A stretch of 64,000 nt of DNA from Syntrophales bacterium. GTDB lineage: Bacteria; Desulfobacterota; Syntrophia; Syntrophales; UBA6807. Location of the stretch: assembly GCA_040767195.1 (NCBI GenBank), contig JAXGPA010000003.1, positions 192,001 to 256,000 on the forward strand, written 5' to 3'. The notes under the pieces were generated by a model. The model saw nothing but the letters and a program-made list of their open reading frames with translations, searched no databases and was not told where the DNA came from. How positions within the stretch are numbered: position 1 is the first letter of the stretch; each line of letters starts with the position of its first letter. Position numbers and translations under genes: made by a program. Below, piece after piece: positions 1-64,000 of this stretch.

Positions 1-1212
1 CTCTACAACCGTTACCGGGATGTGGAGGAACGGATCCAATCCCTGGAAAAAAAAAGGGAAGAAAGGCTTCGAACGGAAGCGTTTCTCCTTTTTCAGCTGA
101 AGGAAATCGATGATGGCAAGATCCAGAAGGGAGAAGATGAGGCGCTTCAGGCGGAGAGAACCGTTCTCGCTCACGGGAGAGCTCTCAAGGAGCGGGCTGA
201 GGCATCCTTCGGGAGTCTTTATTCCGACGAGGGCGCCGTTTTGGAGAGGCTTTCTTTTGCCATATCAAATATTAAAGATATCTATAGGATAGACAGTAAC
301 ATTAAACTATTGCTTGAACAAGTGGAGGGGGCCTACTACACCCTTCAGGATGCTGCTATCCGTCTCCGGGACTACGGGAAAGAAATTCTTATCGATCCCG
401 ACAGGATTGAAAAAATCGAGGAGCGTCTCGAATATCTGAACCGGATGAAACGAAAATACGGCGGAACCCTGGAATCGGTCCTGGAAAAAAGAGGTCTCCT
501 CAAAGAGGAGCTTCGGGCGTTGTCCGCCACCGAGTCGGATCTCGATAAAAGCCGGGCCGAAATAATTTCCCTTCAACCGCTTCTTCTCGAAAAGGCGAAA
601 CATCTTTCGGAAGGGAGAAAGAGCGCGGCGGCCGTTCTCGAAAACCAGGTTGAAAAGGAGCTCGGCGGCCTCCGCATGGAAAACACCTCTTTCCGCGTCT
701 TTTTTCACAAGGGCTACCGGGAAAGCACCGATCCGGCGACCTTGAGCCCATCGGGTGCCGACGAGATCGAGTTTTTCCTTTCCCCCAACACGGGAGAGGA
801 ACTGAAACCCCTGAACCGCATCGCCTCGGGGGGCGAGCTTTCCCGCATCACCCTGGCCATCAGGAGGGTCCTGGCGGAAAAGAGCGACGTGAGGACCATG
901 ATATTCGACGAGATAGACTCGGGCATCGGTGGCGCTGCCGCCGAACTTGTCGGAAAGAAGCTCCGGGAAGCGGCTTCTCACCACCAGGTCCTTTGCATCA
1001 CCCACCTTCCCCAGATCGCCGGGTTCGGGGAAAATCACTTTCTCGTGGAAAAGGCCGTGTCGGGAGGGCGGACGAAAACGATGATGAGGCAGCTCACGGA
1101 AGAAGAACGGCTCCAGGAGATGGCCCGCATGCTCGGGGGGGTCACCGTGAGCGACAAGGCCCGGGAACACGCCCGGGAAATGTTGAAGTCGGGAAAGGAC
1201 AAGCCTTCATAA
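1..1212 (+). CDS. recN: DNA repair protein RecN (5'-truncated by window edge)
   Basis: Coiled coil followed by ASGGELSR signature, IFDEIDSGIGG Walker B and QVLCITHLPQIA; frame open from position 1. Confidence 0.95.
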   Translation, partial: LYNRYRDVEERIQSLEKKREERLRTEAFLLFQLKEIDDGKIQKGEDEALQAERTVLAHGRALKERAEASFGSLYSDEGAVLERLSFAISNIKDIYRIDSNIKLLLEQVEGAYYTLQDAAIRLRDYGKEILIDPDRIEKIEERLEYLNRMKRKYGGTLESVLEKRGLLKEELRALSATESDLDKSRAEIISLQPLLLEKAKHLSEGRKSAAAVLENQVEKELGGLRMENTSFRVFFHKGYRESTDPATLSPSGADEIEFFLSPNTGEELKPLNRIASGGELSRITLAIRRVLAEKSDVRTMIFDEIDSGIGGAAAELVGKKLREAASHHQVLCITHLPQIAGFGENHFLVEKAVSGGRTKTMMRQLTEEERLQEMARMLGGVTVSDKAREHAREMLKSGKDKPS

Positions 1213-1225
1213 AGCGGGAAGGGAA

Positions 1226-1684
1226 ATGCTTAAAAAAGCGAGAGTCAGCGACGTCAGAACGATACATCGGATGATCAACGCCTCGGCGGGAAAAGGGGAG
1301 ATCCTCCCACGCTCCCTCATGGATCTTTACAGCTCCCTCAGGGATTTTTACGTCTACCTCGACGGAGAAGGGGGACCCATCATCGGGATCTGCGCCATGC
1401 ACATTTTCTGGGAAAACCTGGCGGAGATCCGCTCCCTTTTCGTCAGCGAAAACCACCGAAGAAAGGGAATCGGGAGGAGCCTCGTGGAAGCGTGCATATC
1501 CGAGGCCATAACCCTGGAAATCTACCGCGTCTTCACCCTGACCTACCAGCGGGATTTCTTCCGAAGCCTCGACTTTCTGGAAAAGGATCGCTCTATCCTG
1601 CCGGAGAAGATCTGGTCCGACTGCTTCAAGTGTCCCAAGTATCCCGATTTCTGCGACGAAGTGGCCATGATCCTCGAGCTTTAA
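1226..1684 (+). CDS. GNAT N-acetyltransferase, short ArgA-like (N-acetylglutamate synthase family)
   Basis: LAEIRSLFV, RRKGIGRSLV acetyl-CoA motif, LPEKIWSDCFKCPKY C-terminal motif. Confidence 0.8.
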   Translation: MLKKARVSDVRTIHRMINASAGKGEILPRSLMDLYSSLRDFYVYLDGEGGPIIGICAMHIFWENLAEIRSLFVSENHRRKGIGRSLVEACISEAITLEIYRVFTLTYQRDFFRSLDFLEKDRSILPEKIWSDCFKCPKYPDFCDEVAMILEL

Positions 1685-1724
1685 TAGATCGGCGTCCCCC
1701 CGCCGAAGGGCATGAGCGTTTCTC

Positions 1725-2924
1725 ATGAAGGGAAAGACCCGCCTCATTTTCTTGTTTATCTCGATCGTCATCCTGGCCGCCTGCGCCCCCGTGAAGGAAG
1801 AACCCCTTGCGCCGCCCCCGACGGCCCTCGTCCCCGTTGATAAAAAGGACGTACCCGCTTTTTCCGACGACCTCAACTTCAAAAATCTGGAACTCGCGGT
1901 GGGCCGAAGCCTCCAATACTACGACGTCCTCCCCGCGGACATGGTCCTCGCCTTCGGCAGGGACCGATTCACCGTCGGGGAACTCCGGGAATCCCTCCAC
2001 GAATTCCTCCGGATCGTGAGAAGCGCGCCGACGGCCGGCGAGCTGCAGGACCGGGTCACCGAGTCCTTTCACATTTACCGGTCCGTCGGCCGGGACAGCA
2101 AAGGCTCCGTCCTTTTCACGGGATACTACGAACCGGTTCTGAAAGGCTGCCTGTTTCCCACCGACGTTTTCAGGTACCCCCTTTACGGAAAGCCGGAGGA
2201 TCACCTCGTCATCAACCTGGAAAAGTTCGACGACAAATACCGGGGACTGCGGCTGATCGGACGCCTCGAAAACGGTGAGGTCGTTCCCTACTACTCCCGC
2301 GCGGAAATCGACTCGGGGAAGGCCCTGGCCGGCCGGGACCTGGAAATTCTCTGGGTTTCCGATCCCATCGCCCTTTTCTTTCTGCACATCCAGGGCTCGG
2401 GCGTCATCGAGCTTCCCGGCGGCTCCCCCGTTCACGTGACTTACGCCCACACCAACGGCCGGCCTTACAGGAGCCTCGGAAAACGCCTCATCGACCTTGA
2501 AGCCCTCTCACGGGATGAGGTGTCTTTACCGAGCATTCGCCGTCACCTGGAGGAGCACCCGGAGGACATGGAGGACCTTCTCAACTACAACGAGAGCTAT
2601 GTTTTTTTCCGGACCTCCCGGGGAGCCATCGGGAGCCTGAACGTCCCGGTGACGGCGAACCGGTCCATCGCCACGGACGGGAAACACTTCCCTCGGGGTG
2701 CCCTGGCTTTCATTCACACGGAAAAACCCGTGATGGACGATGAGGGGAATATCCTGTCGTGGGTCCCTTTCACCCGGTTCGTCCTCAACCAGGACACCGG
2801 GGGGGCCATCAAGGGACCGGGAAGGGTAGATCTTTTCTGCGGGAACGGGCCTTACGCCGAGACCATGGCGGGGCACATGAAACACGAGGGCGCGCTCTAT
2901 TTTCTCGTCATGAAGAGGAAATGA
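1725..2924 (+). CDS. mltA: Membrane-bound lytic murein transglycosylase A (lipoprotein)
   Basis: Lipobox LAAC; FTGYYEP, FFLHIQGSG, QDTGGAIKGPGRVDLFCG motifs. Confidence 0.92.
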   Translation: MKGKTRLIFLFISIVILAACAPVKEEPLAPPPTALVPVDKKDVPAFSDDLNFKNLELAVGRSLQYYDVLPADMVLAFGRDRFTVGELRESLHEFLRIVRSAPTAGELQDRVTESFHIYRSVGRDSKGSVLFTGYYEPVLKGCLFPTDVFRYPLYGKPEDHLVINLEKFDDKYRGLRLIGRLENGEVVPYYSRAEIDSGKALAGRDLEILWVSDPIALFFLHIQGSGVIELPGGSPVHVTYAHTNGRPYRSLGKRLIDLEALSRDEVSLPSIRRHLEEHPEDMEDLLNYNESYVFFRTSRGAIGSLNVPVTANRSIATDGKHFPRGALAFIHTEKPVMDDEGNILSWVPFTRFVLNQDTGGAIKGPGRVDLFCGNGPYAETMAGHMKHEGALYFLVMKRK

Positions 2925-2933
2925 TCTCTCGCT

Positions 2934-4163
2934 TCACCGGATATAGCACCGCGGGTCCTCGGCGAGATAATCCCCCGAATAGGCGTGGGCCCGCCCCCGG
3001 CAGCCGCCGCATATTTTTTTGTAGCTGCACGCGGCGCATTTCCCCTTGAGCAGGGTTTCGCGGTTTCTCAGTTCCACGAAGACCGGGGATTCCCGATAGA
3101 TCTCCCGGAAGGGCTTCTCCCGAACCGATCCCGCCTTCACTTCCACGAAGGGGCAGGGCCAGATGTCACCGTTGGCCTTGATGTAAACGAAACCTCTTCC
3201 AGCAGCGCACCCGTGGAATACCTGTTCCGCCAGCTTGAGCCACCCTTTTCCCCTGGCGCCATTTTTCTCAAGGAGATAGGGCCAGTACTGCGGTCCCGCG
3301 ACGGGTTCGACGATAGTGGTTACGTCTTTCTGCTTTTCGGCGATGAGGCGGCTGAGCAGGTAGTTGGCCTGCTTTTTCAGCGTGGCCTTCTCGATCTTCC
3401 CTCCCCGGCCCACGGCGACAAGCTGGTACATGAGCATAATGGCGGCCCCGCAGCGGTCGACGAAGTCGATGAGGCCGTCAAGACCGGGGAGGTTCGTTTC
3501 CATGGCCGTGGTGTTCAGCTGGAGGAGAATTCCCGCCTTTTTGGTCGCCTCGATCCCCCGGAGGGCCAGGTCGAAGGCCCTGGGGTTGTTCCGGATGAAA
3601 TTGTGGACGTCCGGGTCTGCCGAGTCCAGGCTGATGGCGTTGCAGACAACCCCGTGTTCCTTCAGTTTCCACGCCGTCTCCTCGTCGATGAGCGTCCCGT
3701 TCGTGGCGAGAATGTTCGAAAACCCGACGTCCTTCGAATGCTTCAGGAGCTCGAAAATGTCGGGACGCACCAGGGGCTCGCCCCCGGTGAAAACGATGGT
3801 CCTGAATTCCTTGATTTCGGCGAGGCCGTCGATGAGCCGCCTGGCTTCATCGGTATCGAGATCATCCGGGGAAGGTTTCCCGCTCGTGGCATGGCAGTGG
3901 ATACAGCGCAGATTGCAGGCCGAGGTCACTTCCCAGGCGGGGTGACCGGGATAGCCGATACAGCCCATCCCCCAAGCGCCGTTGGAAACGGGGATGGATT
4001 CCAGGCTGTGGCGGACGAGCCAGTGAGGAAATTTCTTCCATCCGTTCAGGTAGCCCATGAGCAGGGCGCCCCCCAGTTGACGGAAAAGCAGGGAAGGCGG
4101 CCAGAAGACCGGGCGGACGGCCTTTTTTCGCGCCCTTTCCGTCTGTTTCGTCAGTGCTTTCAT
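2934..4163 (-). CDS. Radical SAM/SPASM-domain protein (NirJ/Ahb-like)
   Basis: CNLRCIHC motif, FTGGEPL, SPASM cysteines CAAGRG...PC...CAACSYKKICGGCRGRA...C. Confidence 0.85.
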   Translation of the reverse strand: MKALTKQTERARKKAVRPVFWPPSLLFRQLGGALLMGYLNGWKKFPHWLVRHSLESIPVSNGAWGMGCIGYPGHPAWEVTSACNLRCIHCHATSGKPSPDDLDTDEARRLIDGLAEIKEFRTIVFTGGEPLVRPDIFELLKHSKDVGFSNILATNGTLIDEETAWKLKEHGVVCNAISLDSADPDVHNFIRNNPRAFDLALRGIEATKKAGILLQLNTTAMETNLPGLDGLIDFVDRCGAAIMLMYQLVAVGRGGKIEKATLKKQANYLLSRLIAEKQKDVTTIVEPVAGPQYWPYLLEKNGARGKGWLKLAEQVFHGCAAGRGFVYIKANGDIWPCPFVEVKAGSVREKPFREIYRESPVFVELRNRETLLKGKCAACSYKKICGGCRGRAHAYSGDYLAEDPRCYIR

Positions 4164-4200
4164 TCTAAAGTCCTGTTCGCTCCCCTCTCTTCTTTCCGGA

Positions 4201-5109
4201 TTACAGAAGAGCGATGATGTAGGATAAGGTGGTGCCGAGATTGACGACGATGGTCAACCCGCAGAAAAGTTTCAAAAGTCCGGGGTTTTCATGCTTTCCC
4301 CGGTACACCTGGAAGGCAAGGTACAGGGAAAGGACGGCGATCACCCCGAAGAGATAAAGGCCGTTGGCTCCGACATGCGCCTGGGTAAGGGAAAGGAAGA
4401 AGAACAGAACGGCGAGAACGGCGGCCCCGGCGTAAATTTCGGCCCCTCTCTTGAGGCCTGCCCGGACGAGAAGATTTTTTTTCCCCGTTTCCCGGTCCGG
4501 CTGGTAGTCGGGAAACTCGTTGAGCAGGATGACGTTGAAGATGGTCAGTCCCACCGGTACGGCCATCCAGTGGACCAGGGGGTGAATGAAACCCGCCTGG
4601 ATGTAAAAGGCGGCCGCGATGGGAAGCCAGCCGTAGCAGAACCCGATGAGAATCTCCCCCACGCCCCGGGCGACGAATCTCACGGGGCGGGTGGAATAGA
4701 AGAAACCGCAGAAAAGACCGATTCCGCCAAGCAGAAGGGTCCAGGGGCCGGTTTTCAAGCCGAACTGGAGAATAACGCCGGTCACCGCGGCGAGGAAAAG
4801 GGCGGCCAGGCTCGTTCGAAGGGCGGCAGCGGGCGAAATGAGTCCTTCCTGTATGGCCCCGGAACCGCCGGCGAACGGGTTGCTGTGAAGTCTTTTCGAG
4901 AGGCTGTCTTCCCGGCGGTCAAAATATTCGCCGCTCTGATAGGTGGAAAGCATGACGAGGAGAACCCCGGCGACGCCGAGAACAAAGACGGAACAACGGA
5001 TTTCCCCGGTGACCTTCCAGGCGAGAATCGTTCCGAGAATGAAGGGGAGAACGCCCACGGAGTGGAAGGGAAGACGGGAAAGCCGCAACCATGCGGTTAC
5101 TGTTCCCAT
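4201..5109 (-). CDS. UbiA-family prenyltransferase (MenA-like)
   Basis: Multi-TM protein; EYFDRRED and NEFPDYQPDRETGKKNL Asp-rich motifs. Confidence 0.8.
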   Translation of the reverse strand: MGTVTAWLRLSRLPFHSVGVLPFILGTILAWKVTGEIRCSVFVLGVAGVLLVMLSTYQSGEYFDRREDSLSKRLHSNPFAGGSGAIQEGLISPAAALRTSLAALFLAAVTGVILQFGLKTGPWTLLLGGIGLFCGFFYSTRPVRFVARGVGEILIGFCYGWLPIAAAFYIQAGFIHPLVHWMAVPVGLTIFNVILLNEFPDYQPDRETGKKNLLVRAGLKRGAEIYAGAAVLAVLFFFLSLTQAHVGANGLYLFGVIAVLSLYLAFQVYRGKHENPGLLKLFCGLTIVVNLGTTLSYIIALL

Positions 5110-5248
5110 GACAGCGGCTCTTTTCGTTTCCTTGATTTCCGCCGACCCGTCTTTTCCGTCACGGTCCTGTGGCCTTTCTCATAAGCATGGTTTCCCGGAT
5201 CTGAATGTAAGCGGTTCGCCCGGTTTCAATTGAAAGCGGCCATAGGGC

Positions 5249-5965
5249 CTAACACACCGGAGAGTTTTTGTCAATTTTCGCCCGCCTCGCCGTTCTCTTT
5301 TTGACCGGCCGGTTTCGGAGAAGGACATAGGTCGCCCCCGCCCCCCCGTCGCAGGGGCGGGCCGTCGAGAAAGCGGCGATCCATTTGTTCCAGGGGCTCC
5401 GGGTCAGGAAACGGCGGACCGTTTCCTTCAGCACCGGTTCGCCGGCACTGGAGAGCCCCCTTCCATGTATGACGAGAAGGGAGCGCTCCCCTCTTTCGAG
5501 AGTCTCCTGGAGAAAACGGGCCAGCGCGGCTTGCGCCTCCGGGGCGTTCAAACCGTGAAGATCGATGTGACGGCGGACTGAAAACTCCCCCCGGTGAAGC
5601 CGCCGGGCCAGATGATCGGGAACGCCGTGTCCCGTTCCCTCCATGTATTCCGGTGTAGAAGACAGAACGAAACCTTCGCCTTTTCGTATGAGAGCCTTCA
5701 GAAGCGTTATCTCCCCCAGGCCGCCCCCCCCGGAAACGGGATACACCCTCTTTTCCGGACAGGGTCCCACCGGACCGCCACCCTTCAGGGGTTTCACCCC
5801 CTCGGTGGCTTTCAGGAACAGGGCCTCATCGTCCTTCGCGTCCCCTGCCCCGTCTTTTTCCATCACCGGAACGGAGGAATCCCCTACGGCAAAGCCCCCT
5901 TCTTCGAGACGTTCCCGCAGATCCGAGAACGGCCGGTATCGAAAGGTAACCGGGCTTTTCTTCAT
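5249..5965 (-). CDS. Smr (small MutS-related) domain protein
   Basis: IDLHGL, VIHGRGLSS, DGGAGATYVLL Smr motifs; ATG at 5965 preferred over 5980. Confidence 0.88.
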   Translation of the reverse strand: MKKSPVTFRYRPFSDLRERLEEGGFAVGDSSVPVMEKDGAGDAKDDEALFLKATEGVKPLKGGGPVGPCPEKRVYPVSGGGGLGEITLLKALIRKGEGFVLSSTPEYMEGTGHGVPDHLARRLHRGEFSVRRHIDLHGLNAPEAQAALARFLQETLERGERSLLVIHGRGLSSAGEPVLKETVRRFLTRSPWNKWIAAFSTARPCDGGAGATYVLLRNRPVKKRTARRAKIDKNSPVC

Positions 5966-6238
5966 GAAATACCTTCGCAACGTTTTATTGAGGATAAGCG
6001 GAAAAAAGATTTTCTGTCAAGGCGAGGAGAAGCGGTCAACATCAAAAAAAGAAACGGAGCGACAAAATTGTCGTAAACGATTCACCCAAGCCCGGCCTTG
6101 CATCGCCGCTCCCGCAGAAAGGGGTACATCTCAGAAAGTCGACAATTATTTCCTTCGTTTTTTTTCATCAGGTTCGAAGGTCTCGGAGGAGATCGCCCCT
6201 TTCCCATGTCCTGCCTGAAATATTTTTTTCTTCATCTC

Positions 6239-6254
6239 TGGCATGTTTCATGCA
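6239..6254 (+). promoter_or_regulatory. Sigma54 (-24/-12) promoter
   Basis: TGGCATGTTTCATGCA with exact GG-N10-GC spacing; palindrome CGACAA-AA-TTGTCG at 6060-6073 could be an enhancer-binding site. Confidence 0.65.
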
Positions 6255-6264
6255 TTATCAAAAT

Positions 6265-6421
6265 TCAAAGATGCGACCAGTACCATCGTGCATGGGATCC
6301 CCCCCCGATTCCATACGCGATCCGCCAGTGTGGCTATGTTCCCCCTCCTTGCGTAGGCACTGGCCGGCAGTCAGCATCTGTCACAAAAGGGGAGGCGCAA
6401 GCCTCCCCTCCCCCCTTATTT
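6265..6421 (+). ncRNA. Candidate sigma54-dependent small RNA with C-rich loops
   Basis: Closing stem 6269-6277/6370-6379; hairpin 6285-6321 (loop C7); hairpin 6324-6364 (loop TCCCCCTCCTT); GCAA-capped 3' hairpin 6388-6409. Confidence 0.6.
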
Positions 6422-6652
6422 CCGGCGGAAACAACTTCTTATGAGACCCCATCCACAACTCTGTGGGAAACCCTGTGGAAAAATCTGTTCATGGGTCCTG
6501 TAAGATATGAGAAACGGCCCCTTTTGACCGTTTTGCACGAATCTTGTGCACATATTTATTTAAATATATCAATATATTATTTAAACTTGCAGGGGATACG
6601 AAAGGTTAACGGGGGGTCTCGACGAAACGCCCCGCGAGGCCACCGTTCCCCT

Positions 6653-7570
6653 TTATCGGACCGGAAAGAGCCAGTGATGAAAGTTTTTCTCTTTTCCGGC
6701 GAGAATTTCTTCCATGAATTGATTGATTCGAAGGGTGATCGGCCCGGGTACGGGGGCCAGGCTCCGGTTTCCCGTTCGTTCGATGGGAACGACTTTCCCC
6801 AGGGTTCCCGAAAGGAAGATTTCATCGGCCTCTTCGAGGGCTTCCGGTGGAAGTTTCTCCTCCACGGGATTCAGGCCCAGTGCTCCGGCAACTTCGAGAA
6901 CGGATTTGCGGGTGATGCTGTCGAGAATGCCCCCAAGGGATGGCGTCATCAGTCGCCCTTTTTTCACCAGGAAAACCGATTCCGTTCCGCCCTCCGCCAG
7001 GTAACCGTCCCGGTCAAGAAGAAGCGTGTAATCGAACCCCTTCTTTTTCGCTTCCTGGCGGGCCAGCATGCCGTTCAGATAATTGGCGGCCACCTTCGCC
7101 TCCACGGGAACCGTCCCGGGATCGAGTTTCCGCCATGAGGAGAGACCCATGGAAAAACCCTTTTGCGATCCCCCCTGCTGATGGAGGGGGTCCACCGACG
7201 CCGGGATGACAAAAACCGCGAGATCCAGGTCCTCCTCCGGCGGGAGGATCTCGTAAGCGATCCCCCCGTAGTAGCCGACGACCTTGATGTATCCCGACGA
7301 GAGGCTGTTTCTCCTGATGGTCTCGCAGATCGCCCGGGCAATCTCCTTTTCCCCGAGGGGAAGGCGCATTTCCAGGAGACCGGCGGTCTTCATGAGCCGC
7401 GCCACATGCGCGTCAAGGCGGAAAATCGAGGGCCCTTGAAGACCTTCGTAGAAACTCAACACTTCAAAGATGGCGGAACCGCGGCTGACGCTGTGGGATA
7501 GCAGATGCACCGTCGCCTCATTCCAGTCAACGTAGCGGCCGTTCAAAAAAATCGTTTTGTGATGCTTCAT
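6653..7570 (-). CDS. ilvE: Branched-chain amino acid aminotransferase (PLP class IV)
   Basis: IFRLDAHVARL, EAKVAANY (PLP Lys), AEGGTESVF, ILDSITR. Confidence 0.85.
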   Translation of the reverse strand: MKHHKTIFLNGRYVDWNEATVHLLSHSVSRGSAIFEVLSFYEGLQGPSIFRLDAHVARLMKTAGLLEMRLPLGEKEIARAICETIRRNSLSSGYIKVVGYYGGIAYEILPPEEDLDLAVFVIPASVDPLHQQGGSQKGFSMGLSSWRKLDPGTVPVEAKVAANYLNGMLARQEAKKKGFDYTLLLDRDGYLAEGGTESVFLVKKGRLMTPSLGGILDSITRKSVLEVAGALGLNPVEEKLPPEALEEADEIFLSGTLGKVVPIERTGNRSLAPVPGPITLRINQFMEEILAGKEKNFHHWLFPVR

Positions 7571-7599
7571 AACTCTCCGGGGGTCTCTCCCCTGTGCGT

Positions 7600-9285
7600 T
7601 CAGGGCCTCGTTAAGAGCCGATATTTAATCCGATGGGGCTGTTCCGCCTTCGCGCCCAGCCGGGCCCGGCGGTCAGCCTCGTATTCGCTGTAACTGCCCT
7701 CGAACCAGACCACCCGGCTTTCTCCTTCGAAACCCAGAATGTGGGTGGTAATCCGGTCGAGAAACCAACGGTCGTGGCTGATGACGAGAACGGACCCGGC
7801 AAAGGTCAGCAGGGCGTCTTCCAGGGCACGGAGGGTGTTGACGTCGAGATCGTTGGTCGGTTCGTCCAAAAGAAGAACGTTGGCCCCTTCCTTCAGCATG
7901 CGGGCTAGATGAACGCGGTTTCGCTCACCCCCCGAAAGCTCGGTTACCCTTTTTTGCTGGTCCGTTCCGGTGAACTGGAATCGGGCCAGGTAAGCCCTGG
8001 AGTTGACCTGCCTGCCGCCGAGGGAAAGAAACTCGTTTCCGCCGGAGATTTCCTCCCAGACCGTTTTTCCCGGATCCAGAACGTCCCGGCTCTGATCCAC
8101 CCAGGCCAGTCGCACCGTTTCGCCCTGTATGACGGTTCCGCTGTCGGGGATTTCAAGGCCGGTGATCATGCGGAACAGGGTGGTTTTCCCCGCGCCGTTG
8201 GGGCCCACGATCCCCACGATGGCTCCCGGGGGAACGGAAAAAGCCAGCCCGTCCATGAGAAGTCGGTCCCCGTATCCCTTGGTGACGCCGTCGGAGGCGA
8301 TGACGAGTTTTCCCAGACGGGGGCCCGGGGCGATAAAAATTTCCTGTTCCCGCTCCCTCTGTTCCTGTTCCTCGTTCAAGAGCTCTTCGTACGAAGCGAC
8401 CCGGGCCTTCGATTTCGCCTGCCTCCCCTTGGGGGACATGCGGATCCACTCCAACTCCCTTTCCAGGGTTTTCCGGCGCTGGGATTCCTTTTTTCCCTCC
8501 TCCGTCAGGCGCCTCTGCTTCTGTTCCAGCCAGGACGAATAATTGCCCTTCCAGGGAATCCCGTGACCCCTGTCCAGTTCCAGGATCCAGCCGGCCACGT
8601 TGTCGAGAAAGTACCGGTCGTGGGTGACGGCAATGATCGTCCCCGGGTAATTCCGGAGGTGATGCTCGAGCCAGGCCACCGTTTCGGCATCGAGATGATT
8701 GGTCGGCTCGTCGAGAAGAAGAATATCCGGTTTCTTCAGGAGAAGCCGGCAAAGGGCCACCCGCCGCCTTTCGCCTCCCGAAATGACCCGGACCGGCATG
8801 TCTCCCGGTGGGCATCGCAGGGCGTCCATGGCCATTTCCAGCCGGGCATCGAGATCCCAGGCGTCCTGGGCGTCCATTTTTTCCTGGAGGTCCCCCTGGA
8901 GGGCAATGAGACGTTCCATTTCATCGTCTGAAAGCGGTTCGGACAGTTTCTCCGAAACGGCGTTGTATGCGTCGACGGTGTCGACAATATCCCGCACCCC
9001 CTCCTCGACGACCTGGCGAACCGTTTTGTCATCGTCCAGACGGGGTTCCTGCTCGAGAAACCCGAGGGTGTATCCCGGGGAAAGAATGGTCTTTCCGATG
9101 AACTCCCTTTCCAGCCCGGCCATGATGCGAAGAAGGGTGCTTTTCCCGGACCCGTTGAGACCGATAACGCCGATTTTCGCTCCATAGAAATAGGAAAGGG
9201 AGATGTCTTTGAGCACCGTGCGGGTGCCGTACACCTTTCCCACGCCGAGCATGGAATAGATCACCTTGTTCGGTTCGTCCGCCAT
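7600..9285 (-). CDS. ettA: Energy-dependent translational throttle ABC-F protein EttA
   Basis: DISLSYFYGAKIGVIGLNGSGKST, two ABC domains, PHRIKYR C-terminus; GGAGG RBS before ATG 9285. Confidence 0.93.
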   Translation of the reverse strand: MADEPNKVIYSMLGVGKVYGTRTVLKDISLSYFYGAKIGVIGLNGSGKSTLLRIMAGLEREFIGKTILSPGYTLGFLEQEPRLDDDKTVRQVVEEGVRDIVDTVDAYNAVSEKLSEPLSDDEMERLIALQGDLQEKMDAQDAWDLDARLEMAMDALRCPPGDMPVRVISGGERRRVALCRLLLKKPDILLLDEPTNHLDAETVAWLEHHLRNYPGTIIAVTHDRYFLDNVAGWILELDRGHGIPWKGNYSSWLEQKQRRLTEEGKKESQRRKTLERELEWIRMSPKGRQAKSKARVASYEELLNEEQEQREREQEIFIAPGPRLGKLVIASDGVTKGYGDRLLMDGLAFSVPPGAIVGIVGPNGAGKTTLFRMITGLEIPDSGTVIQGETVRLAWVDQSRDVLDPGKTVWEEISGGNEFLSLGGRQVNSRAYLARFQFTGTDQQKRVTELSGGERNRVHLARMLKEGANVLLLDEPTNDLDVNTLRALEDALLTFAGSVLVISHDRWFLDRITTHILGFEGESRVVWFEGSYSEYEADRRARLGAKAEQPHRIKYRLLTRP

Positions 9286-9550
9286 TTCAAGAAAACCTCC
9301 CGCCAGGACCCCACGAAACCGGTTCCGTGGAGACAGAAGGGGAAAATAGCAGTTTTTCAAAATCATTCAAGAAAAAAATCCTCTCATGGCCCGTGGAACA
9401 TTTCTTTATCCACTGGTAACCCCAAAACGGTAGGACCTTTCTGTCGTTTTCGTATTATCCCCGGAAAGGGGTCCTTTTCCCCTTTTTCCTTCTCACGGCC
9501 GTGTTGATTCCATTGACCAGTGAGGGGATCTTTTTTTCTGCGATTTCTAA

Positions 9551-9887
9551 ACGGTTGAGAACCCTTGTTCCGAGCTGGACCAGAAATACAAGACGGCCGC
9601 CGCCGCTGGCCCGAAAAGAACCAGTGGACAATCGAAATGGACGCCTCCACCGACGACGGGCCTTTCGAAATCTTTATGGTACTGACCATAGTGAAAGATG
9701 AGGCGACTGGAAAATGGTGCCCGCTTTCGGAACCATGACCTTCACCGAACTGTCGACGGGGAAAACGACGACCCTCGTCTTCAGCAAAACGCGCAGAGCC
9801 AGTCGCCTTATGATTACATCGAGAGCCCGTAACGAACCGTGAAAACAGCCGGGGGCGGGCGGGAGCGGCCCCCGGCTGCCTTTTTTT
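9551..9887 (+). ncRNA. Candidate large structured non-coding RNA
   Basis: Nested long-range stems (9551-9556/9835-9840; 9656-9668/9819-9830; 9698-9710/9799-9811) plus six local hairpins, followed by a terminator; no credible ORF. Confidence 0.5.
9846..9887. terminator. Intrinsic terminator, probably bidirectional
   Basis: CAGCCGGGGGC...GCCCCCGGCTG 11-bp stem; T7 tract on + side, AAAA on 5' side. Confidence 0.7.
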
Positions 9888-10588
9888 CAGCCCGGAAAAA
9901 GTTTCACCAGCACCTCTCCCGCGGGCCCGTAACAGGTGTCGTCGTAAAGGGACGACATCTCCGTTGGTTCCAGGTTTATCTCGACGAGCCTGGCACCGCT
10001 TTCCTTGGCGATGCCGGGGAATCCCGCCGCGGGCCAGACGACCGCCGAGGTCCCGACGGTGATGAAAAGATCGCACCGCCGGACAAGGCGGTCCGCCAGA
10101 TGGAGGACATAGGGGTCGAGCCTGTCCCGGAACCACGTCACATCGGGACGCAGCCAGGCGCCGCAGTCCGGGCAGCGGTCGGTTTCATAACGTTCCCCGG
10201 GGGCTTCCCGGACACCGTCTCGGGAGCACCGGACGCGCCAGAGACTTCCGTGGAGTTCCGTCACCTTCCTGCTTCCCGCCCGCTGATGCATGCCGTCGAT
10301 GTTCTGTGTTACCACCTGGACGTCGGGATGGTTTTTTTCGAGGGCGGCGATGACCCGGTGCCCCTCGTGGGGCTCGCAGGCCAGGATGGCCGCGCGCCGC
10401 ATTTCGTGAAACCGAAGCACCTTTTCCGGGTCGGCGTCAAAGGCCTCCTGGCAGGCATATTCCTCCCAGTTATACTGGTGCCAGACACCGCCTCTCCCGC
10501 GATAGGTCGGGATGCCGCTTTCCGCCGACATGCCCGCGCCGGTAAAAAAAACGATGTGCCGAAAGTCTTCCGGTCGAACAGGGTTCAT
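9887..10588 (-). CDS. cobB: NAD-dependent protein deacylase (sirtuin)
   Basis: FTGAGMSAESGIPTYRG, TQNIDGMHQRAG, ELHGSL, LRPDVTWF, VGTSAVVWPAA. Confidence 0.92.
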   Translation of the reverse strand: MNPVRPEDFRHIVFFTGAGMSAESGIPTYRGRGGVWHQYNWEEYACQEAFDADPEKVLRFHEMRRAAILACEPHEGHRVIAALEKNHPDVQVVTQNIDGMHQRAGSRKVTELHGSLWRVRCSRDGVREAPGERYETDRCPDCGAWLRPDVTWFRDRLDPYVLHLADRLVRRCDLFITVGTSAVVWPAAGFPGIAKESGARLVEINLEPTEMSSLYDDTCYGPAGEVLVKLFPG

Positions 10589-11019
10589 CCTTCCTCCTTT
10601 TTCGGGTCCTTCTTGAGAAGGGCCCCGTATTCCACGGCGCCCCCGGCCATGCCGTGCTCTTCCGCGACCCTGCCGCCGGGTCCGTACACCCGGCCGGCCT
10701 GGTGGTCGTAAATCACGCCCTTGAGGCGATCCGACAGGACCGCGGCGATGTGGTACATTCCCTCGCGAGAAGGGGTGTCTCCCCCCGAAGCCAGCAGAAT
10801 TTCATCGAGGGGCAGGAAGAAAAGATCGTCCAGGGTCAAGGAAACCCAGAAAGGGTCTTCCCGGGGGTTCTCCTCCAGGAAAAGAGACAGGAAGAAGGGA
10901 CCGGAAGAGCACCAAGCGCCCTGCCCGCTCCTTTCAAAACAGTTCTCCCTCAAGAGAAGTTCCATGTCTTCTTTTTCTTCCGCCGTAAGCTTCCGGGGAA
11001 ACAGAATGGAAAGATACAT
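10585..11019 (-). CDS. Hypothetical protein
   Basis: GAGGAG RBS before ATG (MYLSILFPRK...); stop overlaps cobB start; longer track ORF overlaps the upstream gene. Confidence 0.65.
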   Translation of the reverse strand: MYLSILFPRKLTAEEKEDMELLLRENCFERSGQGAWCSSGPFFLSLFLEENPREDPFWVSLTLDDLFFLPLDEILLASGGDTPSREGMYHIAAVLSDRLKGVIYDHQAGRVYGPGGRVAEEHGMAGGAVEYGALLKKDPKKEEG

Positions 11020-11030
11020 CGTTCCGCTCC

Positions 11031-12017
11031 TCAAGACCCCGGCGGCGCCGGGGGAAAGGACATGTTTTCCGGGGCATCCCGACGGGGAAGCTGGAGGGTC
11101 GCCTCGTGAAAAGACATCCGTTTCAGGGCCAGGGCGAAAAAAGCCGTCCCGAGAGCGTGGTTGAGAAGGCTTTTGACATCGTACCCCGGGTTTCCCGTAA
11201 AAAAACTCACCAGCGAATTGATGCGGAAAATGCTCTTCACCTCTTTTGCCCGCCGGGGCAGGCGAAGCCGGAGGGCGTGGCCCATGAGCGTCAGGGCGAA
11301 TTTCAGTTCCCCCGTCACCTGGAGGAGGACGTGGTGAAGGAACGCGGGATTTGCCTCTTCCCGGGCCAGCCGCTCGCAGACCTTCCATTGGATCAGGCGG
11401 CACCACCCCTCCCGGAACCAGCGGTCTCCCTGCCTGTGGCCGAAGAGGGTTCCATAGACATGGTGGGCGTACTCGTGGGCGAGATACGAGTGAAAGGGCG
11501 CCTCCTTCAGCTCTTCCATGAAGATGCAGGCCTCTCCCCCATCCACATGCCGGTAGTGACACCGATGTTCCAGGTTGAGCCGCAGCCTCCGGCGGTAAAT
11601 GAGGGGAAACAGAAGCAGAAAGACGAGGACGGCCCGGATGAACCAAACGGCGGGATCTGTCCCGGAATGATCCAGGGTCATGTAAAAGAAAAAAAGGCAA
11701 AGAGGGATAAAGACCCCATAGAGCCTCAAGGTCAGGAACCGGAGCCGGCGGAGATCGCGGAGAAGAACCAGGCGGGGCTTCCTTCCGGGAAGGAACGGTT
11801 CCCCGAGAAGATCCTCCATGACGGCCGACACCCGGTCGAGGCAGGCCGCCGCCTTTTCATCGGTCTCAACAGCCGGGCCGAAGCCCCCCGGGGAAGCGGA
11901 ACGTCGCATCCGGTCCGTGTCCAGAAGTACCTCGATGAGTTCGTAGAACCCGTCCACCGTGGTCAGGGCCTTCGGGAGAATGGCCTCGGGCCTGTCGGGG
12001 GATCTCTTTTTCGCCAT
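11031..12017 (-). CDS. Hypothetical membrane protein with HExxH zinc-peptidase-like motif
   Basis: Two hydrophobic segments; LAHEYAHH followed by WFREG. Confidence 0.65.
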   Translation of the reverse strand: MAKKRSPDRPEAILPKALTTVDGFYELIEVLLDTDRMRRSASPGGFGPAVETDEKAAACLDRVSAVMEDLLGEPFLPGRKPRLVLLRDLRRLRFLTLRLYGVFIPLCLFFFYMTLDHSGTDPAVWFIRAVLVFLLLFPLIYRRRLRLNLEHRCHYRHVDGGEACIFMEELKEAPFHSYLAHEYAHHVYGTLFGHRQGDRWFREGWCRLIQWKVCERLAREEANPAFLHHVLLQVTGELKFALTLMGHALRLRLPRRAKEVKSIFRINSLVSFFTGNPGYDVKSLLNHALGTAFFALALKRMSFHEATLQLPRRDAPENMSFPPAPPGS

Positions 12018-12118
12018 GAGCGGCGGACCTCGCGGGGGTTTTTGTCACCGCACACCTTTTACATGATTTCCCGGTGAATTGTAAAGCCGCCGCGGATCGG
12101 AAGACAATGGCAGGCCGG

Positions 12119-13564
12119 TCACGGTACGGTGTAGATGCTCAGGCTGTCGGTCCCCCCCGAGGCACCGCCGTATTTTCCCTCCGTGATCAGGATACGGTCA
12201 CCCGGCACGGCCATACCCGATGCCAGAAGATCGGCCACCGTCCGCTCCCGCCAGCCTTCCGACCGGCCGTCTCGGCACAGGGGGTGAACGCCGTAGGAAA
12301 AGGCGAGGAACCGGCAGACGTCCTCACGGGCGCAAAGAGGAAGAACCCAGGCTTCGGGCTTGAAGCGTGAGATCCGCCGGGGGGTGTTTCCGCCTCGCGT
12401 CGGTGTCAGGATAAGGGAGGAGCGAAGGGCCAGGGCGGCCTCCGCCGCGTTGAGAGAAACCGTGTCATGCACGGACAGGTTCTCTTTCAGAAGCTCCCCC
12501 TTCAGAAGATCCAGGCTTCCCCGCCAGGCCGGCAGAGTCCCCCGGTTCGTCTCCACCGATCGGGCGATGCGGGCCATCATGGCCACCGACTCGAGGGGGA
12601 AACGGCCGACGGCCGTTTCTTCCGAGAGCATGAGGGCATCGGTGCCGTCGAGGATGGCGTTAGCCACGTCGGCCACTTCCGCACGGGTCGGTCTCGTGGC
12701 GCGAACCATGGCAAGCAGCATCTGCGTGGCCGTGATGACGGGCCGGCAGCGGAGATTGGCTTTCCGGATGAGCTTTTTCTGGAGAAGGGGAAGCTCGTCC
12801 AGGGGTACTTCCACGCCCAGGTCCCCCCGGGCCACCATGATGGCGTCCGCCCCGTCCAGGATGCCGTCGATTTCCTCCACCGCCTCCCGTCTCTCGATCT
12901 TGGCGACCACGAAGATGTTTCGGCCCTTTCTCCGGGCGTGATCCCGGATCTTTCGAACATCCGACGAATCCTTCACGAAAGAGAGTCCGAAAGTGTCCAC
13001 GCCCATGTCCAGGGCGGCGTCCATGAGAAAAAGATCCCGGTCCGTGACGGCTTCGAGGGCCAGGGCGCCTCCGGGGAGATTCACCCCCTTGCCCGAAAGG
13101 AGTTCGCCCCCCACGTTCACACGGCACGAAACGGCGTCGCCCAGGACCTCGAGGACCGCCAGCTCGATGTAGCCGTCGTTCATGAAAACAAGGCTTCCTG
13201 GACGCAGGCTTTCGGCCAGGGCGGGATAGGAGACGGGAATGAAAACGCCCGCCGCCCCGCTTTCCCGGGCCGACAGAACGACCCGGTCACCCTTTTCGAG
13301 AGAGAGGGACCCCCCGGGGAGCGTGCCCACGCGGATTTTCGGTCCCGGGAGATCGGCCAGAACGGTAACGGTTCTCCCCGTCGATTCCGCCGCTTCGCGG
13401 ATGCGCCGGACTGTTTCGCCGTGTTCCTCCAGGGTCCCGTGGGACAGGTTGATCCGGGCCACGGACATCCCCCGGAGGATCATTCCTTTCAGTATGGACG
13501 CGGACCGGGAGGCCGGACCGACGGTGCAGACGATCTTTGTCTTCTGTTCCGGCAAAGGGATCAT
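12119..13564 (-). CDS. pyk: Pyruvate kinase
   Basis: KTKIVCTVGPAS, AKIE, MVARGDLGVE, TRAEVADVANAILDGTDALMLSEETA; AAGGAGG RBS. Confidence 0.95.
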   Translation of the reverse strand: MIPLPEQKTKIVCTVGPASRSASILKGMILRGMSVARINLSHGTLEEHGETVRRIREAAESTGRTVTVLADLPGPKIRVGTLPGGSLSLEKGDRVVLSARESGAAGVFIPVSYPALAESLRPGSLVFMNDGYIELAVLEVLGDAVSCRVNVGGELLSGKGVNLPGGALALEAVTDRDLFLMDAALDMGVDTFGLSFVKDSSDVRKIRDHARRKGRNIFVVAKIERREAVEEIDGILDGADAIMVARGDLGVEVPLDELPLLQKKLIRKANLRCRPVITATQMLLAMVRATRPTRAEVADVANAILDGTDALMLSEETAVGRFPLESVAMMARIARSVETNRGTLPAWRGSLDLLKGELLKENLSVHDTVSLNAAEAALALRSSLILTPTRGGNTPRRISRFKPEAWVLPLCAREDVCRFLAFSYGVHPLCRDGRSEGWRERTVADLLASGMAVPGDRILITEGKYGGASGGTDSLSIYTVP

Positions 13565-13850
13565 GTTCGCCTCCTTACTTCCTGATACCATCGAAGGGCC
13601 GCCGGTGACAAGAATCCGTTGAAAAAAGCGGCCCGAACCGTTATAGTTCCCCTGTCCCGTCACGTTCATAAACCCGCCGCACCGCTCTTTAAAACCGTCT
13701 TCGATCCCTTTCCGGACCTTCCCGCCGCGATAAAAGGCTTTCAGGATCGTCCAGATCCTTCGGACAGCGGTGAACGGTCTTCGCTGTTTTCCGCATGATT
13801 TTCATCAGGGGGAAAAGGGGTGTCCCCCTGAAAACAATAAGGAGGGAACC

Positions 13851-15059
13851 ATGCTGCCACTGGAGGGAATGAAAGTTCTGGACCTGTCGAATTACGTGCC
13901 CGGTGCGCTTTGCACCATGATCCTCGCGGACATGGGGGCGGAAGTTGTCAAAGTCGAGCCGGCGAAACCCTTTCCCATGGAGGACATGGGCTACTCTTCC
14001 GGCGGGGAGGAAAAAAGAAGGAAAGCGGCCTTTTTCACCCTGAACCGGAACAAGAAGAGCATGGGCCTCAATCTTCGGGCGCCGGAAGGGCGGGAAATTT
14101 TCTACCGGCTGGCAAAAGACGCGGACGTGGTTATCGAGGGATACCGGCCCGGCGTCGTGAAGCGCCTGGGCGTCGATTACGACACCGTCCGGGCCTTGAA
14201 CCCGGGGATCATTTACTGTTCCTTGAGCGGTTACGGCCAGGACGGCCCCTACCGGCTCTACTCGGGCCATGACATCAACTACATTTCCATTGCCGGGGTC
14301 CTGGGGCTCATCGGCCCCGCCGAGGGCCCCCCGTCGGTCCCCCTCAACCTCATCGCCGATTTCGCCGGGGTCTCCCTTTACGGCGCCGTGGGCATTCTCC
14401 TGGCCACCATAGCCCGGCAGAAGACAGGAAAAGGCCAGTACATCGATCACACCTACATGGAGGGGGCCCTCCATCTTCTCACCTGGTTCACCCAGGATTA
14501 CCTCTACGACGGCACGGTGATGAAGCGGGGGGAATCCTGGGCCTCGGGCGTCTATCCTTACTATGCCGTCTACGAGACCAAGGACGGGAAATACCTGTCC
14601 GTGGGCTGCCTGGAACCCCATTTCTGGGAGAACTTGTGCCGGTTCATCGGCCGTGAAGACTTCATCGACCACGCCTGGAGCATGGACACGACCTTTCGGA
14701 AACCCGACGCCCGGCACGGGGAAATGTTCGCCCATCTCAAGGAGGTTTTCCGGACGAAGACCCGGGACGAGTGGTTCGATCTCCTGGCCCCCAAGGACAT
14801 CCCCGTGGGCAAGGTCTACGGCATGGACGAGGTCTTTTCCGACCCCCAGATCCTGGCCCGCCGGATGGTTCTCGACCTCGAGGACCCGAAACTCGGGAAA
14901 ATCCGCCAGGTGGGGATCCTTCCGAAACTTTCCGACACGCCGGGGTCCGTCCGGACGCTTCCCCCCCTCCACGGGGATCACACGGACGAGATTCTCCGGA
15001 ATGCCGGTTTCTCGAAGGAGGAGATCGACGGGTACCGAAAAGACGGCGTTGTCGGTTGA
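13851..15059 (+). CDS. Family III CoA-transferase (CaiB/BaiF)
   Basis: PLEGMKVLDLS, LNRNKKS, EGYRPGV, GHDINY; AAGGAGG RBS. Confidence 0.9.
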   Translation: MLPLEGMKVLDLSNYVPGALCTMILADMGAEVVKVEPAKPFPMEDMGYSSGGEEKRRKAAFFTLNRNKKSMGLNLRAPEGREIFYRLAKDADVVIEGYRPGVVKRLGVDYDTVRALNPGIIYCSLSGYGQDGPYRLYSGHDINYISIAGVLGLIGPAEGPPSVPLNLIADFAGVSLYGAVGILLATIARQKTGKGQYIDHTYMEGALHLLTWFTQDYLYDGTVMKRGESWASGVYPYYAVYETKDGKYLSVGCLEPHFWENLCRFIGREDFIDHAWSMDTTFRKPDARHGEMFAHLKEVFRTKTRDEWFDLLAPKDIPVGKVYGMDEVFSDPQILARRMVLDLEDPKLGKIRQVGILPKLSDTPGSVRTLPPLHGDHTDEILRNAGFSKEEIDGYRKDGVVG

Positions 15060-15092
15060 GAGGACGCCGCGGCTGCCGATCCCGAAGGCGGC

Positions 15093-16823
15093 TCAACAGG
15101 GCCGATTGAGCCCGCAGCGGAGGACCTGGCCGGCCCGGCTGCCGTCCCGGTAGACGGTGATGCCCTTGCAGCGGAGTTCGTGGGCCAGGAGAAAAGCTTC
15201 CCGGACATCCTCCGGGGCAGCGGACGGTGGAAAGTTGACGGTCTTGGAAACGGCGTTGTCCGTGTACCTCTGAAAGGCCGCCTGCATCCGGATGTGAGTC
15301 TCCGGGGGAATTTCGAAAGCCGTCTCGAAGAGATCCCGAAGGGGACGGGGGATTCGGGTATCAGCGGGGATCCGCCCCGTCCGCCGGACCGACGCCGTCA
15401 ATTCCGGGGAGAGGAACCCTTCCTTCTTCATCCGCCCCAGGAACAGGGGGTCCGTTTCGGTGATTTCAATGTTTCCCGCTACGGTCCGCGACCACGACAG
15501 GGCGTAAAGAGGCTCGATCCCGGAAGAACACCCCGCGATGAGGGAGAGCGTCCCCGTCGGCGCGATGGTTGTCACCGTGGCATTGCGGACCGGTAGCGCC
15601 CCCTCCCGGTCCCGTGTGCTTCCCTTGAAGTTCGGAAAGGCCCCCCTTTCCCGGGCCAGCTGCCGGGAGGCTTCCCAGGCCTTGTCGCTCACGAAGGCCA
15701 TGACGGTTCCGGCGAGATCGACGGCGGCCTGCGACCGGTAGGGCAGGCCGAGCTCGATGAGAAGATGGGCGAATCCCATAACCCCCAAGCCGATTTTACG
15801 GTTTCCCCGGGTGACCGCCTCGATCTGAGGCAGGGGGAACCGGTTCACCTCGATCACGTCGTCGAGGAAACGAACGGCGACAAAAATCACGTCCTCCAGC
15901 TTCTCCCAGTCGACAGAGGTCCCGTTTTCCCGGCGACGGATCATCCGGGCCAGGTTGACGGACCCTAAATTGCAGGATTCGTAAGGCAAAAGAGGCTGTT
16001 CCCCGCAGGGGTTCGTCGATTCCAGGATGCCGAGACGGGGCGTCGGGTTGTGCCGGTTGATTTCGTCTAGAAAGAGAACCCCCGGTTCCCCGCCCTCCCA
16101 GGCGCAGTCCGCCGCGAGATCGAAAAGTTGCCGGGCCGGCCGGCTTCCCGTGGGCTGTCCCGTTCTGGGGTTGACAAGCGCAACGGGGCCGTCCCGGCGG
16201 ACCGCCTCCAAGAAGGCGTCGGTCATGGCCACGGACAGGTTGAAATTGGAGAAACGCCCGGGATCCCGCTTGGCGGTGATGAAGTTCTCGATGTCGGGAT
16301 GGTCCGCCCGAAGGACGGCCATATTCGCCCCCCGCCGCGTCCCGCCCTGGCGGACCACGTCGGTGGCCTCGTTGAAGATTTCCATGAACGAGACGGGACC
16401 ACTCGCTTCGCCTCCCGTGGTCGAAACCAGGTCGTTTCTCGGCCGGATCAGGCTGAAGGAAAACCCGGTCCCCCCGCCGCTCTGGTGGATGAGGGCCGTG
16501 TTTTTCAGGGCCTCGAAAATGGAGGCGAGAGAGTCCTCCACGGGAAGGACGAAACACGCGGAAAGCTGTCCCAGATCCCGTCCCGCGTTCATCAGGGTGG
16601 GCGAGTTGGGAAGAAACGCCCGTGACGCCATGACGGAGAAAAAACGGTCTTCCCAGGGGTTTCCCAAAGGATCCCGGCAAAAACGCTCTTCCGCCGACGC
16701 CACGTGCCGGGCCACACGCCGGAACATCTCTTCCGGTGTTTCCGCCACATGTCCCCGGCCGTCCTTTTTCAGGTACCTGGCCTCAAGGATTCTCAAGGCG
16801 TTTTCGCTGAGATCTTTTTCCAT
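15093..16823 (-). CDS. nrdJ: Adenosylcobalamin-dependent (class II) ribonucleotide reductase
   Basis: FLPNSPTLMNAG, QLSACFV, TNPCGEQPL, ESCNLGS, TIAPTGT, KGITVYRDGSR. Confidence 0.9.
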   Translation of the reverse strand: MEKDLSENALRILEARYLKKDGRGHVAETPEEMFRRVARHVASAEERFCRDPLGNPWEDRFFSVMASRAFLPNSPTLMNAGRDLGQLSACFVLPVEDSLASIFEALKNTALIHQSGGGTGFSFSLIRPRNDLVSTTGGEASGPVSFMEIFNEATDVVRQGGTRRGANMAVLRADHPDIENFITAKRDPGRFSNFNLSVAMTDAFLEAVRRDGPVALVNPRTGQPTGSRPARQLFDLAADCAWEGGEPGVLFLDEINRHNPTPRLGILESTNPCGEQPLLPYESCNLGSVNLARMIRRRENGTSVDWEKLEDVIFVAVRFLDDVIEVNRFPLPQIEAVTRGNRKIGLGVMGFAHLLIELGLPYRSQAAVDLAGTVMAFVSDKAWEASRQLARERGAFPNFKGSTRDREGALPVRNATVTTIAPTGTLSLIAGCSSGIEPLYALSWSRTVAGNIEITETDPLFLGRMKKEGFLSPELTASVRRTGRIPADTRIPRPLRDLFETAFEIPPETHIRMQAAFQRYTDNAVSKTVNFPPSAAPEDVREAFLLAHELRCKGITVYRDGSRAGQVLRCGLNRPC

Positions 16824-16923
16824 CCCCTTCCTTCCGGGATTTGCCGGAGACTGTCGGAATGCCGCTCTCCGCCCTTAAATACAAAAGCATGAAACGGGGA
16901 AATGCCTTTTTTGGAAAGCCCCT

Positions 16924-18111
16924 TTATCGAAAGCAGTTCCGGAAGATCGCTTCGACGTCCTCCTGGGTCAGCCTCACCGGCGTGAGGGTGTAGAGGCTCC
17001 CCATGGTTTCCATGGAATTCCTCGCGATCTCCCCCGCTTCTTCCTTTTTCAGCCCGAACCGTTCCGGCTTCAGCCCGTCCATGCCGATGTCCCGGATGAG
17101 CTTTTCCAGGGCCGCCATGAAGGCCGCGGGGCCTGCGTCGTCGTCCGCTCCCCCCGTGTCCACTCCCATAGCCCGGGCCATGGCCCCATAGCGGGCCGGG
17201 TCCCTCTCGGCCAGGTAGCTGAAATAGGCGATGGACGTCATGATGAGCCCGGCGCCGTGGGGGATCTCAGGGTGGCAGGCGCTCATGGCATGTTCCAGGG
17301 AATGGTGGGAAATGCAGGCCGACAGGGATTCGACGAAACCCGCTTCGGTACTCGCCCAGGCCAGGGCGGTCCGGGCCTCCAGGTCGCTCCCGTCCCGGAC
17401 CGCCACGGGCAGGAATCGGGTGATCTTTTCGATGGCGTCGAGAGCGAAGTGATCGCTTGCCGGCTGGCTTGCCCGGGCAAGGTATCCCTCCACGGCGTGG
17501 AAGAAAGCGTCCATGCCCTGATAGGCGGTGAAAGCCGGGGGAACGGAAAGCATGAGCTCCGGATCGACGATGGAAAGGGTGGGAAAGGTGCAGTCGGCCC
17601 CCCAACCGATTTTCTCGCGGGTTTCCGTCCTGGTGATGACCGTCCAGGGATCCGATTCCGTCCCCGTTCCCGCCGTGGTGGGAATAGCAACGATGGGCAG
17701 GGCCCCGCCCGAAGGCTTTTTCCCCTTTCCAGAACCGCCTACGATGTAATCCCAGTACTCTCCGGGGTTTCTGGCCATGACGGCAATGCTCTTGGCGCTG
17801 TCGATGCTGCTGCCGCCGCCAAGCCCGATGACGAAATCACAACCCTCTTCCCGGGCCCGGGCCGCCCCTTCTTCCACGTGCTCCGAGACAGGGTTGGGGA
17901 GAACCCTGTCGAACACCGCCGAGGAGACGCCGTTCTTCTCCAGGGCGTCGGCCAGGCGCTGCAGGTAACCGTTCGCCTTCATGGCCTTTCCCGCGCTGAT
18001 GACGATGAGAGCCTTTTTCCCGGGAAGAAAGGGCGTCTTCGCGAGGTCTCCGAGCCTGCCCGGACCGAAGAGGATCCTTGTGGGCATGAAGTACTGGAAT
18101 CGTTTTTTCAT
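16924..18111 (-). CDS. Iron-containing alcohol dehydrogenase
   Basis: GLGGGSSID, IPTTAGTGTE, DAFFHAVE, HSLEH, PHGAG. Confidence 0.9.
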   Translation of the reverse strand: MKKRFQYFMPTRILFGPGRLGDLAKTPFLPGKKALIVISAGKAMKANGYLQRLADALEKNGVSSAVFDRVLPNPVSEHVEEGAARAREEGCDFVIGLGGGSSIDSAKSIAVMARNPGEYWDYIVGGSGKGKKPSGGALPIVAIPTTAGTGTESDPWTVITRTETREKIGWGADCTFPTLSIVDPELMLSVPPAFTAYQGMDAFFHAVEGYLARASQPASDHFALDAIEKITRFLPVAVRDGSDLEARTALAWASTEAGFVESLSACISHHSLEHAMSACHPEIPHGAGLIMTSIAYFSYLAERDPARYGAMARAMGVDTGGADDDAGPAAFMAALEKLIRDIGMDGLKPERFGLKKEEAGEIARNSMETMGSLYTLTPVRLTQEDVEAIFRNCFR

Positions 18112-18470
18112 GGGACCTCCTTTCACAGTAAGAGCGATTCCCTTTTACCGCTATCCTAAGGGTTTCAAGGCGTCTCTTCAACCATAAAAAATACCATAAA
18201 AAAGGGCCTTCCTGGAGACCACAGGGAAAAGACTTGCAAGGGGGCTCTTTTTTTCCTAAATTTCAATGTGGCGGTTCCTGAAAAGTCGAAGCCCCCCCGC
18301 ATCCCGGCGGATCCGCCGGGAGCCCCGGGGGCCGGCGCCCGTATCCCGGGATGGGGAAGGAACCCGTCGGCACGCCCCGGTAAGGGGAAAAAAGGTCGGC
18401 GCCGGGGCGTTCTTCGAAAAGCCGCCACGCACAAAAACCAGTCGTTGACTGATGGGGAGGAGACACAGCC

Positions 18471-18917
18471 ATGGCAGGGCTTATTATCTGGAAAAACGAG
18501 GAATTGAACAAGATGAAAAGAGACCTTGACCGTCTCATGAATCGCCTCCGGGATGAAATGGACGTGTCATTTTTCCCGGGCCTGGTGAAGAAACTCCCGT
18601 CCGTCGACGTGGCGGAAACGGAGCGAACCGTCATCATTCGGGCGGTCCTGCCGGATATGAAGGCTGAGGATCTTCAGGTCTCAGTACACGAAAACTTCGT
18701 GACCATCCGCGGCGAATCGCAAAAGGAATCGCAAAGCAGTGAAAAAAACGTCGTCCGAACAAACAGGGTGCGGAAAACCTTCGAGAGGGTGATCCCTCTT
18801 CCCTGCCGGGTGAACGCCGACGAGACGGAGGCCACGTTCAGTGAGGGTGTCCTCCGCGTCGTTCTTCCCAAGTGCGGACCCGACAGGGCGCGGACCGTGG
18901 AAATCAAGAAACGCTGA
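18471..18917 (+). CDS. Hsp20/alpha-crystallin small heat-shock protein
   Basis: PSVDVAET, FERVIPLP, ATFSEGVLRVVLPK; GGAGG RBS. Confidence 0.9.
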   Translation: MAGLIIWKNEELNKMKRDLDRLMNRLRDEMDVSFFPGLVKKLPSVDVAETERTVIIRAVLPDMKAEDLQVSVHENFVTIRGESQKESQSSEKNVVRTNRVRKTFERVIPLPCRVNADETEATFSEGVLRVVLPKCGPDRARTVEIKKR

Positions 18918-18980
18918 AATGGAAACCTTTACCGTCCCGTTATCGCCGGATATCGAAAAGAGAAACGAAGGAGCCTGCTC

Positions 18981-21455
18981 ATGACAGAAAAATATGCCGA
19001 AAAGAAAGTGGCCGCGGAAAAATTGAGATGGTCCCTCGACCCAGCCACCCTGCCCTTCGAAACGACGGACATGATCGAACCGCTGCAGGAGATCATCGGC
19101 CAGGACCGGGGCGTCGAAGCGCTCCGCTTCGGAATCGGCATGAACAAGGAGGGTTACAACGTCTTCGTCACCGGCACCGCCGGATCGGGCCGTCTCTCCA
19201 CGGCGAAAAAGATCCTCGAGGAACTCGTGTCCAAAATGAAGCGGATCCCCGACGATCTCTGCTACGTCAACAATTTCAAAAACACGGAAGCCCCCATCCT
19301 TCTCGATTTCCCGGCGGGACAGGGGAGCCGTTTCAAAAAGGACGTTCACGAGTACCTGGAAACCCTGAAGAGAGAAATCCCCCGGTTTTTTGAAAGCGAG
19401 GATTACCTGAACCGCAAAAAGGAAGTCATGCAGGAATACGAGAACAAGAGCAAAGGGTTTTTCAAGGAACTGGACCGGAAAGTGCGCGAGGAGGGGTTCG
19501 CCCTTGTCGACGTCCAGGTGGGTCAGCTGACCCGCCCCGACGTGGTTCCCCTGATCGACGGCAACCCGACCCACCTGGATCAGATCGAACAGATGGTCGA
19601 GAAAGGTCGTTTCCCCAAGGAGGAATTCGAGGAATTGACGAAAAAGCAGGGGCGGCTCAAGGAGGAAATCAACCAGATCTTCAGGGAGATCCGCGTTCTT
19701 CAGAAGGAAATCCAGGAAAACGTGGAAAAGATGGACCGATACATGTTTCTCAAGGTGGCGGCGGAACTTCTGGCGCCTCTCCGGGAAACCTTTCCCGGTC
19801 CCAAGGTAAAGGCCTGGTTCGACGACTTGACGGAGGAGATGGCGGAGAATCTTCAGGCCTTCATGCCCCGCCCCCAGCAGGTACCCGGTCTTCCCTTTCT
19901 CATCCAGGAAGGGGATCCGCTTCAGCCCTACCGGGTCAACCTGCTCGTCGACAACAGCCACCTGGAAAAACCACCGGTCATCATCGAGTCTTTTCCCACC
20001 TATCGGAATCTTTTCGGCAGCATTGAAAGAGTCCTCGACAGAAGCGGCGTGTGGCGCACCGATTACAGCAGGATCAAGGTTGGGTCTCTCGTCCGCGCCA
20101 ACGGGGGATTTCTCGTGCTGAACCTTCTTGACGCCATCATGGAACCCGGTGTCTGGTCCGCCCTGAAACGCTCTTTGAAAACGAAAAAGATGGAGATCCA
20201 GACATACGATCCCTTCTACATGTTCACCACGACGGGACTGAAGCCCGAACCCATCGACATGGATGTGAAGGTGATCGTCATCTCCGACGCCCATCTCTAT
20301 TATCTTCTTTATGCCTATGACGAGGACGTGAAGAAAATTTTCAAGGTCCGGGCCGATTTCGACACGGCCATGGACAGAACGGAAACGTCCATCCATCAGT
20401 TCAGCGCCTTTCTCCGGTCGAAAACGGCCGAGGAAGGCCTGCGCTCCCTCGACCGCACGGCCGTGGCCGCCGTGGCGGAGCAGGCCGTTCGAATGACGGG
20501 AAGACAGGAAAAAATTTCCACGAGCTTCCCTGCCATAACGGACCTTCTTCGCGAGGCCGATTACTGGGCCGGACAGGCCAATGAACCGGTCGTCCAGTCG
20601 GGCCACGTCGACCGGGCCGTCGAATCGAAAATCTACCGATCCAACCGCGTGGAGAAACACATCCAGGAGATGATCGACCGGGGGACGCTTCTCATCGACG
20701 TCCGGGACAGTGTCGTCGGCCAGGTCAACGGGCTGGCCGTGTTCAACATGGGTGACTTCACCTTCGGCAAACCGTCCCGGATCACCGCCACCACGTCCAT
20801 GGGACGGGCGGGGATCATCAACATCGAGCGGGAGGCCGATCTTTCCGGGAACACGCACAACAAGGGAGTTCTCATTCTCGGAGGGTACCTGAGAAATCGC
20901 TATGCCCAGGACAAGCCACTGACCATCAGCGCCAGCATCGCCTTCGAACAGTCTTACAGCGGGGTCGACGGTGACAGCGCGTCGTCCACGGAAGTCTACG
21001 CCCTCCTGTCGAGCCTGTCCGGTGTTCCCCTCCGCCAGGACATCGCCGTCACCGGTTCCATCAACCAGAAAGGCGAAATTCAGGCCATCGGCGGCGTTAA
21101 CGAAAAAGTGGAGGGGTTTTTCGACTGCTGCCGCCACCTGGGATACACGGGGAAACAGGGCGTTTTGATCCCCGAAAGCAACGTCCGTGACCTGATGCTT
21201 CGAAAGGATGTGGTAAAAGCGGTGGAAGACGGGACCTTCCACATTTACGCCGTCGGGACCGTCGACGAGGGCATGGAGATTCTCACGGGCCTTGAAGCGG
21301 GGCGTAAAGGGTCGGATGGGACCTATCCCGAGGGAACCATCAACGGGCGCGTGGATCAGAAACTCAGGGAACTGGGGGAAGGACTTCGTAAACTGGGGGA
21401 ACCCCCGGAAGAGGAAGGCCGGAAGAGCCGATCTCGAAAAAAGAAGGAAACGTAA
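18981..21455 (+). CDS. Lon-like protease (LonB/LonC type, AAA-like plus S16 domain)
   Basis: IIGQDRG, ANGGFLVL, FEQSYSGVDGDSAS (catalytic Ser), IGGVNEKVEGFF (Lys). Confidence 0.9.
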   Translation: MTEKYAEKKVAAEKLRWSLDPATLPFETTDMIEPLQEIIGQDRGVEALRFGIGMNKEGYNVFVTGTAGSGRLSTAKKILEELVSKMKRIPDDLCYVNNFKNTEAPILLDFPAGQGSRFKKDVHEYLETLKREIPRFFESEDYLNRKKEVMQEYENKSKGFFKELDRKVREEGFALVDVQVGQLTRPDVVPLIDGNPTHLDQIEQMVEKGRFPKEEFEELTKKQGRLKEEINQIFREIRVLQKEIQENVEKMDRYMFLKVAAELLAPLRETFPGPKVKAWFDDLTEEMAENLQAFMPRPQQVPGLPFLIQEGDPLQPYRVNLLVDNSHLEKPPVIIESFPTYRNLFGSIERVLDRSGVWRTDYSRIKVGSLVRANGGFLVLNLLDAIMEPGVWSALKRSLKTKKMEIQTYDPFYMFTTTGLKPEPIDMDVKVIVISDAHLYYLLYAYDEDVKKIFKVRADFDTAMDRTETSIHQFSAFLRSKTAEEGLRSLDRTAVAAVAEQAVRMTGRQEKISTSFPAITDLLREADYWAGQANEPVVQSGHVDRAVESKIYRSNRVEKHIQEMIDRGTLLIDVRDSVVGQVNGLAVFNMGDFTFGKPSRITATTSMGRAGIINIEREADLSGNTHNKGVLILGGYLRNRYAQDKPLTISASIAFEQSYSGVDGDSASSTEVYALLSSLSGVPLRQDIAVTGSINQKGEIQAIGGVNEKVEGFFDCCRHLGYTGKQGVLIPESNVRDLMLRKDVVKAVEDGTFHIYAVGTVDEGMEILTGLEAGRKGSDGTYPEGTINGRVDQKLRELGEGLRKLGEPPEEEGRKSRSRKKKET

Positions 21456-21464
21456 AGGTGCCAC

Positions 21465-21671
21465 ATGAATGAAAAAACAAAAAAGGGCCCTGCCCCTGCC
21501 GTGGCGTTTTCCGGCACGGGAAAGGACGAAGATAAAATTGAAGACGAAAACGTCCGGATCATGGCGTGGATCCTGAGAGACCTCGAGGAAGCGCGACGGT
21601 TCAACAAGGAATGCGACGGAAAGAACGGGGAGACCGCCGGTCCTCGGTACTTCTTCAATGTCTTCATCTAA
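21465..21671 (+). CDS. Small hypothetical protein (68 aa)
   Basis: AAGGTG RBS; fills the gap between protease and PAS regulator; same frame as the downstream gene. Confidence 0.4.
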   Translation: MNEKTKKGPAPAVAFSGTGKDEDKIEDENVRIMAWILRDLEEARRFNKECDGKNGETAGPRYFFNVFI

Positions 21672-21695
21672 ACCCCGCTGGCAGGAGAAAAATCG

Positions 21696-24095
21696 GTGAA
21701 AACCTTCGTCACGATCCTGGATCACATGAAGGACGGCTACTTCGAGGTGGACCCGTCGGGGAATATCCACGCCTTCAACACCGCCCTTTGCGAAATAGTG
21801 GGATATGCCGGGGAGGAACTCCTGGGAATGAACATCCGCCGGGTGACCCCGCCCGAGACGACCCGACTGATCCGTCAATACTTTCGTGAAACGATTCTCT
21901 CGGGATCCCCCCCCGCCATGATGGACTTCGACATCATCCGCAAGGACGGGGCGGTGCGGACGGTGGAACTGACCGTTCATCCCGTGGTGAACGAAAAAAA
22001 CGAGCTCGTTTCTTTTCGAGGCCTGGTCCGGGATGTGACGAACCGGAGAAAGGCGGAAGAGGCGCTGAAAAAATCGGAACAGCGCTACCGGACGATCTTC
22101 GAAACCGCCGGGACGGGAATGGCCATCATCGAGGAAGACACGACCGTTTCCATGATCAACCAGGAATTCGAGCGCCTGACGGGATTCGATAAAAACGACA
22201 TCCTCGGAAGGCCGTGGACGGAGTTCGTCGTCTCCCGCGACCTCGAGAGAATGAAGACCTATCACTATTTGAGACGGAGCCACCCGGAAGCGGCTCCAAG
22301 AAGATACGAGCTTTCCCTGGCCGACCGGAACGGCGGGGAAAAGGAAATGATCGCCATGGTGGATCTCATTCCCGGGACGGGCCAGAGCGTGGCGTCTTTT
22401 TTCGACGTGTCCCCCCTCAAGCGGTTGAATCGGGCCCTCGAGGAAAGCGAGAAAAAATACCGTCTCCTCGCGGACAACGTGAACGATGTCATCTGGACTC
22501 TCGATAGAAACCTGATCTACCGTTATGTCAGCCCGTCCGTGGAAAGGATCCGCGGCTACCGGGTGGATGAAATGCTGAATCAGCCTCTTCGGAATTTCCT
22601 CGCCCCCGGTTCCATCGAGACGGGCGAGGCTTTTTTCCACGAGGAAATCGACAGGCAGAGCCCTGACCGGGATATCCGCTACCGGGAACGAAACCTGGAA
22701 GTGGAGGTGACCCGAAAGGACGGCTCCACCATGTGGGTGGAAGTCAAGGTAACCGCCCTCCTTGACGATGAAGGCTTCCCCCGGGAATTTCTGGGAGTGA
22801 CCCGGGACATCACGGAACGCCGCCAGGCCGAACAGGCCCTCCGGGAAAGCGAGGACCGCTACCGGGCTATCGTTCAGGACCAGATGGAACTGGTCAGCCG
22901 ATGGCGTCCCGACACGACGCTTACCTTCGTCAACGACGCCTACTGCCGCTATTTCGGCGAAACGCGGGAAACCCTGCTGGGACAGAGCTTCCTCCACCAC
23001 CTTCCCGATGAGGACCGGGAAAGGTTCGAGCGTCACGCGGCGATTCTCGGCCCCGACAACGTTGTGGAAACCATCGAACACAGGATCATCGACGGGAACG
23101 GCCAAACCCGCTGGCTCCAGTGGACGGACCGGGCCATCGTGGACCGGGCGGGAAAAATCACGGAGATCCAGTCCGTGGGCCGGGACATCACGGAAAGACA
23201 GAAAACGGAAGAAGCCCTGAGAAAATCGGAGCGTCTCCTCGCCGACATCATCAACTTCCTTCCTGACGCCACGCTGGCCATCGACCTGAACGGTAAAGTC
23301 ATTTCCTGGAATCGCGCCATGGAGGAGATGACGGGGGTACCCGCCTCTGACATGCTGGGAAAGGATGACTATGAATACGCCCTGCCCTTTTACGGCCACC
23401 GCAGACCCATGCTTATCGATCTCGTCCTGAAAGAGGACCGGGAAATCGAAAAAAACTACACGTTTCTGCACCGGGAGAAGGACGTTCTCGTCGTCGAGAC
23501 GAATACCCCCTTCATGAAGGGCGCGAATCGCGTCATGTGGGGAAAAGCGAGTCCCATTTATGACGAGGACGGCCATATTGTGGGCGCCATCGAATCCATC
23601 CGGGACATCACGGAAAGGAAGGAAATGGAAGAGGCGCTCAAAAAGCGGGAAAGGGAACTGGAAAACAAATCCCGGTATCTGGAGGAGGCCAATACGGCCA
23701 TGAACGTGCTTCTCAAGCACATCGAAAAAGACAAGGAAGAGATCCAGGAAAACATGCTTGTCAACATGCGGAAGCTTCTTTTGCCCTATGTCGAAAAGAT
23801 CCGCCGGTGTTCCCTGTTACCGGAGCAGGAGGCCTACATCGACATCCTCCAGTCCAACATGGAAAACATCGCTTCCCCTTTTCTGCGGAACATGACCGTG
23901 CGCCATTACAATCTCACGCCGAGAGAAATCGAGGTGGCCCACCTCATCAAAGAGGGAAAGACGACAAAGGAAATTGCCGCCATGCTGAATCTTTCCTCGC
24001 GCTCCGTGGATTTTCACCGGCTGAACATCCGCCGGAAACTGGGGTTTTCCGATCGCCGGAAAAACCTGCGTTCCACGCTCCTTTCCCTCTCCTGA
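21696..24095 (+). CDS. Multi-PAS sensor with C-terminal LuxR-type HTH
   Basis: About five PAS/PAC units (four ending in RDVT/RDIT motifs), then LTPREIEVAHLIKEGKTTKEIA...HRLNIRRKLG; GGAG RBS before GTG. Confidence 0.9.
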   Translation: MKTFVTILDHMKDGYFEVDPSGNIHAFNTALCEIVGYAGEELLGMNIRRVTPPETTRLIRQYFRETILSGSPPAMMDFDIIRKDGAVRTVELTVHPVVNEKNELVSFRGLVRDVTNRRKAEEALKKSEQRYRTIFETAGTGMAIIEEDTTVSMINQEFERLTGFDKNDILGRPWTEFVVSRDLERMKTYHYLRRSHPEAAPRRYELSLADRNGGEKEMIAMVDLIPGTGQSVASFFDVSPLKRLNRALEESEKKYRLLADNVNDVIWTLDRNLIYRYVSPSVERIRGYRVDEMLNQPLRNFLAPGSIETGEAFFHEEIDRQSPDRDIRYRERNLEVEVTRKDGSTMWVEVKVTALLDDEGFPREFLGVTRDITERRQAEQALRESEDRYRAIVQDQMELVSRWRPDTTLTFVNDAYCRYFGETRETLLGQSFLHHLPDEDRERFERHAAILGPDNVVETIEHRIIDGNGQTRWLQWTDRAIVDRAGKITEIQSVGRDITERQKTEEALRKSERLLADIINFLPDATLAIDLNGKVISWNRAMEEMTGVPASDMLGKDDYEYALPFYGHRRPMLIDLVLKEDREIEKNYTFLHREKDVLVVETNTPFMKGANRVMWGKASPIYDEDGHIVGAIESIRDITERKEMEEALKKRERELENKSRYLEEANTAMNVLLKHIEKDKEEIQENMLVNMRKLLLPYVEKIRRCSLLPEQEAYIDILQSNMENIASPFLRNMTVRHYNLTPREIEVAHLIKEGKTTKEIAAMLNLSSRSVDFHRLNIRRKLGFSDRRKNLRSTLLSLS

Positions 24096-24193
24096 TACTG
24101 GCATATCACTAGTATATGTTAAGTAATCAATTCGTATTGCATCGCCGGTGAAACCATTTTATACAGAAGCATCTCAACGAGGAGTCAGAATTC

Positions 24194-24397
24194 ATGCAGG
24201 AAGGCCGGGTAAAATGGTTCAACGACCGCAAGGGATATGGTTTCATCGAGATTGAAGATCAGGATGGAGACATTTTCGTCCACTACAACGCCATACAGAT
24301 GGAAGGCTACAAAAGCCTGAAGGGCGGTCAGCGGGTCGTCTTTGAAATGACCGAAGGCAAAAAAGGGCTCATGGCTCTGAACGTGCAGCCCCTGTAG
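24194..24397 (+). CDS. Cold-shock protein
   Basis: [15 protein letters not shown] (RNP1), DIFVHY (RNP2); GAGGAG RBS. Confidence 0.93.
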
Positions 24398-24418
24398 GAC
24401 AATCGGGGAAAAGGAGGG

Positions 24419-24452
24419 GAGGCATCCCGGGTTTCCGGGATGCCTCTTTCCC
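24419..24452 (+). terminator. Stem-loop terminator after cold-shock gene
   Basis: GAGGCATCCCGG-GTTT-CCGGGATGCCTC perfect 12-bp stem; short T tract. Confidence 0.6.
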
Positions 24453-24754
24453 GAAATCTTCGGGTTTTCTTTCCCCCTGCATATAACGGCCTATCTTCCT
24501 TCCAATCCTATTTCAGGGGCGGGTGTCACCGTCGGTATACCCGCCCCGTCCACTCACCCTTTATCAAACCTTCGCCCTTGTCCTCCCGCCTGTCCGGTGT
24601 TATTAAATACGGAGGGGTTTCGAAAAATCCGCGGGCGTTTTTCTCTTTCCCGACATGGGGGCGGCAACGTCCCGAAACGCGGGATGGGGATAGCCGGCCC
24701 TGTGTGAATTTGCCAACATCCTTTTTGAGAAACGGCGGGGGCTCAACGAATTTC

Positions 24755-25588
24755 ATGTCCCTGGAGAGCGGCACGAAAATAAACGTTACCGGGAAACGGC
24801 GCCGGGGGAGAAAAAGGTCCCTTTCCCCGTCCGATCTCTTGATGCTTGTCCTTTTCTGTTCCTTTTCAGCCTGGATCCTCTTGGAAGGAACAAGGGGACT
24901 GGGATACCACTGGCAGTGGTACCGGATTCCCCGGTACCTGCTCTTTTACGACAACAACGCGTGGCACCTCGGCCCCCTTCTTCAGGGCCTCGTCGTCACG
25001 CTTCAAATTTCTTCGGTCAGCCTTTTCGTGGCCCTTGCCATCGGGCTTCTCACCGCCCTTTTCCGCCTTTCCGATTCAGTCATGGCCCGGGCGGCAGCCC
25101 GTTTCTACCTCGAGATCATCCGCAACACGCCCCTTCTCATCCAGCTTTTTTTCATCTATTTCGTCATCTCGCCCATCCTGGGGTGGTCCGCCTTTTTTTC
25201 CGCCGTTCTCGCTCTCAGCCTTTTCGAAGGCGCCTATGCGTCGGAAATGATCCGCGCAGGCATCCTTTCCGTCCCCCGGGGACAGTGGGAGGCCTCCCGC
25301 AGCCTCGGCATCGGCACATACCAGACCTACGTGAGGGTCGTTCTCCCCCAGGCCGTCAGGAAGGTTCTTCCCCCCCTCACGGGGCAGGCCGTTTCCCTGG
25401 TCAAGGACTCGGCCCTGGTGAGCACCATCGCCATATACGACCTGACCATGGAAGCCCAGGCCATCGTCGCCGAAACCTTCCTGACCTTCGAAATATGGTT
25501 TACCGCGGCGGCCATCTACCTTTTCATGACTCTTGGGCTGTCCTTTTTCGCCCGTTTTCTCGAACGCCGGTTCAGGCTGGATTATTGA
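24755..25588 (+). CDS. Polar amino-acid ABC transporter permease
   Basis: YLEIIRNTPLLIQLF, EMIRAGILSVPRGQWEASRSLG, LVKDSAL. Confidence 0.9.
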   Translation: MSLESGTKINVTGKRRRGRKRSLSPSDLLMLVLFCSFSAWILLEGTRGLGYHWQWYRIPRYLLFYDNNAWHLGPLLQGLVVTLQISSVSLFVALAIGLLTALFRLSDSVMARAAARFYLEIIRNTPLLIQLFFIYFVISPILGWSAFFSAVLALSLFEGAYASEMIRAGILSVPRGQWEASRSLGIGTYQTYVRVVLPQAVRKVLPPLTGQAVSLVKDSALVSTIAIYDLTMEAQAIVAETFLTFEIWFTAAAIYLFMTLGLSFFARFLERRFRLDY

Positions 25589-25684
25589 CAAGAATAAAAA
25601 GCCCGGTCCATCGTGAAGGAAAAAGGACGGGGCAAAGAAATAAAAAAGATGAAACGGAAACCACGCCAGAGGAGGGGTTAGAAC

Positions 25685-26515
25685 ATGAAAACACGACATT
25701 ATGTCATTGCCGTGGCCCTTGTTGCCCTGATGATTCTCCAGGCCTGGCCCGCCGGGGCCCAAAAAGTCCGGGAGGAACTGGTCAGGGAAAGCACGGTGGA
25801 GCAAGTCCTGAAAAGAGGGGTTCTCAGGGTCGGCCTGTCCACCTTTTTGCCCTGGGCCATGCGTGACAAAAAGGGGAACCTCATCGGTTTTGAAGTCGAC
25901 GTGGCCCGCCGTCTCGCCGATGACATGGGGGTCAAGGTGGAGTTTGTCCCCACCAAGTGGTCGGGCATCATTCCGGCCCTTCTGACAGGCAAATTCGATG
26001 TCATCATCGGGGGCATGGGTATTCGCCCGGACCGGAACCTGAAAGTCAACTTTTCCATACCCTATGATTACGCCGGCATGTCACTGGTCGCCCACCGGGA
26101 ACGGGCGGCGGGCTTCAGCAGGCTGGAGGATTTCAACAGGCCGGATGTACACATCGCCGCGCGGATCGGGACAACGGCGGTGACGGCGATCAAAAAACAC
26201 CTTCCCCTGGCGGGGCTCCGGCTTTTCGATGATGAATCCCAGGCGGTCCAGGAACTTCTCAACGGGCGGGTACACGCCATGGTCTCCCAGGCTCCCCTGC
26301 CCGCTTTCCAGGCCATTCGGAATCCCGACCGGCTCTTTCTCCCCCTGAAGGGGAACTTCACGAGAGAGCCCAACGGTTTTGCCGTGAGAAAAGGGGACGT
26401 GGACACGCTCAACTTTTTCGACAACTGGATCCGTGTCGTTGAAGCGGAGGGATGGATCGAGGAAAAACGGCACTACTGGTTCGAGACCCGGGACTGGGAA
26501 CCCCTGATTCAATAA
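25685..26515 (+). CDS. Polar amino-acid ABC transporter substrate-binding protein
   Basis: Signal peptide; GFEVDVAR, WSGIIPALLTGKFDVIIGGM, VNFSIPY. Confidence 0.92.
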   Translation: MKTRHYVIAVALVALMILQAWPAGAQKVREELVRESTVEQVLKRGVLRVGLSTFLPWAMRDKKGNLIGFEVDVARRLADDMGVKVEFVPTKWSGIIPALLTGKFDVIIGGMGIRPDRNLKVNFSIPYDYAGMSLVAHRERAAGFSRLEDFNRPDVHIAARIGTTAVTAIKKHLPLAGLRLFDDESQAVQELLNGRVHAMVSQAPLPAFQAIRNPDRLFLPLKGNFTREPNGFAVRKGDVDTLNFFDNWIRVVEAEGWIEEKRHYWFETRDWEPLIQ

Positions 26516-26540
26516 ATTTACTCCCGGAAAAGGACGAGCC

Positions 26541-27449
26541 GTGACAAAAAGACGAATCAGGATCGGTCTCCTCGACGGCATCATCCTGGCCGGTGTCGTC
26601 CTTGCCGCTTGTTATCTGTTCTTCAAGGTGCGGACGGGGATGGCCTACCACTGGAACTGGTCGGTCATCCCTCAATACCTTTTCCGTTACGACGCGGACC
26701 GGGAGCGGTGGGTGGCCAACCTTCTCATGGAGGGGTTCTTCACCACCCTGCGCCTGAGCGTCTGGGTCATGATCCTCGGAACGCTCCTGGGAACGATCAT
26801 GGGGCTTTTACGAGTGGCTCCGGGGCTCTTCGGGCGGTTTGTCGCAACAACCTACGTGGAGCTCCTTCGGAACATGCCCCCTCTCGTTCTCGTGTTCATT
26901 TTCTATTTCTTCATCGGGGACCGGATCTTCACCGCCCTCGGCACGGATGAATTCATCCGAAGCGTCTCGGAAGGCACGGGGGAAATCGTCGGGTTCCTTT
27001 TCGCCCCCCCGGCCCGGTTCTCCGCCTTCGTTTCCGGAATCATCACCCTCGTTCTCTACGAAGGGGCCTACATCACCGAAATCGTCCGGGGAGGGATTGA
27101 GTCGGTCGAGAAGGGGCAGCAGGAGGCCGCTGACGCCCTCGGGTTTTCCTGGGGCCAAAAAATGCGCCACATCATCCTGCCCCAGGCCTTTCAGAGAATT
27201 CTCCCGCCTCTTGCCGGTCAGCTTATTTCCGTCATCAAGGACTCGGCCATCCTGTCCGTCATATCCATCCAGGAACTGACCTTCCAGGGTCTCGAACTCA
27301 TGGCCGCCACGTACCGCACCTTTGAGGTCTGGATCACCATAACGGCCCTTTATTTCCTCCTGACCTTTTCCTGTTCTCTCCTGGTGAGACGGCTGGAGCT
27401 TCGGGTGAACCGCGGCGGCACCGTCTCAGGCGGCATTCTTCGGCATTAA
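26541..27449 (+). CDS. Polar amino-acid ABC transporter permease
   Basis: YVELLRNMPPLV, EIVRGGIESVEKGQQEAADALG, IKDSAI. Confidence 0.9.
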   Translation: MTKRRIRIGLLDGIILAGVVLAACYLFFKVRTGMAYHWNWSVIPQYLFRYDADRERWVANLLMEGFFTTLRLSVWVMILGTLLGTIMGLLRVAPGLFGRFVATTYVELLRNMPPLVLVFIFYFFIGDRIFTALGTDEFIRSVSEGTGEIVGFLFAPPARFSAFVSGIITLVLYEGAYITEIVRGGIESVEKGQQEAADALGFSWGQKMRHIILPQAFQRILPPLAGQLISVIKDSAILSVISIQELTFQGLELMAATYRTFEVWITITALYFLLTFSCSLLVRRLELRVNRGGTVSGGILRH

Positions 27450-27458
27450 CGAAGAAAA

Positions 27459-27743
27459 TCAGACGAACGTTATTTCCAGTCCTGGAAATTCTTGCCCGAA
27501 TTCCTTTTCCATATTTTTAAGGATCGTCGCCGACAGGGCCATGGCAATGCCCGCGCAGGTCACGCAGCCGGGCCTGTGGCTTCCGAAATCCGTAAAAACG
27601 TACAAGACCCCGGGGTCGGCGCTGTAACGGACTTTCTTCACGATCCCCAGCTGCGCCACGGACAGCCCGCTCTCGGGATCCTTCACCCTCTCCAGAACCG
27701 CTTCGATCCGGGCGATCATGCCCGCTTCCATGGACTCTTTCAA
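27459..27743 (-). CDS. DUF59/SufT-like Fe-S assembly domain protein
   Basis: VLERVKDPESGLSVAQLGIV motif, then PGCVTC; GGAGG RBS. Confidence 0.7.
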   Translation of the reverse strand: MKESMEAGMIARIEAVLERVKDPESGLSVAQLGIVKKVRYSADPGVLYVFTDFGSHRPGCVTCAGIAMALSATILKNMEKEFGQEFPGLEITFV

Positions 27744-27782
27744 GGTGTGGACCTCCCTTTCTTACGTTTTGAGCCCGACCTT

Positions 27783-28892
27783 TCAGATCTCCCAGGGCAG
27801 GCCGGGCCTTCCGAAGTGACCGTAATTCGTCGTCATCCGGTAAATGGGCTTCATGAGGCCCAGCGACGTGATCATATGGGCGGGCCGGAAGTTGAAGGTT
27901 CTCACGAAAGCCTCGGCCCGGCCGTTGTCCCCCGTCCCGAAGGTGTCCACTTTCACGGAAACCGGGTCGGCCATTCCGATGGCATAGGCCACCTGGATTT
28001 CCAGGCGCTCCGCCAGCCCCTCCCGGACCACCTGCCGGGCCACATACCGGCAGTAATAGGCGGCGCTCCGGTCCACCTTGGACGGGTCTTTCCCACTGAA
28101 GGCGCCGCCGCCGTGGTGTGCCGCGCCGCCGTAAGTATCCACGATGATTTTTCGCCCGGTGACCCCGCAGTCCGCCGACGGTCCGCCCACAACGAAGGAC
28201 CCCGTGGGGTTGACGTAAAAACGGATGTTCCCGTCAAACCACCCCCCGAGTATCCGGGGCGCCAAGTCCCGGAGCACGTATTCCCGGATTTCAGCCTGAT
28301 TGACCGCCTGGTCATGATGGGAGGAGATCACCACATCGGTAATCTTTTTGGGTTTTCCGTTCTCATAGAGAACGGAGACCTGGCTCTTCCCGTCGGGCCG
28401 AAGCCACCGTACCCGGCCCGATTTGCGGTCTTCCGCCAGGCCCTCCGCGAGGCGGTGGGCCATGAGGATGGGCAGGGGCATGAGTTCAGGCGTTTCGTTC
28501 GTGGCATAGCCGAACATCATGCCCTGGTCCCCGGCGCCCTGATCGCCGCTTCGGCTCGTCTCCTTGTTGACCCCCAGGGCGATGTCCGGGGACTGGCGGG
28601 AAATGAGGGAGACGATGTTGACCCGGTCCCAGCAGAAAGGCATGGCGGGGTCGGTATACCCCACTTGCCGGATGGCCTCCCTTGCCGTCGCCTGAAAGTC
28701 GACGGGTGTTTTCGTGGTAATCTCACCGGCCAAAACGACCTGGTCCTCCTTGCAGAGGACCTCACAGGCCACCCGGCTGGACGGGTCCCCCGCCAGGCAG
28801 GCATCGAGAATGGAATCGGCGATGAAGTCGCACACCTTGTCGGGATGGCCTTCCGTAACCGATTCGGACGTGAGGATATAGGTATTGTTCAT
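27783..28892 (-). CDS. metK: S-adenosylmethionine synthetase
   Basis: SESVTEGHPDK, GAGDQG, GRKIIVDTYGG, GGAFSGKDPSKVDRS; AAGGAGG RBS. Confidence 0.97.
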   Translation of the reverse strand: MNNTYILTSESVTEGHPDKVCDFIADSILDACLAGDPSSRVACEVLCKEDQVVLAGEITTKTPVDFQATAREAIRQVGYTDPAMPFCWDRVNIVSLISRQSPDIALGVNKETSRSGDQGAGDQGMMFGYATNETPELMPLPILMAHRLAEGLAEDRKSGRVRWLRPDGKSQVSVLYENGKPKKITDVVISSHHDQAVNQAEIREYVLRDLAPRILGGWFDGNIRFYVNPTGSFVVGGPSADCGVTGRKIIVDTYGGAAHHGGGAFSGKDPSKVDRSAAYYCRYVARQVVREGLAERLEIQVAYAIGMADPVSVKVDTFGTGDNGRAEAFVRTFNFRPAHMITSLGLMKPIYRMTTNYGHFGRPGLPWEI

Positions 28893-28927
28893 CAAAACCT
28901 CCTTCTGTGTTTTCGCTCTTCAGGGGC

Positions 28928-28958
28928 AAAAAAAAAGCCCCGTGCCAAAGCACGGGGC
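28928..28958 (-). terminator. Intrinsic terminator in the metK leader
   Basis: Minus strand GCCCCGTGC-TTTG-GCACGGGGC followed by T9. Confidence 0.85.
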
Positions 28959-28980
28959 CGTAACAGGCAGTTCACGGCAG

Positions 28981-29030
28981 CGCTTTAGCACATTTTTATA
29001 GCGGAGCAATTTGCTGATCAAATCACCGCT
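28981..29030 (-). promoter_or_regulatory. SAM-II/SAM-V-like riboswitch aptamer
   Basis: AGCGG-UGAUUUG...UUGC-U-CCGCU-AUAAAAAUGU-GCUAAA: P1 plus the UGAUUU/UUGC/GCUAAA motifs of SAM-II, directly upstream of metK. Confidence 0.75.
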
Positions 29031-29120
29031 TCGCCTGAAAAGCCTATAAACCAAACCCTGCGGAAAAGCAACAGGATTTTGAGCCCACCACCGGCCTTTC
29101 CGCCGCGAGACGTTACGGGG

Positions 29121-30530
29121 TTACAGAAACGGCGTGTCGACAGGCGATAACATCCGGACTGAAACAAGCCTTTCGAGAAGGGACCCTTTTTTCGTTCCTT
29201 TCCCGAGGGTAAGATCGGAAAGAACCACACGGCCGGTCACCCGAACGCGATCCCCGCCCCAGGTTCTTTCCCGGTAGCCCCACAGGGCATGGACGGCGTA
29301 AGGAACGCCGTCGACATGACCGGTATAAAGAAGGATGTGTCCCTTCATGTACAGGAGCGTAAGCCCCCCCAGGGCACGTTCCGCCAGGATCGCGATTTTG
29401 CGTTCCGCCGGGGTGCCCCCGTCGAACCTGTCCAGGAGAAGGCCCGCCTCGGCCTGTTTCGATGAATTCCGGGGAAGGCGGACGCCCGCCGTGGCAAAGA
29501 CCTCCTGGACGAAACGGGAGCAATCCTGTTCTCCGTTCCGCCCTCCCCAGCCGTAAGGAGCGTTCACAAGCCGAAAGGCCTGTTCCAGCATATGTCGTCC
29601 CGTCAGGGCCAGGAACCCGCGATGGACTTCCGCCTCCGATGCATAGGCCTTTTCGATGCAAAGGCTCCCGTCTTCCCGCCGGAAAGGCAGAAGAAGAACG
29701 ACCCCGTCACCGTTCCCGCCGTCGTCTCCGGCGAGGGGAAAGGAAACACCCATGCGGGCGTGATCGTGATGAACCGTCCGTTTCGGGTCCCGGTAGAGAT
29801 CGCCTTTCGGGGAGATGACGACGGCTCTTTTTTCAGGACGGAGAAATCTCTCCAGGTCTTCCCGGGAAGCCGGTGCGACCCTGTTATTTTCCACCCAGCC
29901 GCGGTAAAGGGGATCGAAAACGTACACCCAGGCCTGGTCGCGGCTTTCATGGAGGATCCGGAGAGGGGTCCCGATGTCCAGGGCGCTTGTCTGCACCGCG
30001 TCGAAGTCCCGGTCGCCCCGTGTCCCGTAGAGGGACTCCGCCGTGGGGAAAACCCGCTGGTCGGCATAACGGGTGACCAGGGCAAAACGGGGCGGGACCC
30101 GGGGGGGAATATTCTCGAGGTTCATGTTCCCGTAAAGAGACTCAAAAAAATCAGCCCCCACCGCCAGGCCGTCCTTGTCGTAGCAGGCCGGCCCGGTGAA
30201 GTTCCTCATGTCTTCATCGAGGAGGGAACGGATTTCCTCTTGTGACATACTTTGATCGGAAGCGAGCATGTCCCGGGTCAGGCCGAGTTCCGCCTCAAGG
30301 TATCCGTTCAGTTTTTCGATTTGTCCCGGGTCCAGAAAGACCCGGTCCGGGTCGGGGTGGCGACCGATCCAGAAACCGGCGGTTTTCATCATCCGGTTCG
30401 TTCCGGGAAGAAGGGACGGCGCCGCCTGGTACCGTTTCTCCACCGGGACGCAACAGCCCCCGAAACAGAGAAGAAACAGAAAGATAATGACGGGAAGCTT
30501 CCGGGTCTTCAGAAAGGCCACAGGCAGCAC
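29121..30530 (-). CDS. NlpC/P60 cell-wall peptidase lipoprotein with SH3-like domains
   Basis: Lipobox-like FGGC; PYGWGG...DCSRFV, LPRNSSKQ, GHILLY; start taken at GTG with GGAG RBS. Confidence 0.82.
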   Translation of the reverse strand: MLPVAFLKTRKLPVIIFLFLLCFGGCCVPVEKRYQAAPSLLPGTNRMMKTAGFWIGRHPDPDRVFLDPGQIEKLNGYLEAELGLTRDMLASDQSMSQEEIRSLLDEDMRNFTGPACYDKDGLAVGADFFESLYGNMNLENIPPRVPPRFALVTRYADQRVFPTAESLYGTRGDRDFDAVQTSALDIGTPLRILHESRDQAWVYVFDPLYRGWVENNRVAPASREDLERFLRPEKRAVVISPKGDLYRDPKRTVHHDHARMGVSFPLAGDDGGNGDGVVLLLPFRREDGSLCIEKAYASEAEVHRGFLALTGRHMLEQAFRLVNAPYGWGGRNGEQDCSRFVQEVFATAGVRLPRNSSKQAEAGLLLDRFDGGTPAERKIAILAERALGGLTLLYMKGHILLYTGHVDGVPYAVHALWGYRERTWGGDRVRVTGRVVLSDLTLGKGTKKGSLLERLVSVRMLSPVDTPFL

Positions 30531-31153
30531 CCTTTCTCCCTGACGAATTGGGCCTCGCAGGAAGCGAGCTGATTTTCGTACATCTTCTTTCTCGTCAGGA
30601 CCTTGCCCGCCACGGCCAGAAGCCATTGCTTGGAGCGGTGCGTTTTCCTGGAATAGCCTCCCCACCCCTCGTGGTAGGCCAGGTAGAGGTTGTAGACGTC
30701 TCCCTTGTCGATGCCGCACCGGGCGTGACTCGTGGCGCAGTACCACCCGATGAAGTCGGCGGCGTCGGCGAAATCGTTCCTGTCCGCCCCGGTGTTGCCC
30801 GTGGCTTCCCGGTAGACGTTCCACGTGTCGTCGAGGGCCTGGGCGTAACCGTAAGCCGACGAGGGCCGGGGGCCGGGTATGATGAAAAGACAGGTTGTCC
30901 TTGGCGGCTTCGCCTCGGCGTCAAACTTGGATTCCTGGTGCATGATGGCCATGATGACCGGAATGGAAACCCCCCAGCGGTCCCGGGCCCGGGCGGCTCC
31001 CTCGTACCAGTTCTCGTTTTCGGTGAATATGTCACAAAGGTTGTCCGGGTTTCCGGAAACACGGCCGGCGGTGTGGCAGCAGCCGGCGAGCACGATCCAG
31101 GACAGGATGAAAGCGCCTGCAATAAGAAACCATCGGTGCTTCCGCTCTCTCAT
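30509..31153 (-). CDS. Lytic transglycosylase-like (SLT) lipoprotein
   Basis: Lipobox LAGC; AIMHQESKF, SSAYGYAQALDDTW, YLAYHEG. Confidence 0.78.
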   Translation of the reverse strand: MRERKHRWFLIAGAFILSWIVLAGCCHTAGRVSGNPDNLCDIFTENENWYEGAARARDRWGVSIPVIMAIMHQESKFDAEAKPPRTTCLFIIPGPRPSSAYGYAQALDDTWNVYREATGNTGADRNDFADAADFIGWYCATSHARCGIDKGDVYNLYLAYHEGWGGYSRKTHRSKQWLLAVAGKVLTRKKMYENQLASCEAQFVREKGCCLWPF

Positions 31154-31175
31154 GACCCTCCCTGAAAGCCCGCCT

Positions 31176-32387
31176 TCACTTCCTGCTTTTTCCGGGCCCA
31201 CGAAGCTTCCGCTGGAGCAGATCACCCAGTGTACCGAGAGAGCCGCCCTGAACGGACACCGGGGAAAGGTAGTCCCCCCCATCCTGTTCTCCCGGAAGAC
31301 TTTCCTCCGCCGGCACGAGGGATATCTGCCTGCCGTCACGGTCCAGCCTTTCGATCCGAAGATCAAGAATCTGGCCCTTGTTCAGAACATCCCCGGGATG
31401 CTTTATTTTCTTTCCTTCGCCCAGGCGGGAGATGTGGAGAAGCCCCTCGATCCCCGGTTCCAGTTCCACGAAGGCGCCGAACCGGGCGAGACGGACCACT
31501 TTTCCCCGACACGGAGACCCTTCGGTGTAGCGCTGTTCCACGGTAAACCACGGGTCCGGCTGGATTTTCCGGAGACTCAGGGAAAGACGGTCCTTTTCGC
31601 GGTCCAGTTTCAGCACCTGAAGCTCCAGTTCCTGTCCTACGGTGAGCACATCACGGATGTCCTCCACGTGACCCCAGGAGATTTCCGATATGGGCAGCAG
31701 GCCCTCCACACCGCCGAGATCGACGAAAGCCCCGTATTTTTGAAAAGAAACGATCCGGCCCCGGACGGTCATTCCCTCTTCCAGGGCATTCATGAACGCT
31801 TCCTTTTTCTCTTTTCTCTCCGCCTCCAGGAGGGGTCTCCGGCTGACGACGATATTTCTTCCTTTGCCGTCGAATTCGATGAGCAGAAAAAGGTGTTTTT
31901 CACCGACAAGAGAAGCCGGGTCTCCGATACGCTCCAGGGACATCTGGGAAAAGGGGCAAAAGGCCCTGAAGGTCCCCGCTATTCTCACGGAAAACCCCCC
32001 CTTGACTTCCTCTTCCACGAGACCCTCCACGGGAATACGGCTTCTCCAGGCTTCCTCGAGGTGGGCCTTTCCCGCCGCCGTTTTGCCGATCCGGGTGGTA
32101 AACTTTTTCTCGTTGTGGGCCGAAGACAGGAAATAGGCCTCGACGGTGTCCCCCTCCCGGATCCCGATGCCACCGTCCTCGCCGACAAATTCCGACCGGT
32201 CGATAATGCCTTCCGTTTTTCCTCCGAGATCGACAAAGACCCACTCGGGGCTTATTTTTACGATCCGAACGGCATGCTTCTCGCCGGGCCGGAACCGTCG
32301 CTGCCCCTCGGCCAGGCTCTGTTCCAGCAATTCACGAAAATCCGCCTCTTTCCGCTCGCCTTTTTCTGTGTCGTTCATTTCCTTCAT
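31176..32387 (-). CDS. Ribosomal protein S1-like protein (four S1 domains)
   Basis: Repeated S1 motifs VFVDLGGK, AFCPFSQ, YGAFVDLGGVEGLLPISE, FGAFVELEPGIEGLLHIS. Confidence 0.85.
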   Translation of the reverse strand: MKEMNDTEKGERKEADFRELLEQSLAEGQRRFRPGEKHAVRIVKISPEWVFVDLGGKTEGIIDRSEFVGEDGGIGIREGDTVEAYFLSSAHNEKKFTTRIGKTAAGKAHLEEAWRSRIPVEGLVEEEVKGGFSVRIAGTFRAFCPFSQMSLERIGDPASLVGEKHLFLLIEFDGKGRNIVVSRRPLLEAERKEKKEAFMNALEEGMTVRGRIVSFQKYGAFVDLGGVEGLLPISEISWGHVEDIRDVLTVGQELELQVLKLDREKDRLSLSLRKIQPDPWFTVEQRYTEGSPCRGKVVRLARFGAFVELEPGIEGLLHISRLGEGKKIKHPGDVLNKGQILDLRIERLDRDGRQISLVPAEESLPGEQDGGDYLSPVSVQGGSLGTLGDLLQRKLRGPGKSRK

Positions 32388-32421
32388 AGGGGACACCCGA
32401 AATTAAAAAATTCTCCTTTCC

Positions 32422-32607
32422 TCAATGCCTGAAAAAGAAATCAATAAAGGGATCATCGAATCTTTTTTCCATTTTTCTCACGCGGTAACCGAATGACACG
32501 GCGCCGATGCCGATGAAAACCAGGACGGCGGCGACGATGATGGATAGAAGATGGGGAAACAGGGCGATGAGAATCCCCGCCACGATAAAGCCTATGCCGA
32601 CGGCCAT
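32422..32607 (-). CDS. Small membrane protein (61 aa)
   Basis: GGAGG RBS; MAVGIGFIVAGILIALFPHLLSIIVAAVLVFIG, two TM helices. Confidence 0.7.
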   Translation of the reverse strand: MAVGIGFIVAGILIALFPHLLSIIVAAVLVFIGIGAVSFGYRVRKMEKRFDDPFIDFFFRH

Positions 32608-32669
32608 AAGGCACCTCCCGTTTCTTTTCTTTTTTTGCCGGTTACGATACGCTCTTCCCGAAACTTCTT

Positions 32670-33473
32670 TCAGTGGAACCGCCGATCCATGGCGGCCCCG
32701 TATGGCCGCCACTCGTAGCAGGACCGGAGGTCGAGATAGGAAGCCCACAGGTCCACGAGCCGGATGTCTCCTTCGTGGTTGTCTTCCCCGCGATTCTCCA
32801 GGGTTATTTTCACGAGCCCCTCCCCCTTTTCCCGGTACAGGGTCCCCGTGTAGGGGTTGACGTAGTTCACGCCGAAAAGGTCCCCCATGAGCCGGAAATA
32901 GGCGTAGTTCATGAGATGGGACGCGTCGAATATTTTTTGCGGAGTGACTTTCCGGATCCTGTCGGAGAGAGAGAGGACCGCCGTTTCCCGCTGCTCCAGA
33001 ATGGCCTTCATCTGGACAGGGCGAAATTCCGGGAACCGCTCGTAGAGCCATGACTCCACGGCGATGTCGGTGGGCATGCGGGTCACTTGAAACACGATCC
33101 CGTCATACCAGACGATGATGAGCTGCCTTACCTTCTCGGTCCCGAGGGTCAGAGCGATTTCTTCTATTTCGTTCTTCATCTCCTCGAGAAACTGGATCAT
33201 GGTCTGCTGATTGGCCACGGGAACCCGGCGCGACTCGTCCCGGGCGCAAAGCATCCTGAGCAGATGACCGCACTCGTTGGCGATGATGTGATTGGCCACG
33301 GGACCGGCCCCCCTGCGATAGGAGAGCACATGGGCGGGGCGGCCTTCCGCGGCGACAGCCAGGTTCGCCGCTACGGGAAGGTGTTCGTTTTCCCGGTACT
33401 CTACCGGTTTGCCCGTCAGGGATTCCAGTTCCGCGAGCAAGGATTTCACGGTATCTAAAAGAAGCATCCCCAT
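32670..33473 (-). CDS. Hypothetical protein (degenerate HExxH-like motif NECGH)
   Basis: 267-aa ORF filling the gap co-directionally with its neighbours. Confidence 0.7.
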   Translation of the reverse strand: MGMLLLDTVKSLLAELESLTGKPVEYRENEHLPVAANLAVAAEGRPAHVLSYRRGAGPVANHIIANECGHLLRMLCARDESRRVPVANQQTMIQFLEEMKNEIEEIALTLGTEKVRQLIIVWYDGIVFQVTRMPTDIAVESWLYERFPEFRPVQMKAILEQRETAVLSLSDRIRKVTPQKIFDASHLMNYAYFRLMGDLFGVNYVNPYTGTLYREKGEGLVKITLENRGEDNHEGDIRLVDLWASYLDLRSCYEWRPYGAAMDRRFH

Positions 33474-33493
33474 GACATGTTTATCTATAATTC

Positions 33494-34687
33494 TTATGCC
33501 AGCCGGGAGACAGCCGACCGGATCCGCTTCGCCCCTTCCTCGATGTTTTTCATCGACGTGGCGTAGGAAAGGCGGATATACCGGTCATCGCCGAAAGCCG
33601 AACCGGGAACGACGGCCACATCGGCCTCGTCGAGAAGAAAAGCGGCGAGGTCGAGAGAATTCCCGATGACCCGCTCTCCCCTTCTTCTACCGTAAAGACT
33701 CGCCACGTTGGGAAAAACATAAAAGGCCCCTTCGGGCTTCCGGCAGACCACACCGGGGATGTCGTTGAGGGCGGAAACGATAAAATCACGGCGCTTCCTG
33801 AATTCAATTACCATCTTCTCTGTGGGTTCCTGGGTCTCCCTGAGGGCCGCCACGGAGGCCTTCTGGGAGATGGACGTGGGGTTCGAGGTGTTCTGGCTCT
33901 GGATGTTCGATACGGCGGTGATGACCTGTTCCGGCCCGGCGGCGTAGCCGATCCGCCACCCTGTCATGGCATAGGCCTTTGAAACGCCGTTTACCACGAT
34001 CGTCCGGGCCTTCATGTCCTCTCCCGTGTTGGCCATGTTGGAAAAAACGAACCCGTCGTAAAGGACTTTTTCATAAATGTCGTCGGAAATGACAAGAATG
34101 TCCGTTTCCCCGAGGATATCCCCCAGGGCTTTCAGTTCTTCCCGGGTGTAGGTCGTCCCCGTGGGGTTGGAGGGGCTGTTCACGATAACCGCTCGCGTGG
34201 ACGGCGTGATGGCCCGTCTCAAGGCTTGCGGCGTCATCTTGAAACCGTCCTCTTCCCGGGTTTGGAGAATGACGGGAACGGCGTCTGCCAGGACGATGAT
34301 GTCGGGGTAGGACACCCAGAAGGGCGCCGGCACGATGACCTCGTCCCCTTCCTCGAAGAGGGCCTGGGCCAGGTTGTAGAGGGTGTGTTTCGCGCCGCAG
34401 GAAACGACGATGTTCGACCGCCCGTAAGTAAGGCCGTTCTCCCTCTCCAGTTTTCCGGCGATGGCGTCTTTCAGCTCGTCGGTCCCCCCGACGGGCGTGT
34501 ACTTGGTGAAGCCCTCCTCAATGGCCCGAATCCCGGCATTCTTGATGTGGTCCGGCGTGTCGAAATCCGGTTCCCCGGCCCCGAAGCCGATGATGTCCCT
34601 TCCCTGGGCCCTCAGGGCGTTGGCTTTCGCCGTGATGGCCAGGGTGGGAGACGGTTTGATGCGATGGACCCGAGTGGCGAGTTTCAT
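33494..34687 (-). CDS. Aspartate aminotransferase (PLP class I)
   Basis: GAGEPDFDTP, NSPSNPTG, SDDIYE, GVSKAYAMTGWRIGY. Confidence 0.92.
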   Translation of the reverse strand: MKLATRVHRIKPSPTLAITAKANALRAQGRDIIGFGAGEPDFDTPDHIKNAGIRAIEEGFTKYTPVGGTDELKDAIAGKLERENGLTYGRSNIVVSCGAKHTLYNLAQALFEEGDEVIVPAPFWVSYPDIIVLADAVPVILQTREEDGFKMTPQALRRAITPSTRAVIVNSPSNPTGTTYTREELKALGDILGETDILVISDDIYEKVLYDGFVFSNMANTGEDMKARTIVVNGVSKAYAMTGWRIGYAAGPEQVITAVSNIQSQNTSNPTSISQKASVAALRETQEPTEKMVIEFRKRRDFIVSALNDIPGVVCRKPEGAFYVFPNVASLYGRRRGERVIGNSLDLAAFLLDEADVAVVPGSAFGDDRYIRLSYATSMKNIEEGAKRIRSAVSRLA

Positions 34688-34716
34688 GGACGCTGTTCCT
34701 TTCTCCAGGCGTTGCC

Positions 34717-35211
34717 TTATTTCATGCCGGGAAGCTTTTCCCGCAATTTCTGAAGAACCGAATCCGGCACCAGCCCGCGGACGGATCCGCCGAAGCCCGC
34801 CGCTTCCTTCACGATGCTCGAATTGCAGTAAAACCACCGGGACCCCGTCATGAGGAAGATGGTCTCGATACCCCGATCGAGGCGCCGGTTCATGAGGGCC
34901 ATCTGGAATTCGTACTCGAAATCGGACATGGCCCGGAGACCCCGAAGAATGGCGCAGGCCCCGGCCTTCCGGACGTATTCCACGATCAGCCCCGAGTCGT
35001 GATCCACAGAAATCCGGTCATTGTCGCCAATGACTTCCCGGATCAGGCTGACCCTCTCTTCGACGGTAAAAAGAGATTTCTTCACGGGATTGTAGGACAC
35101 CAGAATGATGAGTCTGTCGAAGACCCGCAACCCCCGGTTGATGATGTCGATGTGACCGTTGGTAATGGGGTCGAAAGAACCGGGATAGACGGCTGTTTTT
35201 TCCATGATCAC
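34717..35211 (-). CDS. coaD: Phosphopantetheine adenylyltransferase
   Basis: YPGSFDPITNGHIDII, RGLRAMSDFEYEFQMA. Confidence 0.96.
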   Translation of the reverse strand: MIMEKTAVYPGSFDPITNGHIDIINRGLRVFDRLIILVSYNPVKKSLFTVEERVSLIREVIGDNDRISVDHDSGLIVEYVRKAGACAILRGLRAMSDFEYEFQMALMNRRLDRGIETIFLMTGSRWFYCNSSIVKEAAGFGGSVRGLVPDSVLQKLREKLPGMK

Positions 35212-35351
35212 CTCTCCGATATTTTGTGCTCACTTACGCGGCAAAACATTCCTTCCGTCGGTCCGGCAAAGATCCGGGAGCCTGGAACCTGCACCCGTGT
35301 CCGTGACCTGAAATCAAAGGCATCGCATTCTGCAGGCTCTTGACAAGGCCG

Positions 35352-35906
35352 TCACCCCCTGTCGAGGGCGAAAAAAGAGAGCACCGTGTCCCCGTAGCGG
35401 CGCCTGTCCCGGAGAGCGAGGGATTCGTAGCGCTTTCCTGTTTCTTCCCGGATGGCGTGCTCGACGACGACGAGCCCTGTATCCTTGAGAACCTCCCCCC
35501 CTCCGAGAGCCTCGAGAGTCCCGGCAATGTGTCCTTTCTCATAAGGCGGGTCGGCGAACACGATGTCAAACCGGTCCCCTCTTTCTTGAAGAAACGGAAG
35601 CACCCGTTCAACCGGTCCCGTGATGACCTCGGACCGTTCCCCAAATCCCAGCGCCTCCAGGTTTTTCCCGATAAGGGTGACCCAAGCCGGCTCTTTTTCC
35701 ACGAGAACGGCCCGTTTTGCTCCCCGGCTCAGGGCTTCCAGGGAAACATTTCCCGTTCCGGCGAAAAGTTCAAGGAAAAAAATCCCCTCCATATCGGGAA
35801 GAAGATTGAAGAGGGATTCCTTGACCCGGTCCGAGGTGAGTCTCAGTTTTTTTTCCCGGGGAACCTGGATTTTTCGCCCTTTCGCCTCTCCCCTGATTAT
35901 TCTCAC
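35352..35906 (-). CDS. rsmD: 16S rRNA m2G966 methyltransferase
   Basis: MRIIRGEAKGR, DRVKESLFN, ELFAGTG, EALSRGA, DPPY; adjacent to coaD. Confidence 0.93.
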   Translation of the reverse strand: MRIIRGEAKGRKIQVPREKKLRLTSDRVKESLFNLLPDMEGIFFLELFAGTGNVSLEALSRGAKRAVLVEKEPAWVTLIGKNLEALGFGERSEVITGPVERVLPFLQERGDRFDIVFADPPYEKGHIAGTLEALGGGEVLKDTGLVVVEHAIREETGKRYESLALRDRRRYGDTVLSFFALDRG

Positions 35907-36020
35907 AGTTTTACCATCCTGGAGAAATAGGACAGTCGGAATATTCTGCCTCCCCTCCGGCCCGCCGTAACTATCATGGTGGTTTGCGTTTTTCTTTAGA
36001 GAATTTACGAAGTCGTCGTT

Positions 36021-36803
36021 TTAGTTACTTTTTACGAGTTCGTCAACCTTGCTCAATTCTTTTTTTTTCACCAGTTTTCTGAACAATTTCAGGACCAGCC
36101 ATCCCGGTCCGGAAACGCTGTATGCCACCGCGAGGGCGAAAAGGGTGATTCGCGGCTCGAGAATAATGACGGTGAAGCCGAGGATAATCCCGACAAGCGT
36201 CATGAAGGGCTTCTTCGAGAAGACGTTCAGGTCTTTGAAGCTGTAATACTTGACGTTGCTGACCATGAGCAGGGACAGGATGATCATGACGGGAATGAAT
36301 AAAGCCGAATCGAGCGTCGTCACGCCGATGAAATACCCGTGAAAGAGGACCGATGTGGCGACGACGATGGCGGCGGCGGGGATGGGCAGGCCGTTGAAGA
36401 CGCGGCTTTCGATGATCCCGATCTGAATATTGAACCGGGCCAGCCGAAGGGCCCCGCAGGCCACGAAAAGAAAGGCGGCCATCCAGCCGTAACGGCCGTA
36501 GGGAGACAGGGTCCACAGGTAGGCCAGCATGGCCGGCGCGACGCCGAAGGCGACGAGGTCCACCAGGGAATCGTACTCGCTCCCGAACTTGCTCGTCGTG
36601 TTGGTCATCCGGGCAATCCGCCCGTCGAGGCCGTCGAGGATCCAGGAGATCAGTATGGATACCGCCGCATGGCCGAACGCCCCCCGGGTGGCGGCGATAA
36701 TGGCGTAAAAGCCGCAGAAAAGGCTGGCCGTGGTAAAAAGGTTGGGGAGGATGTAGATCCCCTTTTTCATTCTTTCCCGCCTGAGCCTTTGCTTGTCGTT
36801 CAT
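36021..36803 (-). CDS. pssA: CDP-diacylglycerol--serine O-phosphatidyltransferase
   Basis: LPNLFT, DGLDGRIAR...FGSEYDSLVD, LRLARFN. Confidence 0.93.
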   Translation of the reverse strand: MNDKQRLRRERMKKGIYILPNLFTTASLFCGFYAIIAATRGAFGHAAVSILISWILDGLDGRIARMTNTTSKFGSEYDSLVDLVAFGVAPAMLAYLWTLSPYGRYGWMAAFLFVACGALRLARFNIQIGIIESRVFNGLPIPAAAIVVATSVLFHGYFIGVTTLDSALFIPVMIILSLLMVSNVKYYSFKDLNVFSKKPFMTLVGIILGFTVIILEPRITLFALAVAYSVSGPGWLVLKLFRKLVKKKELSKVDELVKSN

Positions 36804-37444
36804 GGCAGATACCCGATCACCGTTTCTCCCGCCCGGACACGGTCGCCTTTGTCGACGGCGACCCGCGTATCGGGCGGCATGAAAACCTCGAGGCGTGAGC
36901 CGAAACGGATGAGGCCGAACCGCTCACCCCTCTCCACGGCCATGCCCTCCTTCACCCAGCAGACGATCCTGCGGGCGATGAGCCCGGCGATCTGGGTGGT
37001 CATGATCTCCGTTCCGTCATGCCCCTCGACGAGAAGGGCGCTTCTCTCGTTGAGACTGGACGCCTTGTCCAGGTTCGCCGAGAGAAATTTCCCCGGGGTG
37101 TACCGTATCTTCCGGACCGTCCCCGACGTGGGGACCCGGTTCACGTGGACGTTGAAAATATTCATGAATATGCTGACTTTTTTGACTTTTCTATGGAGTA
37201 TCTCGTCCTCGACGAGTTCTTCCACTTTCAGCACTTTTCCGTCCGCCGGCGAAAGGATGGACTTTTCATCCCCCGGCGCCGTCCGGTCGGGGTTCCTGAA
37301 AAACCAGACAGTGAAAAGGAAAAGGAGGAAAAAAACCATCGATGTCCGGTAAAAATCGAGGAGAAGAAAAAGAAGAAGCAGGGCCGCCAGGGGGAGGATG
37401 ATAGGAAGCCCCTCAAGGGCGATCGGGCTGTTTTTATGGTTCAC
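36800..37444 (-). CDS. psd: Phosphatidylserine decarboxylase proenzyme
   Basis: FFRNPDR, SPADG, FNVHVNR, QIAGLIARRI, IRFGSR cleavage motif; GTG start. Confidence 0.92.
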   Translation of the reverse strand: MNHKNSPIALEGLPIILPLAALLLLFLLLDFYRTSMVFFLLFLFTVWFFRNPDRTAPGDEKSILSPADGKVLKVEELVEDEILHRKVKKVSIFMNIFNVHVNRVPTSGTVRKIRYTPGKFLSANLDKASSLNERSALLVEGHDGTEIMTTQIAGLIARRIVCWVKEGMAVERGERFGLIRFGSRLEVFMPPDTRVAVDKGDRVRAGETVIGYLP

Positions 37445-38150
37445 GGGAAGCTCCCTCCGCCGACTCCACGGCCTTTCTTTTTTCCGCCTCGGACAGGCGA
37501 AGATAATGAGGCACAAATGTCAGAATATTTAAGATATCATTCCCATGAAATTTTTTCAATCCGAGAAGGCCCACCGACGACGCCCGGACGAGGTGTCCCG
37601 ACGGGGCCGGAAAAACGGCTTTTCCACCCAGGAAGGACCGTATCCGGGATTCATAGCGGACGGCCCCGTCCCCGATGAAAAGGATCTCTCCTTTCAGCTT
37701 CCCGAGAAAAGCCTCCAGGGGCGTGACCCGCCCCGGCTCGATCTCGATAACCTCCCCGCCGTCCTCCAGCCGGAAGAGGGCCGCATAGACCTCCTCTTTC
37801 CGTGCGTCAAGCATGGGACACACGAGCCGCTCCCCGGGCCCGCCGTTCAACGCCAGGGCCTCAAGGGTGGAAACACCCGCCACGGGAACGCCCCAGGCCA
37901 TGGCGAGGCCCTTGACCACGCTGGCTCCTATCCGAAGGCCCGTAAAGGACCCGGGGCCCGTGGTGAGGGCGATGAGGCCCGTTTCAGCGGGTGAACGGCC
38001 CGCTGTCTGATAGAGGGTATCCACGGCGGGCAGAAGGGTTTCCCCGTGATGCCGGTCCAGGTTGATGAGGATTTCGAGGAGGGGAACCCCGCCGTCGAGG
38101 AGGGCCACGGCGGCCGATCTGGTTGCCGAGTCAATCGCTAATGTGATCAT
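37434..38150 (-). CDS. tsaB: tRNA threonylcarbamoyladenosine biosynthesis protein TsaB
   Basis: LAIDSAT, GPGSFTGLRIG, LDARKEEVY. Confidence 0.93.
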   Translation of the reverse strand: MITLAIDSATRSAAVALLDGGVPLLEILINLDRHHGETLLPAVDTLYQTAGRSPAETGLIALTTGPGSFTGLRIGASVVKGLAMAWGVPVAGVSTLEALALNGGPGERLVCPMLDARKEEVYAALFRLEDGGEVIEIEPGRVTPLEAFLGKLKGEILFIGDGAVRYESRIRSFLGGKAVFPAPSGHLVRASSVGLLGLKKFHGNDILNILTFVPHYLRLSEAEKRKAVESAEGASREP

Positions 38151-39217
38151 TCCGAGGGAGTTATTATCCTTACGATGTCATTGTAAAAGACGAAAATCAT
38201 GAGAAGAATGAGTATGAAGAAACCGATCTGCTGGGCCCGTTCACGCCAGCGGATGTTGACTTCCCTGCCCGTCACCAGTTCGATCCCGTAAAAGAAAAGA
38301 TGACCGCCGTCCAGGACGGGGATGGGCAGAAGATTCAGAACACCCAGGTTGATGCTCAGGATGGCCATGAAAAAGAGAAAAGGGAGAATGCCTTCCCGAA
38401 CCTGGGTCCCCGCCATCTGGGCGATGAGAATGGGCCCCCCGAGCGTCTTCGGCGACAGGACCCCTTCGATCATCTTTACGATGCTCAGCACAGTCAGTTT
38501 CGTCATGTTCCAGGTATAAACCAGGGACGACAGAAAGGCCCGTCCCGGGTTTTCCCGGCGGTCCACCGTTTCGGAGGACGCCATGATCCCGATTTTGTAG
38601 GAATCGATCTCCTCGCCGAAAATGTTCCGGCTTTTCATGATCTCCGGTTGCAGTGTCCACTGAAGGGTTTCACCGTCTCTTTCGATGACGATCTCGATTT
38701 CCTTTCCGCCGCTTCCCTGGACCGACGCGACGATATCGGACCAGAGGGAGACGGGCCGGCCGTTCATGGAAACGATGCGGTCACCTTCACGGATTCCCGC
38801 CTGAAAGGCGGGCGTTCCCTCCGGCACGCCGCCTACCCGGGAGGTTATCTCCGGTACACCGGCCATGAAAATAACGGTCAGAACGAGGATGGCAAAGAGA
38901 AAATTGAACAGGGGCCCGGCGGCGACAATGGCGATCCGTCTTGTCACCGGCTGCTTCTGAAAGGAGCGTTTTTCGTCTTCAGCGGAAATCTCTTCTTCGC
39001 CGGACTCCCCGAAAAGCTTCACGTAGCCGCCCAGGGGAATGGCGGAGACCCGGTATTCGGTCTCGCCGATCTGCCGGCCCACGAGCCGCGGCCCGAAACC
39101 GAGGGAGAACTTGAGGACCCCGACGCCGCACATCTTGGCGGCCAGAAAATGCCCCAGTTCGTGGACAAAAATGAGAATACCCAGCAGAATGATGACGGAA
39201 ATGATGTCGATGCCCAT
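38147..39217 (-). CDS. rseP: Intramembrane zinc metalloprotease RseP
   Basis: HELGH, PDZ domain, NLLPIPVLDGGH. Confidence 0.95.
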   Translation of the reverse strand: MGIDIISVIILLGILIFVHELGHFLAAKMCGVGVLKFSLGFGPRLVGRQIGETEYRVSAIPLGGYVKLFGESGEEEISAEDEKRSFQKQPVTRRIAIVAAGPLFNFLFAILVLTVIFMAGVPEITSRVGGVPEGTPAFQAGIREGDRIVSMNGRPVSLWSDIVASVQGSGGKEIEIVIERDGETLQWTLQPEIMKSRNIFGEEIDSYKIGIMASSETVDRRENPGRAFLSSLVYTWNMTKLTVLSIVKMIEGVLSPKTLGGPILIAQMAGTQVREGILPFLFFMAILSINLGVLNLLPIPVLDGGHLFFYGIELVTGREVNIRWRERAQQIGFFILILLMIFVFYNDIVRIITPSE

Positions 39218-39226
39218 GGGAACCCG

Positions 39227-40390
39227 TTATGTTTCCTTTTCGATGTATTCCAGCGTTTTTTCCCGGCTCCACCGGTCCGCTTCGAGCACGTCCCCGATGC
39301 CGCGGGGCTCGAAGGCGGCATGGCTGTTCATGGTTTTCTCGATGAGCCGGGGAATGTCCGGAAAGGCGATTTTTCCGGAAAGAAACGCCTCCACAGCGAT
39401 TTCGTTCGCCCCGTTCAGAACCGCCGGCATCGTGCCGCCCTCGCTGACGGCCCGGAAGGCCAGCCCCAGGCAGGGGAATTTTTCAAGATCCGGCGGGTAA
39501 AACGCGAGGGGGCCCGTTTTCAGGAAGTCCGGGGCGAACCGTCCATCCTCCAGCCTCTCGGGATATCCCAGGGCGTAGGAAATGGGGACACGCATGTCCG
39601 GCAGTCCCATCTGGGCCAGAACCGAACCGTCCCGGAACTCCACCATGGAATGGATGATGCTCTGGGGATGGACAATCACGTCGATCCGGTCGGCGCCGAT
39701 ATCGAAGAGCCAACGGGCCTCGATGACCTCGAGCCCCTTGTTCATCATGGTGGCCGAGTCGATGGTGATCTTTTTCCCCATGATCCAGTTGGGATGGCGC
39801 AGCGCGTCGGCGGGGGTGATTTTCCCGAAGTCCTCTTTGGGAAAACGGAAAAAGGGTCCCCCCGAAGCGGTGAGAAGAATCCTTTTCAGCCGTTTTTTAT
39901 CCTGCCCTTCCAGGCACTGGAAGATGGCGCTGTGCTCGCTGTCCACGGGTACGAGGCGGACCCCCCGGGACTGGGCCCGGTCCATGACGAGCCGGCCCGC
40001 CGTGACGAGGGTTTCCTTGTTGGCCAGGGCGATGTCCTTTCCCGCCTCGATGGCCGCCATGGTGGGAACGAGGCCGGCGGCGCCCACCATGGCCGAGAGG
40101 ACCATGTCCCCCTCGGACAGGGAGGCCGCTTCGGCATACCCCGGCCCTCCCCACAGGATGGAAATCCCGCGGGCTTGCGCTCCCAGGGATTCTTTCAGTT
40201 TATCGGCATGCTCCTTGTCCATGACCGCCGCCACGGCAGGTCTGAAGGCCAGGATCTGCTCCCTGAGGAGGCCGATGTTCCGTCCCGCCGCGAGGGCGAC
40301 GACCCGGAACCGGTTCCGGTGCCTTTCGATCACGTCGAGGGCGCTCGTTCCAATGGACCCCGTGGACCCCAGTATGACAACGCCCTTCAT
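39227..40390 (-). CDS. dxr: 1-deoxy-D-xylulose-5-phosphate reductoisomerase
   Basis: LGSTGSIG, LANKE, PVDSEH, HPNWIMGKKITIDSATMMNKGLE. Confidence 0.96.
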   Translation of the reverse strand: MKGVVILGSTGSIGTSALDVIERHRNRFRVVALAAGRNIGLLREQILAFRPAVAAVMDKEHADKLKESLGAQARGISILWGGPGYAEAASLSEGDMVLSAMVGAAGLVPTMAAIEAGKDIALANKETLVTAGRLVMDRAQSRGVRLVPVDSEHSAIFQCLEGQDKKRLKRILLTASGGPFFRFPKEDFGKITPADALRHPNWIMGKKITIDSATMMNKGLEVIEARWLFDIGADRIDVIVHPQSIIHSMVEFRDGSVLAQMGLPDMRVPISYALGYPERLEDGRFAPDFLKTGPLAFYPPDLEKFPCLGLAFRAVSEGGTMPAVLNGANEIAVEAFLSGKIAFPDIPRLIEKTMNSHAAFEPRGIGDVLEADRWSREKTLEYIEKET

Positions 40391-41193
40391 CGAATCACCA
40401 GGATGATGTAGTAATAAACGAAAGGAACCATGAGTATGAGGGAATCCAGCCGGTCCAGGACACCGCCGTGCCCGGGGAAGAAGCCGCCCGAGTCCTTCAT
40501 GTCGGCGCCCCTTTTGATGGCCGACTCGAAAAGATCTCCCAGCTGGCAGAGAATGCTCCCTAAAAAAGCCAGGAGGACCGTGTCCAAGACGGAAACACCG
40601 GGAAGGAAGACGTATCGGAAGACGAGACACCCGAGGATGCTTCCCGCCACGAGCCCCAGGGTTCCCTCCACGGTTTTCCCGCCGCTTACGTTGGGCATGA
40701 GTTTGTGCCTTCCCCAAGTCCGACCCACGTAAAAAGCGGAAATATCGCCCGAAAAGGCGAGAACGACAATGAAGAAGATCCAGGCCGTTCCGCCGTCCAG
40801 GCCCCGTATCAACACGGCGTGGGAAAACAGAAAGGGCAGATAGACGACACCGAAAGTGACTTTCATGAGGTCGGCCATGTCCGGGAGAACGTCGCCGGCC
40901 CGGAAAAGATAGAGCAGGAAGAGAGCCGTGAAGAGGAAGACTGACGATGCCGTGAGGAGGGTCACCCCCCCCAGAAAGGACGACAGGGGCAGAAACAGGG
41001 CGGCCGCCAGGCCCTCCGCCCTTTCGAAATGACGGCCGTCGCCGAAAACCATGCGGTGGTATTCGAGAAAACCGCCGAGGAGCAGAAGGGTGATGAGTCC
41101 TGTGAAGATGAGAACGTTTCCGAAGAAAACGACGGCAAAGACAACGGGAGCGGCAATGATCCCGGTAATCCATCTTTTCGCGTGGGGGTTCAT
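40387..41193 (-). CDS. cdsA: Phosphatidate cytidylyltransferase
   Basis: KTVEG, GDLFESAIKR...KDSG...PGHGGVLDRLD. Confidence 0.95.
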   Translation of the reverse strand: MNPHAKRWITGIIAAPVVFAVVFFGNVLIFTGLITLLLLGGFLEYHRMVFGDGRHFERAEGLAAALFLPLSSFLGGVTLLTASSVFLFTALFLLYLFRAGDVLPDMADLMKVTFGVVYLPFLFSHAVLIRGLDGGTAWIFFIVVLAFSGDISAFYVGRTWGRHKLMPNVSGGKTVEGTLGLVAGSILGCLVFRYVFLPGVSVLDTVLLAFLGSILCQLGDLFESAIKRGADMKDSGGFFPGHGGVLDRLDSLILMVPFVYYYIILVIR

Positions 41194-41196
41194 AGG

Positions 41197-41934
41197 TTAC
41201 CTTGAAAGCTGGTCGCTTGTCCTCCCGAAACGCCTTTCCCGGTTCTGGTAGTCGGCGATGGCCCGCAGCAGGTGCTCACGGCTGAAATCCGGCCAGAGGA
41301 CGTCGGTAAAGTAAAGCTCCGTGTAGGCCATCTGCCACAGGAGGAAATTGCTGATCCGGTATTCGCCGCTCGTGCGGATCAGGATATCGGGGTCAGGCAT
41401 GGCGGCGGTGAAAAGAAAACGGGAAAAGGTCTCCTTCGTGATCTCCTCTTCCTTCAGCGTCCCGGCCCGGGACCGGCGCGCGATTTCTCTCGCCGCCGTG
41501 ACGATCTCGTCCCTTCCGCCGTAACTCAGGGCGAGGGTCAGTGTCATCCTGTCGTTTCCCTTCGTTTTGTCCTCTATTTCCGCCAGGGTCTCCCGGATGA
41601 GCGGGGGAAGCGCTTCCACGTTCCCGATGCTCCTGAGGGAAATCCCGTTTTCCAGCATCTCTTCCAACTCGGACAGGAGATACTCCCGGAGGAGCACCAT
41701 GAGGGCCGTCACTTCCTCCCGGGGGCGCTGCCAGTTTTCAACGGAAAAGGCGAAGAGCGTCAGGTACCGGACGCCGATCTCCCGGCAGGCACGGACAATT
41801 TCCCGGACCGACTGGGCCCCTTTCCGGTGACCCTCGATTCTCTTAAGCGAGCGCTGCTTCGCCCACCGGCCGTTGCCGTCCATGATAACGGCGATGTGTC
41901 TGGGGATTCTCTTCCCGTCTATCTCCATGGTCAT
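41197..41934 (-). CDS. uppS: Undecaprenyl diphosphate synthase
   Basis: HIAVIMDGNGRWA, FSVENWQRP, IRTSGEYRISNFLLWQ. Confidence 0.96.
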   Translation of the reverse strand: MTMEIDGKRIPRHIAVIMDGNGRWAKQRSLKRIEGHRKGAQSVREIVRACREIGVRYLTLFAFSVENWQRPREEVTALMVLLREYLLSELEEMLENGISLRSIGNVEALPPLIRETLAEIEDKTKGNDRMTLTLALSYGGRDEIVTAAREIARRSRAGTLKEEEITKETFSRFLFTAAMPDPDILIRTSGEYRISNFLLWQMAYTELYFTDVLWPDFSREHLLRAIADYQNRERRFGRTSDQLSR

Positions 41935-42175
41935 CGAAAATATCAGCCCCTGTCAGGCCTTGGGATGTACCACAGCCCATGGACATTTTCAAGGCATCTT
42001 TTCCCGGAAAGGGGACCAATCTTTTTGAGAAAATTAACTTTTTTTCGCTAATTCAACGACACCGGTGAAGACGGCCGCCGAACCGGGCACGCCCGGGGAC
42101 CGGCCTCGTTTCACCGACCGGCCCGTGGGGGAATCGAGGATAGAAAGTCGCCTTGAATTGTGCTATGAAGAGACG

Positions 42176-42436
42176 ATGAACAGCGAAAAACCGTCTCCCT
42201 GGCTGTGGTGGGGAACACATCTGGCGATTGCCGCCCTGACCCTTTTCTTTTTCGTCGAGGGCATCTCCATTCTCATCGGCTCCTACGGTTCGGACAACCC
42301 CCTCGTTTTCATCATGCTCTTTTTTTCCTCCAGCCTCATCATCATGATCAGCGCCGTGGGCTTTCTTTATCCCCTCATCCGCATTCTCCGGCGGCTGAGA
42401 GGCGAAAAACCGGGGCAGGGAGAGGGCTTGCCGTGA
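42176..42436 (+). CDS. Small two-TM membrane protein
   Basis: Two hydrophobic helices; directly upstream of the M16 pair. Confidence 0.6.
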   Translation: MNSEKPSPWLWWGTHLAIAALTLFFFVEGISILIGSYGSDNPLVFIMLFFSSSLIIMISAVGFLYPLIRILRRLRGEKPGQGEGLP

Positions 42437-42468
42437 AGACGGGCGGTTCCGCTCCCGAAGGGCATTTC

Positions 42469-43980
42469 ATGAAGAATAAGATACTCCTTCTTTTCGTCCT
42501 TTTTTTCCTCACCGCGACACCGTTCCTGCCGGAGGCCTTCGCCGAAAGCGACACCGTCGACCTGGGAAAAGCCGTCCGGAGGCACACCCTGTCCAACGGC
42601 CTCAGGCTTCTCATCGCCGAAAGACACCTGAGCCCCACCGTGTCCTGCTACATCCGCTACAAGGTGGGTGCCGTGGATGAACGGGGGAAAAGCACCGGGA
42701 CGGCCCACTTCCTGGAGCATCTCCTGTTTAAGGGAACGGAAACGATCGGCACGGTGAACTACGAGCGGGAGAAGCCTCTCCGGGCCCGGATCAGGAACCT
42801 GGTCCGTGAGTTGGACAGGGAAAAGAAAAAGGGTGTCCCGGGAGATGAGAAGAAAATCGAGTCCCTGGCGGCTGAGATCGCCGCCCTGGGGGAAGAGGCC
42901 GCCCGATGGACGAAGCCGAGCGAGATCGATCGTCTTTACACGGAAAGCGGTGCCGTGAACCTGAACGCTTCCACCGGTTACGACCTGACGACCTACCACG
43001 TGAGCCTGCCCGCCAACCGGCTCGAGCTGTGGGCCCGGATCGAGTCGGACCGTATGGCCGACGCCGTTTTCAGGGAATTTGAAAGAGAGAGGATGGTCAT
43101 CGAGGAAGAACGGCGCCAGACCGTCGAATCCGTTCCCAACCGCAGGCTCGTGGAACTCTTTTTAGGAACGGCCTTCATGGTACACCCCTACCGGCGGCCC
43201 ATCATCGGGTGGCCTTCCAGTATCCCTTTTTTGGACATCGACTACGTCGAGAGGTTCTATGAAACATACCACGTCCCCAACAACGCCGTCATCGCCGTCG
43301 TGGGCGCCGTGGACCCCGGACAGGTTCTCGAGATCGTGGAACGGTATTTCGGACGCCTCCCGGCCCGGGAGATCCCTCCCCGCGACATCCCCGGGGAGCC
43401 GATCCAGCGTGGAGAACGACGGGTCGAATACAGGGCGCCGGCGAACCCGAAGATCATTCTCGGATATCACAAGCCCACCCTCCCCTCTCCCGATGACGTC
43501 GCTTTCGACCTCCTCGACATCGTTCTAACGGGTGGAAGAACGGCCCGACTGCATCGCGTTCTTGTCGAGGAGGCCACCGTGGCTTCATCCGTCCAGTCGT
43601 CCAGCGGTTTTCCCGGGGTCCGGTACGACAACCTCTTTACCGTTTTCGCCACCCCCCGATCTCCCCACACCCTCGAGGAGCTTGAAAAAGCGCTCCTGTC
43701 GGAACTGGACCGCCTGAAAGAGGAAGCGGTGCCGGAGCGGGAAATCGAAAAAGCCCGGAACATCTACCGGGCCGGCCTCCTCCGGGAAATGCGCTCCAAT
43801 GCCGGTATGGCGGGGCTTATTTCCTATTTCGAGATTCTCACGGGAGACTTCCGCTTCCTGTCGGAAGCCCTTGAACAGGCAGAAAATGTCACCGCGGAAG
43901 ACCTGAAAAGAATCGCCCGGACCTTCTTCGTCGATGAAAACCGGACCGTGGCCATTCTCGCTGGGACGGGTGAATCATGA
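42469..43980 (+). CDS. M16 family zinc protease, catalytic subunit
   Basis: Signal peptide; HFLEH (HxxEH), NASTGYDLTTY, HPYRRPIIG. Confidence 0.9.
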   Translation: MKNKILLLFVLFFLTATPFLPEAFAESDTVDLGKAVRRHTLSNGLRLLIAERHLSPTVSCYIRYKVGAVDERGKSTGTAHFLEHLLFKGTETIGTVNYEREKPLRARIRNLVRELDREKKKGVPGDEKKIESLAAEIAALGEEAARWTKPSEIDRLYTESGAVNLNASTGYDLTTYHVSLPANRLELWARIESDRMADAVFREFERERMVIEEERRQTVESVPNRRLVELFLGTAFMVHPYRRPIIGWPSSIPFLDIDYVERFYETYHVPNNAVIAVVGAVDPGQVLEIVERYFGRLPAREIPPRDIPGEPIQRGERRVEYRAPANPKIILGYHKPTLPSPDDVAFDLLDIVLTGGRTARLHRVLVEEATVASSVQSSSGFPGVRYDNLFTVFATPRSPHTLEELEKALLSELDRLKEEAVPEREIEKARNIYRAGLLREMRSNAGMAGLISYFEILTGDFRFLSEALEQAENVTAEDLKRIARTFFVDENRTVAILAGTGES

Positions 43981-45380
43981 AAAAGGCGCTTCCGGTTCTT
44001 TTTTTTCTCGCGTTCTTTCTCCTTTCCTGTGGACCGGCGCGGCTCCCCGACCCCGAAAACATTCCCGCCCCCCCTCTCGAAGCCGACATGCCCCCGGTGG
44101 AGAAAATCAGCCTGGCCAACGGGATGACCCTGTATTATCTCGAGGACCGGGAACTTCCCCTGGCTTCCGTGTCCCTTCTCGTCGGCGCGGGCTCCGCCCT
44201 CGATCCCCCGGGAAAGGAAGGACTCGCTGAACTGACGGGCACGCTGCTGCGCACGGGGGGAACGAAGACGACAGGAAGCAGGCGGGTGGACGACGAACTC
44301 GATTTCATGGCCGCCGAAGTCACGGTGAGCGTGGAAAAGGAGATGACCTGGATCGACGCCTCTTTCCTCAGGGAAGACCTGGATCGAGGTGTCGATCTTC
44401 TCTCACGGATGCTTGTCGAGCCGGCCTTCGAGAAGGACAGGGTCCAACTGGCCAGAAATCTCAAGATCGAGGCCCTCAGGCGTATTCCGGACAACCCCTC
44501 GGGCATGGCCTTTCGTGAATTTTTCAGTGTTCTTTACGGCAGCGACCCCAGGGGGCGGCTGGAAACGAGGCAGACCGTCGAACACCTCGACCGGCCCGAC
44601 GTCCTTCGATTTTACGAGTCCCACTATTTCCCGGGGAACGTCCGGGTGGCCGTGACGGGAGACGTGACCCGGCGGGAAGCGGTTGAACTGGTTGAAAAAC
44701 ATTTCCGGCGCTGGAACCGTGCTGGCACCCGTTCCTCCCTCCCCGATCCCGCCCGTCACACGGGCGGAGGGGTCTATCTCCTCGAAAAAGACCTTCCCCA
44801 GTCGGTGATCGTCACCGGCCAGATCGTAGCGGGGAAAAGGGAGGACGACTACTACGCCTTCGAGGTTCTTGATTTCATTCTCGGAAGCGGGGGATTTCGC
44901 TCCCGGATCTTCAGCCGCGTCCGAAACACGCTGGGTCTCGCCTACAGCGCGGGAAGCTTTTACGTCCCCCGGGGAGGATATGGAATCTTCGCCGCCTATG
45001 CCATGACGAACGGCGGCGCCACCGCCCGGGTGACCGACGAAATCACCGGGATTCTCGAGTCCCCGGGCTTCCGATCCCTGAGCGGGGAGGAGATCGCCTG
45101 GGCCAAAAACGCCCTGGTCAACCAGTTCGTATTTTCCATGGCCTCCGCAGCGGGGATCGCCAGGCAATGGATGATCAATGATTTCAACGATCTTCCGGAA
45201 GATTTTCTGTCACGCTACGGGGAGCGGATCGGCCGGGTCACGCCGGAGGACCTGGAACAAGTATCCCGGAAATACCTCGGGGAAATAAAAAGGCCCATCC
45301 TGGTCTTAGGGAAAAGAGAAACCTTTGACAGGCCCCTTGACGCCTTCGGCACCGTCCATGAAATACCCGCTACCTACTGA
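43977..45380 (+). CDS. M16 family protease, non-catalytic lipoprotein subunit
   Basis: Lipobox LLSC; M16 fold motifs without HxxEH; SRIFSRVRNTLGLAY. Confidence 0.85.
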   Translation: MKKALPVLFFLAFFLLSCGPARLPDPENIPAPPLEADMPPVEKISLANGMTLYYLEDRELPLASVSLLVGAGSALDPPGKEGLAELTGTLLRTGGTKTTGSRRVDDELDFMAAEVTVSVEKEMTWIDASFLREDLDRGVDLLSRMLVEPAFEKDRVQLARNLKIEALRRIPDNPSGMAFREFFSVLYGSDPRGRLETRQTVEHLDRPDVLRFYESHYFPGNVRVAVTGDVTRREAVELVEKHFRRWNRAGTRSSLPDPARHTGGGVYLLEKDLPQSVIVTGQIVAGKREDDYYAFEVLDFILGSGGFRSRIFSRVRNTLGLAYSAGSFYVPRGGYGIFAAYAMTNGGATARVTDEITGILESPGFRSLSGEEIAWAKNALVNQFVFSMASAAGIARQWMINDFNDLPEDFLSRYGERIGRVTPEDLEQVSRKYLGEIKRPILVLGKRETFDRPLDAFGTVHEIPATY

Positions 45381-45405
45381 CGGCGGAAAACAGGAAGGAA
45401 ATCAC

Positions 45406-46650
45406 ATGATCGACGACGCCCTATTCGACAGGGTCTCCCGGCGGATCGACGCTTACCGGGAGGATATGATCGAACTCCAGAAGGCCCTGACGGCCATCCC
45501 GGCCCTGGGACCGGAAAACGGCGGGGACGGGGAATTCGAAAAGGCGAGATTCCTTGAATCCTACCTCCGGAGCGCCGGCTTCCGTGAGGTCCTTCACTGC
45601 GATGCTCCCGACCCCAGGGTCTCGTCGGGCCTGCGCCCGAACCTGGTGGTGCGGGTTCCCGGTAAAAGGGGAAAAAAGACCGTTTGGGTTCTGACCCACA
45701 TGGACATCGTACCGCCGGGGGAACGAAGCCTCTGGGAAGGCGACCCCTACGAGGCCGTCGTGAAAGACGGTAAAATCCGCGGGCGGGGAACGGAAGACAA
45801 CCAGCAGGATCTTGTCGCCTCCCTTTTCGCCGCCCGGGCCGTCATGGACGAGGGAATCGAACCGGATGCTTCCATGGGCCTCGCCTTCGTGTCCGATGAA
45901 GAGACGGCCAGTTCCTACGGGCTTCCTTATCTTCTCGAGACCATGGGGACGCTCTTCGGGAAAACGGACTGGATCGTTGTCCCCGATTTCGGCAACCGGG
46001 AGGGAACCCTCATCGAGGTCGCCGAGAAAAGCCTTCTATGGCTCAGGATCAGGACCGTGGGCCGCCAGTGCCACGCCAGCACGCCTGCCGAGGGCGTCAA
46101 CGCGTTCACTGCCGCGTCCCACCTGGTCGTAAAACTACGGGAGCTCTACCGCGTCTACGGCCATTCCAATCCTGTTTTCCTGCCTCCCGTGAGCACCTTC
46201 GAGGCCACGCGAAAAGAGGAGAACATTCCCAACATCAACACGGTTCCCGGCGACGACGTCTTTTATCTTGACTGCCGCATCCTTCCGGACTACACCGTGG
46301 AAGAGATCAAAAAGACGATCCGCGCCATGGCCGACGAGATCGAGCACGACTTCGGGGTCACCGTGGAACTCTCCCCCGTCCAGGAGCACCAGGCCCCTGA
46401 GCCGACAGCCCCCGACGCCCCCGTGGTTGTGGCCCTCCAACGGGCCTTGAAGAAGGTTTACGGTGTTGACGGCGTCCCCACGGGCATCGGGGGGGGAACC
46501 GTGGCGGCCTTTTTCAGGAGGGCGGGGTTCCCGGCGGTGGTCTGGTCGAAAACCAACCAGACCTTTCACCAGGCCAACGAGAGCTGCATCATCGACAACA
46601 TGTTGGGAAACGCTAAAATCTACGGGCACCTTTTTCTGCAGAAAGACTGA
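45406..46650 (+). CDS. M20 family metallo-hydrolase (ArgE/DapE-like)
   Basis: HMDIVPPG, GRGTEDN, DEE, HASTP, GIGGGT, HQANE. Confidence 0.88.
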   Translation: MIDDALFDRVSRRIDAYREDMIELQKALTAIPALGPENGGDGEFEKARFLESYLRSAGFREVLHCDAPDPRVSSGLRPNLVVRVPGKRGKKTVWVLTHMDIVPPGERSLWEGDPYEAVVKDGKIRGRGTEDNQQDLVASLFAARAVMDEGIEPDASMGLAFVSDEETASSYGLPYLLETMGTLFGKTDWIVVPDFGNREGTLIEVAEKSLLWLRIRTVGRQCHASTPAEGVNAFTAASHLVVKLRELYRVYGHSNPVFLPPVSTFEATRKEENIPNINTVPGDDVFYLDCRILPDYTVEEIKKTIRAMADEIEHDFGVTVELSPVQEHQAPEPTAPDAPVVVALQRALKKVYGVDGVPTGIGGGTVAAFFRRAGFPAVVWSKTNQTFHQANESCIIDNMLGNAKIYGHLFLQKD

Positions 46651-46670
46651 GGGAAAGGAAACGAAAGGGA

Positions 46671-46699
46671 TTGCGCCCTCCCGATGATGATGGTATCAT
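46671..46699 (+). promoter_or_regulatory. Putative sigma70 promoter of the phoH operon
   Basis: TTGCGC-17 nt-TATCAT with extended TG; implies a start codon downstream of 46698. Confidence 0.45.
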
Positions 46700-46724
46700 G
46701 CGAAAAAATGGGGAATTGGGCTTT

Positions 46725-47736
<1,012 letters not shown>

Positions 47737-47750
<14 letters not shown>

Positions 47751-50112
47751 GAAGACGCCGAAAGGCAATAAAAAACGAAACAGGGCCCGCCCTTTTCCCG
47801 GATCCCGGTTTCTCACGTCCGCCGGGTTCAGGGTGTTCATTCTCTTTTCTCTCAGCATAGCCCTGGCTTACATACTCAACCCCTTCCTCCCCGGGGCCTT
47901 TCCCCTTTTAAAATCCGGAACCATAGCCCCGAAGGACGTCAAGGCGGACAGGGATTTCCTCATGGAGGACCGGGCCTCCACGGAACAAAGACGTCTCGAG
48001 GCCGTCGAAACGGTCCCGCCGGTGTACGATTATGATCGGCAGGTTCCCACCGTGATCGGAATGGCCGTCGCCGGCGCATTTCTTGAAATGTCACGGCATC
48101 CCGCGGAAGGACCTGGGGAGAAAGGAACCCCGTCCGTCGAGGAAAAAAGAGAGCCGGCGGAGATGAAACAGGCCTTTGAGGCGCTTTCAGGCGTCACCCT
48201 CGGGGACAACGAGTTCCAGGCTCTCCATCGTTACGGCTTTTCCATAGACAGGCTGAACGATTTTGTACGCGTCATTCACGCTCCCTACCGAATGGGGCCG
48301 ATCAGCCCGGAGAGCCTGCCGACGGGCCGGAGCATTCTCGTTCGGGACATCAAGACGGAAAAGGAGGAATCCTGGGAAAACCTGAAAAACGTCCTCACTC
48401 TCGAAGCCGCAAGAAAACATCTTAGAGAATACGTGGAGCAGTACAGGGGACTGCCCGAGGATCTCCGGGAGGTTTACATCTCCATAGGAGGGAAGCTTCT
48501 CAGGCCGAGCCTGACTTTCGCCCGAAACGCCACGGAAAAACGGAAACAGCTGGCGGCGGAGTCGGTGAAGCCCGTTTTTTTCAAGGTCCAGGCGGGAGAA
48601 ATGATCGTTCGGGAGGGAGAGAAGGTCACCGCCGGTCACCTGGAAAAGCTGCGGGCCCTCGGCAGTGCTGAGAGGGACAATCTTGTTTCCCATGTTTTCA
48701 AGTCCGCCGGGACTTTTTTCATGATTCTTCTTTTTACCTTCCTTCTCTACCTCCTTTTGAGAACCGATCGGCTGTCCTCGGCCAAGAACAACCTGGACCT
48801 CCTTTTCCTGGCCGTTCTCTCCATTCTCATGGTTTTTCTCGTCGAAGGCGGCCAGTTTGTGGCGCGGTCCCTTACCGCCGCTTTTCCCAAGGTACCGCTG
48901 GAGGCCGCCTTCTTCGCCATTCCGTTCACCACGGGAACCATGATCGTGGTCATTCTTCTCAGGAAAAACGCCGGGCTCCTCTTCACGCTTTTCTTCGCCT
49001 TCCTGACGACTTTTCTCTTCGAGTCACCCTTTCGAATGTTCTTTTACGTCGTTACGGCGGGAATCGTCGCCGCCTTCCGGATGGCGGAATGCCATGAAAG
49101 ATCAGTCTTTTACCGCGCCGGAGCGGTGGTCGGCCTGGTCAACATGGCGGTGATCCTCTGTTTTTCCCTTTACGGCAACACGCTTTTGACCGTGGTGACG
49201 GTACCGGCACTGGCCGGTGGGTTTCTGTCCGGGATTCTTTCAGGAATCTTTGCCGGAAGCCTCGTTCCCCTTTTCGAATTCATTTTCCGCTACACCACGG
49301 ACATCAAGCTCCTCGAACTGGGCAACCTGAATCGACCCATATTCCAGCGGATGATTTTTCTCACGCCGGGCACCTATCACCACAGCATCATCGTGGGGTC
49401 CATGGCGGAAGCGGCGGCCGAGGCCATCGGCGCCAACGCGCTCCTGGCCAAGGTCAGTGCCTACTACCATGACATCGGCAAAATGAAAAAACCGCTCTAT
49501 TTCGTGGAAAACCAGAGGAAGTGGGAAGACCGCCACCAGAAACTGTCCCCCAAGATGAGCAGCCTCGTCATCATATCCCACGTGAAGGAAGGGTGCGAAA
49601 TGGCGCGGGATCTCCGTCTCGGCCGTCCCATCACCGACATCATCCGGCAGCATCACGGAACCCGTCTCGTCACCTACTTTTACGACAAGGCGCAAAAGGA
49701 TCGAGACCCATCCATCCGCTCCATTCCAGAAAGCGACTTTCGCTATCCCGGACCGAAACCCCAGACGAAGGAGGCGGCCCTTGTCCTCCTCGGGGACATC
49801 ATCGAGGCGTCTTCCCGGGCGCTCATCAACCCCACGTCATCGAGAATCCGGAACCTGGTGGAGAACAGAATCCAGGAAATCCTCAACGAGGGTCAGCTGG
49901 ACGACTCCAACCTGACATTCCGGGAACTGCGCATCATCGAGGACAGCTTCACCAGGATTCTCCTCGGCATCTTTCATCACCGGATCGATTACCCGGCGAC
50001 ACCGCCGTCGAAAACACCAAACGGGAAAAAGGAAAGGAATGGCCATCCATATCGACAACCGCTGGGGAAAAGCGCCGGTTTCTTTAGCGGCACTCCGTCG
50101 GGACCTCACTGA
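47737..50112 (+). CDS. 7TM-HD (HDIG) phosphohydrolase, PgpH-like
   Basis: Extracytoplasmic domain, multi-TM region, PGTYHHS, YHDIGK, SHVKEG, QHHGT, FRYPGPKPQ. Confidence 0.88.
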
Positions 50113-50488
50113 CGTTCTTCACACCCTGGCCCTGGAAAAGCGGGAACTCTCTCTCGTCCTCGTGGGTGACGAGGAGATTCGAACCCTCAATCGCCTGTAT
50201 CTCGAGCGGGACCGACCGACCAACGTCCTTTCCTTTCCTGCAGGAGAAGACAGGGGCGACCCCGGTCACCCTCTTCCCCTTGGGGATATTGTCATTTCCG
50301 TCGACACGGCGGCCCGGGACGCCGGTGAAACGGGAATCCCCCTTGAAGACGCCCTTCTTTTTCTCGTGATACATGGTCTTCTTCACCTGGCGGGATACGA
50401 TCATGAACGTCCGGGAAGCGACGAAGAGGCGATGAGAAAAAAAGAAAATGAACTCTTCAGGCGTTTGAGGGGCTATGAAATGGAATGA
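50039..50488 (+). CDS. ybeY: rRNA maturation endoribonuclease YbeY
   Basis: PTNVLSF, LGDIVIS, HGLLHLAGYDH. Confidence 0.95.
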   Translation: MAIHIDNRWGKAPVSLAALRRDLTDVLHTLALEKRELSLVLVGDEEIRTLNRLYLERDRPTNVLSFPAGEDRGDPGHPLPLGDIVISVDTAARDAGETGIPLEDALLFLVIHGLLHLAGYDHERPGSDEEAMRKKENELFRRLRGYEME

Positions 50489-50511
50489 GAGCGACCTCCC
50501 GGGTCGCCCAT

Positions 50512-52416
50512 TCAGCGGCAGATCCTGATTTCCTGGCCCGGGTAAATCCGGCCGTCGGGGCTGAGCCCGTTCATCTCGAGAAGATCATCCACGGTGATTC
50601 GATAGGTCCGGGCGATCTGAAAAAGACTGTCACCGGGTTTCACCGTGTAAACCGTCCCGCTTTCGCCGCCGGCACCCGCGACACCCCTTCCCCCGTCCAG
50701 ACGAAGCACCTGGCCGATCTGGAGTCCATCACCGGAAAGTCCGTTCAGGCGCTTGATTTGCGAGACTGTAACACCGTGTCTTCGAGCGATGTTCCACAGG
50801 GAATCGCCCTTTTTCACCCTGTAATAAGCAGGTTTGACGGAAGCGAATCTCACCTTCCCATCGCCGGCAGGTCCTTCATCTCCTGAAAAATCGGCCCGGG
50901 TGGGAACTTTCAGAATCTTACCCTCACGGATCATGTGCTGGCTCGAAAGATGGTTCATCTTGACGATGGATGCCACGGAAGCGCCGTATTTTCTGGCAAT
51001 TCCCGAAAGGTATTCGCCCCGTTTCACCCGGTGAAGCACCAGGGCCGTCGCCTGGGGTTTTTTCGCGGCGGGAATGCCATCGAGAACAGCCAGGATCCTT
51101 TCCGTCGATCCCGACGGAATCTTCAGATCGTATTCCCGGTCCGGCGTCACCCCGTATCTCAACTGGGGGTTCAAAAGGCGGAGATCCTCCTCGCGAAGCC
51201 CCCCGGCGCTGGCGATGTCCTTCAACCTGAGAGATCGCTGGACGGTAACGGATTCAAAATCAATGCCTGTTTTCGGATTTGGAAGCGCCATTCCGTATCT
51301 GTCCGGAGCCTCGATGATTTGGAGGGCGGCGAGAAACCGCGGGACATACCGGGCCGTCTCGAAGGGAAGCTGGTGATAAAGATCCCAGAAATTGTCGAGG
51401 TAATTGGTGTGTTGCCGCGATATCACCCGAAGGACCCTGCCCTCTCCACAGTTGTAGGCGGCGAGGACGGTCAGCCAGTCCCCGAAAATACCGTGGAGTT
51501 CCTTGAGATAGGCAATGGCGGCATCAGTGGACTTCTCCACGTCCATTCTTTCGTCGATCCAATAGTCCCGCTTTAGTCCGAACTTGTAGCCCGTGGAGGG
51601 GATAATCTGCCACAGGCCCAGGGCCCGGGCCGATGAAAGGGCCTGCACCATGAACCCGCTTTCCACGAGGGGAAGCCAGGAAAGCTCTTTCGGCAGGCCC
51701 GCCTTTTTCAGTTTTTCAAGAATCATAGGCCGGTAGAGGCCAGAACGCTCATAGGCCCGCTGAAATGTCCCCCGCTCGGATTTCTGGAACCTTTTGATTT
51801 CCTTTTCCACATCGGCATTCACCACATGGGGGATCTCGCTTTGATATCCCGTGGTCACGACATTGCGGGACGCGTAGATTTCTAGAATCCGCTTCGAAAT
51901 CATGTAACGCAGGTCGTCTTTCTGCCAGGCCATGTCGGGGTTTCCATCCACATTCAGAATGGAGGCATACGCCTGGTCTAGAAGGGCCACGGCGTTTTCC
52001 AGTTCGCCCTTCTCCCAAGCCTCCTGGGACCGGTTGATAAGTTCCAGTGCCGCATCGATCGCTTCCTGCTCCTCCAGCTTCTCGCCCTCTCCGGGCCCAC
52101 CGCCGAGGGGTTCATCGAGGGCCGTGGCGGCCAGTTCCTTGTCTGAAAGGATTTCCCCGGCTTTTCCAAAGTCCGACCCGCTGTCCGGGCACCTCTCCGC
52201 GGAAGAGGCGCCCTTTTCTTCCACCGATCCGCTTTCCGGTCCGCCGTTGGCCGGCACCGTTAAGGCCGTATCCGTTGAAAGGCGGGCCCCGTCGTGGAAA
52301 GAACTGCAGGAGATGAGAAAAAAGGACAGGAAAAGAAACAAAGCGAATAAAAACATTCTATTAGGATTTTCTCTGTCCGTCACCGTTCTCCCCCCCCGCC
52401 TTTTTAAGCTTTTCAT
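50512..52416 (-). CDS. MltD-like lytic transglycosylase with three LysM domains
   Basis: LVESGF, ALGLWQII, AAYNCGEG, ETARYV; three LysM repeats; start may be GTG near 52383. Confidence 0.88.
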   Translation of the reverse strand: MKSLKRRGGRTVTDRENPNRMFLFALFLFLSFFLISCSSFHDGARLSTDTALTVPANGGPESGSVEEKGASSAERCPDSGSDFGKAGEILSDKELAATALDEPLGGGPGEGEKLEEQEAIDAALELINRSQEAWEKGELENAVALLDQAYASILNVDGNPDMAWQKDDLRYMISKRILEIYASRNVVTTGYQSEIPHVVNADVEKEIKRFQKSERGTFQRAYERSGLYRPMILEKLKKAGLPKELSWLPLVESGFMVQALSSARALGLWQIIPSTGYKFGLKRDYWIDERMDVEKSTDAAIAYLKELHGIFGDWLTVLAAYNCGEGRVLRVISRQHTNYLDNFWDLYHQLPFETARYVPRFLAALQIIEAPDRYGMALPNPKTGIDFESVTVQRSLRLKDIASAGGLREEDLRLLNPQLRYGVTPDREYDLKIPSGSTERILAVLDGIPAAKKPQATALVLHRVKRGEYLSGIARKYGASVASIVKMNHLSSQHMIREGKILKVPTRADFSGDEGPAGDGKVRFASVKPAYYRVKKGDSLWNIARRHGVTVSQIKRLNGLSGDGLQIGQVLRLDGGRGVAGAGGESGTVYTVKPGDSLFQIARTYRITVDDLLEMNGLSPDGRIYPGQEIRICR

Positions 52417-52480
52417 GATTTATACGGGACCGCGTTGTTTTCCCCTGGAAAACGCAACTCTCCAACAGAGCCATTACGCT

Positions 52481-53576
52481 TCAGCTCTGTTGCAGAAGAT
52501 ACCCCTCGATGAGGTCGTCGATGTCCCCGTCCAGGACCCGGGTGACGTTTCCTATTTCCATGTTCGTCCTGTGATCCTTCACCAGCCTGTAGGGATGAAG
52601 GACGTAAGACCGGATCTGGCTCCCGAAAGCGATGGCCTGTTTCGTCTTGTTCAGCTCCGTCATCTTTTCGTTCTGCTCGTCGACCTTCAGCTCGTAAAGG
52701 CGGGATCGAAGCACTTTCATGGCCACGGCCCGGTTCTTGTGCTGGGAGCGCTCGTTCTGGCACTGGACGACGATGCCCGTGGGAAGATGGGTGATCCTCA
52801 CGGCCGAGTCGGTCTTGTTCACGTGCTGACCACCCGCCCCGGTGGAGCGGTAGGTGTCTATCCGTAGATCCTTATCGTTGATCTCCACGGTTATCTCGTC
52901 GGTGATCTCCGGATAGACGAAAACGGAGGCGAAGGACGTGTGCCGCCTCGCCCCGGCATCGAAGGGGGAGATCCGGACAAGCCGGTGAATCCCCACTTCC
53001 GCCTTGATGTAACCGAAGGCATAGTCCCCCTCCATGGTCACCGTGGCGCTCTTGATTCCCGCCTCCTCGCCGGGCTGCAGGTCGATGAGGTTCGCGGTAA
53101 AGCCCTTCCTCTCGGCCCAACGGAGATACATGCGGAGGATCATGTCCGCCCAGTCCTGGGCCTCTGTCCCACCCGCCCCGGCGTGGATCATGAGAATGGC
53201 GTTTTTCTGGTCGTCGGCGCCCCCGAGCATGCTTTTGAGCTCTTCGCCCCGGACGGCCCGCTTCAGGTTCTCGAATTCCCTTTCAGCTTCCTCCAGGGTT
53301 TCCTCGTCGGCCTCCTCGCAGGCGAGTTCATGAAGGACCTTCAAGTCCTCCAGGCGTCTGTCCGTGCTTTTCCAGCTCTCGACAACCTGTTCGAAATCCC
53401 TTTTTTCCTTGAGAACGGTCTTTGCCGTCTCCTGGTCGTTCCAGAAATCTTCCCGTGAAATCCTGGCATCGAGCTCCCGAAGGGCTTTTTCCTTGCCGTC
53501 GATGTCAAAGAAAACCTCTGAGGTGGTGAATCCGTTCCTGGAGTTCCTGGATACCCTCGGCAAAGTTTTCAATCAT
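52481..53576 (-). CDS. prfB: Peptide chain release factor 2 (programmed +1 frameshift)
   Basis: 23-codon ORF MIENFAEG...RGFL ending CTT TGA C at 53510-53504, continuing in +1 frame; SPF and GGQ motifs. Confidence 0.95.
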
Positions 53577-55101
53577 CTAAAAGCTTCCTCCTCAGTGAAT
53601 AAATAAATATAATACCAGAAAAAAGAAAACAGAAATAGACAAAAATGTCCCCGTAACGGGAATAGGGGCTCCCCATGTCGACAAACCGGACGTCTCCCCG
53701 CAGGCCCGTCCGCTCGAAAAGACCCGTTTTCGCGACAACCTCTCCCGTTGGGGAAATGATGGCGCTGATCCCCGTGTTGGCCGCCCGGACAAGGAAAACC
53801 CGGTTTTCCACGGCCCGGAAAAGGGCCGAGGCCAGGTGCTGATAGGGTGCGGAAGACGTTCCGTACCACCCGTCGTTGGTGATGTTGACGAGGAGGCGCG
53901 CTCCCGCCGTACTGTAGGCCCGGCTGATCCCGGGGAATATCCCCTCGTAGCAGATGAGGACGCCGAGCGGTTTCCCGCTCGCCTCGACGGGAACCCAACC
54001 CTCACCGGGAACGAAATCGCCCACGCCGGCGACGAGTTTCTCCATGAATGAAAAAAGGCCCTTGAGAGGAACATATTCGCCGAAGGGCACGAGGTGGACC
54101 TTGTCGTACTTTCCCGTAATGTCACCTTCCGATGAGACGAGAAAGGCGCTGTTCCCGTATCGGACCCCCTCTTCTTTCTCCTGGTAACTCGGGCTTCCCA
54201 AAAGGATATCCGCTCCCGTCTTCCGGGCGAGGCGCAGGATCCTTGTCAGCTTCTCACCGCCATCCTGAAGAAAAAACGGCATGGCCGTTTCGGGCCAGAC
54301 CACCAGTTCCGTTTCCGGCCCGGTCCATGATTTGGTGAGATTCTCGTAAATGTCCAGGGTTCGAAGCTGGTAGTCCCGGTTCCACTTGACGGCCTGCTCG
54401 ATGTTTCCCTGGATGACCGACACGGCGGCGGTTTGAGCCTCCGACGTTTTTTCACGGACTTCCTCGATGCGGTAAAAACCGTAAAAAACGATGACGAACA
54501 CGGCAAGAGAGCAGAGGACCATCTCTCCTGCTATTCGGCGCCTGTTTTTCCGGCTGACCCGAAGGATGCCGTACAGGACGGTGCTGACGAAAACAATGAC
54601 GAAGGAAAGACCGTACACGCCCGCCAGGTCGGCGATCTGGATGACGACGAGATGTTCGTGGAGAGCCGTTCCCAGGTTGCCCCAGGGGAACCCGGTGAGA
54701 AGGTGCGATTTTCCGTATTCCAGAATCGTCCAGAGGAAGGGCGCGGTGACAATCTCCGGGAAGCCTCTCCCCGTGAAATGGCAGAGGGCGGCGGAAAAAA
54801 CGGCCACGTAAAGACTCATGTAGATGACGAGAAGGAGAAGAACGGACCAGCCCGCCGCCAGGGACAGGTTCCCATAGCGTATGACGGCCTCGGCCACCCA
54901 GTAGAGAAGTCCGAGGTTCCATGCGACGCCGGCGACGCCCCCGAGAAGGAAACCTTCCCGCACCGATTTTTTCCTGAGGGCGAAAAAAAGAGGGATGAGG
55001 GCGAACCAGACGAGCCAGCCGAAGCCGAACTTGGGAAAGGAAAAGAAAAGCAGCGTTCCGGAAAAAAGAGACAGGCCGAGGTCTTTTCGGTCCATGGTCA
55101 C
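53569..55101 (-). CDS. lnt: Apolipoprotein N-acyltransferase
   Basis: QGNI, VWPETA, YDKVHLVPFGEYVP, ICYE, TNDGWY, RAANTGIS. Confidence 0.95.
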   Translation of the reverse strand: MTMDRKDLGLSLFSGTLLFFSFPKFGFGWLVWFALIPLFFALRKKSVREGFLLGGVAGVAWNLGLLYWVAEAVIRYGNLSLAAGWSVLLLLVIYMSLYVAVFSAALCHFTGRGFPEIVTAPFLWTILEYGKSHLLTGFPWGNLGTALHEHLVVIQIADLAGVYGLSFVIVFVSTVLYGILRVSRKNRRRIAGEMVLCSLAVFVIVFYGFYRIEEVREKTSEAQTAAVSVIQGNIEQAVKWNRDYQLRTLDIYENLTKSWTGPETELVVWPETAMPFFLQDGGEKLTRILRLARKTGADILLGSPSYQEKEEGVRYGNSAFLVSSEGDITGKYDKVHLVPFGEYVPLKGLFSFMEKLVAGVGDFVPGEGWVPVEASGKPLGVLICYEGIFPGISRAYSTAGARLLVNITNDGWYGTSSAPYQHLASALFRAVENRVFLVRAANTGISAIISPTGEVVAKTGLFERTGLRGDVRFVDMGSPYSRYGDIFVYFCFLFSGIIFIYSLRRKLLDD

Positions 55102-55117
55102 CCCGCTTCGAGCCTGC

Positions 55118-55984
55118 TCAGGCCTGTTCTTTCCAGTTCAGATCGCCGGCACCGGTGGACCCTTCGACCCGCCGAACCCGAACTTTCTGGATGCTTCTCT
55201 CGTTGGCTGACTCGATGACCATTTCCAGGGTTCCGAAAGGGACGACCTCACCGGGCACGGGAATTTTCTTCGTGATGTGAAGAATCATCCCCCCCAGCGT
55301 TTCGAACTTCCCCTCCGGGGACGTGACATGGAAATATTCTTCGAAGTCCTCGATGTCCACCCGGCTGTCCACGAGGACATCGCCGTCGGGCAGGACGGTG
55401 AAGGGATCCTCCTCCTCATCGTGCTCGTCATGGATCTCACCGACGATTTCCTCGATCAGGTCTTCCAGCGTGACGATGCCCGATGTCCCCCCGTACTCGT
55501 CGATAACGACGGCCATGTGGCTTTTCTTTTCCTTGAGCTCGTGCAGGAGCTGGTGAACGTTTTTCGTTTCCGGGATGTAGTAGGCCTCCCGCATGATGGT
55601 CGTGACGTCCCAGGTTTCGGGCTTTACGGGCCAGAGGCCGAAGAGGTCCTTCACGTTCAGAATGCCTATGATGTTGTCGACGCTTCCCTCGTACACGGGC
55701 ATCCGGCTGTTGCCGTGTTTCATGACGGCGGCAACCACGTCCTCGATGGAGGCCTCGGTGCTCACGGCGATCACTTCCGTCCTGGGCACCATGACTTCCC
55801 GGGCCACGGTGTCCCGCAGATCGAGGATGTTGACGATCATCTCCGCCGACTTCCCGTCGATGACGCCCTTTTCACGCCCTCTTTCGACGGCCGCCAGGAT
55901 CTTCCGGCCGGACCCCTCGGGGTCTTCCGGGTCCTCCCCTTCCGACTCGAGCCAGTGCTTCCAGAATGAACGGATCTTTTTCAG
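55118..55984 (-). CDS. CBS-domain CorC/HlyC family protein
   Basis: [43 protein letters not shown]; start placed at CTG 55984 behind GAGGAGG (track starts at 55840). Confidence 0.85.
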
Positions 55985-55997
55985 TTTTTCCGCCTCC

Positions 55998-56870
55998 TCA
56001 AAGAGCCCGGAGAAATTCCGGCCTCAACACGCTCTGATTCCTCTCTTCCACGACCCGGCGGATCAGGCGGACCGCCTCCTCTTTCTGTTCCGGAAGCCTG
56101 ACGCGGAGGGGAAGATAATTGGAAGCGTGGTTTGCGGTGAAATAGCACCGGGTGAAATGGGACTGGCCGATCATGGCGCCGAGTTCCCGGAGGAACCCGA
56201 AGGTGTCCGGCAGCTGAAAACGTCCCTTCCGATACAGGTCGTGGAGCGGCGTCCCGGGAACGACCATGACGGTGAGGGCACCGACGTAATGGGGGTCCAT
56301 CTCGGAGAGGACTTTCGCCGTGTCCGACCCGTGGACGTCGCTTTTTTCCCTCCCCCCGATGCCCAGAAGAACGGTGACGGAAAGATCCATGCCCGCTTCC
56401 CGGACACGCCGGGCCGCCTCGATCATATCGGCGGGCCCCACGCCCTTGTTCATCCACCTGAGAAGCTCTTCATTTCCCGACTCCAGGCCGAGATAAACCA
56501 GCGAAAGCCCCAGGGCCCTCAACTCCCGAAGCTCCTCCGGCGTCTTGCGAAGGACACTCTTGGCGTTGCCGTACGTGGCGATCCGCTTCACGCCGCGGAT
56601 GTTCCCGGCGATGGACTCGAGAACGGGCACCAGTTTGCGCTGGGGGACGATGAGGGCGTCCCCGTCGCAGAGAAAGACCCTCTCGATGACCCCGTACCGC
56701 GAGGCCTCGAGAATGTCCTCCTCGATTTCCGGGTATTCCTTGATGCGGAAGCGCTTGTCCTTGAAGCTGGGGCAGAAGATGCAGCGGTTGTGTGAACAGC
56801 CCACCGTCACCTGGAGAAGGAGGCTGTGTGCCTCGCTCGGGGGCCGGATGATCATGCCCTCGTATTTCAT
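55998..56870 (-). CDS. Radical SAM protein
   Basis: RPPSEA...GCSHNRCIFC motif; GLESG; ANHASNY. Confidence 0.88.
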   Translation of the reverse strand: MKYEGMIIRPPSEAHSLLLQVTVGCSHNRCIFCPSFKDKRFRIKEYPEIEEDILEASRYGVIERVFLCDGDALIVPQRKLVPVLESIAGNIRGVKRIATYGNAKSVLRKTPEELRELRALGLSLVYLGLESGNEELLRWMNKGVGPADMIEAARRVREAGMDLSVTVLLGIGGREKSDVHGSDTAKVLSEMDPHYVGALTVMVVPGTPLHDLYRKGRFQLPDTFGFLRELGAMIGQSHFTRCYFTANHASNYLPLRVRLPEQKEEAVRLIRRVVEERNQSVLRPEFLRAL

Positions 56871-56880
56871 GATGATCGCC

Positions 56881-57090
56881 TTAAGGCCTTTTCCCCCCGT
56901 AAATATTCACGTTAATGTCATCATAGCAGACATGGCAGTAGGCTTTGCCGTCCACGTGGCCGCACCCGTACCCCCAGAGTTCGAATTTCCGGCACCTGTC
57001 GCAAAGGGGAATCTCGCATCCGTCGCACAGAACCACGGATACCCTCTTGCCGCAAACCCTGCACACTTCCTTGCCGTCGGACAATACCAT
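56881..57090 (-). CDS. Small Cys-rich (zinc-finger-like) protein
   Basis: CRVC, CDGC, CDRC, CGH, CHVC; AAGGAGG RBS. Confidence 0.75.
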   Translation of the reverse strand: MVLSDGKEVCRVCGKRVSVVLCDGCEIPLCDRCRKFELWGYGCGHVDGKAYCHVCYDDINVNIYGGKRP

Positions 57091-57388
57091 GGGAAACAGA
57101 CCTCCTTCCCGTGTTCACCAGATAAACAGGCGTAAATTCCTATCACAAAGTCCATTGTATTGCAAAATCTCTTTACCCTGCCCCCTGAAAACCCTTTCGT
57201 CTCCGAGAAACGGTTCCGCCCCACTGAAGGATTCCGCCGCGAAATCACCGGTTAAGAATACGCCTTTCAGGCGGCGACCTCAAGCAGCTTGCAGCATGGA
57301 TTTTCAAAAAGGAAAATCCGTTCGAATTTATCGAGAAGAGTTGATCAGACTTAACTCCGGCGGCGGGTATTCCTGAGGAATATTCAGC

Positions 57389-58525
57389 TTACTGCCAGGG
57401 GTTTGTTTTCAGATAGGTGCTGAACTCCCGAAAGGCCAGGCCCAGGGGAATGGCAAACCCCATTCCCTCGAATTTCTGGGTGATCAGTTTCAGGGTGTTG
57501 ATCCCGATGACTTTTCCATCGGTGGTAATGAGCGGACCCCCGCTGTTTCCAAGGTATATCTTGGCGTCCGTCCGGATGTAGGCATCGTCGTAGCCGGATA
57601 CGATGCCCGAAGAGACGGAATCACTCACGCCCAGGGGGCTCCCGATGGCAAAAACCCGCATCCCCTGGATGATCCCGCCCGGTTCGCCCGGCTGAATGTA
57701 AGGTGTCCTGCAGCCGTCTGTCTTGAGAAGCGCCAGGTCGTGATCTTCGCTGACGGCGACCAGGCTCGCCTCGATCTCCGTTTTGTCTTTCAGCACGACC
57801 GTAAACCGTTCCTCGAACTCGGCCATCCTGGCTTTCCTGCTAAAGTCACCCTTCTCGCGCCGGTATTCCGATTTTTTCTCTTCGAATTCCCGCTTTCGCT
57901 TTCTGAACTGCTCGTCGTAGTAATTGTATTCGGCGGCCTGGCTTTTGTACTTTTCCATGGCCTCCGCGCGGGCGCGCGGGTTTTTGATGCCGTCGATGTA
58001 GGCCCTGTAATCGTCCAGGTCGCTTTTCATCCGCTTCAACTGATTTTCCGCGTTGGCCATGGCCGCTTCGTCTTCCTCTATCCTGTCGTCCACCCGGGCG
58101 ATAAATTCTTCCGTTTTCCTGATCTGGCTTTCGTCCCCCCTCAACACGTGCCTGTTCGTCAGAATATAGCCGTCCTCGCTGACAAAAAACCCCGATCCCA
58201 GCCCCAGAATCGTCCGGATGGTCACGGTGGCGAGCGAAGCCGCCTCCACCGCGCTCCTCGGCGGGAATTTTTCCGTCAGTTCCTTTGCTACGTCCCGGAA
58301 GACGGGCGACCGTGAAGATCGTCCGTCCCTGATGACCTCGACCTCCCCGACACCGGCCGGGGGAACGTCCGTGAAGACCCAGTGGCCGTCCTTGTCCCTG
58401 TACTGATAGATATCGGCGCCCGCCTCACCGGCGCCGAGCGCCAGGACCAAAGACAGGGCCAGCAACGGGCACACGGCCGAAAGAAATGTCTTTAAAATGG
58501 GCCGTTGAGAGGATCTTTCGTTCAT
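57389..58525 (-). CDS. Exported trypsin-like serine protease (DUF4124-like N-terminus, coiled-coil insert)
   Basis: Signal peptide; IYQYRDKDGHWVFTDVP; GSGFFV, LTNRHV, DLALLK, GNSGGPL. Confidence 0.85.
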   Translation of the reverse strand: MNERSSQRPILKTFLSAVCPLLALSLVLALGAGEAGADIYQYRDKDGHWVFTDVPPAGVGEVEVIRDGRSSRSPVFRDVAKELTEKFPPRSAVEAASLATVTIRTILGLGSGFFVSEDGYILTNRHVLRGDESQIRKTEEFIARVDDRIEEDEAAMANAENQLKRMKSDLDDYRAYIDGIKNPRARAEAMEKYKSQAAEYNYYDEQFRKRKREFEEKKSEYRREKGDFSRKARMAEFEERFTVVLKDKTEIEASLVAVSEDHDLALLKTDGCRTPYIQPGEPGGIIQGMRVFAIGSPLGVSDSVSSGIVSGYDDAYIRTDAKIYLGNSGGPLITTDGKVIGINTLKLITQKFEGMGFAIPLGLAFREFSTYLKTNPWQ

Positions 58526-58965
58526 GCCTCACGCTCCCCTTCCAGGGCGAACCAACCCCTCCGGAAGGTTTATTTCAACTTTCCCACAAGGATCGGACTG
58601 GGCGTCAAAAAAAATACAAATACGTGATTTACCCGTAATATTAATATGTTAAATGCAACTTGGAGACAGTATTAATGATGCCGTCAAAAAAGTCAACGCA
58701 AAAATCGTGGATACACCAAGATCTGCCGGCATGTCGGAACCCTACAATTTCAAAACGATCTTCCCAATCGTCACGATAAAAACAGTCGGCGACCATGAGT
58801 TCTGGGCGACGCTTTACCGGAACGGAAAGGCCCACTGGGGTGCGACACGGCCGCATCAAGACCGGGACGCCGCCGCTGAACGCGAGAGGGAATGCTCCCG
58901 TGACTCGGACAGGATAAAATAAGGCCCTTGATAAATGTATTCAGGAGATGATATTTTTCCAACTC

Positions 58966-59832
58966 ATGACTGACCGGCTGCCGGATATCTTGACTATGGG
59001 GAAAAAGCCTGAAGACAGGTTCATCGGCACCAACAACCCGCGGCTTCATTATCTGGACTGGGGAAGCGACAAGGCCCGTACCATGGTTCTCCTTCACGGT
59101 ATCGGGGACACGGCTCATGTCTGGGATTTCTTCTCGCGGGAGGCGTCGGATCGCCTGAGAATTATCGCCCTGGACCAGAGAGGCCACGGTTTGAGCGATG
59201 GGGTCGTGCCGCCGGCGTACCGCTGCGATGATTATGTCGCCGACCTGGACAGGCTCGTCGAAAGCCTCCGGTTGACCGGGGTCATTCTCATGGGACACTC
59301 CATGGGGGCCCTGCACGCCACACGCTACGCCTCCCTGCGACCCGACAGGGTGTCCGGCCTTATTCACTGCGACATCGAGCCCCGCCCGCCCGAGTGGAAC
59401 AGGAAGTATCTCCTCAATCTCTATGAAAAACTGCCGGCCCATTACGAATCGATCGATGAATATGTCAGCGAAGCCCGTCAGAACAGCCCGTACGCAAACG
59501 AACACACGCTCTACCGGATCGCCTCCTCTTCCCTGACACTGGGGAACGACGGCAGGTACCGTATTCAGTTCGACCGGGAAGTCCTCCCCCACTTCGATAC
59601 CTATGATTTGCGGCCCTGCCTCGGTAACATCCGGTGTCCTTCCCTTGTCATCCGGGGTGAAAAGAGCCGGGTCATGGACAAAAAGGCCGCCGTGGAAATG
59701 AGCACCGCCATCCCCCAGGGCCGGTTCAGAGAAATACCGGAGGCCGCCCATCCGGTTCACACCGATAACCCCGTTGAATTTAACCGGGCGGTGTTCGAGT
59801 TCCTGGACGAATTTCCCGTAAGTGTCAAATAA
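58966..59832 (+). CDS. Alpha/beta-fold hydrolase
   Basis: LLHGIGD, DQRGHGLS, GHSMG nucleophile elbow, C-terminal His; start uncertain (58948/58966/58996). Confidence 0.88.
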   Translation: MTDRLPDILTMGKKPEDRFIGTNNPRLHYLDWGSDKARTMVLLHGIGDTAHVWDFFSREASDRLRIIALDQRGHGLSDGVVPPAYRCDDYVADLDRLVESLRLTGVILMGHSMGALHATRYASLRPDRVSGLIHCDIEPRPPEWNRKYLLNLYEKLPAHYESIDEYVSEARQNSPYANEHTLYRIASSSLTLGNDGRYRIQFDREVLPHFDTYDLRPCLGNIRCPSLVIRGEKSRVMDKKAAVEMSTAIPQGRFREIPEAAHPVHTDNPVEFNRAVFEFLDEFPVSVK

Positions 59833-59998
59833 AGCAATCCCTTGGGCCGTTTCCGGAAGCACGCTCACCGGCCCTGGCATGGCTCGGCGGCGACCACGGG
59901 AATGGCATATCCCCCCGCCGCTGACTCTCTCCCGGGGCTTGCCTTTCGAACCACGTCGGTATATTCTCGACACCGCGTAAAACCAGGCAGGCCAGACC

Positions 59999-60580
59999 AT
60001 GAAGACTATCGTTGACCTTATTCACCGGATTGTAACAGGGAAACAGCATGCCCGGATGTTTTTTACGCCGGTCTTCGCCGCGTTTTTTCTCGTCCTTGTC
60101 GCACTTCCGGTATGGCTTGCCCTCAAAGTCGACGCGTATTTCGGTCTTTTCCTCCCCCTTCACCATCCCTGGGATTACGTCGTTTCCCTGCCCCTGCTCG
60201 GGGGTGGCTCCCTTCTCTGGCTGTGGTCGGTGCTCCATTTCGCGAAAGCGAAAGGAACCCCCGTCCCGGTCAGCCCCCCGCCGGGACTCGTCGACACGGG
60301 CCCTTACCGGTACGCCAGAAACCCGATGCTGTCGGGGGTGTTTCTCATCCTATTCGGGATCGCTTTTCTCACAGGGTCTCCGTCCCTTCTGTTTGTTTTC
60401 ACGCCGGCGTTTATGGGCTGCAGCATCCTGGAATTCAAGCTCATCGAGGAACCGGAACTGGAGAAGCGTCTCGGTGAAACGTACCTGGATTACAAGAAAA
60501 GAACGCCCCTTCTCATTCCGAAATTCTTCCGTCGACTGACAAACCGCGCCTTGAAGACGAAAAAATCCGGTGGTGATTGA
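59999..60580 (+). CDS. Isoprenylcysteine carboxyl methyltransferase/PEMT family membrane protein
   Basis: GTPVP...LVDTGPYRYARNPM, EEPELEKRLGETYLDYKKRTP. Confidence 0.85.
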   Translation: MKTIVDLIHRIVTGKQHARMFFTPVFAAFFLVLVALPVWLALKVDAYFGLFLPLHHPWDYVVSLPLLGGGSLLWLWSVLHFAKAKGTPVPVSPPPGLVDTGPYRYARNPMLSGVFLILFGIAFLTGSPSLLFVFTPAFMGCSILEFKLIEEPELEKRLGETYLDYKKRTPLLIPKFFRRLTNRALKTKKSGGD

Positions 60581-60699
60581 GAAGAAAAACAGGATCGCGA
60601 AAGTAGAATCAGGACGAGATTCCGGGCTGAAAGAGACTCTCCGGGTGATAGGGGTATCCGTCTTTGAGTAAAACCGGCCTGCTTCCGGTCTGCACCCCT

Positions 60700-61710
60700 T
60701 CATTTCAGGGCCGCCTCGACCTTTCCGGCGACATCCGCGGGTACCCACCCGGTCCAGAGTTCTTTTTTATTTTTCAGGAACCACAGGGCGCCGTCTTCAG
60801 GCATGCCCCTGGTATCCTGCATGTAGGCGAGAATCTCGTTGTTCAGGTCCGTCGTGGTTTCGTATTTCTTCAAGAATTCGATCACCTCGGGCGCTTTCCC
60901 GGGGAGTTTCGCGTTCACGAAAATATGCACCTGGACGGGCTGAAAGGCACAGGCCTTCGTCGTGTTCCAGATCTCTTTGTCGAAGGGGGGTTCCTCGAGG
61001 GCCGTCATGTCGAGCTTTCCCAGAATCCATGAAGGCGCCCAGTAGTAACCGACCCAGGGCTTTCCCCGCTTGACGGCTGCCGTCATCGAACCGGCAAGGG
61101 CGGCGTCCGATCCCGGGATAAAATCCGTGAAATATTTATCCAGGCCGTAGGCCTTAAGCTTCTGGGAATTGATTGCGGTAACACCCCAGCCCGGGATGGA
61201 GTTGTAGAAGCGGCCCTTCGCCGGTTCTTCCGGATCCTTGAAGACTTCCCAGTATTTCGGAAGGTCGTAAACCGACTTGAGACCGGGTGCCATGGGCTTG
61301 ATGCCCCGTTTTTTGTCACCCTTGATGACAAACGTAGGCACCAGCCAGCCCTGCCAGTTGTCCCGGTAGTTGGGACCCAGGTCGATGATGGTGCCTTCCT
61401 TGAGCCCCTTGTCAAAGAGTTCCTGGGTGTTCTCCGTCCAGGACTCCATCTCCACGTCCGTGTCACCCCGCTGAAGCGCCGTGAGGAGCGAGACGGTCTC
61501 CCCGGGAACATGCTCCACACCATAACCGTAGCCGTGTTCGATGATGAAGCCGGCAATCCGGTTGTGCACCTGGATGCTGTCCCAGCTTCGGTCATTGAAC
61601 TTGATCGTTGTTTTCGCCGCCGCCGACTGAATTGCCAGGGTTCCTGAAACAAGCAAAACCGCCGCGAACATGATGACAAACCTGAATGATCGAAGTTCAG
61701 ATCCTTTCAT
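60700..61710 (-). CDS. Glycine betaine/proline ABC substrate-binding protein (ProX/OpuAC-like)
   Basis: Signal peptide; WDSIQVHN, DVEMESW, GYYWAP; GGAGG RBS. Confidence 0.85.
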   Translation of the reverse strand: MKGSELRSFRFVIMFAAVLLVSGTLAIQSAAAKTTIKFNDRSWDSIQVHNRIAGFIIEHGYGYGVEHVPGETVSLLTALQRGDTDVEMESWTENTQELFDKGLKEGTIIDLGPNYRDNWQGWLVPTFVIKGDKKRGIKPMAPGLKSVYDLPKYWEVFKDPEEPAKGRFYNSIPGWGVTAINSQKLKAYGLDKYFTDFIPGSDAALAGSMTAAVKRGKPWVGYYWAPSWILGKLDMTALEEPPFDKEIWNTTKACAFQPVQVHIFVNAKLPGKAPEVIEFLKKYETTTDLNNEILAYMQDTRGMPEDGALWFLKNKKELWTGWVPADVAGKVEAALK

Positions 61711-62096
61711 GACAACCTCCTTTTTGACTGGAATGAGAATGCCGTGGTTTTCAGCGTGATAAATTGAAACGCCGCTGTCTGAAAAATCTTTCTGTACCGG
61801 TGAGCAGGGAAAAAGCGGTCGCTTTGGAAAAACGGAAAGCCAAGCCGATATTTACCTTTTAGTTAACAGCATTCGGAACCAATTTCTACTTTTTTTTAGC
61901 CGGCTCACGTCGACGAAAAGAGCGGGATGAAGAAGCAGCCATGAAATAGAAGAGGCAAAGCATTCGAAACCTCGGCGCGGTCATTCTTTCCGCCCGATGG
62001 GTGGGAGCATACCCTCAAAAGAATCACCGGAGGCCTGATCAGTGCCTTCGGAGCCGGTATTTCTGCTTCACCGACACCATAACATTTTGATATTTC

Positions 62097-62125
62097 TTGA
62101 CAGGCTGGAAATTTTTTCTTAAAAT
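62097..62125 (+). promoter_or_regulatory. Near-consensus sigma70 promoter of the peptide operon
   Basis: TTGACA (62097-62102)-17 nt-TAAAAT (62120-62125). Confidence 0.75.
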
Positions 62126-62161
62126 TTTCCCCACATTCATTTTTACCGTGTAGGAGGGGCC

Positions 62162-62275
62162 ATGAAGAAAGAGGAACGGAAAGAAAAAAAAGAGGAGAAA
62201 AAAACCTACGAGAAGCCCGCGCTGACGGGCCATCAAAAGCTGACAAGTGTCATAGGTAAATTCTCACCGTCATAA
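62162..62275 (+). CDS. Small peptide 1 with lasso/RRE-type leader (37 aa)
   Basis: AGGAGG RBS; MKKEERKEKKEEKKTYEKPALTGHQKLTSVIGKFSPS. Confidence 0.75.
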   Translation: MKKEERKEKKEEKKTYEKPALTGHQKLTSVIGKFSPS

Positions 62276-62312
62276 CCGGAACAGGAAACGTCCTTTACCA
62301 GGGAGGGGGAAA

Positions 62313-62441
62313 ATGAAAAAAGAGACGAAGAAAGGTAACAAAATAAAAAAAGATTACGAGAAGCCCGAACTCACGCGGCACGGGAAGCTGACGGACGTGG
62401 GGTCGTTCATTTCTCCACCGGAGGTTAATCATTTGGAATGA
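62313..62441 (+). CDS. Small peptide 2 with lasso/RRE-type leader (42 aa)
   Basis: GGAGG RBS; MKKETKKGNKIKKDYEKPELTRHGKLTDVGSFISPPEVNHLE. Confidence 0.78.
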   Translation: MKKETKKGNKIKKDYEKPELTRHGKLTDVGSFISPPEVNHLE

Positions 62442-62493
62442 TGATCATGATTTGAACAGATTTTCCAGGTGAAATTTCAGTGGAATAGACAGT

Positions 62494-62521
62494 GCCGTCC
62501 TTCGGGGCGGCCTTTTTATTT
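62494..62521 (+). terminator. Intrinsic terminator of the peptide operon
   Basis: GCCGTCC-TTCG-GGGCGGC followed by CTTTTTATTT. Confidence 0.8.
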
Positions 62522-62560
62522 GTCCGGGGGTTGAAAATGGCATTGGAATTTAAAAATGGC

Positions 62561-62595
62561 AAAGAAAAAGGGGTCAGCTTTCTGTCGCTGACCCC
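62561..62595 (-). terminator. Intrinsic terminator of the tRNA pair
   Basis: GGGGTCAGC/GCTGACCCC 9-bp stem followed on the minus strand by TTTTTCTTT. Confidence 0.75.
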
Positions 62596-62605
62596 CTGTA
62601 TTTAC

Positions 62606-62682
<77 letters not shown>

Positions 62683-62727
62683 AAATCTTTTCTATCCATT
62701 CAAGGAATCGAGGGATTCCTTTTTCCC

Positions 62728-62803
62728 TGGTAGGCGGAACAGGACTTGAACCTGTGACATCCACGGTGTAAACGTGGCGCTCTCCCAACTGAGCTATCCG
62801 CCC
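62728..62803 (-). tRNA. tRNA-Val (TAC)
   Basis: GGGCGGATAGCTCAGTTGG...CCACG-TTTACAC-CGTGG, TTCAAG T-loop, CCA end; 76 nt. Confidence 0.96.
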
Positions 62804-62868
62804 GTCAATTATCCCAGCGGAACGTGCCGGGTTTGTATACGGAACCCATTCCGTTGTCAAGAACAATT

Positions 62869-64000
62869 TCAGTTCATGGGGGCCCCGGCATGCCGCCCCG
62901 ACTCCCTGACCTGGCAGCCCGTGATGGGGGTGTCCCCGATCTGGGGGATGTCCTCCCCTTCCCTCAGGGCCACCTTGAGGACTTCGTCCATGTTCTCCAC
63001 GCAGATCACTTCGAGATCCTTGAGGACGTTCTTGGGAACGTCCGCCAGGTCCTTCCGGTTCTCACGGGGAATGATGACCGTGTGTATGAGTCCCCGGTGG
63101 GCCGCCAGCAGTTTTTCCTTCAGGCCGCCGATGGGGAGGACCCGGCCCCTCAAAGTGATCTCCCCGGTCATGGCCACATCGCTCCGGATCATCCGCTTCG
63201 TCAGGGCCGACGTGATGGCCGTGGCCATGGCGATGCCCGCCGAGGGTCCGTCCTTGGGGATGGCCCCTTCGGGAACGTGGACGTGGATATCCGTTTCCTT
63301 GTGAAAGTTCGGGGACAGGCCGAGGGCGTCCGCCCTGGAACGGACATAGGTGAAGGCCGCCTGGGCCGACTCCTGCATGACGTCTCCGAGTTTACCCGTC
63401 AAGGTGATTTTTCCCGAACCGGGGATGACGGACACCTCCACGGCGAGGAGCTCCCCGCCCACTTCCGTCCAGGCGAGCCCGTTGGTCAGGCCGATCCGGT
63501 CCTTCTCTTCCTTTTCCCCGTAGCGGAACTTGGGAACCCCGAGATACGTCTCCACCGACCGGGAGGAGACGCGGATCCGCTTCTTGTAACCGCTGGTCAC
63601 GATTTTCCGGGCCACCTTGCGGCAGATGGAGGCGATCTCCCTCTCCAGGTTCCGGACACCCGCTTCCCGGGTGTACTCCCGGATGATCCTCAAGATCGCC
63701 GAATCGGCGAAATCGATCTGCTCCGCCTTCAGCCCGTTTGCCTCCAGTTCCTTCGGAACGAGATATTTCCTGGCGATATTCAGCTTTTCCGGCTCCGTGT
63801 ACCCGGCGATGCGGATGACTTCCATCCGGTCCTGCAGGGGCGCGGGGATCGTCTGGAGAATGTTCGCCGTGGTGATGAACATGATGTCGGAAAGATCGTA
63901 ATCCACCTCCAGGTAATTGTCGTTGAAGGCCTTGTTCTGCTCCGGGTCGAGGACCTCGAGAAGGGCCGCCGCCGGGTCTCCCCGGAAGTCGGAGCTGACC
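62869..64000 (-). CDS. lon: ATP-dependent protease La (LonA), 5'-truncated by window edge
   Basis: [37 protein letters not shown]; frame open to window end. Confidence 0.96.

Follow-up and report, generated by a model that had tools for sequence, protein, structure and literature searches.

A candidate sigma54-controlled small RNA with C-rich and anti-Shine-Dalgarno loops in a Syntrophales bacterium and its order-wide relatives

INTRODUCTION

Syntrophales are central to methanogenic syntrophy. Neither Rfam nor the literature searched, in which few subscription papers were covered, describes a regulatory RNA from this order, and the same literature describes no zraP-linked small RNA (sRNA) in Deltaproteobacteria.

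In other bacteria, the use of C-rich loops against ribosome-binding sites is already well known. For example, the parts of the literature consulted describe 6C RNA as pairing with mRNAs through C-rich loops without a chaperone (PMC6486639). Hairpins showing C-rich or anti-Shine-Dalgarno (anti-SD) loops are what 6C RNA and the cuckoo RNAs (PMC4615179) have in common with the RNA described here. Within the same phylum, sigma54 regulators of Desulfovibrio vulgaris drive non-coding RNAs of the DVU0653, DVU0679 and DVU1419 regulons (PMC4641369, PMC3333781); these too are enhancer-protein-driven, and one belongs to an envelope-stress regulon. Pxr of Myxococcus is likewise a sigma54 sRNA; it is controlled by a kinase and its partner regulator, has a first loop that is functional and ends in a stem (PMC5568312, PMC5684412, PMC10217877). 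In CpxQ/cpxP and ZraP-ZraSR of enterobacteria, a two-component system controls a periplasmic accessory gene whose 3′ UTR holds an sRNA (PMC4817254, PMC4641369), an arrangement comparable to that of two genomes discussed below (G040 and G058). Finally, OxyS arose from an mRNA 3′ end, replaced the gene and stayed in its regulon (10.1101/2021.10.18.464853).

THE SIGMA54 CASSETTE AND ITS PREDICTED RNA

The window is the whole stretch of DNA analysed here, 64 kb of a Syntrophales genome (G000) that was compared with a same-genus relative (G001). The RNA gene lies on contig C7, between a divergent and a convergent gene:

5249-5980, minus strand: smr, an Smr-domain gene (PF01713, E 6.5e-23), divergent from the RNA gene; the same neighbour is present in G001
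5991-6020, minus strand: sigma70-like promoter of smr, with 10 of 12 consensus matches, separate from the sigma54 cassette
6060-6073, no strand assigned: enhancer palindrome CGACA-N4-TGTCG, putative binding site of a ZraR/AtoC-like activator
6139-6147, plus strand: second enhancer half-site TCGACAATT, 81 bp after the palindrome
6239-6254, plus strand: sigma54 -24/-12 promoter TGGCATGTTTCATGCA, with GG at 6240-6241 and GC at 6252-6253 in the spacing GG-N10-GC
6265-6421, plus strand: predicted small RNA 'type A', ~157 nt, a three-way junction followed by a 3′ hairpin, recognized by fold and conservation
6653-7570, minus strand: class IV (IlvE-like) aminotransferase gene (PF01063, E 1.6e-46), convergent with the RNA gene

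The original prediction had seen a -24/-12 element and an upstream palindrome, and both are present, 179 bp apart from start to start; it had missed the half-site. Transcription would presumably begin near 6265, given the usual sigma54 spacing convention. The genome encodes rpoN and carries 11 strict sigma54-like sites. Just two palindrome-plus-promoter cassettes are found, against 0.0007 expected by chance, and both have an RNA of this kind directly downstream.

The RNA itself is predicted to consist of four elements:

6269-6379, plus strand: closing stem (6269-6277 with 6370-6379), 8 of 9 pairs invariant among six alleles
6285-6321, plus strand: hairpin 1, 14 bp, loop of 7 C (6300-6306); stem changes are one-sided with pairing kept, and loop length varies
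6324-6364, plus strand: hairpin 2, 14 bp, loop UCCCCCUCCUU (6340-6350), the candidate seed, identical in 6/6 alleles
6388-6421, plus strand: 3′ hairpin (6388-6409), C6 tail and U-rich end, a likely terminator, possibly also for the convergent gene; it shares GGGGAG/CUCCCC with the family described below

The folded unit thus holds up in all its parts where it was first drawn, with the closing stem, the CCCCCCC loop and the complement of AAGGAGG (anti-SD CCUCCUU, 6344-6350) in the loop of hairpin 2. The proposed GCAA-capped 3′ hairpin is also there, but its cap is not conserved, being GAAA, GCAUA or GUUA in other alleles. Positions 6268-6417 have a folding energy of -65.8 kcal/mol (z -5.47, equalled by none of 200 shuffles; opposite strand z -2.76), and the G001 homolog gives z -6.0 on the plus strand against -1.1 on the opposite strand. 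In the ensemble prediction, the two C-rich loops and the C tail stay unpaired. A simple terminator scan makes no terminator call at the 3′ hairpin with its C6 tail and short U-rich run. At the gathering threshold, Rfam matches two tRNAs only in the window, the genes at 62609-62803 (minus strand), and it has nothing credible over the unit at E<=10. Further downstream, between the RNA and the aminotransferase stop codon, positions 6534-6590 hold a short inverted repeat and an AT-rich palindromic stretch.

AN ORDER-WIDE FAMILY OF CASSETTE RNAS

A model built from the G000 and G001 sequences gave weak matches in 13 further genomes of 150. Many of these were different RNAs that follow a sigma54 element and share the terminal GGGGAG/CUCCCC hairpin. 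Wherever a matched RNA had a promoter, the palindrome lay upstream of it too, at a distance of 395 bp in G002; model R1 finds other family RNAs mainly through the 3′ hairpin. In most relatives, the RNA unit is divergent from an operon encoding a ZraP/Spy-like protein, an AtoS/ZraS-like kinase and an AtoC/ZraR-like sigma54 regulator. Of the 339 genomes of the order, 248 contain the exact cassette pattern, and none contains the reversed control. The kinase is found in 316 of the 339 (199 of the 204 good ones), nearly always as a single copy; a genome-collection scan with a single kinase protein had returned four loci, one of them a true ortholog.

The cassette was read at 120 kinase loci, namely the top of the list and 10 loci chosen to cover missing families. 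Palindrome and promoter point away from the kinase at 98 of these with a strict promoter and at 106 with a relaxed one. Over the 106, the palindrome has the consensus TTCGACAATTTTGTCGAA and the half-site recurs in 103, mostly 84-92 bp past the palindrome (81 in the window). The palindrome-to-promoter distance is mostly 167-196 bp, compared with 179 bp in the window. A scan with the IHF consensus finds an IHF-like site in 57 of the 106 loci versus 11.7 after shuffling; the window locus has none. Insertions also occur: L055 and L056 (genus g2) carry ~200 bp between half-site and promoter, and a similar repeat-like element lies at the L068/L078 kinase locus.

A 3′ hairpin was detected in 89 of the 105 loci with enough sequence, giving RNAs of 76-221 nt; the 16 loci without one, 15 of them from family f2, were dropped. 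Most f2 RNAs (L097-L136) lack the usual 3′ hairpin and have a second loop with ACCUCCUG. The motif CUCCU/UCCUCC, chosen after seeing these data and counted in related genomes that are not independent, is present in 74 of the 89 RNA bodies; shuffled sequences give 9.3, upstream controls 12 and the antisense strand 15. It is missing from 15, including 4/4 of f13 and 3/3 of f20. The motif is open (>0.8) in only 47 of the 74, and in type D it can pair with the 5′ strand of the RNA's own terminator. Type D is the commonest type (46 sequences), and its helix 1 covaries, with 30 double-change cells against 13.6 (0 of 500 shuffles, above all slid controls); this count covers helix 1 only, the terminator being out of register in the alignment. 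Type B combines a constant UCCU loop with stems that differ. Rfam has 0 matches to 10 loci with the other family types.

Type A carries the marks of this family: palindrome, half-site and promoter, the CUCCU motif, and the GGGGAG/CUCCCC 3′ hairpin. Its body is a genus-restricted three-way junction with no detectable sequence homology to the family 5′ hairpin: a search with R2, a model of the type-B 5′ hairpin, misses the window RNA at E<=10, and by eye the likeness to family bodies is a short CC.CCGATTC. Nor is type A divergent from the kinase operon, since the kinase lies on contig C1 and the RNA on C7. The second G000 cassette (C1:336178-336325; L067:3179-3325) precedes a type-B RNA, occupies the same locus in G001 (L032), and lies divergently upstream of a Nudix-like ORF and PTS EIIA-man genes. 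The promoters of all four copies in the genus end in TCATGCA, an ending found at 0 of the 106 kinase loci, and this points to a duplication of the cassette inside the genus. Meanwhile, the kinase loci of G000 and G001 keep the palindrome, along with the squalene/phytoene-synthase-like gene located downstream of the RNA in sister genera. They have no promoter or RNA, so the RNA genes of the window genus sit elsewhere. The type A locus is specific to the genus as well, because none of the smr orthologs of genus g5 has a type A-like RNA nearby. Type A very likely belongs to an uncatalogued regulon that spans the order, as a member that has diverged and been relocated; it is one of two copies in its genome away from the kinase operon.

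Extra copies are not unique to the window genus, because multi-cassette genomes elsewhere hold further sRNA copies. By hand count, 39 genomes have at least two cassettes. Among 20 hand-picked sites in multi-cassette genomes, 14 appear to be additional sRNA copies, no fewer than 9 of them away from the kinase, five precede ORFs (one PEMT/ICMT membrane protein, one PsiF-like protein and three without a Pfam match) and one looks like chance. Cassettes before protein genes were seen at L260, L262, L263 and L268, the products being a PEMT/ICMT-family membrane protein, a secreted protein that is PsiF-like and a membrane protein for which the part read gives no Pfam match. At L128 (G014), the whole cassette and its RNA are tandemly duplicated, ~960 bp apart. 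Genus g10 (L034, L035, L036) has a ~300-nt structured region without a sigma54 promoter that ends in a GGGGAGG/CCUCCCC hairpin and a CU tail; at L035 it lies 3′ of an outer-membrane-protein-like ORF and is a possible 3′ UTR sRNA.

PROPOSED MECHANISM AND TARGETS

The best overall explanation is that type A is a free-standing, Zra-like-regulated, trans-acting anti-SD repressor, probably independent of Hfq, and we assign this reading as a whole a probability of about 0.6. The regulator encoded at C1:772437-773798 would be switched on by the AtoS/ZraS-like kinase, with tuning by the ZraP/Spy-like periplasmic protein. The activated regulator would bind the palindrome and half-site and open the sigma54 promoter. 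The RNA would then fold with its two C-rich loops and C-rich tail single-stranded, and these would pair with G-rich SD regions and block translation of several mRNAs, probably under envelope stress. In the window genus, two copies would have left the kinase operon, with the window copy bearing a distinct body.

Pairing of the loops with mRNAs at their SD regions is reasonably likely, and translational repression by this route is plausible. No Hfq, ProQ or CsrA was found in G000, which is 98.8% complete, and the RNA probably acts without Hfq. By analogy with 6C RNA and LhrC (PMC4132741, in the part consulted), chaperone-free pairing of G-C-rich loops is the best model. A CsrA-titrating RNA was considered and rejected, as the loops are C-rich rather than GGA and G000 has no PF02599 match.

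The original prediction had proposed a target search with the loops as seeds, and the outcome was generic rather than a specific target set. Loop 2 is predicted to bind 188 of 2006 crude start regions more strongly than -12 kcal/mol, and 82% of the top 50 predicted targets pair at the SD region. Envelope proteins are not enriched among the predicted targets (24% versus 33%, p 0.17), and no gene of the kinase operon itself ranks higher than 954 as a target of loop 2. The first- and third-ranked genes, clpP and ilvE, were re-tested in five relatives. Pairing with clpP reaches -24.8 in G000 and -21.6 in G001, compared with -7.4 to -14.9 in four genomes without type A; for ilvE the values are -25.0 and -23.4 versus -12.5 to -21.0. 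Just 50 of the 2006 G000 starts reach -21.6. The two genes are leads only, because G000 was the selection set and one genus amounts to one observation.

Alternatively, a real sigma54 RNA could act on a protein or another RNA, as a decoy or sponge in the manner of GlmY, rather than cover ribosome-binding sites. We consider this unlikely, although several features are in its favour. Approximately 40 nt of hairpin 2, including the stem, are invariant in six distinct alleles, a longer stretch than a seed would require. A further invariant loop motif of the commonest family type, GGGCA, is not an anti-SD sequence, and CUCCU is absent from some families. It is set against the finding that an exposed SD complement is the feature common to otherwise unlike family types, with stems varying around the motif, as well as by the missing CsrA, Hfq and ProQ and by a plus strand without GGA loops.

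THE PROBABLE CONTROLLING KINASE-REGULATOR OPERON

The regulator at C1:772437 is AtoC/ZraR-like, and sequence evidence makes it very probably the activator of the type A RNA. G000 has eight exact palindromes, of which the three intergenic ones belong to the two RNA genes and the kinase operon. The last of these, at C1:776427 (L066), is an orphan with no sigma54 promoter or RNA on its far side and may serve autoregulation. At L068, a good sigma54 site was seen by eye on the kinase operon's own strand; its G000 counterpart is degenerate. The recognition helix (I/L)(S/T)ER(M/T)LRYK is kept in 33/33 regulators whose C-terminal end was read (38 loci), including those of outside family f48, and this near-invariance fits an invariant palindrome.

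Assignment to named families is looser. The G000 proteins score 447 versus 760 bits for NCBIfam ZraR and 206 versus 479 bits for ZraS, both under the cut-off, and the AtoC/AtoS models score higher, yet also below their cut-offs. The ZraP-like protein of the G000 operon, encoded with the kinase and sigma54 regulator, matches PF13801 below the cut-off (E 2.8e-5); matches above it (E 6e-13 to 4e-24) are found in G040, G058 and G437. The window palindrome is unlike the sites of the D. vulgaris ZraR-like regulator DVU3381. Sites predicted for the AnfA/VnfA-like DVUA0143 of D. vulgaris do share the form CGACA-N4-TGTCG, and the motif alone therefore does not identify the binding protein.

That likeness, together with the fact that the window copy adjoins no regulator, raises the prospect that another of the 13 enhancer-binding proteins of G000, for instance a nitrogen-type one, switches on a real RNA and that the envelope-stress reading is wrong. 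This is improbable: the palindrome lies beside one and the same kinase operon across the order and in f48, and the helix of DVUA0143 is, by eye, unlike that of the C1:772437 regulator. An envelope-stress response of the regulon stands at even odds. The analysis gives a name to a near-universal two-component system, to the site it likely binds and to its RNA output, so direct tests are possible.

CONSERVATION OF THE TYPE A UNIT

A BLAST search of the unit against 60 relatives returned one real homolog, at the same locus in G001, and a 24-nt match on the 3′ hairpin. The G001 homolog is 86% identical exactly from promoter to terminator. A metagenome scan added 10 type A loci, and the nine that are long enough all have the palindrome, half-site and promoter. 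The homolog search that had been suggested thus finds promoter and loops kept in G001 and the metagenome loci as the spacers diverge. The suggested covariation check gave nothing of the kind, as 0 of 45 pairs changed on both sides among six close alleles; the type A fold therefore rests on energy and conservation rather than on covariation. Public RNA runs over 5200-7600 (4 of 16 listed, from 3 studies) consist of contigs only, which also cover the flanking genes and may include DNA; X1 has a hole at 6206-6424.

A decaying duplicate, or a mere terminator region of the convergent aminotransferase gene with an incidental fold, could account for the UUUU run that follows the 3′ hairpin on the minus strand and for the confinement of type A to one genus-level group. 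Such an origin is very improbable given the 86% identity of the unit next to unalignable spacers and flanking genes at 70-73%, the better fold of the plus strand (z -5.5 and -6.0 versus -2.8 and -1.1 in G000 and G001) and the intact enhancer and promoter in all alleles. A small-protein gene or cis-acting leader is scarcely credible: contrary to the first description of a promoter with no ribosome-binding site or ORF behind it, an ORF (6250-6444) does cross the unit, but it has no SD, is broken by a frameshift or a stop after 28 codons in 4/6 alleles, and faces a convergent next gene, and downstream of the 89 family RNAs 37 genes are convergent and 21 same-strand (28 unclear, 3 too short).

Positions 6265-6421 are, on sequence evidence, very likely to be a real and probably functional small regulatory RNA gene. 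The central proposal of an sRNA driven by sigma54 and an enhancer-binding protein is strongly supported by the conservation of promoter, palindrome, half-site, loops and terminator, and a likely activator can now be named.

ORIGIN OF THE FAMILY

A phylum-wide search for the cassette pattern, limited to exact matches with 164-194 bp spacing such that other lineages may have variants, found it in 8 of 401 genomes, four of them outside the order (families f48 and f123). In these four, the cassette drives protein genes bearing ribosome-binding sites, with ZraP/Spy-like products at 4/5 sites (at L194, PF13801 E 3.8e-24). Inside the order, G040 and G058 carry a ZraP-like ORF, and the ORF-less RNAs found in four other f13 genomes can be aligned with the leader and 3′ UTR of this ORF. 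In a quick kinase tree, the ORF-bearing pair splits off at a basal fork of the order that is unresolved, and the RNA types sort with the clades of the kinase. Together these sequences suggest that the family probably arose from the 3′ UTR of the regulon's zraP-like gene with loss of the ORF, the direction being our reading of the comparison. On this reading, the order provides a second, order-wide case in which an sRNA replaced its parent protein gene; both states survive in one family, and copies are seen leaving their regulator and diverging.

COMPARISON WITH KNOWN SYSTEMS AND OUTLOOK

A more far-reaching scenario is that an ancestral zraP-like stress-chaperone transcript was cut down to its 3′ UTR in nearly all of the order. 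What a core two-component system puts out would thereby have turned into a mobile cassette of enhancer, sigma54 promoter and terminator, with RNA bodies swapped and duplicated between lineages, and the window copy, with a new body, would serve as a chaperone-free global translation brake. We hold this to be doubtful in its entirety. If true, the brake would act in energy-limited syntrophs on a wide set of mRNAs with strong initiation, clpP and ilvE being two of the best predictions.

The original prediction had likened the RNA to Pxr as a sigma54-linked sRNA with C-rich loops. This link is one of analogy, as the Pxr covariance model (RF01812) has no match at 5980-6700 at E<=10 and its best G000 matches, 14-16 bits against a cut-off of 80, lie elsewhere; C-rich loops in Pxr are unconfirmed, the term 'C-rich' occurring 0 times in the text of PMC5684412 consulted. 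Pxr is also described as lying downstream of its own pxrK-pxrR and as confined to Cystobacterineae, whereas type A is flanked by smr and the aminotransferase gene and the family RNAs are divergent from the kinase. LhrC1-5 of Listeria monocytogenes differ in being of unrelated sequence and phylum, in an abstract that mentions no sigma54 enhancer (PMC4132741), and in that type A is predicted only. Unlike 6C and cuckoo RNAs, as far as the consulted parts describe them, type A has no Rfam match, a loop that is not CCUCCUCCC, a three-way junction and sigma54 control.

In D. vulgaris, the DVU1419 sites are unlike the window palindrome (PMC4641369, PMC3333781, in part), and DVU3381-DVU3384 has another enhancer, with the G000 proteins falling under the ZraR/ZraS cut-offs (PMC4641369). 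Compared with the CpxQ and ZraP systems as described in the sources, the ORF is gone in most genomes here and the RNA is free-standing. The OxyS account, in the part consulted, offers a parallel in that the family RNA would be an mRNA 3′ end that replaced its gene and kept its regulon. The regulator class differs, and here the ORF-bearing and ORF-less states live side by side in one GTDB family and copies have moved.

Follow-up and report, generated by a model that had tools for sequence, protein, structure and literature searches.

The window, the whole 64,000-nucleotide stretch of Syntrophales DNA analyzed here (from genome G000, which is 98.8% complete), carries close to its 3' end two short tandem ORFs lying between a promoter-like site and a terminator. 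The cassette and its surroundings are organized as follows.

62097–62125 (+): sigma70-type promoter-like site, TTGACA-17-TAAAAT, identified by motif match
62152–62159 (+): ribosome-binding site of ORF1, AGGAGGGG, identified by sequence
62162–62275 (+): precursor 1 (ORF1), 37 aa, with a Lys/Glu-rich N-terminus and the leader motif YEKPAL (Tyr at 62207)
62258–62272 (+): predicted core of precursor 1, KFSPS, with Ile at −2, Ser3 and a C-terminal Ser5; register taken from PMC10368454 and an alignment with the TbiA leader
62302–62309 (+): ribosome-binding site of ORF2, GGAGGGGG, identified by sequence
62313–62441 (+): precursor 2 (ORF2), 42 aa, with the leader motif YEKPEL (Tyr at 62355)
62406–62438 (+): predicted core of precursor 2, FISPPEVNHLE, with Gly at −2 and Ser3; an alternative register with Val at −2 would give the core SFISPPEVNHLE
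62494–62521 (+): intrinsic terminator, GCCGTC-C-UUCG-G-GGCGGC followed by a U run (hairpin 62494–62511, UUCG loop)
62606–62682 and 62728–62803 (−): tRNA-Asp(GTC) and tRNA-Val(TAC), respectively, outside the operon
60700–61710 (−): glycine-betaine-type ABC substrate-binding protein (OpuAC), a divergent neighbor and unrelated context

All the elements named in a preliminary description of this locus (promoter, both ORFs, their ribosome-binding sites and the UUCG terminator) were found in place, and the sequence TTTACC...GGAGGGG precedes both ORFs. Taken by itself, the promoter-like match is no more than chance would give (2 found versus 1.5 expected from shuffles of positions 60000–64000); a TTGAC lies at a comparable distance, 62–65 nt 5' of the first start codon, in five of the six cassettes of this type in the genome, and at 86 nt in the sixth. 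The terminator hairpin has a folding energy of −16.3 kcal/mol (z −3.2), and its sequence occurs four times in the genome, every time behind a cassette, ending four of the six.

A gene that we take, from its sequence, to be Lon-like flanks the cassette. As previously described, no maturase adjoins it, and no maturase of the core set defined below was found next to the window cassette or those on contigs C9 and C10. The cassette sits just past the 3' end of the tRNA-Asp gene. Its genomic place is lineage-specific, because three relatives (G001, G002 and G003) carry other genes behind the same tRNA pair, with no peptide following it; the corresponding locus of G245 stops at the tRNA. No duplicate of the 3' end of tRNA-Asp resembling an att site was found in the window, so this line of evidence does not mark the cassette as an integrated element. 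Two of the three precursor regions of G000 lie at tRNA 3' ends. The region on C10 (G000:C10:104195-109524; L002) contains four precursor cassettes around an acetyl-CoA-synthetase-like gene (identified by eye) and an ACT-domain gene, and ends beside a tRNA-Pro.

The two peptides had been described as paralogous. A profile built from eight peptides retrieved both of them among 10 ORFs in G000 with E ≤ 9e-12, the next match having an E value of 1.1. These 10 paralogous precursors, which also answer the proposed search for further small YxKPxL ORFs, are distributed over six cassettes, with two precursors in the window, one on C9 and seven on C10. The family as a whole, relatives included, has the leader consensus YEKPxLxxxxKL/DLxDVT and two leader subtypes, basic (TRHGKL) and acidic (VYEDL), with the window pair belonging to the basic subtype. 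A looser scan for [YWF]xxPx[LIVM] with a ribosome-binding site yielded 34 ORFs, eight of which were family members; the other 26 were discarded as unlike precursors on inspection by eye. Peptide 2 scored above the cut-off of the lasso leader model NF033521 (lasso_leader_L3; 19.5 versus 19 bits), peptide 1 had no match to this model, and four of the 10 paralogues matched it at E ≤ 1. In one C10 paralogue (G000:C10:104195-104338; L002:8196-8343), an in-frame TAG comes before codons for PGLGCTRF, a tail that is in frame in two other paralogues; this paralogue is either a truncated copy or a candidate for read-through. Behind the C9 precursor, and in the same orientation, lies a formyltransferase gene (PF00551; G000:C9:65502-66968, L004:7503-8969). 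Formyltransferases occur in five further cluster loci, all in relatives, and the likeness between these and the C9 protein is limited (35% over 92 residues).

The putative cognate enzymes are encoded by a single operon on a contig other than that of the window.

G000:C8:228645-232688: maturation operon of five genes, encoding an RRE protein (92 aa), a B2-type peptidase (151 aa), a radical SAM/SPASM enzyme (337 aa), an HprK-related kinase (353 aa) and a PF14907 nucleotidyltransferase (361 aa)

The preliminary description made its reading depend on an RRE protein in the genome and proposed looking for one together with peptidases and nucleotidyltransferases. PqqD/RRE, Transglut_core3 and NTP_transf_5 each gave a single match in the genome, all three in this operon. 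The closest solved RRE is TbiB1 (PDB 5v1v; E 1.3e-7), with PDB chains 9x90 and 9x8z matching more weakly. The B2 protein keeps Cys86 and His120 (six aligned sequences) and scores above the PF13471 cut-off, whereas its score for NF033537 is 30.4 bits against a cut-off of 33 in G000 and 48.2 bits in G023. His170, GxGKT and Asp208-Asp209 are retained in the kinase, spaced like the essential H148 and D186 of BsfK. The operon contains no precursor, cyclase or ABC exporter, and no SpI- or SipW-like leader peptidase, its peptidase being of the B2 type with no further gene inside. Converging on it are genes for a DUF362 protein and for a B12-binding radical SAM enzyme. Membership of the NCBIfam systems HPr-rel-A, HPr-rel-B, SynChlorMet and GeoRSP was considered and rejected, all scores being below the curated cut-offs (TIGR04352, 80.6/200; TIGR04355, 35.9/200; TIGR04248, 35.9/100; TIGR04250, 103/400; TIGR04303, 110/400).

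LGCTRF/L tails occur in two genomes, G000 and G245, and in both the SPASM enzyme adjoins the kinase; it is missing from the clusters of G001 and G458, the peptides of which contain no Cys. Judging from these four genomes, it probably serves the LGCTRF/L-tailed paralogues and not the window pair. Between the B2 and SPASM genes on C8 lies a spacer of some 160 bp (L003:14063-14225), which is also present in L121; these genes nearly abut in the near-identical locus L118 and in L120, and the spacer is possibly a small inserted repeat element. The window itself holds a further radical SAM/SPASM-like gene (2937–4163, −), with 25% identity to the C8 enzyme, beside a prenyltransferase-like ORF (identified by eye), with no precursor of the YEKPxL family near it.

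We investigated whether peptides and enzymes occur together in relatives. The peptide family was found in 16 of 339 genomes of the order and the kinase, at E ≤ 1e-10, in 44 of 339, the latter splitting into 14 genomes with E < 1e-97 and a remainder at 6e-21 or weaker. All 14 genomes with a close kinase are among the 16 with peptides, a pattern rather than a test, as the profiles were built from G000, G001 and G023 and ten positives belong to one genus, so that the counts are not independent. The other two genomes, G123 and G126, have one peptide each and no close kinase orthologue, and one of these two peptides lacks a core. In 12 of 17 peptide-bearing genomes, the kinase has a precursor no more than 8 kb away, four rows of this count having been entered from earlier locus readings.

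Gene order in relatives links peptides and enzymes directly. G001 has only the four core genes (RRE, B2, kinase and transferase), with a precursor just downstream, and G023 has six precursors between the kinase and a DUF362-B2-B12 enzyme group. In G245, eight basic-subtype precursors lie beside genes for a kinase, SPASM enzyme, B12 enzyme and DUF362 protein with 61–64% identity to their G000 orthologues; this genome also shares the LGCTRF tail with G000. G458, from another order, reproduces the C8 gene order without the SPASM enzyme and carries three precursors, all with Ser3, between the transferase and the B12 enzyme, where G000 has about 50 bp. The YxxPxL motif is kept in homologous loci. 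Kinases without an adjoining precursor were found in G000, G120 and G140, the last of these having precursors on a different contig, together with B2 and the B12 enzyme. Dispersed copies, mostly with canonical junctions, are common in the family, occurring also in G001, G114, G116, G117, G120, G122 and G135. The kinase tree has two clades matching the basic and acidic leader subtypes, and its long branches make it descriptive only. A scan of the phylum gave two matches in 400 genomes, G458 with peptides and G514 without, using a profile of the basic subtype only, which therefore missed G023. Collection scans with kinase alignments, which are insensitive, gave five and four loci, and named records bearing these kinases come from Syntrophaceae, Smithella and Syntrophales. 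Accessory enzymes differ between clusters, with the B12-radical SAM enzyme and DUF362 recurring in distant ones.

The loci of relatives also revealed additional gene groups. A protein of 359 aa that matches nothing in Pfam or NCBIfam (L062:2558-3634; homologues in L093, L094, L097, L100, L103, L107 and L111) adjoins precursors in seven acidic-subtype loci, often away from the kinase, and is absent from G000; Atlas suggests a U32-type family for it (0.94; PF01136 on 63% and 20% of the members of the best clusters), and it is a candidate tailoring enzyme. A second, unrelated cassette, consisting of an RRE (~150 aa), a nucleotidyltransferase and a long HprK-like protein (L101:1569-4245, L126:4846-10136, L128:5537-9705, L039 and L040), lies among glycosyltransferase-like or membrane genes without a family precursor and explains some of the weak kinase matches. 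Another RRE-dependent system, with a radical SAM enzyme, an RRE and a YEKP peptide with the Cys-rich tail CKQCSSCHGC, is encoded at L129:167-1243 (G123:C28). Finally, L116 (G017:C29) combines a kinase, an RRE, an AsnB-like cyclase and a canonical B2, and is likely a genuine phosphorylated-lasso cluster within the order.

The earlier proposal of dispersed, RRE-dependent precursors modified in trans is supported by the search of the genome, by synteny with relatives and by the co-occurrence pattern, and the window ORFs are very likely precursors of the C8 operon. As no G000 precursor adjoins this operon, the link of the window copies to it is by family, not by position.

Transcription of the cassette, which the preliminary description proposed checking, was assessed with low-depth RNA contigs from four of 13 listed runs (four samples, one study). 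Pieces of 86–240 nt, mostly without differences, cover positions 62159–62560 in these four runs, including both ORFs, and cross the inter-ORF gap in every run. Contigs start at 62159–62212, and positions 61634–62103 are uncovered in all four runs, such uncovered stretches being no sign of silence. The cover weakly points to a bicistronic transcript starting behind the promoter, DNA in the libraries being another possible source. Pooled pN/pS was 0.35 (10 paralogues, 15 leader codons), and the window pair differs at eight of 11 synonymous versus six of 34 non-synonymous sites. Both window ORFs are under purifying selection, and because of this selection they are presumably translated. The precursor cassette is real and looks expressed, and an operon in trans can be identified as its cognate.

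Modeled with peptide 2, the RRE scored 0.70, versus 0.01 for the best control, with the interface formed by peptide residues 12–26, at least 80% contact agreement between runs and a partner pLDDT of 59–60; 116 of 157 solved complexes and two of 215 mismatches reach this mark, counts that are approximate for self-made alignments. Because the similar complex TbiB1-TbiA (PDB 5v1v) is solved, the result may reflect likeness to that complex rather than binding as such. The family has only the recognition module in common with TbiB1-TbiA, which comes from a lasso pathway.

The cleavage site was predicted by placing the leader Tyr at −17. In the Bsf leader, the YxxPxL residues are at −17, −14 and −12 (PMC10368454), and the TbiA leader can be aligned gap-free, though weakly (E 0.74), to the family profile. 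After identical duplicates had been merged, 70 distinct peptides were obtained, one of which had no core and was dropped, leaving 69. This register moves the leader/core boundary of the preliminary description, giving KFSPS and FISPPEVNHLE, and puts the G1-E8 ring once proposed for peptide 2 out of register. The cores have a median length of eight residues, most having 4–15 and 11 of 69 only four or five. Thr is at −2 in 53 of 69; its absence, noted earlier for the two peptides, therefore holds for the window copies and their subtype, but not for the family. Position +1 is occupied by Gly in 32 of 69 (9.8 expected from shuffled cores) or Gln in 10 of 69 (2.7 expected), 42 of 69 in all.

Ser is present in 65 of 69 cores versus about 24 expected. 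In the basic subtype, nine of 24 cores have Ser3 (3.1 expected), 16 of 24 have Ser at position 3 or 4 (6.0 expected) and four of 24 lack Ser; all 45 acidic-subtype cores contain Ser, but position 3 is not enriched (six of 45, 7.6 expected). Only four of 69 cores, including that of precursor 1, end in Ser. Both window cores depart from the family at −2 (Ile and Gly, respectively) yet keep Ser3. Ile at −2 is natural in BsfA, a proven B2 substrate, and BsfB2 is very sensitive to this residue, changes at which block cleavage, according to PMC10368454. Gly at −2 is limited to peptide 2 and the C9 copy, the other 67 of 69 peptides having Thr, Val, Ile, Met, Leu or Ala, and peptide 2 may be cleaved poorly.

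Each of the four cluster loci in which a glutaminyl cyclase is encoded has a Gln1 precursor, versus one of the nine entered kinase loci without a cyclase of this kind; the lone exception, G245, has the glutaminyl cyclase elsewhere in its genome. No glutaminyl cyclase was found in G000, G001 or G117, which also have Gln1 cores. The pairing fits the proposed cut site and a free, cappable N-terminus, and enzymes capping the N-terminus would fit linear products rather than lasso rings.

In a search covering mainly the openly accessible literature, we came across no account of this system in Syntrophales, nor of any kinase/transferase pathway that is cyclase-free and B2-dependent. RRE-peptidase pairs have reportedly been surveyed by Kretsch et al. 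in 2023. The family had been called undescribed, which has to be qualified: its enzyme set matches that of the LPP pathway (lppA-K-B-S-D-N) of Bacillota (Popov et al. 2026, PMC13381572), except that B2 takes the place of SpI. The likeness comprises an RRE encoded as a discrete protein, a kinase of the HprK type, an NTP transferase, a YxxP leader, Ser3, in the window peptides, as the expected site and no macrolactam cyclase. The two systems differ in peptidase (SpI in LPP, a Cys/His lasso B2 here), exporter (MsbA-like in LPP clusters, none in those described here), leader (YxxPxVLxHQxIxFETxxS versus a lasso-type YxxPxL...T/V-x), core length (45 residues in LppA, 4–15 in most of our peptides), the dispersal of up to 10 precursors away from the enzymes and the accessory genes found here (radical SAM, B12-radical SAM with DUF362, formyltransferase and glutaminyl cyclase). 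In PMC13381572, LPPs are called restricted to Bacillota, the main text makes no mention of Syntroph, Desulfo or Proteobacteria, and a term search of the supplements gave only two Myxococcota SpI rows, without an RRE. The window system works like the LPP pathway but falls outside LPP as defined there, because it has B2 rather than SpI, no MsbA-like exporter, another leader consensus and far shorter cores. New here are the use of B2 as peptidase, cores of such small size, clusters without an exporter and ten precursors located wholly apart from their enzymes; the LPP paper had foreshadowed the type of chemistry.

The system can equally be described as the Bsf lasso cluster (Bradymonas sediminis; Duan et al. 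2023, PMC10368454) minus its cyclase and exporter. Both have B1, B2, a kinase and a nucleotidyltransferase, with Tyr at −17, Pro at −14 and Leu at −12 in the leader, tolerance of Ile or Val at −2 and RRE-dependent phosphorylation of core Ser3, which is reported for Bsf and expected here. Bsf has a cyclase, an exporter and a 21-residue G1-D8 core, whereas neither of these genes nor a ring-competent window core is present here. The paeninodin and pseudomycoidin systems (PadeK; PsmK and PsmN) likewise use an HprK-like kinase and a nucleotidyltransferase on a Ser of a lasso-type precursor, and peptide 1 ends in Ser; theirs are, according to PMC8498205, lasso peptides modified at the C-terminal Ser, unlike most cores in this family.

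On these grounds, we consider it likely that the window ORFs form a stand-alone bicistronic RiPP-precursor cassette, processed in trans by the C8 operon into linear phosphopeptides; that the products are linear and phospho-Ser based is, taken separately, quite likely. Each chemical step is proposed by homology. Once the cassette has been transcribed and, as selection suggests, translated, the RRE would bind the YEKPxL leader, as in the model. The kinase would then phosphorylate or polyphosphorylate a Ser near the start of the core, Ser3 in both window peptides, like LppK and BsfK, which modify core Ser3 (PMC13381572 and PMC10368454). Addition of a nucleotide or sugar to the phosphate by the nucleotidyltransferase is the least certain step, suggested by PsmN, for which nucleotide or sugar transfer to phosphate has been reported in vivo (PMC8498205); LppN showed no activity (PMC13381572). 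Cleavage by B2 17 residues past the Tyr would release a linear 5-mer and a linear 11-mer. The radical SAM enzymes would be accessory, probably acting on only some of the ten precursors, for instance those with an LGCTRF/L tail. An ORF with a Walker A motif and an ABC signature was found within 8 kb in none of 15 cluster loci, several of which stop at a contig end. Because the clusters hold no exporter, the products may act intracellularly or leave by a general route.

A bolder reading is that one orphan operon serves ten independently promoted cores of 5–15 residues, which would become intracellular nucleotide-peptide or cofactor-like molecules through phosphorylation of Ser, transfer of a nucleotidyl or sugar group, capping of the N-terminus and steps catalyzed by radical SAM or B12-dependent enzymes in syntrophic anaerobes, making this a separate, non-exported, lasso-derived RiPP class rather than a variant of LPP; we regard this as doubtful.

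The preliminary description also raised the possibility of decoy or titrating leader peptides. For the family as a whole, this finds no support, dispersed copies being frequent and mostly endowed with canonical junctions; peptide 2 alone is still a candidate. That the window copies, above all peptide 2, are uncleaved RRE-binding decoys tuning pathway flux would accord with the rare Gly at −2, with the blocking of BsfB2 by changes at this position (PMC10368454), and with an intact RRE-binding part under the cassette's own promoter. However, both peptides keep Ser3 in the family register, a register one residue shorter gives peptide 2 a Val at −2, and the Ile(−2) of peptide 1 has its counterpart in the natural substrate BsfA (same source), making this explanation improbable. 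Recent duplicates, still expressed but drifting and no longer yielding a useful product, are a slimmer prospect still: the lineage-specific site, the five-residue core of peptide 1 and the TAG-interrupted C10 paralogue would suit them, but the excess of synonymous over non-synonymous changes in the window pair would not, nor would the intact promoter, ribosome-binding sites and terminator, and cores of four or five residues are a recurrent feature of the family.

It is highly improbable that the kinase step serves only as an activation, for elimination, rearrangement or radical chemistry, with an end product such as a cofactor-like or nucleotide-peptide molecule. The tiny cores, variable around one Ser, the absence of an exporter from 15 of 15 loci, the B12-radical SAM and DUF362 genes shared by distant clusters and the fact that the final LPP product was itself not identified (PMC13381572) are compatible with such a role. 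Against it, no lyase or further conserved enzyme was seen, the accessory enzymes vary by cluster, being absent altogether from the four-gene cluster of G001, and characterized homologous kinases leave stable phosphates (PMC10368454, PMC8498205 and PMC13381572).

The window peptides had been judged not to be canonical lasso precursors, and our data agree. Lasso features that are present include the YxxPxL leader with a discrete RRE (B1) and a B2 cysteine peptidase; two defining ones, a macrolactam cyclase and a ring-competent core with a tail, are lacking. A cyclase-like gene was absent from all 15 cluster loci, bar one 23-residue match at E 0.008, and the NF033535 lasso cyclase cut-off was reached in none of five genomes, G023 having no match. 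Asp or Glu at positions 7–9 with a tail of at least five residues occurs in one of 69 cores, which is neither of the window cores. Two AsnB-like proteins of G000, encoded among glycosyltransferase-like or methyltransferase-like genes (identified by eye), score best as asparagine synthases and reach 186 and 116 bits against a cyclase cut-off of 525, and eight of 16 peptide-bearing genomes have only weak, partial PF00733 matches (best E 1.6e-7 or weaker). Cyclization in trans by an asparagine-synthetase-like protein encoded elsewhere in the genome, which the lasso-type leader, RRE and B2, the two AsnB-like genes and the kinase and transferase shared with Bsf-type lasso clusters (PMC10368454) might suggest, is rejected on these scores, on the lack of a cyclase in the 15 loci and on core composition, and we give it next to no credence.

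The reading as linear, trans-processed phosphopeptides bears on LPP-type pathways, for which end products, roles and the reaction of the PF14907 nucleotidyltransferase are at issue and to which this system offers short, easily synthesized substrates. With its natural variation at −2 and in the position of Ser, and a five-gene operon with one RRE, it makes those questions directly testable. It indicates that, outside Bacillota, a pathway without a cyclase can make use of the lasso B1/B2 module, and that precursors can leave their cluster entirely, where cluster-centered mining would miss them: in G000, the operon appears to have no precursor and the precursors appear to have no enzymes.
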